A stretch of DNA of 63,225 nucleotides, filler included, from Intoshia linei (lineage: Eukaryota > Animalia > Orthonectida), in the NCBI GenBank assembly GCA_001642005.1. It is 3 parts of 3 records of this genome, joined end to end, with 100 filler letters (N's around TTAATTAATTAA, not from the genome) between each part and the next. Parts side by side here need not be neighbours in the genome. Positions count along the whole stretch, not along the records: positions 1 to 30,937 come from LWCA01000348.1; 2 more parts are not named here. One strand, 5' to 3'. How positions within the stretch are numbered: position 1 is the first letter of the stretch; every line of letters starts with the position of its first letter. This document shows positions 1 to 63,225 of the stretch, piece after piece. The translations under genes were made by a program, and so were the position numbers. A model generated the notes under the pieces. The model saw only the letters and a program-made list of their open reading frames with translations. It made no database searches and was not told where the DNA came from.

Positions 1-480
1 TATCGCTGTGCACTGAAGCGGTATCAATAACGACGACAACAGGGCTATTGTATTGTTGCTTTCTTTTCTTAAGCAATTCCATTTCTTCCATAATCCATTC
101 TTGTGCACTTTCCTTTCAGAAACTTCCTCTTTTTATTTCGTAGTGGATAAGTCCTACATTGCCAATACAATGTATATTGGCACCCCTTGATCCAGCCGCA
201 ATTGAGGCACAACGCTCACCGCGCTGTAATCTACCTTCCTTTTTTGAAATGTGTAAATTAAAATTAGTTTCATCCATAAACACTATATTTGCATTTTCAG
301 ATTGAAATTGAAGTAACTTTAAAGTAAAATTTCGTCTTTTCTCTTTATTAACAGCATTGTTTTTGCATTTTCAGGTTCATGTCGTATCGTTTTTAGAGTG
401 TATAAAAGATTGTTCAGATGGTGGGAAACCGCAACTTTTGATACAGATAAATTAAATATGAAACGAATGGCATCGACAAG
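1..480 (-). mobile_element. IS630/Tc1-family (DDE_3-type) transposase remnant, frameshifted, runs off the window edge
   Basis: Minus-strand translation gives NIVFMDETNFNLHISKKEGRLQRGERCASIAAGSRGANIHCIG and, after a frameshift, SPVVVVIDTASVHS. These match the first and second catalytic Asp motifs of IS630/Tc1 transposases. Confidence 0.75.
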
Positions 481-599
481 ATCAAACCTATAATAAGAAA
501 TAAAAAAATCTATGCATAATATTGTTGCTATTTTTAAAATGAATTTATGTCAAATAACAAAAATCATTAAAACATGAAAACTGAAAAACACGAAAAGCT

Positions 600-1200
600 C
601 ATATTAATCTAAAAGAAGTTTAATTTATTTACATAAATTTTAAATGACAACGCCATTATTACTGGTTATTTTTAATCAGTCTGCCGTTCAAAAACTAGAT
701 CTAAGTGACCTTTAAAAATTCTACAATTCTTCACCAAATTTTTTGTAGAGTTCAATGATGTATATTTTGTTGTGCTTTTTTTTGTTCTTTTGAGTGTTGT
801 ACAGTTTAATTGAATTTCACAAATTAATAAAGCGTTTAAGACAGTTTCCCCTGGAAAGCCACCTCACGTTTGTGTGCATTCATAATTTCATAAATTCCTC
901 ATTATTCGTTTCACACAGTTATTGGAAGAGACTTCCTTGAAGAGGATGAGATTTTATAAAGTTAATAGTTTTTATAACAATTTGTAAAGAATCATTAAGT
1001 CCTAATCCTAACTTTTTGGCTACCAAGTGCTGTCTATGGATAATGCAATGTATGGTGAATAAGGAAGGTATACTTTTCTTTGAGAAGCTATGAATCCCCT
1101 GTATCTTCCTACCATTTGTGCTGCACCATCAGTGGAACACTAATCACATTTTCAAATGATATTTCCTTTTCACGTAAATATGATCTGACCATTTCATAAA
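600..1200 (-). mobile_element. hAT (Buster/SCAND3-ZBED5-like) transposase remnant
   Basis: Minus strand reads CSTDGAAQMVGRYRGF...TIHCIIHRQHLVAK...HTNVRWLSRGNCLKRF (TDGA, CxxH and VRWLS motifs), with stops. Confidence 0.85.
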
Positions 1201-1439
1201 GTGTAATATGTATGTGCTTTTGGTTTTTAGTATTTTTCGTCGTTATCAACATTTACTTAGATGATATTGCCACTGTTAGATAAATGATTCCAAATTAAAT
1301 GGAAATATATTTGTATTTACATTTGTATTAAAAAAATTCATTAGCCACTAAAATACAATATTAATTTCATAGACTTATAGATACACATGGAAAAAAGTAT
1401 TGCACATTTATATAATATTAATTTAAAAACCTTTACTCT

Positions 1440-1822
1440 TACCAAAATCTCACATCTATAATCCTCCACACATCCAGAACAGCTGATTTCAATTTTTAAC
1501 GCATTTATTTATCAATTTGACCTTAATATGAGCCCATAGATGTTAAATCGGGTTGATATCTGGCCTTTGTGAAGGCCAATCAATAACTTATATAAATTCT
1601 CTGTCAAAAAATGACTTTGCAAGCCTGGACGTATGTTTCGGGTCATTGTCTTGTTGGAACCGGTAGTTTTCCATGCACAAATTTCGAGCTGCCAATGATA
1701 GTTTTGTAGCAAGTATATGCGTATATGCTACAGCATCCATGATACCGTCGATAAAAATTATCTCTCCACTCTATTGTAAGAAAAACAACCCCAAACCATT
1801 ATAGAACCACCACCGTGTTTTG
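1440..1822 (-). mobile_element. Tc1 transposase remnant
   Basis: Minus strand reads KHGGGSIMVWGCF... and WPSQRPDINPI*HLW (the Tc1 WPSQSPDLNPIE motif), with stops and frameshifts. Confidence 0.85.
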
Positions 1823-1843
1823 TGAATAATATATTATTATATA

Positions 1844-2137
1844 TTATATTACTCTTTTATTATCGGACTCTCTTTCTTGATAGTTAAACCAAAATTTCTT
1901 TTCATTTGAATTCTCAAAGTAACGTTTGGTTTGGATATTAAAAAACGCTACTTTGACATGATCATAGTAACTAGCATCATGAATAACATTCATACTTAAG
2001 GTGTTATGGTTTTGTACGTAAAATTCGTACAGGTTCGAATCGTATATCCATTCGCTTCTATCGATTTCGATCTTTAGTTGGAAATCCTGGCGCCCGTTTT
2101 CCCTAAATTTGTCTAACTGAAATGAAACGTTATACAT
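1844..2137 (-). CDS. Hypothetical 97-aa ORF, no recognisable motif
   Basis: ATG-initiated, stop-terminated ORF, slightly more GC-rich than its flanks, with a hydrophilic composition. No homology recognised. Confidence 0.3.
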   Translation of the reverse strand: MYNVSFQLDKFRENGRQDFQLKIEIDRSEWIYDSNLYEFYVQNHNTLSMNVIHDASYYDHVKVAFFNIQTKRYFENSNEKKFWFNYQERESDNKRVI

Positions 2138-2488
2138 TTTAAATCACTTTAATTTTTAAATTACTTTAAATGGAGTAAATTTTAATTACTATGTAATTAA
2201 AATGAAAAACAAGTTATGAAATTTTTAAAAAAAAATACCGTTAGGTCTTTAATAACGCTAAAATAAACTGTAAACCTTTAATCAAAAAAAAATTTATATA
2301 CAAAGGTACCAAATTTATATGTGTTAAATTAAGTGTTTGTATAATGTAGATGTATATATCTGAAAATTTGTAACAAATCATTACTTTAATGATAAATGAT
2401 CGTTGTGAAATTTTCTCCCGAATAATAATAGTCTTAAGCATGACTTTATAGAACCATAATGCCAATATTATTATAATTCATATTTTAG

Positions 2489-2715
2489 ACTTATTTTTCT
2501 ACACAAGGAATTGTTGGAATAGTGTTATCTTTATTACGTGATTTGATTTTTAGTTAATGTATATATTTAATTTAGTTGTGCTCTGCATCCTGATTGCAAT
2601 AATATTTATGAAAAGAAACAATGACAATGGAAAATATAGTCCTGCTAAATATGAAAATAGAGGTTTACCTTCTTATGCCATGATTGTTGTACCTCCTGAA
2701 CAGCGTCTTATATAA
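2489..2715 (+). CDS. crb: Crumbs-like protein, last two exons (2489-2537, 2576-2715): transmembrane helix plus 34-aa cytoplasmic tail
   Basis: Splicing the 38-nt GT-AG intron 2538-2575 gives TYFSTQGIVGIVLSLLLVLCILIAIIFMKRNNDNGKYSPAKYENRGLPSYAMIVVPPEQRLI*. This has the GxYxPxxxE FERM-binding motif and a PPE(E/Q)RLI PDZ-binding terminus typical of Crumbs. Missed by the ORF track; upstream exons not found. Confidence 0.8.
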
Positions 2716-5700
2716 TTATTTTATTGTAAATAAAATTTAGTCAATTTCAATCATTTACATTTTATACATTTCTTGATTATTAAATATATAATATTATGAT
2801 TATTATTGTGAAAGTTAAAGGATTTTATGCTAAATAATTACTAAATTCAATAAAAAAAACGTTATATGCAGTAACGAAACAAAATTAATATCTGTATTAT
2901 ATTTAAAAATTCCAGTTTCCCGCTGTACACGAAAAAAATAACCATTGAATGTATTGTAAGTGTTATTAACACTAATATCGCCTCTATTCCTAGAGAAGAC
3001 TGAACTGAGTCAAAAATAGGACTTAATGGTATAATGTGTGATTATTTAAATGAAATAAAATATTTGAATACACCAAAAAGAAATGAACATTTAATGATAT
3101 ATACAATAACTGACGAAGAAAGTATCTTTATAAAGCGAACTGAAGATATTATTCACGATAAAGCCGTTGAGTATTGAATCGGAACTTGCATTTTCCAAAT
3201 TATCAAACTTTCTATGCCCAATTAAGGATCAAATTAGAGTCGTCATTCTTTAAAAATGTTATTTTTACTATCGTATATACAAAACAATAATATGTACATG
3301 TTTAAGTACATTAAATATTTTTATTTGACGGTCCCGTTTTGAAGTCTTCGGAAACACTACTATACATATCAAAGAAATAAACACAATCAATATTTGACGT
3401 CTCATTAATTATTTCTGAACCTCATTCGAAAAATTTACAAGCTTGAACTGGATATTATATATTGATATGGACGACCCATACAATTATATGCATGAGAATA
3501 TATTATCGTAATTAGTAAAAAAATTGATTTTTCTGTTCTTGAATATTAACAATTCGGTGCTTGACGTCCAGTATCAATATAAAAATATGAGAGAATAATA
3601 CAAATTATTTAATTATCCATACATTTATGTTCCAATTTTTAAAAATGCAACGACTCTCTCTTCATCAAACAATTCCGATTCGACCAAAACATGTCTTACC
3701 TCGAAATAAAAATTGAAATAAAATTAATCATAGTTTACTTTTGATTTTCCATCAGGGTTAATTTCAAGTTTGTGTAATGTTGGCAACTTGGTAAATGGGA
3801 ATTTTAAATTTTTATAAACGAGTTTATTATTTTCATCATTCCAACTAAAAACTATAAGTGATTGTACATATTAAAAAAACTTGTCTCGTTTAATATGTAA
3901 TTTTATCAGGCCATCAAATTGAAGACATTTCATATCAAGGTGTTTAAGAATAACACTATCAGCTAGATGCAATGTGTACATTTAATCACTAATTTATAAA
4001 ATACATTTGATGCAGTCTGGACACCACATGCGTTGTAGTTTGTCATCGTACGATGAAACAAAGTAAAAAAATATTCTTCTTTTAGTATAACTAAACTCTT
4101 TAAAAAAACTTGTCATCTCTTTTAGGTCATAGGCATCCCTAACTTCAAACATTACTTTGTTTATTTTTGATATTTCTAATTTTATTTTTATAAATTAGTT
4201 TAAACGGGTTGTAGCATAGTGATAAACTTTAATTAGTACAATCAGCACTATACACTATATGTACTAATGTTTTTAACGTGGTTACAAGATAAAAAAGGTG
4301 TCAATTTATAAAGTCACTAAATACCGGGTTGATACGGTTAATAGGCACTAATACAAACGTAAATAATTAATACCAATGTATTTCAATACGATAAAAAAAT
4401 AAAATTAAGAAAATAGTGTTACAAAACTATACACTTTATATACATAAAAAGTGTAAGTAACCCTAATATTTATATATTGATAATTTATATAAAATGTCAA
4501 AGTAATTGAAATTTAGTGAGACTAACCGTAATCGATTACTTTCAATAGTATCAAAAATTGTCTTATAATGATAGTTTGAAAACTAATTGAATGTCAAGTT
4601 TTATCAACTATCATAGGTATAAATTAAGTTAGATCTTGATAATATACATTGATCAAAACTCATTTTATTTTGAAATATATTATAGGATTCATAAATACAT
4701 TAATTTGAAAACTTATATTTTTATTTTCGTATATTAGCATGATTAATCTTCATGTAATAGTAATGTTCAATATGGTTCAAATTATAAAAAATGTAAAAAT
4801 TAACAATGCAATTTATTATACATATATATGGAGTATAAGATAATAAAAAGGTTAGAAATGTAATACCTAAGTAGGTTAGAAATGAATAATTTTTTAATTA
4901 CACAGTAAAAACTATCACTTCAAAATTAATGTAAAATCTTCTCTATCCCACATTTTAATATTTTAAATTTTTCCATTTAAGGGGAAATATATAATAAAAA
5001 TATATACATGTTACCTTAGTTACAATTTCAGGATTAAAGCGATTTAAAAATTTTTTATAGTCCTCCCACATTTTTTTTGTTGGCAAATGGTCCATGGTGT
5101 AAAAAGTTTGGGAACTACTGCTCTAGAAGTCTAGATCAATAGAAATAAATTATCAGAATAATCATCTTTTAAAAATTCTAGGACCAATTCATTAATATTT
5201 CCAAAAAATAAAAGAGAGTAAATAGTGAAGGCGTAATTAGGAGATTAAAAGTTTTTATGTATGTTAACTAAATATAACTTAAATATTCTTTTTTGGGTTT
5301 TTTATCATGAATACACATATTTCTTAGGTTGAAATGTACTTTACGTTGTGCGCCAGAAAACAGTGATTTTAAATTGGGTTTTTTAAATTTCTGGGACTGT
5401 CAGTTTTCTAAATAAATGGTTACATACACATAATTATAAACGTTTGCTTTTACATTTTGTATAGATGTAAGGATTGTATATTTTTTTGAAATTTCTTATA
5501 AATCTTTATGTATGGTGTATTATTAACGCTGTAAATATCTAGGATGAAAAAAACCCCCAGAGTACATTTTTTAAGTACAAATAATTTATGTTAATGATAT
5601 ACCGCAATACCGTTCAATATATCATAATTTGTTTAAACTAGGCATAAGTTCTTAACCTTTTTCCACTTGGAACCCTTAATTCAATAGAATTCGATTTGGC

Positions 5701-6677
5701 ACTCCAAAAAATGTAATAAACTTAAATTCGAAAAGTGTTAACAATGTAGACTACTGTAATAACGAAAACTAAGGTAACAAAGGGTTTCTAGCTGAAATGG
5801 CTTTAAATTTGATTTAGAAAGAACCTTTCAACATTAAAAAATGTATAGTTTGTACGATTTATCAATATCATTTAGTAACAGGTTGAAGCAATATCGATTA
5901 GATAACAGTGTTTTAATAAATATTTATTTCCAAGATAATATATTTTTGATTTTTTTAAATATCGTTAATTGTCAGTGTTGCCAGATTTGTCTAGAATAAA
6001 CTTAAATAAATTAAATATAATTAAGTTAGTGGAACCCATGTTAGTCATTTATTTTAGTGTTGTTTAATATTAACCAATTTTTTTTTTTTTTTGGGATAAA
6101 TGCTTAAAATCAAAAAAGGTATCCATGTACAAAATGGGTTTTTCTAATAAAAAAAGTGAATATATAATAAAATATTAAAATTTAATAAAATACATTCAAG
6201 TACAAGTAGATACAGTATAAATATTGATTATGAACGGATTTTTTGTTTAAAAATTAAATTAGACATGACATTTTAATTGTACATTAGAGCTATTCCATTT
6301 TTCTAATATAAAACTAACTTACAGAAATTGATGCGCCGCTTAATTTGCTATAGAATGATAACATTTGATACTATTGAAACAATATATGCGGTGGTTGTAC
6401 TGATGGTGCACCCGTTATGCTTGGGTCAAAATCTGGGTTTCAAGTAAACATAAAAAAAAAAGTTCATGGTGTTGAAGTAGCAAAATTATCATTAATTTAA
6501 CGTAATTTTATATTTTTAATCATTGATTAATGAAACTTAATATTTTAGATATAAGAAATTTTTTGTTTGTGCCTAGTAAAAGGAGAGGGTCGCGAGGTAT
6601 AAAAGGTTGAGAACCACTGTTCTATAATTTATAATTTAGATTCATTTTTTTTAAGTGTCTGATATAATATATTTTAG

Positions 6678-9381
6678 AAATGGTACGATTCTAAATTTAC
6701 TTGGAATCCAAAAAAATTTTGCAACATTACTAAAATTTACGTCCCATCAAGTGAAATTTGACTCCCAGATATTGTTTTATATAATAGTGCAGATGGAAAT
6801 TTTTCAGTTAAAGCTATAACTAAAGCTATAATTTCACATACAGGAAAAGTTGTGTGGTATATTTTCAATATTATTGCACCGTTATTGTGAGATGTATCTT
6901 AGGTGTATATTTCATTTTATCTTATGAGAAAATTGATTTAAATTTGGTAGACTTGCGTAGCAATAAAAAAAATTTCGAAGAAATGAATTATATAGATTTT
7001 CACCCATATTTCTTTATTGAAATTGTAGGATCAATGTTTACATTTTCATTTTTTATTTTAATCAAAATATTTGAAAAATATTGGTTAATAATATATTAGA
7101 AACTATTTTTCACTGGGAATTCGTAGATTTCTGGGGTTGAAATTTTGTAATTATATCAACTGGAATAAGCTCTATCAGAATAATTTTTTTTTTAATTTTC
7201 GGACCACTAATTATTTCACATTTTTTGTTTTAATAAAATATTTCGGAAAAAAATATATGAAAATTAAATGCTTTTTTTGACCGTGAAGTCGTCACTTATT
7301 CAGATTGAAATGTTTTGTGTGTGTTAACAGGATATAACTGTACCACCTGTAAATTTTTTTAAATTCTAGGTCTGTTTTTATAATAAAAAAAAGGTAATTT
7401 GTGGTTTTGACCATGAAGATATATTTTTTTAAATTCTCCAACTCGTTTGATTTTTAAAAAAAGGACAATTGGGGTTTTTGACCCGTAAGATGTGAGTTTG
7501 GGAGGTTGAAATTTATTTATTATATGCCCCGAAAAAAACTGTAATTGAAACGTGGTCTTTAAAAAATTCTAAGAGTGGTAGTTATTTCAATAAAGTTTTT
7601 GACCCGTAAGATGTGAAATTGGGAGGTTGAAATTTATCTTATTATACGGTTTTTGACCCTTAAGATGTGAAATTGGGAGGTTGAAATTTATCTTATTATA
7701 CGCGGAAAAAACTGTAATTGAAACGTGGATTTATAAAAATCTAAGACTGGTAAGAACTGGTAGTTATTGAAATAAAGTGGAACACACACAAAAAAAGATT
7801 GCGTAGGATATATATAAGTAAGGATGTTAATATTACATAAAAATTTCAACAATCAAATTGAAGGAATTTGACTGTATTACTATGTGAAATGGTAATTATA
7901 TGAAAAAAACGTATTTTTCTCTTCATTTTCAAACGCATGAATATTTTTTAGGAAGCCACCAATGGTTTTGCGAAGTTTGTGCTCAATTGATGTTGAATTT
8001 TTTCCGTTTGACAGTCAAGACTATCAATTAAAACTTGGTTCTTGGACATATGATGGCTTTTCTATTGATGTGAAACATTAAAAATTTAAAGATCCATCAA
8101 AATGACTTGGAAATTATTAAAAATAGAGTCGATTTGTTTGACTATACTTTAAATTCTGAATGGGATTTGTTATCTGTACCAGCTCAAAAATATAATAATT
8201 ATTATCCTTGCTGTATCGAACCATATCCAGATATCACGTATGTTTAGTTTACATCTTGTATTAGTGCACCAAGCAAAAATTAAAAACTAGCTATACATGT
8301 ATATAATTTCAGAGTCAGTATCATCATTTTTTTGTACCGAAACACCTTTTTTTTTTAAATTGGCAAGTCTTTGAAAAATGTATATAATGTTAATAAATTT
8401 AAAAACTATATTGGATATTTTCAGTAAGAACCTAACAAATATAAAATATTTTGAATTGCTTCCTAATGCGCCAATCGAAAAAAAGTTTGAAGCACTGATA
8501 TAAGAGTATACCATTGGAACCTTAATATGGATATCAAATTTAATTTTTTATTTAGAATACATCTAATTTTACGCAGAAAGTCTTTATTCTATACAATAAA
8601 CATGATGATATTATGTATGGCAATTTGTTTTGTAACAGTTTTAATATTTTACCTGTCAGCCAATTGTAAAGAGAAAATAACAATGGGGATAACGATTTTA
8701 AATTGTTTAAATATATTTCTACTACTGGTGTCTGACATAATACCTCCAACTTCATTATCTACCCCTTTAATTTGTAGATATCTATTATTTTTAATTATAT
8801 TAGTAACATTCTCGATAATATTGACAGTTTTCATATTCAATATTCACTTTAGATCTTCAATTCTGCTGGTAATGCCCACATAGATGAAATTTATATTTTT
8901 TAAAATTGCACCAAAATTATTATTTATGAATCAATTTAAAAGTAAAAGTATCGACAAAGAAATACTATTTGGCTATTCTGACATTAATTATCGAAAATGT
9001 GAAAATGATCAAATTAAATCATAAAAATATGTCGGATAGTGAACTTTGCAAGACTGAATATTTAGAAAAAAGACACACGGCATATAAATGCATTATTAGA
9101 GAAATTATTAATGATTTCAGCAGTATTTGTAACAATATCATGCAAGATAATCTGCATTTACAGGTACATTTACGGTATTGTGCATTTTTATCATTTTTTT
9201 TAAAAAATTATTATATTTTTTCGTTATTTTAAATTTTTAGTTATTGAAAGAATGGCGATTTGTATCTTTGCTAATGGATCGTTTTTTTCTAGTGATATTT
9301 TCGGTGGTCAGTTTAGGAGGAACACTTTTTATAATCTTAAGAGCTCCAAGTTTATACGATCACACAAAACCATTAGGATAG
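6678..9381 (+). pseudogene. Nicotinic acetylcholine receptor alpha subunit, disrupted (exons 6678-6856, 7952-8237, 8556-9163, 9241-9381; 5' exons missing or degraded)
   Basis: Motifs: [44 protein letters not shown], loop C YYPCCIEPYPDIT (vicinal Cys = alpha), LRRKSLFY-M1-M3, and EWRFVSLLMDRFFL...APSLYD. Lesions: TGA at a conserved Trp (~6759), second Cys-loop Cys changed to Tyr, TAA plus frameshift at ~8079-8100, TAG at the Trp position 8881-8883, and a frameshift in the M3-M4 loop. Confidence 0.88.
6955..7824 (-). mobile_element. Non-autonomous Helitron-like repeat copy (5' part) in the nAChR intron
   Basis: Shares long blocks (gaattatatagattttcacccat, gacccgtaagatgtga..gggaggttgaaattta, acacacac) with the copies at 12.9, 32.0, 41.2 and 58.0 kb. 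Ends in ...atataagtaagga|t, i.e. A|TCCTTACTTATAT on the minus strand. Has an internal tandem duplication at ~7480-7700. Confidence 0.7.
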
Positions 9382-9934
9382 TTTCCATTGCAATTTGCAA
9401 TCATAGCCATAGGTAACAATTTGAAATCAACTTGTTAATCCTAAATAAAATGTACTAATTACTTTGATTTTAATCGCACCTCATTATAGAAATCGCACTA
9501 GACATGAGATAATCAGTTGTAGAATGGTATCGATAACAGCGTGATGAAGAGAATTTTATTTGTCAGCTTATGGCTACACTCATGTTTACATATTTCTTCA
9601 TGCTCAAGGCATTGTAAAATAAATGTCAACAATTAGCTATAATTAGTTAAAGACTTAAGATAAATTAACAGGCTAATAAATGTTAATTTCATCAAATGAA
9701 CTATTTTTTGAAAAATTATACAGCTCGTTACGTATTATTCGTAACAATTTAACACACTTGATATGTATTGAATGGCAATTAATCAGATTTGTGTACATTT
9801 AAATACATTTTAGCGCATTTAATTGGACAACATTGTCAAATTAATAATGATTATACATGTATAGTAATGTATACAATACATAATATTATGATGAATTATT
9901 ATTAATATCTTCAATATAATTACAATCACTTTAT

Positions 9935-9953
9935 CACAAGATTAGTCTTCATT
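9935..9953 (+). promoter_or_regulatory. Conserved 19-bp upstream element of homeobox copy 1 (CACAAGATTAGTCTTCATT)
   Basis: Identical 19-mer also at 11972-11990 and 15855-15873, 60-65 nt upstream of each ATG. Contains AGATTA (TAATCT on the minus strand) and an Inr-like TTAGTC. Confidence 0.65.
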
Positions 9954-9999
9954 CTTATAATTTTTCACTTACTGTAACATTAATAAGTGATATTTTAAC

Positions 10000-10572
10000 A
10001 TGTTGAATTTTAATGTGTCGTCCATTCTAAAAGACGATGTAAAATCATCGGACAAGGATACTTCAAAGGTAACAACTCCAGTCATGTCAGATAAAATAGT
10101 CATGTTTAATATTTGTATATGGAATTTGAATGAACGGTTTCTCAGAGAGTTTAAAAAAGAAAAATTGAATGGTAATAAATTTTTAACTTTTTCTTATAAA
10201 TTAGATGGTAATTTCAATGACTGGTCAAAAAACTATTTTGAAAGACTTGCAGATTTAAAAAAACAAACCATGCCTATTACTCGACGAAGAACTGCTTTTA
10301 CTGAACAACAGATTATGATTCTGGAAAAAAAATTTTTGATTGAACAATATCCTTCCATATATACTAGACAAGATTTGAACGCACAATTAAGTCTCCCGAT
10401 ACCAACTATACAAGTAAATTAATTTGAATTTCTACTATAATTTCTTTTTAACATAATTTAATATTAAAATTAGATTTGGTTTAAAAATAGAAGAGCTAAA
10501 GAAAGAAAAATGCATCCAGAACAAGAATCTAAAAATTCGTCGTCAATTGAAGATGAAATACTTGTTGTTTAA
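10000..10572 (+). CDS. Divergent PRD-class K50 homeobox protein, copy 1 (exons 10000-10171, 10205-10413, 10474-10572)
   Basis: Homeodomain TRRRRTAFTEQQIMILEKKFLIEQYPSIYTRQDLNAQLSLPIPTIQ|IWFKNRRAKERK. Intron between homeodomain codons 46/47 (PRD-class position), Lys at position 50, N-terminal eh1-like FNVSSIL, C-terminal EDEILVV*, AATAAA downstream. Confidence 0.9.
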
Positions 10573-10891
10573 TTTATATCATCGTTTATTTGTTAAGATG
10601 AATAAAGCTATTCATTCATTTATTATAACAATTTTTCGTATCGATATTTTTGAATCGTTATATAATTCAATCTTGCCGTGTATTATTGGTTTCATCGTGT
10701 TGGTTGAATAGTAGAATTTTGTAATTGTTTTTATCATTGAATTTTGCGTCTTCTCGACGCAATGAATATTATAGAAATTTAATCGTAAATTATATTATTA
10801 ATTTTAAGTTTAAATAAATATTTATAATTACAAATGTATAGAGTTGAATGTAAATTTAATATTTACAATGTATGTTATAAATTAAATAATG

Positions 10892-11100
10892 GCGCCCAAA
10901 TTGAGACAGGTAATATTTTTGAATTTACCATGATTATTGGTCAAATTAATAAAATTATAATCATTAATAATTGCGCCCAAATTGAAACAGGTAATATTTT
11001 TAAATCAACCATGGTTATTAGTCAAATTAATAAAATTATAATCATTTATAATTGTACCCAACTTGAAACGGGTATATTTTTAAATTAACCATGATTATTA
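10892..11100. repeat. 81-nt tandem repeat (~2.6 units)
   Basis: Units start gcgcccaaattga at 10892 and 10973 and gtacccaacttga at 11054. A related array with a shared upstream flank lies at ~18040-18310. Confidence 0.8.
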
Positions 11101-11234
11101 TTTTTAAAATAGATGATATAGGTAAAATCATATATAAATTTATGATAAAACCATAAATTGAATTGAATACATAAATATTCTCAGCAATAATCTCCAAATT
11201 TCCTCTAAATGATGAAATTATCTGACAATGTTTC

Positions 11235-11365
11235 TAATAGGACGGTGCTTCTTGTCATACAAGCAGACTTTTGAAGAAATATTTCCTAAATAATAATATA
11301 AAAGTATTGACATGGGTTGCTCAAAATCTTGCTCCTAATCAAATTGAAACGTTATGGGAAGATTA
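11235..11365 (+). mobile_element. Short Tc1 transposase remnant between homeobox copies 1 and 2
   Basis: Translates DGASCHTSRLLKKYFLNNNIKVLTWVAQNLAPNQIETLWED*, matching the Tc1 QDNAPCH...WPxQSPDLNPIENLW region. Confidence 0.75.
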
Positions 11366-12036
11366 ACATTAGGGAAAGAAACCCTACAAATATATTGAAG
11401 CATAAAGAAATGTTAATGCAACTTGAATTTGCAAACATAGCAAAAAGAAAAATCTTGAAACCAATTTGTTAATCCTAAATAACGTACTAATTAAAATTTG
11501 TACTTGAATTTTAATCGCACGGTGCGATTCGCACCTCATTATATAAATCGCACTAGAAACGAGATTATCAGTTGTTGAATGGTATTAATAACAGAATGAT
11601 GAAGATAAATTTATTTATCAGCTTGTAATGTTTACATTTTTATTCATGCTAAGACGTTGTAAAATAAACGTCAACAATTAGCTATGATTAGTTAAAGACG
11701 TAAGATAAATTAACTGACTAATAAATGTTAATTTCATCAAATGAACCATTTTTTGAAACATTATTCAGTTCATTACGTACTATTCATAACAATTAACACA
11801 TGTATTGAGTGGCAATTAATCAGATTTGTGTACATTTAAATACATTTTAGCGCATTTAATTGGACAACATTGTCAAATTAATAATGATTATACATGTATA
11901 GTAATGTATACAATACATAATATTATGATGCGTTATTATTAATATCTTCAATATAATTACGATCACTTTATCACAAGATTAGTCTTCATTTTTACAATTT
12001 TTCACTTACTGTAACATTAATAAGTGATATTTTAAC

Positions 12037-12635
12037 ATGTTAAATTTTAACATGTCGTCTATTCTAAAAGACGATGTAAAATTATCGGACAAGGATACTT
12101 CAAATGTTACAACTTCAGTCATGTCAGACAAACTAGTCATGTTTAATATTTGCATATGGAATTTGAACGAAAGATTTCTTAGAGAATTTAAGAGAAAAAA
12201 ATTGAATGGTAATAAATTTTTAACTTTTTCTTATAAATTAGATGGTAATTTCAATGACTGGTCAAAAAACTATTTAAAAAAACAAACCATGCCTATTACT
12301 CGAAGAAGAACTGCTTTTACTGAACAACAGATTACGATTCTGGAAAAAAAATTTTTGATTGAACAATATCCTTCCATATGTACTAGACAAGATTTAAGCA
12401 GAAAATTAAGTCTCCCGATTCCAACTATACAAGTAACTTAATCTAAAATTCTACTGCATTGTCTTATACAATGTATATAAACACATACAATTTGTATATG
12501 TATAATGTCTTGTTAATACTTTAATATTAACATTAGATTTGGTTTAAAAATAGAAGAGCTAAAGAAAGAAAAATGAATCCAGAACAAGAATCTAAACATT
12601 CGTCGGAAATTGAAGATGAAATAATTTTTGTTTAA
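12037..12635 (+). CDS. Divergent PRD-class K50 homeobox protein, copy 2 (exons 12037-12208, 12242-12432, 12537-12635)
   Basis: Near-identical paralog of copy 1 with the same exon structure and WFKNRRAKERK. Has an in-frame 18-nt deletion (FERLAD) just before the homeodomain. Upstream ~600 nt also duplicated. Confidence 0.9.
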
Positions 12636-12849
12636 TTTATATCATTATTAATTTTTTGTAATATTAATTTGTTAAGATTAATAAATCCATTCATTCATTA
12701 AATTTTGAACAAATTCATCAAAAACAAATTTTATCATTTTATCAAATACAATGTGCTAGGTATTCATTACATGTCTTGTATGTATTTATTACAAAAGAGA
12801 AGATGGTTCAGTAATACTGAACAAATACATTGGGTATTTTAACTAATTA

Positions 12850-13778
12850 GATAATATATATTCAGTACCAATTTAATAAATAATGAAAATACCAATTATG
12901 TATCAATAGTTAACGGAATCAGCCCTTTAGAAACATTTCAGTTGATTTTACCAATATTGCAAAGCATATTAATAAATACAAAAATGATGATAACAAAGTA
13001 TTATTAATTTTAGTAATTCGTTGTTTTAGTTTTAATTTAAATTTTAAACGAAATGTTTTGAAAATGAGAATTTGATAATCAAAAATTGCGAAAAAATTAA
13101 TTATATAGATTTTCGCCCATATTTCTTTATTGGAAATGTGTGGATGATCCATATTTACATTTTCAATTTTTATTTTACAGTTATTTTATGTTAATCGAAA
13201 TATTTGAAAAATATTGGTTGATAATATATTAAAAATTATTTTTCACCCGGGAATGCGTAGATTTTTGGGGTTAAAATTTTGTATTTTATCAATTGGAATA
13301 AGCTCCATCAGAATAATCTTCTTTTTTTTAATTTTCGAACCGTTAATTATTTTACATTTTTTGTTTTACATGTTAATAAAATATTTCGGAAAAAAATATA
13401 TGAAAACTAAAATGCTTTTTTGACCATGAAGCGTCACTTATTCAGATTAAAATTTTTTTATTTGTTAACAGGATACAACGGTACCACCTGTAATTTTTTT
13501 AAATTAAAGGGCTGTTTTCATTAAGAAAAAGGGTAATTTAGGGTTTTCGCTCTGAATATATATTTTTTTTAAATTCTCAAACTCGTTTGATTTTCAAAAA
13601 AAAGGACAATTGGGATTTTTGACCCGTAAGATATGAATTTGGGAGGTTGAAATTTATTTTGTTAACACCCCGGAAAAAACTGTAATTGAAATGTTTTTTT
13701 ATAAAATTTTAAGACTAGTAATTATTGAAATAAACGATAACACACACAGACAAACAAAACATATTATATAAGTAAGGA
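12850..13778 (-). mobile_element. Non-autonomous Helitron-like repeat copy
   Basis: Same family as 6955-7824; terminates in atattatataagtaagga|t. Confidence 0.7.
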
Positions 13779-15914
13779 TATAAATTCTGAGATAGTTTTT
13801 AAAATCATAAAAATTATCATAAATCTGTATCCAAAAAAAGTGCTTTCATAATTCAAACCGCAGATTACGATTTTATAATAACTTTTTTTATGGTAAAAGT
13901 TTTATAAAAGATATAGAATTTAAAAAAATAAAGTATCGGACAATTTTTAAAATCTTAAGTAAATATGTATATTTCTGCGATTGAAATTTGAGTTAAAATA
14001 TAAGGTAAAAAATATGTTAGAATTAGTTTTCTAAATACATGGTTATCCAGTGGGTAACCTAATATTCAAATGCAACCAAGTAAAGATTTATACACGTATA
14101 AATATTTTTTACGTTAATGTGCAAATCAATATGTTAATTTTGTTCAACAAATTAAATCTTAATCCTTAGTCAATTTTAATGGAGATTATGTAAATTTCTC
14201 AGCATAAGATTATACTGTTTTTGTATGTTAATCTTATATTAATAATGAATGTCAATACGTCACGTTAATTAATAATTATACATACTTATAGTACGTAATT
14301 AGATAAGTATCAAATTTTTGCATTTCATTTATATAGTTTTGCATATAACGTATATACTGTGTACAAAGTAGACGGTGTACCATGTAGATTAATTTTTGGG
14401 GTATGATTTCTACTGAAAATTAACCATTAACTAAAACGTTTCACAAATATCTTAATATCCTTATTCGTGTAAGGCAGTGGTTGCAAAATTTTAGTTTCAG
14501 CTATATCTAGGCAAATATAAATATATATAATATCTAAATATATCTAATATAATATAATCTATATTTAAATAAAAAATAAGAGTTAACCTTTGAAAAATAT
14601 TTTACAAAAAGTTATTTTTTAATTGTTTCAAGATGCAGAATATTTCAATATATATCTGAAAAAGTGTCACAATATATAACCCACTTTGATAGTACTTTAT
14701 TCTGTTTTTTCATAAAATTGAAAATAAATCTAATACCTCGAAAATGTTTAAAAGTTTTCAAAAATCGATGTTTCTCAATTTATCACCCACTAATAATGCA
14801 TTGCAATGGTTTGAATTTTTTTCATATCGTAATTATTATATTACATATGGGTAAAGGTAGCCTTCCAATTGTGAAATTTTTATCCTACCTGCTCGAACAA
14901 TTTAAAAAACTTGACATAAACTATTGCAACGTCCAATGCATTGAAGAAAAATTTAATCAACGTCGTTAAATTAGGATTAATATAAATTATAAAATATAAT
15001 CTAAATACAGTACATCTAAATAATATAAAATGTGAATTGATGAAAAATCGTTTAAAATTAATAATGGGTATTGAAATTTTAAATATAAAACTAAAAAAAA
15101 TCGATATTTAAGTTTCATTCCAATGTTGAGTTATTTGATGAATGTACATTTGAATATATACAAACGATTTTTTTTGTGATTATAATTATCCAATTATTTA
15201 TAAAATTGTTAGGAAATATGATTACTACAAGTTCTCTTAATTATCGATGAAATTTAAATAAACTACCAAAACTAGATTATTTTGGGTTAAAACTGATCGG
15301 TAAAGTCAATAATCGTTTGTATAATCACTTAAATCATACAACAATTACATATAAAATACAGTGACTACTAATTTTAATGTTACCTAATCTTATTAATCTT
15401 ACTTGAAACGCGAAAATTATAAATACATAAATTATGTATTTAATGGTGAGATAATAAGAATATTTAGTCATTAATCAGAGTCTCTGAAATGATTTATGCT
15501 CAAGGCAAAAATTAGATGAATGGCCATAATTACAGATAATTATAAAAATTGTAAGAGAAATTAATTGACTAATAAATGATAGTACATAATAGTTGACATA
15601 AACAAATTTTTACAAGAGTATTATTAAAATCATTACAATTAAACAATACTTAGTCTTGAGCAGAATGACGAGATTTGTAATCATTTTGTTTCATTGATAT
15701 CAACACTTCTATATTTGATCAATTGAGCATTTGATAGGTTTAAATTTAAATTAATTGCAACTTATATAGTGCTATATATCAACAGTATAATGGATATTAT
15801 TAGCTAAGCCGATTTTAGTTAATGTATTCAATAAGTAATTACAATTAATTTTTCCACAAGATTAGTCTTCATTCTTACAGTTTAAATCTTATCGTAACAT
15901 CAATATATCATAAC

Positions 15915-16531
15915 ATGATAAATTTTAACGTGTCGTCTATTCTTAGACAAAAAGAAAAATCACCCATTAAGGAGAGCCTATTACCTTCAAGTTCCAAAAC
16001 CACTACTACAATGTCGTTAGACAAATTCACCATTTTTAGTATTTGTAAATGGAATTTGAACGAACAATTTTTGCGAGAATTTCAAAGAGATAAATTGAAA
16101 GGTACTATATTTTTAATATTATCCATCAATTTAGATAACAATTTGAAAGAATGGTCAAAAAATTACAGTGAAAAGCTTTCTGAATTAAAAAAACACAATA
16201 TACTCAATACTCGACGAAGAACTGCTTTTACTGAAAAGCAGGTTAACATTCTAGAACAAAAATTCTTGATCGGTCAATATCCTGCCATATGTACAAAACA
16301 AGAATTGAGTTCAAAATTAAATCTCCCGGTATCAACTATACAGGTACAACTTTAAATTCAATAAAGTACTTTTTGTAATACAAATGTAACAAAATTTAAT
16401 ATTACCATTAGATATGGTTCAAAAATAGAAGAGCTAAAGAACGAAAAATAAACCCTGAACATAAATATAAAGATTCATCAGAAATCTCACAAGATTCAAA
16501 TCAAAATTTAAGAAATTTGAAAATGATTTAA
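15915..16531 (+). CDS. Divergent PRD-class K50 homeobox protein, copy 3 (exons 15915-16101, 16135-16343, 16412-16531)
   Basis: MINFNVSSIL...TRRRTAFTEKQVNILEQKFLIGQYPAICTKQELSSKLNLPVSTIQ|IWFKNRRAKERK. Same intron positions as copies 1 and 2, but more diverged with a different C-terminus. Confidence 0.9.
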
Positions 16532-16592
16532 AGTTAAAAATTAACAATATTTAAATTTTTATCTGTAAAAATAAATTTAAAATACATATTTC

Positions 16593-19500
16593 TTAAATAT
16601 TATATTTGGTGAAATGCGCATTTGCAATCGATTCCGTTTCTTTAATCTAAACATGATAATACATTATAATGTTTACATGTTATGTATTTAATCAAATTTA
16701 CAGACGATTATGAAATGGAAACTTACATTTTTCTCAACGTGAAACTCCATTGCTTCGTTCAATGTACTTTTTAATTCATCAATATGTTGTTGATTTGATT
16801 CCTGTACTATTGCTAGTTTCTGAAACTTGTCAATAATCGGCTTTAAAACCGATACAAATTTTGAAACTAGTTTTTGACATTTTCCTCCTAAAAGTTTTAA
16901 TTTTTCAGATTCACCGATTGACGATAATCCAAATCTGTTTTCCAAAGAATTAACTTCCAATTTTAGTAAAACGTTTTTAAATGTGTAAATATCATCCTTT
17001 ACAAGTGTCACATTTGTTTCAGCTAACTAAATATTAATGCTATACATAATTTATAATTGAGATTATGTAAATTACTTAGTATAACATAATATTGTTTCGA
17101 AGTTAATCCAATAGGTATCAATTTTTAGCACGTCAGGTTATTTAAATATTTAATGTACTCTTAATGGTTATATGGGTCATTTTATTTAAATAAATACAAA
17201 CTACAAAATGTACGTATGTACAATGTACATTGTATAAATAATGTAAACATTATCAAAATAGTTTATTATATTAACACAATATACTTACTTGATCAGTTTT
17301 TTGAGATACAAATTCAATATATTTTCCTAATGCAATAACAAATCTAAATTGATAAATACATATATACATTAATTATATCTTAAATATATAATTACTTTCG
17401 ATGAGTTAAATGTATAGAATTGAACTTTTCATTTTCAATTTTGATATCATTAGTAGATTCAATCAATGAATGATATTTGTTTCTGATATTTTCACTGTCA
17501 GTTTTTAGCTTATTAACTTGCTTAAATTGAAAAATAAATTAAATAATTGTCAATTAATAAGTGTAAATTAAAATGATAACCTTTTCCAATATCAAATTAG
17601 AATTCAAACAGGTCTGTAATTCTTGTTGACATTTTTCATAATTCTCAATTAATTTATTTTGTTTTGTATTTTCCAACTTGAATAAATTTTGAACTTTACT
17701 TTCTCGTTCGAAAGCTTGTTCTAATTCTCGTTGTAAGCATTCAGTTTGGATTTTAGGGATACAATTTTCAACCTAAAAATATAAAACACATATATTTTTA
17801 ACACAAACCTCTTTTGATAATAAATTTATTTTAGTTTGGTAATTTTTAATTTGTTTTTTGCTTTTAGACAATTTTTGTTTGTCAATTTCATGGAATTTCA
17901 GTTTTTCAGATAATTTACGAATGATGTTTTGCATTTCCAGTATTGTTGCAAAAGATTCTTTGAGAATTTTTAAAAAAGTCTATAAAAGTATAATACATTT
18001 ATTTGATTTAATTAATGAATAATATTATAATATTACAAATTATATCGTAAATTGTATTATTACTTTTATAATATTAAAAGTTTAAATTTAATTTAATTTA
18101 ATTAAAATTACCAAATGTATCGAGTTAAAAAGAGAGTTCAATGTAAATTTAAAATGTACAAAGTATACAATAAATTAAATAATTCCGCCAAATTAGGGAC
18201 AGGTAATATTTTTGAATTTACCATAATTATTAATCAAATTAATAATTGCGCCCAAATTGAAACAGGTAATATTTTTAAATTTACTATGATTATTAGTCAA
18301 ATTAATAAACAAGAAATTCATGACTGAATAAAAACTTTAGTAATTCTCATAATTGGGTAATTTTGATAATTAATTTTACGATTAAGAAAATTGATGTAAA
18401 TCATACCTGATCATTGCGTATATACTTTGTTAAATGGACATTTGGTGGGATAATTTGTGTTTCAATAAATTTGATCAAAATATTCATAATTTCATTTGAA
18501 TTGCATTCTCCTACATGTATGTATATAAAAATGATCAATACATGTATATAAAAAATATACTCGATTCTAGCTGTTTTACTATCGGTTCAATATTTGAAAT
18601 TATTAAGGAAGAATTACAAGGAATACTTATTAAATCCTTTTGAATACCATCTAAATCAGATAAAATTTTTATTATAATAAATTACCCTTATTTAATCTAA
18701 TATAACCATTTTGAACTCTGAATAATTTTTTAGATTTATACTCAATTTTTGACTTGTCAGATACCATTCTACCAAGTCTATTAATACAAATAATAACTTG
18801 AACTGCAATTTTGAATTTTCGAATAATTTGAATTGAAATTTTCCGAGAAATTAGTTTTTCAAATAGAGTGGCATGTTTTGTGGGTAATATTATACTACTA
18901 GTATATATTAAAATTTTACTGAATTGACTAAAAAAATTACTTGTTTCCATCATGGAATTTATACTTTTTCCCGAAAGCAATGATACAGGCATTTACATCT
19001 TTAGTTAATTCAGATGATTGAATCAAACACTTTTTGGGGAAAGCACAAGTGGAAGAAAAGATTGATATTTGTTTAAGAAAAGATTGAATTATATAAGACA
19101 GAAACCCTACAATTATTACCATCGATTTATTGGTATTTTCAATTGATTTTATATTTGATTCATTGCTTTTTTTTACATTATTTAGTCTTTCTTGATTCTT
19201 TAAGCTTATATTCAACGTTTTTTTCAATTTTTCTTTTTCGATATTAATTGTCTGAAATTAGAAATTTTCAAATAATGCAAAAAAAATTAATTAATGATTT
19301 TACCTTTAAATTCGCTTGATATCCATCAATTTCTTTTTGGTTTTTGTTAATTAAATGTTCCAATTCAATCTGTCTGTTATTTTTATTTTCTCGTATAATT
19401 TTTTTATGTGAATTTAAACGATTAGACATTTCAACTGAAGATTTTTCTAAAAATTCATCCTTCTTTTTAAGTAAACCATTCAATGATTGTATTTTTTCTT

Positions 19501-22500
19501 TGTATGACTGGTTTTGTATAAGTAAATTTTTTATTTTTGTTATGTAATTATCGAAACATTCAACAAAATTTGAATAATTGAAAATGTACTAAAATTTTCA
19601 TGATATATGTGATTCATGTACATTGTACAATACACATCAGTGATTCTTAATTAGAGGATACCAATACCACATACCCATGCATTATTTATTAAATTATCAA
19701 AATAGATTTGAGTGCCACTGATGTGCACTATGAAATGTTTCAAGATAAACTTACCTTTTTATCGTATAAATCCATTCCTTTTTCAGAAAATGATACATTA
19801 ATTTCTCCCATCTTGGTTGATATCAGCTAATACAAAATCATTATATACACTTTAAAAAGTTAACAGTGTTTATTTAAACCCAAAAAATAATGTTTGATAA
19901 CGCTGATAAAATTCTTCGTGAAATTCATTTATTCGACAGATTAAAAAAATATATAGATAAAAATTAAAAATGGAAATGTTAGTGTATAAAGTAAGTTATA
20001 CTATAAAGTCTACTTTTAATGTAATTATTATACACGAGTGTTGTTAGTTAAATCGTGGTTTCCCAACTTATGTCAAGCGGTTCCAAAAAGGTTTCATTGT
20101 TTGAATTAATAACATTTATTTGGGAAATATGAGAATTTTTGGTATAATATAATAGCTTCTAAAAGATTGGAAGCACTACAAGTTATTTTTTCGTTCAAAT
20201 TAAAACTTTTAAATGTTCAATGAACATTGTTCATACAATAAAATGACCCAACAGTCCTTAATAACTGATAAAAGTGAATATATTAAAATTTAATTTACAT
20301 AATATTAAATAATTTTACATATCAGGGGGTTCCCAAACTCATTTGGTCTACCCCTATCTCCCCTTTTTAGCAATACATTTTTTCAACGTCCTTAGAATAA
20401 AATTTCGACTACGTTGTATAATATGTAATTAAACATTTATCACTCAATAATTAACCTCAATTTTTTTTTGATTCAACTGTTTATGAGATATTTCCGTGAT
20501 GATTTATGAGATAAGTCTTTAATATATTATGTTATAATATATTCTAATTACAAAAATAATATATTTATTACTGTGTTACTGTTTAACTCAGTGGGTTCCA
20601 AACGTGCTATAAAAATATCCCTTTACAACCAAAAAATTTATCAACGCTCCACTCTATCCATCTAAAATCCAACAAAATCTTTTTTCGAATATAAATAGAA
20701 TATACAATTAATTCTATAATAATAATAATATTAATGTGAAAATGGATCTGATGTAGATCCACTAATTTTTTTATTTCTGGATTTATGTCAGTCAATTTCA
20801 ATTTTAAATATCCAGGGTCAAATATCTGTAATCTATTCCTATTATTGGTCAATAAATTAATTACATTACTGAATGCACGTTCAGCGAGGTATGATGATGG
20901 AAAAGTTATAAGAAATTTCTTCAAATACATCATCAATTTTATCATTCTGAAATACATTAAAATGAACATGAAACAATGCGTTGAACGCATTGCTTGCTTT
21001 AAAAGTAAATTACATTGTATGGAAAATTTTTTTTTTCTGTTTTTATTATTTTTAAAATGGCGCCAGCTGAAAATCACCTACTTTGGGAACCACTGTCACA
21101 TATTGTAAAAAAATGGCCAAAAAATATTTAGCTAATTCTACCTTGTTAATCTTGATTTGATTGTTTTGTATATCTTTAATTCGATTTTTTGATTCATTTA
21201 ATTGATTTTTTATAATCGAATGTTCTTTTCTAATTTGTTCGCATTCAGTATTACTTTGATTAAATTTTTCTTCATAATTTTGCATTTTTGAAATGGAATC
21301 TTTTGTCTCTTTAGCATATCGTACTATTGTTAATTTGGTTGACTAATGGAAATAATATTATTAGAGGAAAAAATTATAAATAATTAAGATTTTTATATCA
21401 AAATTGCGTTCATGTAATTAATTTAAGTTACTTTTGTTACCCTAAAATAGCTTGAACCAATCTCTAATTTAAGTTTAATTTTTGTAATGTAAATGAATCT
21501 GTATATGAAAAATAAAATTTACATCAATATTCCTGTTTTTAGTGTTGATTTCGGATTTTAACAAATCATTTCGTTTGTATTGTGATTCTGTATCACATTT
21601 TAATTTGAAAATCTAAATATTTTAATTACAAAAAATAATTATATAATTAATAAATATTAGTTACAGGCTGTTATCAAAATTGGTCGATTTGCTGGTACAA
21701 GCAATTTTTTTTAAATTTAATTTTTGTAAATATATAAGACTAATTTGTAAAATGTAAACTGAATATAATGACGCTTGTGAGTCTCACAAATTTTTAATTT
21801 TTAAATCAAAGTACTCGGAAAAAGGTATGTTTCCTTGATGGTTGCTAAAATTTTTGATTTTTAATTTTGGGGTGAATTGAAACTTTTTCTCGTAAAATTT
21901 GGTAAAATCAAAGTTTAAAAAAAATGTAGGAAAAGAGATTTAACTTAACTTATGGCCTAAGGGTTTATAAAATTAGATTTTTTACTTTAGTGGTTGGATT
22001 AAAAGTTTTTTCTCACAAGGTTTTTAGTAACATTGTAATAATGGGGTTTTACTTGAGCTTTAAAGAGCTTGAAACGACATTTTTTATTAAATATTATTAA
22101 ATTTTATTAAAAGTGGGATTTTTAAAATAATAATGTATGGGTCGTCTAGGCTTTGGGATAAAATCCCGATATGTGCAAACTGATCTGCAATAATTTTGGG
22201 GGCAATAGAACCAGAAATGCTGATAACGCCTGACTGTTTTTGATTAAATTTTGAAGTTCATGCTTCAGGTAGTGTAGCAGAAATTTAATTCATTGTATGC
22301 AGTTATTTTTTCACGATTCATGAATATATTCAAATATTAAGGAATAATAACTCTTAACCTTAGTTTTATTAGCGAAGACCACAGCATGTAAATTACTTGA
22401 TACGAGACCAGGTTCACTATAAAAAAAGACGAATTAAAAAATGATACATTTCTTGTCAACCCAAGTCTCGGTTTTAATTTTAATTTTAAAATATTTCAAG

Positions 22501-25500
22501 TTGGTCACTAATAGTGACTAATTATCCCTAACTTTTATATTTGGGTACTAGTTTGACCCTGACATATCAAGGACTAGAATTTTTAAAATGGAAAATATAA
22601 CCGCATTCAATGAAATATGAACATTGTTATAAAAAATCGGACGATAGCGTCTTATTTAGCGGTATTATGTACTAACAGAGCACTACGATATCACTTGTCG
22701 TTCTCAACGGCGTTTTAATTGATCATTAAAATTTAATAGATTTAAAATAAATAAATACCTCCATGTTTTTTTCTTCAAGCCTTTTCTGCATTATACTGTA
22801 GTGTTCACGTATACACTCGATATATGTCGACATGGTAGAAATTTCTAAACAATTTATAAAAAAGTTATAAAAAAAGTTATAAAAAATTTTAAGTTTTAAA
22901 AAAAATATTAACATTATTCTTACATAATTACGTTAATTACATTAATAAACGTCAAAACATAGTGTTTGCAAAATAAAAATTTTTAATTATTCTAATAAAA
23001 GACAAAATTCTTGTTTTCAACTTTAATGATCTCAAATTAACTCAACTAAAAACTAATAACAAAATCATGATTTATAGTTTAATTTGGAGTCAAAATTAAA
23101 AAAAAATAATGCAGATCTTAATTTTTTAAAATGCAATCTTTATCTGTCAATGAGTAAAAACTTTATCATCCCTCATACGGTATGAATCGTAATATAAATC
23201 TCGCTGTATTGTATAATGAATTATTTTTAAATATACCAAGATTTTTTGGTATATTATCAATTCTAAGAGAACTAGCTAATGAGATCAAATTTGTTTTGGT
23301 AGAATTTATATCGTCTTCCATTGTTTTCGTTTTTTTTTTTAGTTTCAATAAATCAAATTTATTGTGTAATAATAGTTTATCAATTCTAGCCTTTTCTATA
23401 GTTGATTCCTTTGCATCAGACTCATATTTTGAATATTTATCATCCCTTTGTCGTTGCAACGAAATTATTTTATTTTGCAAGCTAAATTATTTAATTTTTA
23501 TTGGGTAATTTTATTTATAAACTCTAACGTTAATGACTTTGAGAACTGCTAAATGATTTCACTATTCGGGTAAATGGAAATTTTTTCAAACACCTTAATT
23601 ATTTATGTTGGTCACATTCTTTATTTTAACAATTGACGTTGGATGACAGAAATTAGCTATATCATTATTATTCTATATATACCATACTAGTGTTTCTCAA
23701 ACTGTGGTAAGAGGACCCTGGGCGCTAGGCCATAGGGCGTGTTTCAAATTTTTAGATTTTTGAATTAAAATAAATTTAAAAAAAATTAATTAATTTAACT
23801 TAATTTTACTCGAGTCAGCTTTCGGCTTTCTCGATTATACCTGCTAACTATTATCAACTTGTTGTGTTAAATAAACCGTGACAATTCAACACCAGACAAA
23901 ATTTATACATTATCTTATGTAACCCATTTGAAAAACCCTGACGCATACGAATAGCGTAAGCTAATCGTTTATCAAAAAATTCGATATAAATGTTGAAATG
24001 TAAGCAAAGCTAAACCTAGCATACCGAAACTACTCTTCGGGCTTGAACCAAATTTTTATAAAATGGGTCCTCGTTTTTCGCAAATAAGTACATGTATTTA
24101 AAAAAATTATGTTTTTGAATACAAAAACATTTTTCTTATATTTAAACTGTCAAATCAAGACAAGAAAGGTGACTGTGTTTCAGAAAATTTTTGCTGTCTA
24201 TTTTACATTTTCAGTATCTTCCAGCATGGCGGGTTCGGCTCTGATGTTATCTTTTAAATAGCTTTCTGAAATAATTAACCTTTTATTTTTTTCAGTTTTG
24301 ACTACATTTTGTTTTTTGGTTATTTCTATAATTTCGTTCATTTTTCTATATTATAAAAATTATTGATATTTTATGTTTAAGTAAATTTTTATTATTTTGG
24401 TTCTTTGTATATGAAAATACAACCAATAATAATGTGGTATATAACAAATTTAAAGTCAATTACTCTAATTTATCTTTATCTTGCTGTAAATTTTTCGTTT
24501 TTTCTTGATAGTTTTCTTGTTTTATTTGATTTAATTGGTTTATTTTAATCTAAACTTAAAATAAATTATGTACATGTAATTCATTAAGTCATTATAATTA
24601 TCAATTATAAAACTTGCATTTAATTGTTCATTATTCTTTAATATTTCTTCAATTTCGTTATTTAGTTTTTTTATATTTTTTGTTTTATTTTCATTCTCTA
24701 TTACTGCCAACTAAGTGTGTCAATTAATATTTTAAAGGAAAATATATTATAATGGTGATGCCTTTTATACTGTTGTTGTAAATATTACTTTTTTATCTTT
24801 TTCAAGTTCAAAAATTGTGTTTTTCAGTTTTTTGATTAGATCTAAACTTGTATCTAACTGCATTTTTTGTTCATTGTATTGAACTAAATGGATACATGAA
24901 TTAATTTTTTTATTTTAATAATTCTGGATAAATTTAAACTAATCAAAATGGACATCAAATGTATATTATATGTTATTTATTTTTTAACGTCAGAGTAATA
25001 ATAATAGTAATAGTAAAAGCTATTTTAAACCAACTTTAACTCGTATTTTATAGGTGAGCGTTATTATTTGGAATTGCATTTTTAAAATTAGACTCTCAAA
25101 TGATAGAAATTCATAATCACTGTAACTTCAAACTAGAGTAAACATAGAGTGAACCCATTAAAATCAAATGCAGTATTAAGATTTATTGTTGAAAAACAAA
25201 CAGTTAATTAGTTGAAACCAGAGATTGAATTTTGGCGTAGTTAGCGTCGTACTTCAAATTTTGTGACGACCCATAGGTTAAGAAAGTTGGATCTAGTGCA
25301 TGCTCATTTGGAGAAATAATTTTAATTTATTAAATAACGAGAATATTCTTAAACCCAACCATTTTTACTAAAAATCAAAATTTACCAACTTTTAAGGGAA
25401 AAATCCACTTTTACAAACCTCTAAGAAAAAATCCCAATTTTATCAACCCTTATGGGAAAACCCACTTTTACCAACCAATGAATGTATATTACTATATATA

Positions 25501-27544
25501 AATATTTATTTACTAATTTATCATTTTTACAAATAAGCGGATGTATATTAATTTACAAACCAAATGTTGATCAATTAAAAATTTTCTAAAAAAAAATGCT
25601 ACCACGTTTTCGATGTACCTGGTGAAAAAAAAGAAAGATTGGATGTAATTGATTTGCCGTTGAAAATACTTAGAAAGAGAGGAAGACCAATAAAAACATC
25701 TAATAAAGCAAATAAAAAATATTTCAAGGACAGAAAAATGCATAATTAATAATTTTTTTTTATTTTGTTTAAAAAAGTTTTCTTTGTTTCATCATCAGTT
25801 TAAGTAAATATTAAAACGTTTATAACTTGTTTATCGCTAATCTTTCTATTTGAGAACTTCTATTTGTTTTGTTTGTGATATTGAGTTTTTATGGGATACT
25901 CCGCAATTATGTAAAACTAAATTTTTTTCTTAAAGGTTAGTAAAACTATAATTTTCCTTTTAGGGTTGGTAAAACTGGAATTTTTCCTTTAAGGGTTGGT
26001 AAAACTGCATTTTTCCCTTAAAGGTTGGTAAAACTAGAATTTTCTTTAAAGGGTTTTTAAAACCGAATCTTTCCTTTTAGAGTTGGTAAAACTGGATTTT
26101 AGTAAAAATGGTGGAATTTAAATAGACACCCTTAAATAACTATTGATTTAATTTAACTAATAGATAAGTTCACTTTAAAAAGATGATAAAATTTGAAAAT
26201 TGTGAATTTCAAGCTTTCAAAAGTGAAATTTTTGCTTTTAATTTCGAAATAGTCTCGTAAGGGTTAAAAGAATATAAATTTCAAAATTTTATTTAGTTAA
26301 TAGTATTGGTAAATGGTAATTTGAGTGTTTACGTAAGCGCTTCTGATCATGAAAAAACGGTAATTTTTGTTCTCTTGCGACTGTTTAAGTTATTAAAATG
26401 CTCGACCAGTAACGGATTAATCCGTCCCTACTGTACTGCATTTTAGATATTTTTAAATTAAATTTACCTTGATAAATTTTTATTTTATTGGACAATTTGT
26501 TGCAATTACTAAAAAATTAAAATTTTTTTTTATAAATATATACTTTGTGATTTTTATTATCGATTCCTCGTAAACAAGTTTTTCTTCATTTATTTTATCA
26601 AATTTTTCATTAAGATTTTTAATTATTTCTTCCTATTCAATTTCATTTAATTTTTATTTTAATACATGAAAACTTCAATTAAGAGGTACCAACAAACCTG
26701 AGTAAGAATACGGACAAAAACATTAACAAAACGTATCAAATGTAGTGAAAAACAAAACACGTCTCCATTACAGAACTGAACCTACCCTACCCTAGACACC
26801 GAAATTCAAAAATAAAATTAAAAAAATTGATTTAGCCTGATGCTTTCAGTGCTGTAGGTTCGTCTCTACTTCAATAGTCTAGCCACAAGTAGAAAATAAT
26901 GTTCCAGGGATATATGCCAGTCTTAACCGAAGTATACTTAGATCTAATATTTTGGTACAATATTGTAATCCTATAATCCTATTAATAATGTAATAATCCT
27001 ATTACTCCGATTGAAGAAAAATAAGGTTAAATGACACAATTAAAAAAGGTGAAAATCATTGCAATTCAATTTAGATCAATAAAAAAATTCATTAAATTTT
27101 ACTCTACCGTGTACTAAAATCTTCACACAATACTACACTGTAGTACCTTTTCATTTTTATCAAACTGTAAAGAACTAATCTTCATTTCATACTGAACATT
27201 TGAAAATTCGTGTTGAATATTATTTTGATTTAATTGATTAGAAATAGAATCTAATTTACCTAAAAAAAATAGAAAAATGAAAAAAAAAAAAAAAACTATT
27301 AGCATTATTTCTAATATGATTGATATAATTTTCTTTTTTAATAATAAGTTGATTATATTTTTGTAAACGAATTTTTTGTTGAGCATTAAAAGTTTCCAAT
27401 TCCATTCGTTTAACATTACTTTTTTCCATTTCATCTCTTAAATGTTCAAAATGGGAAGGAGATTTATGCTAAAAATGATTAAATCGCAAGTTTAATAAAT
27501 TATACATCAAATTCGGAAACAGTTTGATATACTTTAGAATCCAT
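16593..27544 (-). CDS. CCDC171: Multi-exon long coiled-coil protein, CCDC171-like (may be more than one gene)
   Basis: Many minus-strand heptad-rich exons (ORFs at 27123, 23166, 21052, 19268, 18937, 18672, 16688). The hydrophobic segment SMVIIVGFLSYIIQSFLKQISIFSS followed by IRKFKIAVQVIICINRL resembles, from memory, CCDC171 SLLAACALMAGALYPL...IRIFRKGVIAVLAANRL. Putative start MDSKVYQ at 27544; last exon IKETESIANAHFTKYNI* ends at 16593. Confidence 0.6.
18040..18310. repeat. Second copy of the 10.8-11.1 kb repeat, here with a ~63-nt period, intronic
   Basis: Shares atcgtaaatt(g/a)tattatta...aaatgtat..gagtt...aatgtaaattta and the cccaaattgaaacaggtaatattttt units. Confidence 0.7.
20323..21095 (-). 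mobile_element. Internally deleted hAT (Buster/SCAND3-like) element
   Basis: TIRs cagggggttcccaaa / tttgggaaccactg; 8-bp TSD ttacatat / tcacatat (7 of 8 match). Carries the C-terminal dimerisation region LITFPSSYLAERAFSNVINLLTNNRNRLQI. Confidence 0.8.
25339..26131. mobile_element. Non-autonomous Mutator/foldback-like element with long modular inverted repeats
   Basis: Perfect 9-bp TSD ttaaataac (25330-25338 and 26132-26140); G...C termini. ~29-nt units (ttttaccaacc..taagggaaaaatcc) are in tandem on the left and inverted on the right. Confidence 0.8.
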
Positions 27545-27702
27545 CCTATTTAAAACATAAAAATGAATTTAATAAATATTTTTAAAAATTTTGAAAATTT
27601 TGAAATTTTTGTTGATTTCACACTATAGAAAATGAACACTACAAATGAATCAAAAATAGAAAATGACGTAGTAAGGATAAACAATAGAAATTTTTATTAA
27701 AA

Positions 27703-29850
27703 CTACAAAGGTTCACATGCTCGACATACACGAACAGATTTGTTGTGAGAAACGAATCGATATGGAGAACAATCATTGCAAAAAACTTTACCACATTTTC
27801 GACAATGATGTTTACGTAGAACTAGCGTAAATTTTTTATCACAATAAAGGCAATTGTCTATAAGATCATCTTCCACCCATTCTGCCTTTTTCTGGGTAAT
27901 TTTACGTTTTGGTTTAATTACATTGCAATTTAGATTTTGAGAATGACTAGAATTGGTTAATGAAGGTTTAATATCAATTCCAGATATTTTTCTAGTATCT
28001 ATATTATTATTTTCACTTAATAAATTGTATTTCAGTTTAACTTGGGCGAGGTGCTGACCCAATTCATTCATAGTTTTTTTCAGTTGAGGGATAACCACAT
28101 CTTCCAATTTATTTTTTTCGTTAATTACGCAAATTAATCTTTTCTTTTGAGCAGTCATCATTTTATTTCTATTTTGATTAATTTCATCAAATTTAGTATG
28201 ATTATTTTTAATTTTTTCAGATAGATAATCTAATTTCAATTCTAAATTTTCAAAATTTTCCTCCAATTGTTTCAATTTGGCTTTATTATTATTGATAGTT
28301 TTTAATTTGATGGTCAGTTCTTTTTGGAATTTAAGTTTGTCATTTTTTAAACTTGCAACTTGTTCCATAAGTTGAGTACGGTTTGATTCAACCATGTCGA
28401 ATACTTTTAAGCGTCTATCTGTAGATTGTTTTTCTTTTAATAGTTCAGATTTACTTTCTTGTAATTGATCAATTAAATTGTCTTTAATGTGAATTTCTTC
28501 AATGTAAGCACTTATTGCTGCTTTCGTAGCTTTATATGAAGTGTCTCTATCTCCTTTTTTTGAGTTTTCAATTACTGAATCAACTACAGCACAATTTTCT
28601 TTATTTAAATTATCTTGACTGTTTATTTTCTGAATAATACCCATTTTTGTGTTGTAAAGTTCAATGCTCATTTTATCTTTTGAATTTTTTATTTTTGTCA
28701 GTTCTTCATTTAACGTTTTAAATTGTTCTTTTAATGTTGATTTTTCATTGTTCAATGTCATGATTCTAGTTTTTAATTTTGTCACATCATCGCTATTGTA
28801 TTCTACAACGCCTTCTGAATTAGAGTCTGAATTTTTAAGATTCAAATTTTGATAAATTTTTTTTTGCATAGTTAAACTACCAACTCGATTCATCAGTTCA
28901 AGGTAATTTATAGGTAGAGTTATTTTTTTCAGCAATAAATTGAGATTTTCCAATTTTGTGTAATTAAACTCGAATCTAAATTATAAATTACTTTTTCATC
29001 TATAAATAATGTCCATAAAATCAAGTTGAAAAAAATTTCCTCTTACAAATTTTCACAAAAAATGCTAAATTTGTTAAATCCCTTTAAAATATGATTAAAT
29101 CTTATCGAATTGTGAAACATTGACACGTATGAACATTTTTCATTGAACGAGAGAAAATAAAACTCAATATTATTTAAAGAAATGAGATTCCCACAAAATT
29201 CATCATAGTATCTTGAAAAAAAGAAACTATTTGCATTGAAATATTTCTTTGAAATATCATTGTACTTTCCGATTTGTAACATGAGATCTGATAACCACTT
29301 CTTTTCAATACACTGCATAAACAACAACCTCAATCGTGTATCACCCGTAATGCTATTAGATTTTGATTTCAACTAAAATACATGTAATTATAAAGACAAA
29401 AATATACATTAGATTTATCAATCAGATATGACACTAGGCATGTTTCTTGTCTATCATTAGAATTATTTATGGGTTCTTCGACAATGCCTATAGATTCGTC
29501 AATATCATTGAGAATACTAACTATTTCAAATGCTTCTTTTCTACAACTAGCATCAATGTCTTCACACATTCTAGATAGAAATTCTGAAAAGGGCTGCCAC
29601 ATAGCTTCATTAGATTTAGTTGACTTTAAACTTCGCATTATAATGTACTCTATAATGTCTATCACTGATTGGCAATCTTCAATGTTGGAATTGTCGTGGC
29701 CCACATTACTTACCACAATCTTTATTGATTCACGAATTGCAAAAATATAATTTCCGTGGATTATTTCATTTCTTAAATTATCCTTTGTGGCTTCACGCAT
29801 TTTCAAGTTTAAAGGACTACCACAATATATATATTTAGTAATAAAGTTTT
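27703..29850 (-). CDS. RUN domain - coiled coil - FYVE zinc finger protein (RUFY/FYCO1-like); 5' end uncertain
   Basis: C-terminal FYVE WVEDD..CLYC..KF...RKHHCRKCGKVFCNDCS...RVCRAC. RUN-like GDTRLRLLFMQCIEKKWLSD...KYFNANSFF...GNLISLNNIEF. Long coiled coil in the 416-aa ORF. Confidence 0.85.
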
Positions 29851-30068
29851 AAACTATGCAAATAAAAAAATTTATTATTTATTTGGTATTTAACTTAAAT
29901 AATCAAATCTTTTTCGATGGCATCCAAAATTATGCTCAATGTGTCTTTATCCGCCGATATTGATGCCTAAATAAATAATATTTACTTATTATTATTAGTA
30001 TGTAGAGGTTTTAAAATGACAAGCATGTTATGTTGGTGATTATAGAATTATTTTAGCTTACTTTAAGC

Positions 30069-30496
30069 CAGAGGTGGAGAAGTATTTACTGTTGGAAGGC
30101 CGAACTAACGTCCCAAAAAATTTAATAAGGCCACACCTTTCTAAATAAAATTTAATCAAATACAGCAGTGCTTCTCATGGGGGTGAATACGAAGATTTTA
30201 AATGATTGGGGTGAATCATAAATTTTTAGCATATTTTATTCAATTTAGTAAAATCTTATGAGAAAAAACCAAAATTTTACAAACCACCAAAAGCGCGAGC
30301 ACTAACGGGTTAAGGAAGAAATCCCCTTTTACCAATATTTATTTGAAAAATCTCTCTATCTGATCCCAAAAGAAAAAACATAATTTTACCAACCCTAAGT
30401 AAAAAAACTGCGTTTACCAAACATTAATATTTTATAAATAATATAATAAATAAAATAATTCAAATTGTTCAGAAAGCCGCACTTTCTCCACCGCTG
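30069..30496. mobile_element. hAT MITE
   Basis: TIRs cagaggtggagaa / ttctccaccgctg; 8-bp TSD ctttaagc / ctttaggc with a central TA (Buster-type). Confidence 0.8.
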
Positions 30497-30937
30497 CTTT
30501 AGGCCCTAAACTTTATGCAATGGTAAGAAATTACGATGGGAAGTAAAAATTTTACCAGGGAGGTGATTCTTTTAAAGGTACTTTTCTCTCATTAATTAAT
30601 TTACATTTTAAGTAATCGTAGAACATACTCAATGAGTATTACTCATATTATGCCATTTTAATTTTAATCTAACTATTTATCAAATTTAATATGGCTGGGC
30701 AACACTGTTGGTTAGGGGTGTGAATTTTTTCACTTTTTTGCGAAAATACAAAAGTGCCACCCCATACGTGGAAGATGGGATTAAATGATACACAATTATC
30801 AAAAAATTATATAAAAAGGATTAAAAAACCTTGGGGCAAAGCACTTCAAAATATGAATAATGAGCATAATTTAATTTATTTTCTATAGTAAATTTCATAG
30901 TAATAATTATTTCCATAACAATTAATTTTCAATTTAT

Positions 30938-31037
30938 NNNNNNNNNNNNNNNNNNNNNNNNNNNNNNNNNNNNNNNNNNNNTTAATTAATTAANNNNNNN
31001 NNNNNNNNNNNNNNNNNNNNNNNNNNNNNNNNNNNNN
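30938..31037. other. Assembly gap with artificial TTAATTAATTAA spacer
   Basis: 100-nt block of N with a central 12-mer that gives stops in all six frames; identical to 61206-61305. Confidence 0.95.
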
Positions 31038-31979
31038 CTTATAAGAGTAACATTCACCACTAATAATCATATCTCGAGGAGGGTATGATTAAGGGTTTTC
31101 CGGGAAATTCTGAGTAGTTCAATTTTGGTGGCGAAGAAGCTTTCCAAGTATAAATAAAATAGAATTTTTTTTAATTAGAAAGTTATAAGAAAATTGAAAT
31201 GAAAAAGCTCTTAGATATATTTTAACGACCATTCTCATTGAAAAGGAAATATAAATTTCTTTATTAAAAAATTTATGTTTTCAATATTAGAAGGGTAATT
31301 TTTTAATTAAAAATCAAATTGTTTTATATATGCGACATGCGAAAAAAAATTTTTGATCATGCTTTTAGGTGCCGCGATTTTTTGAAATTTCATAAGGGTT
31401 CCGCGCAGTAAAAAAGGTTGAGAAACACTGAGTTAGGAGTATGACCAAATTTTTATATCAAAAGTACACCCAGTAAAAGTATATTCAATTTGCACCCAAT
31501 GACACTTCACCAGTCTTTAAAAGAATGGAATTGCAATGGCTGTAAAGTTTTGAATAATTTATCGCTCATCGTAACATTTATATTAATAATATTTAATATG
31601 AATATTATTAATAATTCGTAGTATTTATGAATTTTTTTTGAATTTATTAAAATTTTTTTTTTAATTTAAAGTTGTTATTTGTAATTAATTAACATTTGGA
31701 AGAATTATATTGATGCATACATACGACATTGGACAGATTAATCATCAATAATTTACTAAATAGAATATAATGTAAAGAAAATTTTTTAAATTTGATATTT
31801 GTCGATTAGATTGATTTTATATTTTAAGAGTTATGAAAGTACCATTAATGATTGACCTCATTATCAAGGATACTTTTCTATCTGTTATCTTAATTGACCT
31901 ACCTGATATTGGCTTTTTAATGTACTGTATATAAATTTTATACCACCTTTTTATTATTGATGATACGATGGGTCTCGGA

Positions 31980-32565
31980 AAAAAATTCTAAAGGAATGAA
32001 TTATATAGATTTTCACTTATATTTCTTTATTGGAAATGTGTAGACATTCAATGCACATTTTTTTTGAAATAGTAGGATCAATACATGTGTTTAAATTTTC
32101 AATTTTTATTTTTATTTTAATCTAAATATTTGAAAATTATTGGTAGATAAAATATTAAAATTATTTTTCAACGGGAATGCGTAGATTTCTGGGGTTGAAA
32201 TTTTGTATTTATATTAACTGGAATAAGCTTTATTAGATTAATCTTGTTTTTTATTTTTGGACCGTTAATTATTTAACATTTTTTGTTTTAATAAAATATT
32301 TTGGAAAAAAAATATATGAATACTAAAATTTGTTTTGATTGTGAACGCATAACTTATTTAGATTGAAAAATTTTGTAGTGTTAACAGGATATAACTGTAT
32401 CACCTGTAATTTTTTTTAAATTCTAGGGCTGTTTTCATTAAAAAAAAGGGACAATTGGGCTTTTTGATCCGTAAGATGTGAGATTGGGAGGTTGAAATTT
32501 ATTTTGCTAACACCCCAGAAAAAACTATAATTGAAATGTGGACTTTATAAAATTCTGAGACTGGA
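31980..32565 (-). mobile_element. Truncated Helitron-like repeat copy
   Basis: Same internal blocks as 6955-7824; both termini absent. Confidence 0.65.
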
Positions 32566-32589
32566 GTTCTAAAATTAAATGTAATTTAG

Positions 32590-35500
32590 ATTTGTGCCAA
32601 TTTAATTTACGATGCAAAAGAAATTTATGATTTGCACAAAACAATAGCAAAAGAAACAAGATTATGCCAAACAATAAAATTTCTTGATACTACTTCGTGT
32701 AATTTGTTGAGATTAACCGATAACCGAGAAGAATTGTTAGATTTCTCGATAATTTACCATGAAAAATGTCAACAAGTATTTTTAAAATATTTATAAAAAA
32801 ATTTACCAAAACCAATATAAAACTTTATAAAATATGATAAAAACATATTTTCTTTTTTATATATATATAAATTTAATTGTTAGTAATAACATTTTTTATA
32901 AATTAGATTGAAGAATACTCCCAATTTATAAACCAAGACCTTTTACCTAAAGAGTTAATTGACCAAATATTCAATGAAATATCAAATGGAAAATATTGTG
33001 ACAAATTTGATTGTTTAAACTTATTATCATCGACTCAAAAATACCACGAAAAACACTTGACAACCATAAAAAAAATGTCTAGTGAATTTTTCAAATCCTG
33101 TGAATCTCTAACAACATACATTGAAAATTTAAGAAATCAAAATGACGATATTTGCAATCTAATAAGTCGAGATGAATTTGACGCTATGGATAAATTTTTA
33201 AAAATAAAGAGAGGTGAAATTGAAGCAAAAATTTGCAATTACAATAAAAGAATTCGAGATAACGCAAAAGATATTTTACCAATCAGCAACGTGATAATAT
33301 TTTTACGCGACACGGAAACAGTAATCCAATGGTTAAACAATCATTGCCGAATAAGATTAAAAGATAGCACACGAATTGGAATGTCTTTAGAACAAGTAGA
33401 ATCATTAATATCAAAAAATTCTGAAGAGGAATTTCAAGTGTCAAAAGTTCTTTCAAACGCCCACAAACTTTTAAGTACAATTGAACCATTGAGTAGTAAT
33501 TTTAGTAGAATTTGTTATGTTTTGGAAGAAACTAGGGCAGTCATCGAAACATCCATTAAGACGTGTAATTTACTCATGAAAAAACGTACAGAAATTTTAA
33601 ATTTAGGTCAAAATTATTATCGTCATTGTAATGAAATTATAGACTGGTTATCAGATTTTATTAAAGGCAACGGTGAAGATGATTCTTTTACAAATTTTAT
33701 TCTTAAAGACGCACACGTTCAGGATTGTAAAAAATTAATAAATGATATAAAAAATCAGCAAATTTCTATTCATAGTGCAATTTCTAGAATATCAAATGAA
33801 TCTGTTACTTTGTTAAACAACATCCAACAGGGTAACAATGTTCAAATGGACGCATTATTTGAACGGGATGAAATTAACGCTATAAATGAAAAATTATCTC
33901 TAGTCGAAGACATTTATGCGGAAGTGAAAATTTTGTGGAACAAAAAAATTGTTGAATTGGAATTTGCAGTAAATTTGATTAATTTTAAATTTCAAATAAA
34001 AAATTTATACAATGATGTTAAAATATTTTTCGACATTTTAAATCATTTAATTGAACAAAATAATAATTTTCATAATATTTTGGACATTATAAAATTTTGT
34101 GATCAAAAAAATTTTACAAAATATTGTTGTGGGGATTTCCTGGAAAATCATTTTAAAAAAATTGAAACTGAATCTAAACAATTGACAAATAACTGTAAAA
34201 TATTGGATGAAAATTTTAACAGAATTGATAAAAATGTAAATTTGAAATTTTGGTTGGATAAAAATGTTGTTATTTATTTGAATAAATATTCAAACTATGA
34301 AAATTATCGAAATGATGTCAATTTCGGAATATTTTATAGTACGTGTAATGTTGAAGAAGGTGAAATTGTAGGGTTCATAGGAATGCATGGAACTTTGAAA
34401 AAGATTAATAGCGTGGCTATAATCATGTATAATATTGTTGTTAATGTATTGATTGGTTGGAATAAACTAAGGCATGTTGAATTGGAGAAGGAATACATGA
34501 TTAGTGAAACTGAAAAAACGACAAAAAAATTATTTTACGAATTTGGTTCAATTTATGAAAAGTCACTTTGTTTTAATAATATTGAAAATTGTGAAATTTT
34601 TCGTGCCAGATTGTTAAATTTACAAAATTTGGACATGAAATGTGATCTTTTTTCATCCAATGTTTTATTGAACCATTTGGATGGAAAAATTAATGATTTG
34701 GTCTTGGATATTACTTCTTATCAACATCGATATTTTGTTAATGAAGTCATTTGTAAATGCTTAATTAATGATTTAAAACTTTGTTACAATGAATGTTCTG
34801 ACGAATTGAACGTGTTGAGACGGTTCATTTCATCTTCCATTTCATGGTCTAAAACTACAGACAATTTAAATAATCTTATTGGAAATATAAAGCAAGAATC
34901 TTATTTTATTGAGAGCCTTTTTAGTGAAGAACCTTCCAATCATGCAGACTTTGAAAAAAGACAAGAAATTGTTAAAGACTTGATTCATAAGCATATGGAC
35001 GAAAAAATTAAATTTCTTAAGGCTTTTACTCTTACTCGTAAAGTTACTGATTCCATGATTAAATATACCAATGAACTGAAAATTAAACTGGAAATTAAAT
35101 TTAAAAGTTTTAATGTCAAAAAAATGGATTTATTTATGTTAATTTTTAAAACTGTCGAGTTTGTTAAAGATTACCTCAAACTTTTAATGGGCCACGAAGA
35201 AACGTTTCATATTGATTGGCTTACAAATTTAAAAAAATTGGAATCTACCAAACTTGTTTCTTCATTACAACATTTAGTTAATAAAATTTCCCAAAATTAC
35301 CAATCTAGTAAAAATTCCGTCGTCAAAGAATTGGATTACCTAAAAAAATTTTCAAATTCCGTCAATATTATTAAATCTCATTATGAAACTGCTAATTGTC
35401 TCATTTTAAAAATTGAAAATTTACTTTCAAATGAATCTAAAAAAAAGGACATGTTAGGTCAACTTGAATATTCTATTGACGAAATGAGAATTGATGGTTC

Positions 35501-38500
35501 ATCTGAATCTCTTAGTAGTGATTCTTTTAATTTAATTAAAAAAAGATTAAACATTACAAATGAAATTATCAAAACAGAAGAATGTTTCGTCGAAAATTTA
35601 AAAATCTTTATGACTCATTACCTCAAATCACCAACTTTATTTGGTAAAAAATGCACAGATTCCAAATGGACCTCCAACAGTGATTACATCAACCCAATCC
35701 TCGCAGACGTGACAAATATTTACACTTTTCATAAAGACATTTTTTTAAAGGAACTTAAATTGTACGAAAAACACCCAGAATCAATTGGCCATTGTTTCAT
35801 TACATGGGGAGATCATATGGTGACATTATATGCTCATTATACAGTAAGCCATCCCAAGTTTACACACGTTTTGGAAAAATTTCCAGAATACAACTATTTT
35901 TGTAATGCCATCGCGAGAACTAATAATATCGAAACTATTGGTTCAATTCTTATTAGCCCTATTCAGAGAATGACTAAATTTTCACTTTTAATGAGCGATT
36001 TAAAAAAAACTTGGTTACCCGATAATGTTCCCTTGGATTTAGAAAATGGTTTAAAGGCTACCAAAAATGTTCCTAGTCGATCAAATTGGTATTTGGAATT
36101 ACATTCTGTCAATGAAGGTATATCTCAAAATGCTTTAAAATCTTTAGGAATTCCACGACTTTATTATGAATTTACCGTTTTACCAGTGAAATCTAAAAGT
36201 TTTAAAAAATTTATCTCCAAAAATGACGAATTAAATAAATCTGTTACTTCTATTAATTCATCTTTTTTAAAAAATAAAAAAGTTAAATGTATTTTCCTTT
36301 TTGATACTCATTTAATTATTACCAAAACTATCAATAAAAAATGCCATTTAACCAAATCTAATCAAAAAATTCTCAAAAATTTTGTACGAATTGATCAACT
36401 TGGGATTTGTGATTTTGCTGAAAATGTTTCGGATGATCGTACTTTTTCTATTCTTTATAAATCAGGATCTCAAAAAGTTAGACTGAGTCTTATGGCGGAA
36501 ATTGTTGATGTCAAGAGGGAGTGGGTTTTTTGTATTCGATCTCTTTCGACTGCTAGATTGTCTAGAGTTGATATCAGGTAATTATATATTTATATACAAT
36601 TTTAAATAGTGACTATTAAATTGAGACTCTGTATTAGGGGTATTTGATAATTCTATAGGGCAAGTTAAGATTGGGGAAAGACTTTGAGATTGAAATTAAA
36701 TTTTTGTGGATGTTGACTGGAAATGAATGTGTTTGCAGTGATTTCTTTCAATTCTAGGTCGAAAAAAGTATTTTTAATAGTCAATTTTTAAAAAAGGATA
36801 ATTTTGTGGTTTGGTCATGAAGATATCAATATTTAAATTTGAATTATATCTTACTTTCTGCGCCAGAAAAAATGACTTGGAATTTTTGTTTTTCAAATTT
36901 TTGGAACTATCAGTTTTCTCAATAAATTACACAGACAAACACACATACACATTTAGATACTTTACTTTTATTTAATATTAGTAAGGATTATTTCAGAGTA
37001 GTCAGCTTTGAGAGCAACCACATTTTAATTAAGGTTTTAATATTTCTAAATTTGAGTAATTTAGTGAAAAGGCTAACCATAGAAAAGATTCAGAGGTTTT
37101 TTATTTTATTTTTTATATACAATTATATTTAAGTTTTTTGTTTTGTGTTGAGTTTAATGTTATTTTTAATTGAAGCAGTGATGGCACTTTATCATTTTTT
37201 CTACCCTATTGGACGTATTTTATCCACAAATATGTAATTTGATATGTATCAGATTGAAAAGGCTAAACCTTTGAAGGGTCACTAATTAATATTCAATTAT
37301 TATCCACAGCAATGATGTGACATTATTTTATAAAATATAAGTAAAACAATCCAATAAGTAGAATCTAATCCAGAATACTGTGGGTACTACCCACTTCCAA
37401 ATGTGCAGATTTTAAGACATGAAGAGCGATAGGTGTTTAGATGAAATTTGTGGCTAAATTGGATTTATAAGTAATATATTTTTTAATTATATTTTGTTTT
37501 GAATGGCAACTTTAAACTGTCAAGTCCAGACCCATACATTCCACGTGGCCATGGAAAGGTGCTACAGTAACGACAGATTAAGTGGAACATGAACCAGTTA
37601 AAAAAGTAAACAGTGGCCTTTTTTAAAAACTTTAAAATTTTAAACATTTAATTTAATTTTCCTTACTTTTAATGTTTTTCTATATAAAATGAGTTGTATA
37701 CTGGCTGAAAGTAAACCTTTGACAAAAAAAGTTGACCATGTTCTCTGAAAAATTTAAATAAATACAAAAGAAAAAAATTTTTGAAATATTAATATATTAA
37801 TAGTTACAGTATTTGTCAATTTGAATTGTTTATAAAAGTCTGATGTTAATAAAAATTTTAAATTAATTTTAAATAATAATTGTTAATTAAACGGTTTCCA
37901 TGAAAATAATTTTTAAACGATTCAATTGTATATCTTATCTACGGTTATAGTATATATATGTATAACTCGGGAGTTCCTAAACTCATTTGGTCTACCGCCA
38001 CATTTTTAGAAATATATTTTTTCAATTCCCACTTGAAAAATGTTCCACTAACTCGTATAATATATATTTAAAATTTACTTAATAATTATTGAGTAAAGTT
38101 ATTATAATTATTTATTAACCAAATTTTTTTTGATTCAACTGAACACAGTGTAACATTTTTGAACTTTTTAAAATTTATCTCGAAAATTTTATTAAGAAAG
38201 TGAAGGGGTTGGTCGTTAACCTATAATCTGAAAATTACAGATACATCTATCGCTTAGTTACCGAAATAATTACGCAACAATATTATTTTGAAAACATTTA
38301 AATTTGATTTTCGGTATGTTTTATACATTTTTTTATTATATAACAAAAATACAATTTAACTTAAAATATTTTGAGGCATCTATTCAAACTATGATTTTTA
38401 ATATATAACCTCGATTTAAAAAAAAATATAACATTAATTTATCAAAATTGGTATCATGGATACAAAATCAAAATAAAAGTTTATTTTACAATTTTTCTGG

Positions 38501-41500
38501 CTGTGCATATGAGGAGGGTGAGATATAGAGTCAATGCTATCCAGAGATGATTCATTGACGGAAACAGGAGTGATATTTAAATTTTTTGTAGGTTTAATGT
38601 TTTTACTTTTTTTTGAAAATAAATTAGGCTTTGATTTACAAAAATTACATTGTGTGTCTACAATGGGTTTTACCGATGATTTTGTACTGTCATATCGTTG
38701 TATCATATTACTGATATCAGTGTGACATGTTCCACAACAAAATTGTGGAATACACCATTCACTTGATGTCACAATTTGTTCATACAATAATACCAATTTC
38801 TGGTTAAATCCAGGAGAATGTATTGAATATTTTTTTTATTCTTCAAAATGTACGCTCCACAGATAAAACAAAATTTGATCGATTTTTCGCAAAAATGAGG
38901 AATGTTTAGTAAATTGAAATATAACTTTGTAATTTAAATTTTGTATAGCAACATTGTACAGTCAAACCTGGTCAATATGAACAGCTGTGTACCAGTTCTC
39001 GACGCCGTTCAAATTAGAAACTAATATGAACAAGGTTATCTTGTTATGATAATCTAGGGGGAAAATTGTTATTTAAAATATATGTTAGGAATTTATTTTA
39101 TGATATAAATTTAACATGAGTTAATAATTTATTAATATACAATTAAAATACCATTACATTTTGTATTGCATTGAATTATCTAAATTCTTTGTTTGTACGT
39201 TATGAAATTAGTCATTTTTAATTTTCTTTTACTTTTTTCTTAAGTTATATGATCAATTTTTTGCCAGATGTCTTCCATTTTGTCTGGTAATTTTTTTGAA
39301 AATTTTTTTCAAGTTTCATTGCATGTTTGTAAGCGTCAAAACTTGTCAATATTGGTTTTTCTCACATTTGATTCGTATCTGATTCATTTTTTGGTTTGAT
39401 ATCTTGATTACTCGAAAAATTGAGTTATATAAAAAATAAATGACTTAAAAATGATAAAATAACTTAAAAAAGTAATAGGGATCATCATCAATAGGATTAT
39501 AATCAAAACAAGCCACATTTTCATAACACTCATTTTGGGGTGTAAAAAATTTAAAAAATTTAACCTTTGTGTTTTCAAAAGATTTTTCAAAGAAATTACT
39601 TATGGTTTCACTTTTGACACTTATCCAGGCTTTCGCAATCCAAACTATTGATTGATATATATTAATTTGTTAACACCATTCCTCTTGACTGGTATTCTCT
39701 GATTCGAAGTTCATAGATTTCGCTAACAGTGTTTTGTATTTATCCTTAAAATTTTTTATAATTCCTTGATCCAAAGGCTGCAGTAATAAAGGTCGTATTT
39801 GATGGAAAGTAAAATAATTCAACATTACTCAACAATATATCATTAGGATGAACAGGAGCATTGTCCAATAAAAGTAAAATTTTCCTATCTTCTATCATCA
39901 TCATGTGATTAATATTATGTAACCATTCTTGAAAGATATGCAATGTCATCCAAGATTTTTGGTTTGCATAATAAGATACGGGCAAAATTTGTCTATCCAA
40001 TTTTTTTTAAACATCTAGGGTTTATTCGATTTTCCTATTATGAATGGTTTCAATTTTTCCCTTAACAAATTAACTGCAAATAAAATGGTAATTCTATTTA
40101 TGGCAAATTTTCCACTGGCCTTATCGGCCTTTGATATTGTGTACGTTCGAGACAAAGAGCACTTATAAAAAAGGCCCGTTTCATCGCAATTGAATATATT
40201 TTTACGGTCATATTCTTTCGCTAAATATGCTTCATTGAAATTTAAGATTGTATTTTGATTTACAGTTTTGGAATCGCCAATAATTTTGTTGGACGATATT
40301 TTATGTTGTTTTATAAAATAAGCTAGCCAGCCGTTCGATGCTTTAAAATTTTGATTATAAAAAACTTGTAAATTTGTAACGCTTTTTGTTTTAAAATTTG
40401 TCCACTAACACTTATATTTCCTGTTCGTTGAATTTGAAACTACTAGTACAGAATATCATGTACTTGACTTCTTGACCTTAAATGAGGTTTACGTTTACTA
40501 TTGAGTCATTTAGTATAGAGTACTTATGTTTTAAAATATTGTGTACGGTTCCTACAGATATATCATGTTTAGCAGCTAAAAATCTCTGAGAAAAATTGGC
40601 ATCGTCTTTAAATGATTCTAATAATTTTCTTTTGTCATTCAAAGATAAATTTTTTCTTTTTCGCTTATTATTTTTATTTTTTTAAGGTTCATATTAAATA
40701 ATAATAATAAAATCAGTATAAGTGTGACAGTAAAATATAATAACGCCCAAAATTAAATGAAAATAATTTTATTTTATATAAACTCATGTTCAGTGTACAA
40801 AATGAAAAGGATTATATAAAACAAATCACTTTTCATAATGTTTCTATACAAAAAAATCAATATTTATTAAGTTTGTTTAAATTAAGCTGTATTCATATTG
40901 AACAGGTTTGACTGTATATATTAATTATAATTAAAACTTCTATATTTCAGAAATTACACCATAGATTTAAAAGTTTTTTCGCCATTACACATTTAACAAG
41001 CGTTAGTAGCATATAAGATATTTTTTATTAAGATAGTTCTTTGAGTGTATATCAGTGTTATGAGATATTTCCGAAGTCGATGTTTAATATTAATGAAAAT
41101 TATATATTTATTACTGTGTCACTATTTATGTCAATGAATTTCAAACTTGCGATAAAAATTTCCCCTTATTACCAAAAAATTCATCAACGTTCATCTACAT
41201 TATATTATTATGTAATATACTAGGTTGACTGTTATGTACTACGTACAAACAGGACTTAGCTCTGCCGAGGGCACATTTTTATTATGCCAAGAAAATATAT
41301 TTACGTTGAAAATCTAACTTAAAAATCCTATTATTCACTATTATCAATCCTTTAAAAGGGTGGTTTCCAAATTTGTGTCAGGTGGAACCATTATATCACA
41401 TTACTTTTTACTTCAAAGTGAATCATTCTATCTTAATTTTTTTTGCTAATATTAATAAATATAAAAATGATAATAACAAAGTTGTATTACTTTTAGCTTC

Positions 41501-44500
41501 GTTGTTTTTATTTAAATTTTATTTAAAATGTTTTAAAAATGAGAATTTAAAATTTAAAAATTGCATAGCAATGAAAAAAATTTTGAAGGAATGAATTATA
41601 TAGATTTTCACCCATATGTCTTTATTGGAAATGTGTAGAGGTTCAAGGCACATTTTTTTTAAGATTATAGGGCTGTTTTCATTAAAAAAAGAAGGGTAAT
41701 TTGTGGTTTTGGCCCTGAAGATATTATTTTTTTAAATTTAAATTTATGATAATGTTTATGATTTTAAAATCCGTATCAGCGTATATATTTATATATTTTT
41801 TTTTGAAAATCAAACGAGTTGGAGAATTAAAAAAAATATAATTGGGGTTTTTGACCCGTAAGATGTGAGTTTGGGAGGTTGCAATTTATGTGATTATATG
41901 TCACGGAAAAAACTGTAATTGAAATATGGACTTTATAAAATTCTAAGTCTGGTAGTTATTGAAATAAAGTGGAACACACACACAAACAAATATTGCGTAG
42001 CATATTATATAAGTAAGGACTATGAAATTTACTATATGAAATATGATAATAATGTTGAATTATTCAAATTTTGAAGTGCTGAGACCCAATGTTTTTTTAA
42101 TTGTTTTTTAATTTTTGATAAAAGAGGGCGTGAAGTTGTATTAGTTTGGAATCACTTGATTAGACTATAACACACATATATTCAATTTTATATCAGTAAA
42201 TGATTATCATGTGTCAATTTAGATTATTATTAAGAAAATCTTTAATAATCGTCAGGTTCAGTGATATCATTAATTTTAGTAAATAAATATAATTAGCTCG
42301 ACTTGCGACAATAAAAGTTTTTGATTTGTAATTTATTAGAAAATTATAATTTTTAGTAAAAAATAGTCACTGGATTAATATATTAATTCTTTTTTGATTG
42401 AACTTTTATATCAGCCCCAAAAATATGTTAACGATTAGGTTATTTTTTGAAGTGCAACATCGTATTTTTTAAGAGTGAAAGTAAAGATAGCATAAAAAAG
42501 GTTGGGAACCACTGTTACAAAAAGTGTAATACACATAAAAAAGGCTGATATTAATAAAACATACAAATAGGTTAAGAATAATAGGTGCGGCTCTAAGCCA
42601 GTTAAATATTAATCAAATTTTAATATACAATGATGAAGCGCTTTAATTATAATTGTAAATATGTTTGCTCTCTTAACTCAATAATATTATTAACGAAAAT
42701 CAAATTTTTGATAAAAATTAAATTTAACAACAAAATAGTTTGATATTCAAGAAGGTAATTTCTTTAATGTTCAATTTGGAATAAGAATGTCACTATTTTA
42801 TAAACAAATTTCATCGAGGCCACGAAGAGGGATTTCGTTGAAATGGTAGGTTTGGCACTGTTCGGCAGAGCTAGCTGCTGTTTGTACGAAATACATAACA
42901 TTCAAGCTAATATTGTACAAAATTAACATTAAATTAATCTAAAATTTTGATAAGTCCAATAAATTTATAAAAATTCCAAGGCCCTATCAAAATATCGTAT
43001 ACCCACCATAAATTTCGCTAGACCCCATGGTTAAGAAACACTGTAGGAAACAATTGAGCAGTATTGTGGAAATATAACATTGTATCAACAATGTTGATAT
43101 TGCTGAAGGTCGTTGAATAAGTCAACTAAATTTTAAATTTCAAACATAATATAACACTTTTTTTTACACTACACTTAAAAACCAACCAAAAAATCTGAAA
43201 CCCAACAATAAGGCTTATTTATTTAATAATTTTGTATGTATTGTTTTTTAAATCGCAATATTAGGAATTTTTAAATAGTTTTCATGTATTTGTTTTTAAA
43301 TGAAGGGTATATACAATGTATGTTATTTATAATAAATAAGAAATTGATAATATTAATGAGGTCTCATAGGTATGTTAGTTAATTTAATTCTTGAGTGGTT
43401 TAGAGAAATGTCAGATATTTTTAAGCGTTAATTGAGTTATTTATCGATTTTTATTATAATTGTAATAATTTTAAATTTATAGAACAGCCAATATAAAAAA
43501 TAAATAAAGTGGGAATTACTATTCAGTTAATGTAATTAATGTGCTTTTCGGCTAAAAATGACCTTGATTATAATGATTAGTATCAATGATTCTGTTTTAT
43601 TTCTTACTGTTCGTTTCCCATGTTTACTTTTTAATTTTACTATAAAGTATGTTATTATTTATCACGTATCATTTTTTCTTTAAGTATGAAATTTTACTGT
43701 ATTACATTATTTGTTTCTTTTTTGCGTGTAACGTGGTTTTTGTACATTTCAATTGTTAAAATATTGATTAGGATACCTTTCAATGGTAAATTTGAGTGTT
43801 GATCTTTTTTTGATATTTACAATTTACTATCTAATGTTACTTTTTTCGAGAATCTTGGGATCCTTAGATTTAATACAGTCGGAAACACATTTATATACAA
43901 ATTTAATTTTACACATTAGGAAAGTGGCCAGCAAACTACGACCTACGGGCCAAATCCGGCCCGCTAATTACAAATCTATTACAAATACACCGGTGATATC
44001 TTACAAATTATCATGTCATCGACTCGTCATTTCTAGATTATGAGAAACTTATTAAATTTATTAACTTGAATTTTAAATTGTAATTAAAATACCGTCATGT
44101 ATATTTTTTATCTAGCCGCGGATTTTTTTTAGTTATTGGGGTCCCATGTCAAAAAGTTTGGTGGCCACTGCATCAGGATAATAAAATCCTGGTTATAGTG
44201 TATTTTTAATGTATTCCAAAATTGAATATAAATTCTACATTATTAAACAGGTTAAATTTAAATGTATTGTTAAATATGATTTAATTTACGATATGTATAA
44301 CGTACATCTATAATGTAGAATACTAATAAATCAATTGTATGCGACTCTTCAGTATCATCGACCTCATCAAAAAACGATTCGAGTAAGGTAATATACAGTT
44401 ACATTTTATGTAATGAATAGCTAAATGAATAATAATTGTGTGCAAAATTAAATTATTTATAATTGAGGTATCAATTACAAATTACTGTAAAGTTTTTACA

Positions 44501-47500
44501 TAAAACTGTATCATGTAGTCTAAATTTTAGGCGAATAACTCTAAAAGTTTTGGTTATAACAAGGCGTACCATTTAAAAGTAAAATCAACCATACAGCTTG
44601 ATGAAATATGTATCGAAAAGGAAACAAAACTAATATCTATTGATCAAACATATCACTGTACAAACACAACTGTCACGTGCGTTGTACCTAGTTGTGGTTA
44701 TAAGGAAATGAAGATTCCTAAAAATAAACTTGAATTAATTGAAGTAGATGAATATAATAATAAATGAAAAAATTTTGTCCTATATCGATTGTAAACTGTA
44801 TAATAAATTTTCCTAATTAGCCAACCTACCATCATGTCAATTCTGGTTAATGGTGTTTTATGGTTTACGTATTAGATGTATTCCATATACAATGACATGG
44901 TTATGTTTCTATTGATTATTTAGCTTTATTGAAATTAAATCCAATAATCAATTTTTGTTTAAAGTTGGTGTACTATAGTTTGTGTTTGTTTGCATTGTAA
45001 TGTTTGTTGAATTTTTTATTTATTAATATGGGAAACAAGCAGGTACTTTTAGACGGTTAATATTTAGTTTCCTAGTCAGTGAACAAGAAGATATTGATAT
45101 CCAAAACCTTTGCTAATGTTGATGTCGCCGATATCAAAATTGTTGAAAACGTTGATGAAATTAAGATTGTGAAAAGCGTTTCAGTAGAATTTTTGGATAA
45201 ACAGCGTCGCAAATTAAAGTAATACTTTTTGGATCAATGTAATTATTTTAGATATATAATTGATGAAATTATTAATACCGAGATAAATTATGTTGAATTT
45301 GTCAAATATACAATCAAAAATTATCTTATTTATTCAATCAAAGACAAAAATAGACCGTCTGATTTATCTGATGGTCGTTTAAAGATGGTGTTTGGGAATA
45401 TAAAAGAATTGGAAAATATCCATGTCAAGTAAAATTGTAAAATTTTCCATTTTTATGTGGTTTTAGTTTAATTTTACCTCAACTAAAAATTGCTCAATAT
45501 GATTACAATCTAATTTCCAAAACGTTCCTGGATCACGTAGTTATTTTAAATTTTATTAATATATAACTTATTACTAATACTATTATATATAACTTTTATT
45601 TAAATTTAGGAATCAAAATTATTCAAATATTTAAAATACTGTAGAAATAAACCTTTTTCAGAATACATTGTAAACTCCAATGAAAGTTATTTTGAGGTAC
45701 TCTTATTTTTAAATTCAAATTGAAATTTACATTTTAGAAAATTAGGTACAATATTGCTGATAATGATGGAATCTCGTCATTACTTATGAAACCAATTCAA
45801 CGTATAACGAGATACCAATTATTACTAAAGGTTGTATATGTATGTTTTTGTTCAATGTTATGTAGGATATTCGAGACACAGTTTTGAAAATTGGTGAAAG
45901 TGCTGAAATTGCTGATAAAGCATATAAATTAATGATTATTATTCCAAACCAAGCAAATTATATGATGGATTTATCTAGACTTGATGGATTCAACGTATCA
46001 ATTTTAATTTGTGACGTGTACAATGATACAAGTTACCAATTTCTTTAATTGCGCATAATTTTTTACCATTTTTGGAAACTTTAATTTTTAATTAAAAATT
46101 TAAAAATTTAATTATATAAAAAAATTTTAATTAAAAATTGTCTAAATGATATCAAAATTTTATTTTGTTTTACTAGATTAAGATGATTATAAATAATATT
46201 TAATCATATATTGATTTATTGGTACATGTAGTATGATACATTTTGTAATAATTTAGATTATGTTTAGTACTGTTTCAAATAATTTCACAATTTTTATAGG
46301 TCGATATCTCAATACATGGCAAAGTGGTCATTACTGAAAAATTAAAGGTTTTATTTGACAATGATTCAAAATATCAGAATGTTCAAGTCAAGCAGTGTTT
46401 TTTGTTGGAACATCGGTTTTTGATTGCTAACATTGTTGAGATACATTGTAGTAATATTCAGGATAGATATTCATTTGTTTGCGAATACTCGGTATTTTAT
46501 TTTAAACTATCTTGGCTATTATGTACTTTGTATGAATAGCAGCTAGATTTACCGAGGGTCAAATTTTTTCATTGGTTATAGAAAATCCTTACTTATATAC
46601 AGCAATTTAGCTAATAAGAATGTATATTTGTTTGTCTGTTACGATTTATTTAACAAAGTAGAGTTTTAAAAATACCAATTTCTAATATAGTTTTTGGAGG
46701 TTGAGGTTTTACCGCAAATTTCATTTTGAGAAATGGAGTGGTTCAAGGTCAAAAACCCTATTATCCTTTTTTTCGAAAATCAAACAAGTCCTAAAATTTT
46801 TAAAAATGAATAGTCTGATACAGATTTTAAAAACATCAAAAATTAGTCTTAGAATTAAAAAAACAGATTATTCTGACACAGCTTATTCCAGTTGATATAG
46901 ATACAAAATGTTAACCCTAGAAATCTACACATTCCAGTGAAAAATAAATTTTAATATATTATCAACCAATATTTTTCAAACTTTTAATATAAAATAAATT
47001 AAATTAAATTAAATATTTATCCTACAATTTCGACAAAAATGTGAATTGACTGTTTACAAATTTGAAATACAGAAATATGGGTTTCAATGAGATAAATTGA
47101 TTTCTTCTATTTTTTATGTTTGCTATGCAATTGCTAATTTTTAAAAACTTTTAAGTTTAGAATCTAAACTTTAGAATCTAAACTTTAGAATCTAAACTTT
47201 AGAATCAAACGTAGTATAACTTTGTTAATCATTTTCATTATAATGATGAGATTTATTTCCATACTGACAACATTTACCCCAAATATTTTTAAATTTAAAT
47301 GTGTTTGAACAGACTTTATCGAATTTTTCTCTCTACCTTCCCCTAATTGTAAAATGGTTTTGTGTATCTTCATTATAAAATTCTTAAGTCACTTCTGCTA
47401 TATCTTTTCAATTATATTTCTGATTTTCTCAACAAATTCAAACGGTTCTAAAAACGGATTCAACACAATAAGTCGCGGCAATGTCATATATTATATTATC

Positions 47501-50500
47501 ACTAGATCCATTCAAACATTATGCTCTTATTATACTCTAATGTCGTTAAGCAACAATTATCAAAGTTTATCATAAATGTATTGTTTTACGCATATACAAT
47601 GATGCTGCAGCAATGATGACATTGAATTTTTAATGATGGAAACTTATTTAAGAGCATAATTAATATGTGACGTTACCTAGTCATTATGCTCTATGAATTG
47701 CTTTAATTATCAGTTTAGCCTATAATACGATATTATTTTATAACCCTTTGCCCTTTTAATGATTATATAGATTATTTTGAAAAAAATTGTATAGCTTTAC
47801 TTTGGCTCCCTAAAAACTCACATGGGTAATGGCATATGGAATTTGCTGGTACACTGTTTGAGAAACATGAATCTATAACAATTCGATCCGCCGAACATTT
47901 TCATTTGGCTCACGATACGAACTTATTAGTTTTTATATATTGTCAGCCGCACCACATGTTGAAATACTGCATTATAAACACTATAATTATAAATTATATC
48001 CACTTATACATTGTTATATTATATATATGAATATGTTAATTAATATGTATAGTAATTTGTTATTTAGACTTATGATATATTATGCTTTAATAACGAAAAC
48101 GATTTAATTATGGCTGAAAATGAACAATACAGTTTGATTCTGACTCCACGCAAAGATGAATCCGATGTAAGAAAATATTTAATAGACAAAAAATACGTAA
48201 CATCACTTAGTTTATTCGGAATACATTTTAAGCCGAAAATTTTTATTCGTTATCATAGATAAGTAGTTTTGGCTTTACATTTATCACCAAATAAACTAAA
48301 ATTGATAGTACGTATTTTTTTTTAATTTTTTTTTGTTAACATTTGCGTTAAGAATTTTAAAAATAAAGTAAAACAGTCCAATCCTAAAAATTGTCATAAA
48401 TAGCATAAATTCCAGAAAAAATAAAATTATAAAAACTTATTTTGTAATTTTCAATGTGATGATATATATTTAATACCAATTTAATGAATACTTAAAAATA
48501 CCAATTATGTATCACTTTTTTGTATACACTCTTAGACGAGCGCATACTGATTTGAATGTTTTATAGTGCACTCAATTATTACAAAAAGTTAAAAGATGAT
48601 ATATCACTTTTTTGTAGACACTATTTTAGAATAATTTCATTTGAAATTACTGTATACTAAATTATATTATAGTTTTTCGAGCTAAAATACCATCATTGCA
48701 ACAATGGTGTTATGTTTGCAAGCAATCGTGTTATTAAAATTAAATTATAGAAACTAAATAGATTAAAAATGTATTTACAATGTACAGATAAGTATCGTAA
48801 ATTTTCCGTAAATTATGTCTGTAAGCAATTTCGACTTGCCGAAATAGGTACAAGATTTTCGACATTACATTATAATGGAATTTTAATACAGTCCGACCCC
48901 GCTTTGGGGAAAACCTCGGTGTGGGGCATACTCGTGTTTTGGGGCACTTTTTCAGAATTATGTTGATTTTATAATATTTATATCGATGTCATAACAACAT
49001 CTATAAAATTAAATCCGCTTTTGGGGCAAAAATGTTGTAAATATAAAATATATAAGTATAATTTTTATAGTGATGACATTAATTTAAAATTATATGCATT
49101 TAAATATTTTACATACATTTACATATACATTTAAACATGCCAATTTTGGATTATGAAATTGAACTGGAAATAGCAAATATTTTGAAAGAAGGAAAAATTT
49201 CTGAACGAAAATTATGTGAAATATACAATACGAGTAAAGGAACAATTTCCTGAATTAAAAAATTAATGGTTCCAATTTTAAACAATGATATTGTAAATTC
49301 GATTGATGTCAATGAACCAAGTACCTCGTTTAATTTATCTAATACGTTTGTTGATTTGGATAAATTGGTTTATGAGGCTTTTTTAAAATTGAGAGAACAC
49401 AATATCTCTGTTTCAGGTACAACGTTAAAAAAAATTGGGCAAACAACAATGTAGCCAAAAAATTGAAAATTGCAAATTTCTACGCGTCTAATGGATGGTT
49501 GGCGTATTTTAAAGTAAGACATGATTTATCATTTTAATGTATATATGGTGAAAAAAAATCATCCGATAAAACACAATTGGATAAATTTTACGTTGATTAT
49601 GATAATTTAAAATCGAAATATAAAAAAGATGATATATAAAATTGTGACGAAATTGCATTATATATAAAACATTTACCATCTAAATTTTTCGTAGAAAAAA
49701 GTGATGACTGCAAAGGTACTAAAAAAACCAAAGAAAAACTAAGCCTCCTTCGTTGTTGCAGTTTAACCGGTGACAAATTTCAGCCACTGATTATTGGAAA
49801 AGCTAAAAATCCTCGATGCATGAAAAATATTTCTTGTAATAATTATGGAGTTCTATATTTTTCATTTAAAAACGTTTGGATGACAAATAACATTTTTCAT
49901 ACCTGGTTGACGATAATAAATAATATGATTGCAGAAAAAAAGAAAATTATAATTATTTTAGACAACGCTAGTTGTCATAAACCGTTTGAATGTTCTGATG
50001 TGGAACTTTTCTTTTTACCAAAGAATACAACCTGTTTAATCCAACCTTTAGACATGGGTATTATTAAATCATTTAAGGATTATTATTGTAATTGTTTGAG
50101 AGAATTCTTTTTGGAAGATGATTTTAATTTTTTATCTATAGAAACTTTCTCAAATCAACATAAGACAAAGTATTTTTTTTTATTTCAAAGGCATGGGAAG
50201 AAGTCAAAATAGAAACAATTCAAAATTGTTGGATTAAAATTGAGGAAACAATTGAAATAATTATAGAAAACTTTCACGGGTATAAAAATATGGAATTTTA
50301 CGATGGGCCAGATGTCGCCCCAACTGATTCTACAGAAACATTTAAAATATTAAAAAAATTAAAAGAAAACATAGGTCAGGTTTGTCCCAAATCATTAAAA
50401 GCATTCTACGAGTTTAGAACTGTTGCTAAAACTATTCATAACAAGAATTACAAAATAACCGATTATTTCGTGGTGAAAAATAAAAAATATTAAATAAATT

Positions 50501-53500
50501 TTAATCCTTTTCATATGTATTTCATTTATTATGTTTCATTCATTCCTATATTTTAATATCTGATAACTTATTAATTATTATTCTAGATTAGAAAGTAACT
50601 ATAATTTTAAAAAATAATTATATAATTACAAAAATATTGATAACTTTAATTTCAGATTTTTATTAAATTTTATTTGCAGGTATTTAGTTGATAATATCAC
50701 CCTAAACGAGCGGTTCCCAAATGGGGTACTGGGACCCCTAAGGGGTACCAGAAATTAGTAAGTATGTTGAGAAGTGCTGCCCTAAACCGTGTTGGACTGT
50801 AATAGAAACAAATATAATAAACTCATCCCCAAAACTGTGAAAAACATGAATTTCTTCGAATAATGGTATTTTTGAGTTGCTATATAGGTTATTAATGCAA
50901 TATATGAAAGTCTTGATGTTATAAATGTTTTATGCAAAAATTTAGGAAAAATAATCTATCAATTAAGAAACAAATTAGCAATTAATATTTTCATGATTAA
51001 AAAAATTCGTCAAAACTATGTGAAATGTGTATATAAATGCAAAAAAAAACAATTTATAAATATAATTTTTTAATTACTAATAATTAAGTAGATCCCCACC
51101 TTTATTTTCTACAACTTCAGTTAATCTTGATGGAATGGATTGAACCAATCGGCGAATTTCATCAACTTCCAGCGAGTCTCAAATAATATCAATTTCAAAC
51201 TTAGAGGTCCTAAAAACTTAATGAATCGCGTATAAACTTTAAAATTAAAAAAAAAAAATTTTAATTTTTTATAAAATTGATTAATCTTATTTTCACTTTT
51301 AATTAGTTCTATTAACTAAATTCACAAAAGTAACCGAATACAAATATAATAAACATTTTTGCGAACATGATCATGTATTTGAAATGTCATAATTGTTAGA
51401 AAAAAACAGCAAGAAACCTCTATCCTATAAATTCTGTTTTTTATGAATTTTTGGGTATAATAGGGTTTTATTGAGAACGATTTCTGATAAACTGTGATAA
51501 CCATGGCATTATATATATTCACAAATGTTACAATATACTATTTATACGCATGAATTCACATCGTTACCACACCAATATTTTTTTATAAAGTTCATGTTCG
51601 TTTTTGAAAAATTGTATTAAAAATTAGTTTAAAAATGCAAAAAGTCAAGGGTTTAATTTGAGAGTTAGACAATTTCAAGCACATCATCTTGTTCGCAATA
51701 AAAAGTTTTATCTTTCACCGTTGGTTACTTTTGCATTGTTTAAAAAAAAGTATTTTAGGACACATCTTAATATACATATACAGTAGTTTCTTGTTATTAA
51801 ATACATTAATAAAACATCAATTTTGAAATTGTTGCTGAGTGAAATAATTGCGCCAATTAAAATAAATTAAATTATACTTAAAGTCTGCTTATTTTCATTT
51901 TATTTATGTGCATCAAACGAAGAATTGCTATAAATTTATTTATTAAATTAAAAATTATATCCGAAATTGAAGATGGTAAATCATACCGTTGGTTGTCAAA
52001 ATTTTAGAAAAGATTTTTAATTTTGACCCGTAAAATGACAGGTGAACGTTTGTCTGTTAATAGTGAATGTGTTGCTGGCTTCATTTAAAAGTTTAATAAT
52101 ATAATCGCCGAAAAAAATTATTTTATGGAACAAATTTACAATGCAAACGAGTCGGCAGTATTTTACAAAAAATCTCCGAAATTTACGTTGGCTCATGCAT
52201 CAGAAAAATCTATACCCGGATATAAAAGCTCAAAAGATCGTTTATTAAAGATCATTATTATTAGTTGGGAAGAACAGTCTATGGAGGTTGATGATTCTCA
52301 AATTTTATATACGGACGATGCGGAACCATCTATATCCGAGGAAGAGATGCAAGATATGCTGAGTTCTGTAGATAAACTAATTGCATATACCCAAAAACAC
52401 GAAATGAAATCAGATTATAATAACTTATATTCTTAAATGCAAATTAATTAATAAAAATTAAATGTTAATCTTATTCTCAACATTTTTATTATTATAATTC
52501 TTATTAACTTTCAGTGTAAAATATTTAAGTTTTATTTTTAGTCTTCGGTTTAGTAGATAATATTTTTAATGTTATACAATATAATTATACTTAAATACAA
52601 TTTATGTTAATAAAACTAATTAAACGTTAAATATTAATTTTAGTTTTCACTGTCGATATAACTAAATCAAATAATTAATTTTTTTTAAAAAATTCTAAGA
52701 AATATGATATTAATTCAGTATAAATATTTAGTATGAAGTTTTGAAATAACTAGTAAAATAAACTTGTATTCGAGATATTCTTGTATTTAATAACGAGTGT
52801 ATTTATAAACGAGAAACTACTGTACACTTGTATAAAAAAAATTTAATTAATTATTTAGTTACCTTCTTGTTATAATTCAATCCTAAAATTCCCATCAATT
52901 CATTGAGACTCGTAAAACCCACATATTAATTTGTATTTAAAATTACTTTTAAATCCTATTTTAATTGTTATTATATTAGATTATAATTTAATGTAAGTAA
53001 AAACATTATAATATAATTTAATTAGGCGATTGTTACTCTATTTTTTGTGGATGAAGAAGGAAAAAATAAATGGAAAGACCACTTTGATAAAATAACCCAA
53101 AAATTTACACTATTCATGAAAGCCTTACAACAACCTACCACTACAGGGTAAATTTTATCGAAAAATTGTAGATAAAATATTTTTTATAAATAACATAAAT
53201 TTATCCGTTTAAAATGTATAAATATACATTAGAAAACAAACAAGTGGATCCAACAAATCATATTCTAGTCAGGAGTCTGAAAAGGGAGACGAATGTTCAA
53301 AAGATAATGAAAGTGACACATTGCCTTCAATTTCATCTGAAGATTATGAAACTGAAAAATATATAATAAATAATGATGCGAGATTGCTGCTAAATTATAC
53401 AAATGAATCCCTTACAAAAAATGATTTTACGTGGAAAATGTCCAATTTAATTGATGGAGTTTATAAAGATTTAATCATTGATGAACGCATTTACTACAAA

Positions 53501-56288
53501 CTTTACAATAATAAATGTGTCTTGAATGTAATATTTTAATTTGTATATATTTATTTTATAACAGTTTTACATATTTTATTTTAACGTAAGGCTAATGAAA
53601 TTTTAATGACACCAAATTCGGTATTTTTAAAATGCAGAATAGGCCGATGTTTTTGTAATAATATTATCAACAAACACTACATATTTTACTAGGTTGATTG
53701 TTATGTACTACGTACAAACAGCACCTAGCTCTGCCGAGGGCACATTTTTATTATACCAAAAAAATAAATTCACGTTGAAAATCTAACTTAAAAATCCTAT
53801 CATTCACTATTAGCAATTTTTTAAAGGAACCGTCATATCACATTACTTTTTATTTTAAATTGAATTATTCCATATTAATTTTGTTTTGTTAACAATTGTG
53901 TAAAGAATTTTAAAAACAATTGTTATTTCATTTTTTGAATATATTAGACAGAATGTGTGTATAATATTAAAAATAACATAAAAACAGTTCAATTCTAAAA
54001 ATATTCATAAATAGCATAAATTCTAGAAAAAATAAAATTATCAAAACCTATTTTGTCATTTTCAATGTGATAATGTATATTCAGTACCAATTTAATATTA
54101 TGTGTTAATAATTAACGGAACCAGCACTTTAGAAACATATTTCATATGAATTTTACCTAATTTTACTTTGTTTTGTCTACTGAGTGAGTTTCCTACTGAT
54201 TAGAAGATATTGGTTTCTAATTCATTAATGCATTATACATTCAAATTTTACAAATCAATTACATTACACCTAATATTACAAAAGAATTTTATAATTAATT
54301 AATTATTAATTAATAGAATTTTTTTTAAATGAAGGAATCATGATTTGCAATATCCTTACTTATATAAAATAAAAATTGTTAAAGTATGTATTTTGTTTTG
54401 TCTATCCATGTGTTTATTTATTAACCATTTATATAAATAACTGACTAAAAAAAAAAAAAATCCATTTCTGTATTAGGAATTTAAAAATCACAAATTCTAA
54501 GTCAATTTTTATCGACAAATAACATATGATAAATTTTAATCTTTGAAATATACATATTCACTATCAAAATCCCAAAAAACCGTTTTTTTGGAAAAATTAA
54601 AACCCAATAGCCCTATAATTTAAAAAAAAATAGTTCTAATACTGTTTTTTAAGACTGACGCAATCTCATATTTTTATTATCAGAAATTGTCGCCTTCTGC
54701 AGAACTACCTACTGTTTGGACGAAGTACAAAATAGACAAACCTGTATCAGTATACATGTAAAAACTACTTTCTAAATATTTATTATATTAAGTTAATTAT
54801 CTCTATAATATTCGTCAACAATGACAAGATTTCTTTATATTGAGTGTAAGTGTATTACTTGTTCATATCCAGTTAGAGATATTTATAATTTTTCGAAATA
54901 TTTCGAAAATGATATGATCATTTTAGAGAAATAGAACCGAAATATTCTATGGAGTATTTTATGTTTCATCATTTTATAATATATTAGTGATAATTAAAAA
55001 TGTTTAGGTTAATAATTGTGAAATTAGTGATGAGGGGTTTTATTTGTGCACGTATGGAAACGAAAAGTGTTATTTTGAAATAAAAATAATGGAAAACCCT
55101 TTTTTCCAAACCATGTACGAAGGGATTTCCATCAAATATTTGGATTTTGAAGACTATTACACTGAATCTGAAAAGTAATCATATTTATCGTTATTCTATA
55201 TTCGATAGATTTTCTATGGACTGTCACTTTTTTGATAGCCATAATCAGTAAAAGTACAAAGGTGACCCTTAAACCCTAAAAATTAATTATATTTTATATT
55301 GAAAAATCGCTGAAATTCTTACAAGATAAGATAATGGATTTGATTATATTATTATTTTAGTTCTGAACCAAAATTTTATACCAGTGTTTTATCTAAATAC
55401 ACCGATGAAGACGCTGAAAATTATATTTCCTATAAACTGCTCAACGATGAAAATTGTAGAGCTCTAGCTGTAGACGAATTACGAATTTTATCTTCCTTAA
55501 GGAATAAAAATATTTTAAATATTCTCGTTAACCACATGTACATAACCACTGAACATATTTATATCCCCTTTAATCCGTAATACCAATTTTTTTAAAATTA
55601 AATTAAATTTAGATGTATAAAAACTGCCGTAATACAAGATATTATGAATTTAAATTATTTAAAAGAGGATATTATGTCATGTATAATTTATCAACTGTAC
55701 GAAGCATTCATTTACCTTCATAGCAACAAGATATTGTACAACAATGATTTGTTATTTAATGTTTTTGTACATGAATACGAATTTCTTTCCAAAGATATTA
55801 CCATCTCTATTGCAAATTTTACCAAGAGTAAATATATTTCAACTGAAACACCTAAATTCGATCGAATTGTTAATGGCAATTTTAAAAATTTGGCGACCCA
55901 AGATTTTGAGTTTTTTATTTTATTTTACATTATTATCATGTTATGTTAATAGTGAATTAAATTAAATTATATTAATTAATAGTTTGTAGTTTAATTTATA
56001 AAGTAGACGCATTTCAAATTTTGCTTTCAATATATATAATGGTACTAATGAAAATGATTCGTCGGGACACAATTATATATCAGATATAGACTGCAATTTT
56101 TCCTTTGTTTGCTATTATGATTATATCAAGTATATTTCACCATTTTTTTATTTAGTGTTTATTGTTTATTTAGATCAAATATTAAAAATGAATACGATTA
56201 TCTATGTCATTATTATTTTACTCAAAAAAGCCAAAAACATATAGACACACAACATATAAAAGATTATGTGAAAAATATAGATTTGTGA
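32590..56288 (+). CDS. TRIO: Trio/Kalirin-like multidomain RhoGEF: spectrin repeats, DH1-PH1, possible degenerate SH3, DH2-PH2, Ig, pseudokinase; 5' end (Sec14 domain) not found
   Basis: Exons 32590-32775 and 32907-36577 (spectrin-like helices; DH1 NEIIKTEECFV...IGHCFITW...LISPIQRMTKFSLL; PH1 CIFLFD...KREWV). DH2 exons at ~45076-45993 (YIIDEIINTEINYV, KYCRNKPFSEYIV, LMKPIQRITRYQLLLK). PH2 exons at ~46301, ~48068, ~53026. Ig motif SDEGFYLC at ~55008. Kinase-like exons from ~55361; probable stop TGA at 56286-56288 followed by AATAAA. Linking exons between 36.6 and 45 kb are uncertain. Confidence 0.8.
38144..41057 (-). mobile_element. Chapaev-like (CMC) transposon remnant interrupted by a pogo element
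   Basis: Minus strand 38915-38434 reads FCFICGAYILK (frameshift in a poly-A run) ...WCIPQFCCGTC...QCNFC, resembling the Chapaev3 N-terminal Cys-rich domain. The insert begins CACAGTG (38144) and ends CAGTG (41057). Flanks rejoin into a copy of the hAT element seen at 20323. Confidence 0.55.
38959..40914 (-). mobile_element. Full-length but decayed pogo/Tigger transposon
   Basis: 23-bp TIRs cagtcaaacctg(g/t)tcaatatgaa with TA TSDs. Transposase remnants KASNGWL, IFNCDETGLFY, YYANQKSWMT, ILLLLDNAPVH, QPLDQGII; stops and frameshifts. Confidence 0.92.
41220..42019 (-). mobile_element. Non-autonomous Helitron with both termini
   Basis: On the minus strand: 5' TCCTTACTTATATAATATG and 3' hairpin tgtttgtac-gta-gtacataaca followed by ...CCTAG|T. 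No TSD or TIR. Confidence 0.75.
43922..44170. mobile_element. hAT MITE (249 bp)
   Basis: TIRs aagtggccagcaaact / agtttggtggccactg; TSD cattagga / catcagga; subterminal cgggccaaatccggcccg. Confidence 0.75.
46586..47150 (+). mobile_element. Older Helitron-like copy, plus orientation
   Basis: Starts A|TCCTTACTTATATA; internal region is the reverse complement of 7060-7170. Confidence 0.6.
47156..47206. repeat. 14-nt tandem repeat (tttagaatctaaac) x~3.5
   Basis: Directly visible. Confidence 0.85.
48889..50799 (+). mobile_element. Second decayed pogo/Tigger transposon
   Basis: TA-flanked imperfect TIRs cagtccgaccccgctttggg / cctaaaccgtgttggactg. Transposase remnants FYASNGWL, CDE, IIGKAKNPRC, IILDNASCH, FLPKNTTCLIQPLDMGIIKSFK, KITDYF. 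Confidence 0.9.
50708..50779. mobile_element. 72-bp hAT mini-element inserted in the pogo right TIR
   Basis: Perfect 8-bp TSD ccctaaac (50700-50707 and 50780-50787); ends gagcggttcccaa / ttgagaagtgctg. Confidence 0.75.
51781..52822 (+). mobile_element. Internally deleted Tigger-like element
   Basis: TA-flanked TIRs cagtagtttcttgtt / aacgagaaactactg. Remnant EQIYNANESAVFYKKSP..T.....PGYKSSKDRL. Confidence 0.85.
53689..54150 (-). mobile_element. Helitron-like 3' terminal fragment
   Basis: a|ctaggttgattgttatgtactacgtacaaaca, i.e. hairpin plus CTAG|T on the minus strand; matches 41220-41450. Confidence 0.7.
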
Positions 56289-56337
56289 TATATCTGCTGT
56301 TATTTAATAAATTTTATTTGTAAAGCAATTTTTTTGA

Positions 56338-57054
56338 ATGACGGAAATTACTGCTTCGTCATATGTTGATTTTATCAAGTAAATTTTTATATACAATGTA
56401 CATGTGTATTTCATATATCGGTTTTAGAAATATTGAAAGGAAATGCAACTCTACTGCATTTATAGATTCTGAAAAAAGTGGTGTTTGTAAGAAAATAAAA
56501 CCCAAAACTACACCAGACGTACATTCCTATATAGCGGAACTAGAAAAGTTTGAAGACGAACGCAGAATTATAAACCATGTTAATGTAATTGAAATTTAAT
56601 TTAAACGATACCTTACTTGATATCTAAAGTAAAAAGGTTGTATGGCAACGAGGAAGGTCTATATACTATATCCTTATAATATATATAAGAGGAAAGTCCG
56701 TCGGTTAGCAGACGCAGTAGTAAAAAGCACGACAGATACAGTATGGTGCAATTGATGCGATCTTCTGCTCTTAATGAAAGTGTACAATTTGGTAGTCGGT
56801 TGGCAAGGTCTAACATTGATTCTGAAAAAATTAATACTAGTTTTTCAGATATAAACGTGTCCTGCAATTCAAATAATTTACAAAACAGTAACATTAGAAA
56901 TGTTGAATTTAAATCAGATTCAAACGGGTTGGTGGATAATGAATATAATTATTGGGCTACAGTTTTCGGATTTCCAGAAAATTTAATTGAAAAGTTAATT
57001 GACAAATTTTCAATTAAAATTAATATTAGAAGTATTCCAAAATTTTGTAAATGA
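56338..57054 (+). CDS. NUP35: Nup35/Nup53-like nucleoporin (RRM-like MPPN domain); exon structure and 3' end uncertain
   Basis: Low-complexity Ser-rich N-terminus followed by YWATVFGFPENLIEKLIDKFS...NI, matching Nup35 WVTVFGFP...ILxQF..YGNI. The rest of the domain was not located. Confidence 0.55.
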
Positions 57055-57311
57055 ATCAGCTAAAAATTGTCAAAAATAATTTTTTTTCAATGTAATTATC
57101 ACATTTCAAAAAAAAAATACTAAAATTAAGACCCCAGTATCATAATCTAAAGACAAGTTTTAACATTAAGGGTAAGCATAATGCATAAGAAAATTTAATT
57201 ATTTATCATCTGTATGTATCCCCATTTTCTCAAGCCTGTTTTTGAAAAATGGATGCATTGGACTAATCGTAATATGAAAATAAAATTAATATACATATAT
57301 GTTATATGTAG

Positions 57312-60300
57312 AACAAAGTTTTAAATCTAAAACGCGAAGAACGAGTATTTAAGCATATTAAAGGAAATATTGGTAAAAAGAAGCAAAATATATTGATTCA
57401 ATTTCGTCAATCGAATAATTGTAATGAAATTAATATTATTTAATATGTCACTAATTTGTATGTTTATGTACTATTTATTTGACAGTTCACACTTAATTTT
57501 AATTTTAGATTTGGTAAAAAGCAAAACTGACATATCAAACAAAATTAGAGGTACTAAAATGAATTATACAGAAGAATGTAAAGAATCAAAGCAAAATTTT
57601 AATAGAAACACCAAATTAAAAAAAGAAAATTTTAGTAAATATTTACAAGAGTGTAAAGATTTAAATGTAACATCTAAATTGAAACTTTATAAAATTGAAA
57701 AAGAAATTTATCAAGTAATGTGTCAAATTAGAAATTCTAAAAAATTGACAACATTAGCTGTTAATCATATGTACAATATTATTAAATCTCAAGAAACCAA
57801 AAATTCTCTACTGATTGAAAAAGTTATTAAATTAAACAGAATGTTTACTCGTTTCAGATATAAAAATGCTTCTAAAGCTGATGAAATTCATGATGGATTT
57901 CTACAGATTCTAAAGTTGACTAGTAATCAACAAGAAAATATTTTTGAACAAGAAAATTATTCAAAAATGTATTTTTACGATTTGATGAAATCCTAACTTA
58001 CATTGTATATATTATATATAATAATATGCTACGCGGTTTTTGTTTGTGTGTGTGTGTCTGTGTGTTACGCTTTATTTAAATAACTACCAGTCTTAAAATT
58101 TTTTAAAGACCACATTTCAATTACAGTTTTTTTCGGGACATATAATAAGATAAATTTCAACCTCCCAAACTCACATCTTACAGGTCAAAAACCCCAATTG
58201 TCCTTTTTTTTGAAAATCAAACGAGTTAGAGAATTTAAAAAAATATATACGCTGATACGGATTTTAAAATCATAAACATTACCATAAATTTAAATTTAAA
58301 AAAATTATATCTTCAGGGCCAAAACCACAAATTACCCTTCTTTTTTTAATGAAAACAGCCCTAGAATTTCAAAAAATTTACAGGTGGTACAGTTGTATCA
58401 TATTAAATATTAACAACCATAAAAAATTTCAATCCGAATAAGTGACGACTTCATGGTCAAAAAAGAATTTTAATATTCATATATTTTTTCTCCGAAATAT
58501 TTTATTAAAACAAAAAATGTGAAATAATTAACGGTCCCAAAATTAAAAAAAATATTTTTCTGATAGACCTTATTCCAGTTGATATAAATACAAAATTTCA
58601 ACCCCAGAAATCTACGCATTCCGTTGACCAATAATTTTTAATATATTATTAACCAATATTTCTCAAATATTTTGATTAAAATATAAATTGAAAATGTAAA
58701 TATTGATCCTACAACTTGAAAACAAAATTTGCATTGTACGTCTACACATTTCCAATATAGAAATATGGATGAAAATCTATATACCTCATTCCTTTGCAAT
58801 TTTTTCATTGCTACAAAATTTTTAAATTTCCAATTCTCATTTTCAGAATATTTTGTTTCAAAACTACAACAAAATTTTGTACGTAGTACATATCAACAAT
58901 ACGTAGCATCTAGATTTGCCGAAAAGACATTTTATTCTACCAAAAAAATAAATTCACGTTGAAAATCTAATTTAAAAATCCTACTATTCACTATTATCAA
59001 TCCTTTAAAGGAGTGGTTCCCAAATTTGTTTCAGGTCGAACCATTATATCACATTACTTTTTATTTTAAAGTGAATTATCCATCTTAATTTTTTGTTTAA
59101 TAACAATTGCGTAAAGAATTTAATTAAAAATTGTTATCCCATTTTCTTAATTTATTAGACAAATGTGTGTATAATATGAAAAATAAAGTAAAATAAAGTA
59201 AAATAAAATAAATAAATGTAGTTGCTTAACGACTTTAGAGCATCCGACTTGTAAGTTATTTAAAATTATATGAAATGTAAACAATTTTTATGTATTGTTG
59301 AATAACGAGTTTAGAGCATCCGATTTGAATGGCTCTATCAATAACAATGTTTATAAAAACAACCAAAAACTGTTCTTATGGACAGAGTTTACTTTATATT
59401 TTTTAAACTTGAATGAAGTTTAGAAAATAAGTTACATTAGTGTCAAATTCTGTTTATTAATTGAATATTTTTAAATATTAAAATTTTAATATGAATAATA
59501 TAACATTATCAAATGTATGTCAAAAAAAAAAAAAGAGTGATGATTATATTCGTTAAGGGTTCACTAAAATAAATAATATTGATAAATCGGACAAACCACA
59601 GTGTTTTTTATGTTCAGAAGTGTTTTCTAATTTAAATTAAAAGCCATTTTTAGTATTTTCATCTAAAAATTTTGTGTTATGGTTGTTATAATATTCCATT
59701 TTTTCGAATTTAAGTTTCTCCATATTTTTGGAAGCGAAATCGAATTTTATTGATATAATGGGTGCAAATAGAAAAAGGTTAAGAACCCATGCACTACAGT
59801 AACTAAAATTAAATTTTTTTTAAGATTTTATTCTTATTCTCTATAATTAATAAAATAATCTTGTCTCAAATGATCTCAAATTTGTCTTAAAATTAAAAAT
59901 TCGACCATCGGCTGAGCTAGCTGTTGTTTGTAAATAGTACATAACAGTGATCCCAGTGTAAGATAATTAATCACGATATATTTAAAATAATTGATTAGAA
60001 ATACTGAAAAAAAAATAAAAACATTGTTGAAAAATTACAAACACGTCGAAAATTCGATGAACAAGAATGAATTACAATTTAAAGATAAAATTAAATATGG
60101 TAATAAAAAAATTTATATTTGGATAACCTCATTATACAATTTACATCTAAAAAATTTTTCCAGGCTTTTTAATTAAATTATTCTTTAATCAAAATTTTAT
60201 GTAATATCTATTTTATATTAGAAAATCGTCAATAATTTGATGTAACAAACAAAATAAATAAGAACATGCAATTGCAAATACAAGAAAATGACAATCATGA

Positions 60301-60773
60301 AATAGCGCTGTTCAAAATTAATTACAATACAATTTTGGATAATGTGAAATCACATGTTAATAGAAAGAACAAATTCCATAAAAAAATTTTAATTCCCAAA
60401 AACGTACAAACAAAACCACACTTACCCAAAATTTGTTCATGCTTGACAGTAATTTATCTACAAAAAAATATTATAAGATTTTTAAAATTATTTTTAGAAA
60501 AATGAAAACGTTATAAATAATAATGAAAAACGGTACAAAAAAATGTATTGTGATTTAGGTTGGGAAAAGAATAAAAAAGTTGCACAATGTAAAAACTCTA
60601 AAAAGTTGCTATTGAAAAGTGTTTATAAAAGTGAAAAATTGTTATATGACAGATTGAAACAAAATTCTGAAATGACCAAATCATTGGAAAAAAATTACAC
60701 CTCAAACCTTCACGAATATAATCATATTGTACACGTACAAGATAATATTAGACAAAAATTACTAAATTGTTGA
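57312..60773 (+). CDS. Coiled-coil protein(s), multi-exon; weak resemblance to CCDC65/DRC2
   Basis: Lys/Glu-rich open exons at ~57312-57420, 57509-57970, 59998-60098, 60222-60390 and ~60500-60773. LIEKVIKLNRMFTRF is reminiscent of the DRC2 EKILKLAEICRKF segment. Confidence 0.45.
57991..59956 (+). mobile_element. Composite Helitron-like insertion: plus-strand copy, inverted 3' fragment, hAT remnant, 3' hairpin end
   Basis: 5' A|TCCTAACTTA at 57991; body is the reverse complement of the 7.0/41.6 kb copies. Inverted 3' fragment at ~58870-59200. BED-finger-like GFT...DKPQCFLCSEVFSN at ~59540-59640. 3' end gagctagctgttgtttgtaaatagtacataaca...cccag|t. Confidence 0.65.
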
Positions 60774-61205
60774 AATTACAAGTTTTATTAATGGTTAATT
60801 GAAATTATTATTAAAATATTTGATTATTTTCGATTAACCCTTGGACATCATAATTAACTCATGCGTTTAGTCTTAAATTTGGAAATATTTAATATTACAT
60901 CTATGCGTGTGATATTACATTTGACAATATGCAATGAAACATATTTTGTAATAAGTACACAATTATCCGTATATAATGTGTTTTGAAGGATAAGTATTTA
61001 CATACAAATTATAATTATTGGTAAATTTTACCTCAGTTTCAATTTTTAAAACCTTTATTAATTTTTTATAATTCCATTTTTTCGTGTCGTTTATAATAGG
61101 TAATCGCCACTAATGTAATTCTGCTGTTTTTTAAATTCAAAAAAACAGAAAAACTTAATCTGGTATTAATTTTTTAAACATAAATTTATTGTTGTATACT
61201 AAAAG

Positions 61206-61305
61206 NNNNNNNNNNNNNNNNNNNNNNNNNNNNNNNNNNNNNNNNNNNNTTAATTAATTAANNNNNNNNNNNNNNNNNNNNNNNNNNNNNNNNNNNNNNN
61301 NNNNN
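61206..61305. other. Assembly gap with artificial TTAATTAATTAA spacer
   Basis: Same 100-nt structure as 30938-31037. Confidence 0.95.
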
Positions 61306-61904
61306 GACACATATTTCAATCTCAAAAAATTTCGCGACACACCAATCAAAAAAATAAAGGATTGATTAATAAATATAATTGAACCAATTTTTTCTAATAA
61401 TAATCTGAAAATAAGCTATGTAAAATTTATCATCATTACTAAAAATATATCTGATTTGCATTTTTATATCTTCCAATTGTATTATCTGCTATAATGGAAT
61501 TTAAAAAAAAAATTAAATAAAATTTTAAGTTTGGCGACACACAAAAATGTCACGACACACCGGTTGGAAAGCACTGGTCTAAGCTAATGTGGAATACAAA
61601 TTTTATGGCATGTCATAATAGTTATATACGTGTCTAGTAGAGGTGTTCCAAAATTTTATAAATTAGGAACAAATACTGATAAAGTTGCGTATGATAGTTT
61701 TATGATAATTGTGAAAAGAAGAAAAACAGTATAAAAAATCACACCCCTAGTGTCTAGTGCATAAAGTTTCACATTATTGTACTAGTTTTGTTCTAATGCA
61801 TGAACTCGAAGAGTGAGTGCATTATAACAAACGAGTTTCATGATGAGTGTGAAACTAATGCCTAAATACGTATTATATTTTAGAAATTGTCTACCAAATT
61901 TAGA

Positions 61905-62087
61905 TAGTGCGACCAGAAGTACGACTTTTGGCACTGTTCCAAAGTCGTACTTCCGACGTACTTTTCAAAACTAAATAAACTTATACATTGAAATTTAACT
62001 TAAATGTTTATTTTTCTAGTCAAAAATTAATCAAAAACATATTTTGTTTCTAAGCAATAAAAGTACGACAAAAACATGGTCAGCCTA
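61905..62087. mobile_element. Possible hAT(Ac)-type MITE
   Basis: Ends tagtgcgacca / tggtcagccta; flanking atttaga repeated on both sides; internal gtacgac motifs in both orientations. Confidence 0.5.
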
Positions 62088-62118
62088 ATTTAGAGCAAGC
62101 TTTAGTTAAAATATTTAA

Positions 62119-62949
62119 CCCTTTCACTGTCTGAGTATTCTATACCAGTGCTGCTCATGTCAAATTTTGAAATGAGCAAGTTGAGTAATAATAGTTTACT
62201 ATATTATTCTCACGCGTGATTTTGTATTATCATTTGACATTTTAACTGAGCTATTTTTATTTCTACTTAACTATAATTTAATTTTTGGCTTTTAAATTTT
62301 TAGTTTAAATTTTAATTTGGAGTGCAAAATTTAAGTAATTTTAGTATTGTTAATTTCACATTTCATTTAAAATGCTCAAATAGCAATGTGAGCTCAAAAA
62401 ATAATAAGCTTGCTTCNGTATTATCATTTGACATTTTAACTGAGCTATTTTTATTTCTACTTAACTATAATTTAATTTTTGGCTTTAAAATTTTCAGCTT
62501 TCAGCAAAATTTAAATAATTTTAGTATTGTTAATTTCACATTTCATTTGAAATGCTCAAAGAGCAATGTGAGCTCAAAAAATAATAAGCTTGCTTCTAAT
62601 CGAAGTCATAGAATTACATGTACTTAATTATACAATTATTTACAATGACATTTCAATTTGAAATATCATGATTTGTTCAAATTAAAAATGAGCTTTTTCG
62701 TATTGCTTAATGAGCAAATTTTTGAAAATGAGTCAATAGTTGAGCAGCTCTGTTCTATACTATACACAGCAATTTCACTTCACACGTCTGTGTATTCTAT
62801 AATATACACAACATGATTTTGAAAAACTTTATTCTTTTATTTTCATACATTTTTACATAATAATTTAAAAATAATACAAATTTAAATTTAGAACATAAAT
62901 TCCAGACGTCTGGTGATAGTATATAAAATTTCACTGGACAGTGAAAGGG
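62119..62949. mobile_element. Non-autonomous piggyBac-like element
   Basis: TTAA TSDs (62115-62118 and 62950-62953); 13-bp perfect TIR ccctttcactgtc / gacagtgaaaggg. Confidence 0.85.
62146..62752. mobile_element. hAT MITE nested in the piggyBac-like element, with an internal ~190-bp tandem duplication
   Basis: Perfect 8-bp TSD ttctatac; TIRs cagtgctgctca / tgagcagctctg; many TGAGC subterminal motifs; duplicated blocks at ~62225-62416 and ~62418-62596. Confidence 0.85.
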
Positions 62950-63225
62950 TTAATATTTAGATTAAAAATTGTTTACCAAACGCATTTATTTATATTATCG
63001 TTTGTTTCAATTATAAATTCTATTTTCATTTTTATTTTATTAATTTATATTTACTTCAAATTTTACAATAAACATTTAAATTGTAAATTGCATTATAACA
63101 GCGGTTCTCAAATAGGATCATATTAAATGTAAACATGACTCTTGCAATAGGAAACATTTATATATTGCAATTGTAAACATCAGAACATATGAATCTAGAG
63201 TGGGCTACTTTATGAAATTTATTGA

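What the first reader, a model, noticed from the sequence alone, without database searches (positions are those of the whole stretch)
9395..16531. Tandem triplet of an unassignable PRD-class K50 homeobox gene with an eh1-like repressor motif
Seen: three co-oriented, intact three-exon genes with WFKNRRAKERK (K50), an intron at homeodomain codon 46/47, N-terminal FN(V/M)SSIL and a shared non-homeodomain block (FNICIWNLNERFLREF...WSKNY). Copies 1 and 2 are a recent ~1.2 kb duplication (~9395-10625 vs ~11428-12700); copy 3 is older. Known: K50 plus this intron marks Otx/Pitx/Gsc/Dmbx-type genes, and Gsc has an N-terminal eh1 (Groucho-binding) motif. Inference: the helices do not fit any of these families by eye, so this may be a lineage-specific, fast-evolving expansion of repressors, analogous to the Crx-derived ETCHbox genes of mammals. 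Expansion in a compact genome would be notable.
Basis: partly seen in the sequence, partly recalled or inferred. Interest (0 to 1): 0.8.

Follow-up and report, generated by a model that had tools for sequence, protein, structure and literature searches.

The report
Tripled, diverged Dmbx-like homeobox gene
The tiny parasitic worm Intoshia linei, known for losing developmental genes, carries three side-by-side, fast-evolving copies of a gene-switching homeobox gene, most likely its version of the known gene Dmbx; this is an interesting local duplication, not a new kind of gene.

Summary
The window is from the orthonectid Intoshia linei; the genes are annotated hypothetical proteins A3Q56_03241-03243. 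All three are intact, three-exon PRD-class K50 homeobox genes under purifying selection (dN/dS 0.29-0.41). Public contigs show copy 2 spliced at both introns and copy-1 exon 1 spliced. Copies 1 and 2 look like paralogues, not haplotypes.

The homeodomain tree cannot place them (AU p 0.44-0.56 for Dmbx, Otx, Gsc, Pitx). Other characters favour Dmbx: A7 with K50, a phase-1 first intron in an Asp codon after (E/D/K)KLx as in coral and bilaterian Dmbx, an ERLAD motif in copy 1, eh1 as in cnidarian Dmbx, and no other Dmbx in an assembly with separate Otx, Gsc-like and Pitx-like genes. The main rival is origin from Gsc.

Likely mechanism (inferred): monomeric binding to TAATCC, since the dimer residues E32 and E42 are lost, with Groucho recruitment through eh1. 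A conserved ~50-residue block has no detected relative. Odds: Dmbx 55%, Gsc 25%, Otx 8%, unassignable 12%. A lineage-specific variant of a known kind.

The parts
10000..10572 (+). Copy 1 (A3Q56_03241, 159 aa); exons 10000-10171, 10205-10413, 10474-10572
   Evidence: exon-1 letters spliced at intron 1 in run X4
12037..12635 (+). Copy 2 (A3Q56_03242, 153 aa from first ATG); exons 12037-12208, 12242-12432, 12537-12635; 18-nt in-frame deletion of FERLAD near 12275
   Evidence: spliced contig 11966-12656 in X5
15915..16531 (+). Copy 3 (A3Q56_03243, 171 aa); exons 15915-16101, 16135-16343, 16412-16531; older paralogue
   Evidence: dS about 0.6, dN/dS 0.40-0.41; no run covers 15200-16199, so expression is untested
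10009..10029 (+). eh1-like heptapeptide FNVSSIL (copy 2 FNMSSIL at 12046-12066; copy 3 at 15924-15944)
   Evidence: cnidarian Dmbx show FSIDNIL, FSVANIL, FTVEHLL, FMMENLL variants
10090..10275 (+). Conserved pre-homeodomain block (about 50 aa, predicted helical) spanning intron 1; holds EKLN|D at the intron and ERLAD 8 aa before the homeodomain
   Evidence: dN/dS 0.07-0.30; no significant Pfam, Atlas or representative match; low-confidence helices
10172..10204 (+). Intron 1, 33 nt, phase 1 in an Asp codon (also 12209-12241, 16102-16134)
   Evidence: same phase and similar context in Dmbx genes
10276..10515 (+). K50 PRD-class homeodomain of copy 1, split by intron 2 (10414-10473) at codon 46/47
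9392..10620 (+). Duplicated unit 1, including about 600 nt upstream; partner 11426-12699
15493..15905 (+). Two upstream blocks of copy 3 (15493-15581, 15819-15905) still similar to copy 1/2 upstream DNA; candidate cis-elements and 5' UTR

Best explanation
These are the orthonectid's Dmbx genes, diverged on a long branch and tandemly duplicated twice (copy 3 first, then copies 1/2). Shown: intact genes, purifying selection, spliced transcripts of copy 2 and copy-1 exon 1. Inferred: the K50 homeodomain keeps R3, R5, W48, F49, N51, R53 and binds TAATCC; loss of E32 and E42, which human Paired-like cooperativity rules call critical, together with R44T makes it bind as a monomer rather than as a P3 dimer; the N-terminal eh1 recruits Groucho/TLE, so the proteins repress targets shared with the animal's Otx proteins, probably in embryos or anterior neural cells. 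Copy 2's loss of FERLAD may be partial sub-functionalisation.
For: A7 with K50: of 108 K50 homeodomains retrieved, only Dmbx-type ones, the triplet and one copepod protein have it. The triplet also has the Dmbx state at 34, 41, 45, 46, 58. Identity of copy 1: Dmbx mean 29/60, Otx 25/60; by hand against oyster sequences printed in PMC5322547's supplement, Dmbx 30, Gsc 26, Otx 26, Pitx 25 of 57. A profile of the triplet scores Dmbx 59-77 bits, Otx 57-68, PDB Gsc 54, Pitx2 49-50. The coral Dmbx gene has three exons with a phase-1 intron at ERLA|D; bilaterian Dmbx loci have EKLA|D, EKIA|D, DRLT|E, DRFT|E; the triplet has EKLN|D, KKLN|D, DKLK|D (5-residue match p <0.001-0.05 over five references). 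Otx introns lack this context. ERLAD in copy 1: p about 0.01-0.02. Cnidarian Dmbx have eh1. No other Dmbx candidate among the assembly's homeodomain hits. Cooperativity and TAATCC rules: PMC13530268.
Against: Homeodomain trees do not resolve the position; AU p 0.557 Dmbx, 0.441 Otx, 0.533 Pitx, and the free LG tree joins the triplet to Intoshia Gsc at 22/22 support. Copy 3 is as close to oyster Otx (29/57) as to Dmbx (28/57). Diagnostic positions and motif windows were chosen after seeing the data. ERLAD-site match in copy 3 is not significant (p 0.23-0.29). There are two candidate sites for one Dmbx motif. Whole pre-homeodomain local alignments to Dmbx are mostly not significant. No clear eh1 in the four bilaterian Dmbx first exons I could read. 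No annelid Dmbx sequence was available. No binding or repression data.
Confidence: 0.55

Rival explanations
1. The triplet derives from a duplicated Goosecoid. It would work the same way (eh1 repressor on TAATCC), and Dmbx would be lost in this animal.
For: Gsc is the classic eh1 + K50 repressor (own knowledge). Intoshia Gsc-like gene on C540 also has eh1 and, in my inferred model, a 34-nt phase-1 intron; its 12 residues around that intron match copies 1/2 (score 24-28, p<0.001). Shared with one or both Intoshia Gsc-like genes: R4, I22, I28, E56, loss of D27 and E32. Weak tree grouping. ESM Atlas nearest clusters include Hesx1/ANF, goosecoid-2 and dharma.
Against: Gsc signature residues I7 and E43/E46 are kept by both Intoshia Gsc-like genes but absent from the triplet, which also lacks canonical Gsc K41. 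The C540 match fails for copy 3 (p 0.07) and rests on one unverified splice model in K/N-rich sequence. Grouping of long branches at 22% may be attraction; no canonical Gsc was in the tree. PDB Gsc scores below every Dmbx reference.
Confidence: 0.25
2. The triplet is a divergent Otx offshoot, like Crx-derived ETCHbox genes, that gained eh1.
For: Four Otx-type genes exist in the assembly, so the family is duplicating. I15, I28, D/E33 are Otx states. AU does not reject (p 0.44).
Against: Lacks E4, T7, F29, V34 and Q58; lies outside the starred Otx-containing branch in the mixture-model tree (96/93); Otx first introns lie 5-7 aa before the homeodomain in another context.
Confidence: 0.08
3. An orthonectid-specific K50 family whose parent cannot be recovered (or a Q50 PRD gene that switched to K50), with a newly evolved N-terminal block.
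For: No relative above about 32/60 identity in 5.8-billion and 1.84-billion protein searches; the block has no match; near-invariant PRD residues D27, E32, E42, R44 are all replaced.
Against: Several independent Dmbx characters coincide, and Dmbx is otherwise missing. Oyster members of lophotrochozoan PRD clades that I could read are Q50.
Confidence: 0.12
4. Copies 1 and 2 are uncollapsed haplotypes of one gene.
For: No single contig bridges 10982-11058, an 81-nt repeat; depth cannot be read from contigs; one X4 contig joins copy-1 exon 1 to copy-2 exon 2.
Against: 8% divergence, 14 indels and dS 0.19 against 4 differences in 1149 nt for an allele in X3; flanks on both sides are unrelated; X1 contigs tie copy 1 to the left and copy 2 to the right part of the spacer. 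The X4 join passes through a 44-nt identical stretch, enough for an assembly chimera.
Confidence: 0.04

Closest known systems
Dmbx family (coral Desmophyllum Dmbx P0235; oyster, rotifer, amphioxus Dmbx)
   Same: K50 with RTAFT arm, L34/P41/I45/Q46/K58; three exons; phase-1 intron in D/E after (E/D)(K/R)Lx; eh1 as in cnidarian members; multi-copy in some lineages (six in Nematostella).
   Different: Only about 48% homeodomain identity; D27, E32, E42, R44 replaced; ALTLA and IILE parts of the motif not recognisable; new 50-aa block; very short tail, no OAR seen.
Goosecoid (and small eh1 + PRD repressors Hesx1/Anf, zebrafish dharma)
   Same: Small protein, N-terminal eh1, PRD homeodomain (K50 in Gsc); probably works alike as a Groucho-dependent repressor.
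   Different: Lacks I7 and the KEERVE signature; two separate Gsc-like genes exist in the assembly; Hesx1 is Q50 and vertebrate-only (own knowledge).
Otx/Crx and the eutherian ETCHbox genes
   Same: K50, intron 46/47, tandem duplication with rapid divergence as a mode of origin.
   Different: No RRERTTF arm, different first-intron context; parent more likely Dmbx or Gsc.
Lophotrochozoan PRD clades I-VI (Paps et al. 2015, PMC5322547)
   Same: Lineage-restricted, divergent PRD genes in spiralians.
   Different: Oyster members read are Q50 (PRD7 is truncated, PRD2 not seen); clade VI motif SPQQVRS absent.

Membership tests
PRD class | 60-aa homeodomain closest to Paired-like sequences, Q46, intron at codon 46/47 | tested here: met
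   (outside ANTP, 100/99)
PRD class | P3 dimer residues E32, E42, R44 | tested here: not met
   Q32, I/V42, T44; conserved in 68, 71, 69 of 72 comparison sequences. A functional trait, not required for class membership.
Dmbx | K50 with A7 (RTAF arm) | tested here: met
Dmbx | Supported grouping with Dmbx in a homeodomain tree | tested here: inconclusive
   polytomy; AU p 0.51-0.56
Dmbx | LAERLADIILE-type motif before the homeodomain | tested here: inconclusive
   core only; ERLAD in copy 1 p 0.01-0.02, copy 3 not significant, deleted in copy 2
Dmbx | Phase-1 first intron in the D/E codon of that motif | tested here: met
   EKLN|D, KKLN|D, DKLK|D vs ERLA|D, EKLA|D; 18-24 aa from the homeodomain instead of 11-16
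Dmbx | Conserved synteny with annelid Dmbx | not testable with these tools
   no annelid genomes reachable
Gsc | N-terminal eh1 and K50 | tested here: met
Gsc | I7 and K41-E42-E43-x-x-E46 signature | tested here: not met
   A7, P41, I/V42, P/S43, Q46
Otx | E4, T7, F29, V34, Q58 | tested here: not met
Pitx | H7, I34, R46 | tested here: not met
eh1 repressors | Binds Groucho/TLE and represses | not testable with these tools
   motif only

The most novel reading that the evidence does not exclude
An orthonectid-specific homeobox family with a new conserved protein-interaction block and monomer-only K50 binding, expanded and used in the parasitic plasmodium or its embryos. The fully spliced copy-2 contig comes from run X5, filed under a second organism of the same study, which may be the infected host (inference; names are coded).
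Probability: 0.15. Interest if true: 0.65.

Novelty: new variant of a known kind. Interest (0 to 1): 0.38.

Why it matters
Orthonectids have one of the smallest animal homeobox sets (PMC6543705), so a retained, expressed triplication runs against the trend of loss. If it is Dmbx, a gene that looks lost by similarity search is in fact present three times, and a short intron-anchored motif rescued the assignment. It also offers a natural test of published Paired-like cooperativity rules. It does not introduce a new mechanism.

Tried and rejected
Word searches with the first two exons and with the homeodomain region returned only the three genes. The 1.84-billion search was swamped by multi-homeodomain proteins and found no relative of the block. 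Pfam, NCBIfam, Rfam and Atlas gave nothing significant for the block or the window's RNA. AlphaFold on three sequences failed (pLDDT 41), so no fold search was run. Family HMM scores favoured Dmbx by 10-14 bits over Otx, but did so for Intoshia Prop, Vsx and Gsc too, so I did not count them. Attempts to fetch canonical Gsc/Pitx sequences failed; those comparisons rest on PDB scores and hand counts. Mikhailov 2016 and Takahashi and Holland 2004 were not held, so I cannot say how the genome paper classified these genes. DUX4 top hits are sums over two domains and were rejected. TAATCC sites at 9436 and 11470 are two of 19 in the window and are not evidence of autoregulation. A bacterial promoter scan was irrelevant.
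Full report
Source. The window is contig C2725 of a 41.6-Mb, 3520-contig assembly. The protein search names the three products hypothetical proteins A3Q56_03241-03243 of Intoshia linei, an orthonectid parasite with short introns and a small homeobox set (PMC6543705).

Observation. Three + strand genes start at 10000, 12037 and 15915 and encode 159, 153 and 171 aa without internal stops. Each has a 33-nt phase-1 intron and a phase-0 intron at homeodomain codon 46/47. The first intron is in frame and stop-free, so it needed proof. Contigs of three public runs skip it exactly, and two also skip intron 2 of copy 2, while DNA run X1 reads through. These runs are not on record as RNA, but exact GT-AG skipping shows spliced transcripts. 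One X4 contig carries 15 differences in exon 1; copies 1 and 2 differ at exactly 15 places there, and the seven listed are copy-1 letters. So copy-1 exon 1 is transcribed; its join to copy-2 exon 2 is an assembly chimera or a recombinant allele. No run, DNA included, covers 15200-16199, so copy 3 is untested. The laid stretch was 10200-16199 because of the 6000-letter limit.

Paralogues and selection. Copies 1 and 2 share 9392-10620 and 11426-12699 at 92% with 14 gaps. An allele in X3 differs at 4 of 1149 sites and the flanks are unrelated, so haplotypes are unlikely, though no single record bridges the 81-nt repeat in the spacer. dN/dS is 0.29 (1 vs 2) and 0.40-0.41 (vs 3), Fisher p 0.001-0.0001; the non-homeodomain block is as constrained as the homeodomain. 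Identical runs of 121 and 75 nt exceed chance (p 0.0007 for the longest), suggesting gene conversion or constraint. No fourth copy was found.

Genome context. Of 72 homeodomain hits, I read four Otx-type genes (K50 seen), two Gsc-like and one Pitx-like gene (helix 3 not retrieved for C1771 and C1887), and Prop, Vsx, Uncx and Pax6 types. None is a conventional Dmbx, and a Dmbx profile finds no further locus. These genome searches give lower bounds.

Family. No close relative exists in the protein collections searched. Among 541 retrieved homeodomains the best single domain is Dmbx-type. Trees make the triplet a 100/100 clade on a long stem inside PRD, without a supported sister; AU tests reject none of Dmbx, Otx or Pitx, and Intoshia Gsc is joined at 22/22.

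Other characters favour Dmbx. A7 with K50 is nearly confined to Dmbx, and positions 34, 41, 45, 46 and 58 agree. Against Otx, at strictly discriminating positions, the count is only four to two. Cnidarian Dmbx proteins have eh1, then a LAERLAD motif, then the homeodomain. The coral gene and four bilaterian Dmbx loci have a phase-1 intron in the D/E of that motif; the triplet's first intron falls in EKLN|D, KKLN|D, DKLK|D. Otx genes have a phase-1 intron too, in another context. Copy 1 also has ERLAD 16 residues further on, deleted in copy 2 between two ATTT repeats. Only one of the two sites, or an internal repeat, can match the Dmbx motif, so they are not independent. All these tests are post hoc.

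The Gsc rival is real. The Gsc-like gene on C540 has eh1 and an inferred 34-nt phase-1 intron whose surroundings match copies 1/2 better over 12 residues than Dmbx does, but not copy 3. Several derived homeodomain states are shared with the Intoshia Gsc-like genes, and bilaterian Dmbx first exons show no clear eh1. Yet the Gsc signature kept by both Intoshia genes is absent from the triplet. I put Dmbx at 0.55, Gsc 0.25, Otx 0.08, unassignable 0.12.

Mechanism. Both leading readings give the same working model. DNA-contact residues are intact and K50 predicts TAATCC; E32 and E42, critical for cooperative P3 binding in human Paired-like proteins (PMC13530268), are Q and I/V, and R44 is T, although these are near-invariant in 72 comparison sequences. 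CRX lacking E42 keeps monomer binding and loses dimer binding (PMC11874979). With eh1 (Groucho binding; own knowledge) this suggests monomeric repressors competing with Otx at K50 sites. dmbx is a neural, posterior-head marker in echinoderms and other deuterostomes (PMC12126913), so a neural or embryonic role is a guess. None of this is shown for these proteins.

Novelty. Known class, annotated genes, common mode of origin; new are the probable Dmbx identity, the triplication in a reduced genome, the predicted loss of cooperativity and an unmatched 50-aa block. Interest 0.38.

Method notes. My own spliced models were searched exon by exon by reference; the joined step was left out, and whole-protein searches used only the database records P0001-P0003. 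Exons were joined only inside scripts for dN/dS, trees and motif tests. One retrieved protein, P0148, has a homeodomain that looks identical to human DUX4; I noticed late, after it had served as a Dux comparison row; it is not in the tree and was not pursued.

Noticed in passing
window 11200-11425: Degenerate Tc1/mariner-type DDE transposase remnant on + (judged by eye from the translation), ending at the left edge of the copy-2 duplication; it may have a part in the duplication.
   Followed up: partly
window 11207-11601: Run X5 has a contig skipping 218 nt with CT..AC ends, i.e. a spliced minus-strand RNA upstream of copy 2; no long ORF. X3 and X4 also cover 11059-12000.
   Followed up: partly
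window 10840-11110 and 18066-18309: Short 63-81-nt tandem repeat family present at two places.
   Followed up: no
window 12800-13999 and about 7060-7850: High-copy dispersed repeat, summed contig depth in the thousands.
   Followed up: no
G000:C2115:26805-30690; C1402; C1802; C1771; C540: Other K50-type families also look duplicated: four Otx-type genes (a tandem pair on C2115, one lacking the 46/47 intron) and two Gsc-like genes.
   Followed up: partly
window 8491-8880 (+); 27706-29848 (-); 1847-2143 (-); 119-370 (-): Neighbours: ligand-gated ion channel transmembrane exon, a FYVE gene with a weak RUN hit, a weak RFX-like hit and a weak DDE_3 fragment.
   Followed up: no
window 25363-26100: 29-nt tandem array with an inverted counterpart about 500 nt upstream; possible small transposon.
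   Followed up: no
P0068 (XP_049518664.1, tick): Named dorsal root ganglia homeobox by its source, but its K50 homeodomain is Dmbx-type and partly duplicated in the model.
   Followed up: partly
window 15200-16199: No contig of any laid run, including the best DNA holder, covers copy 3's 5' part; may be a filter effect.
   Followed up: no
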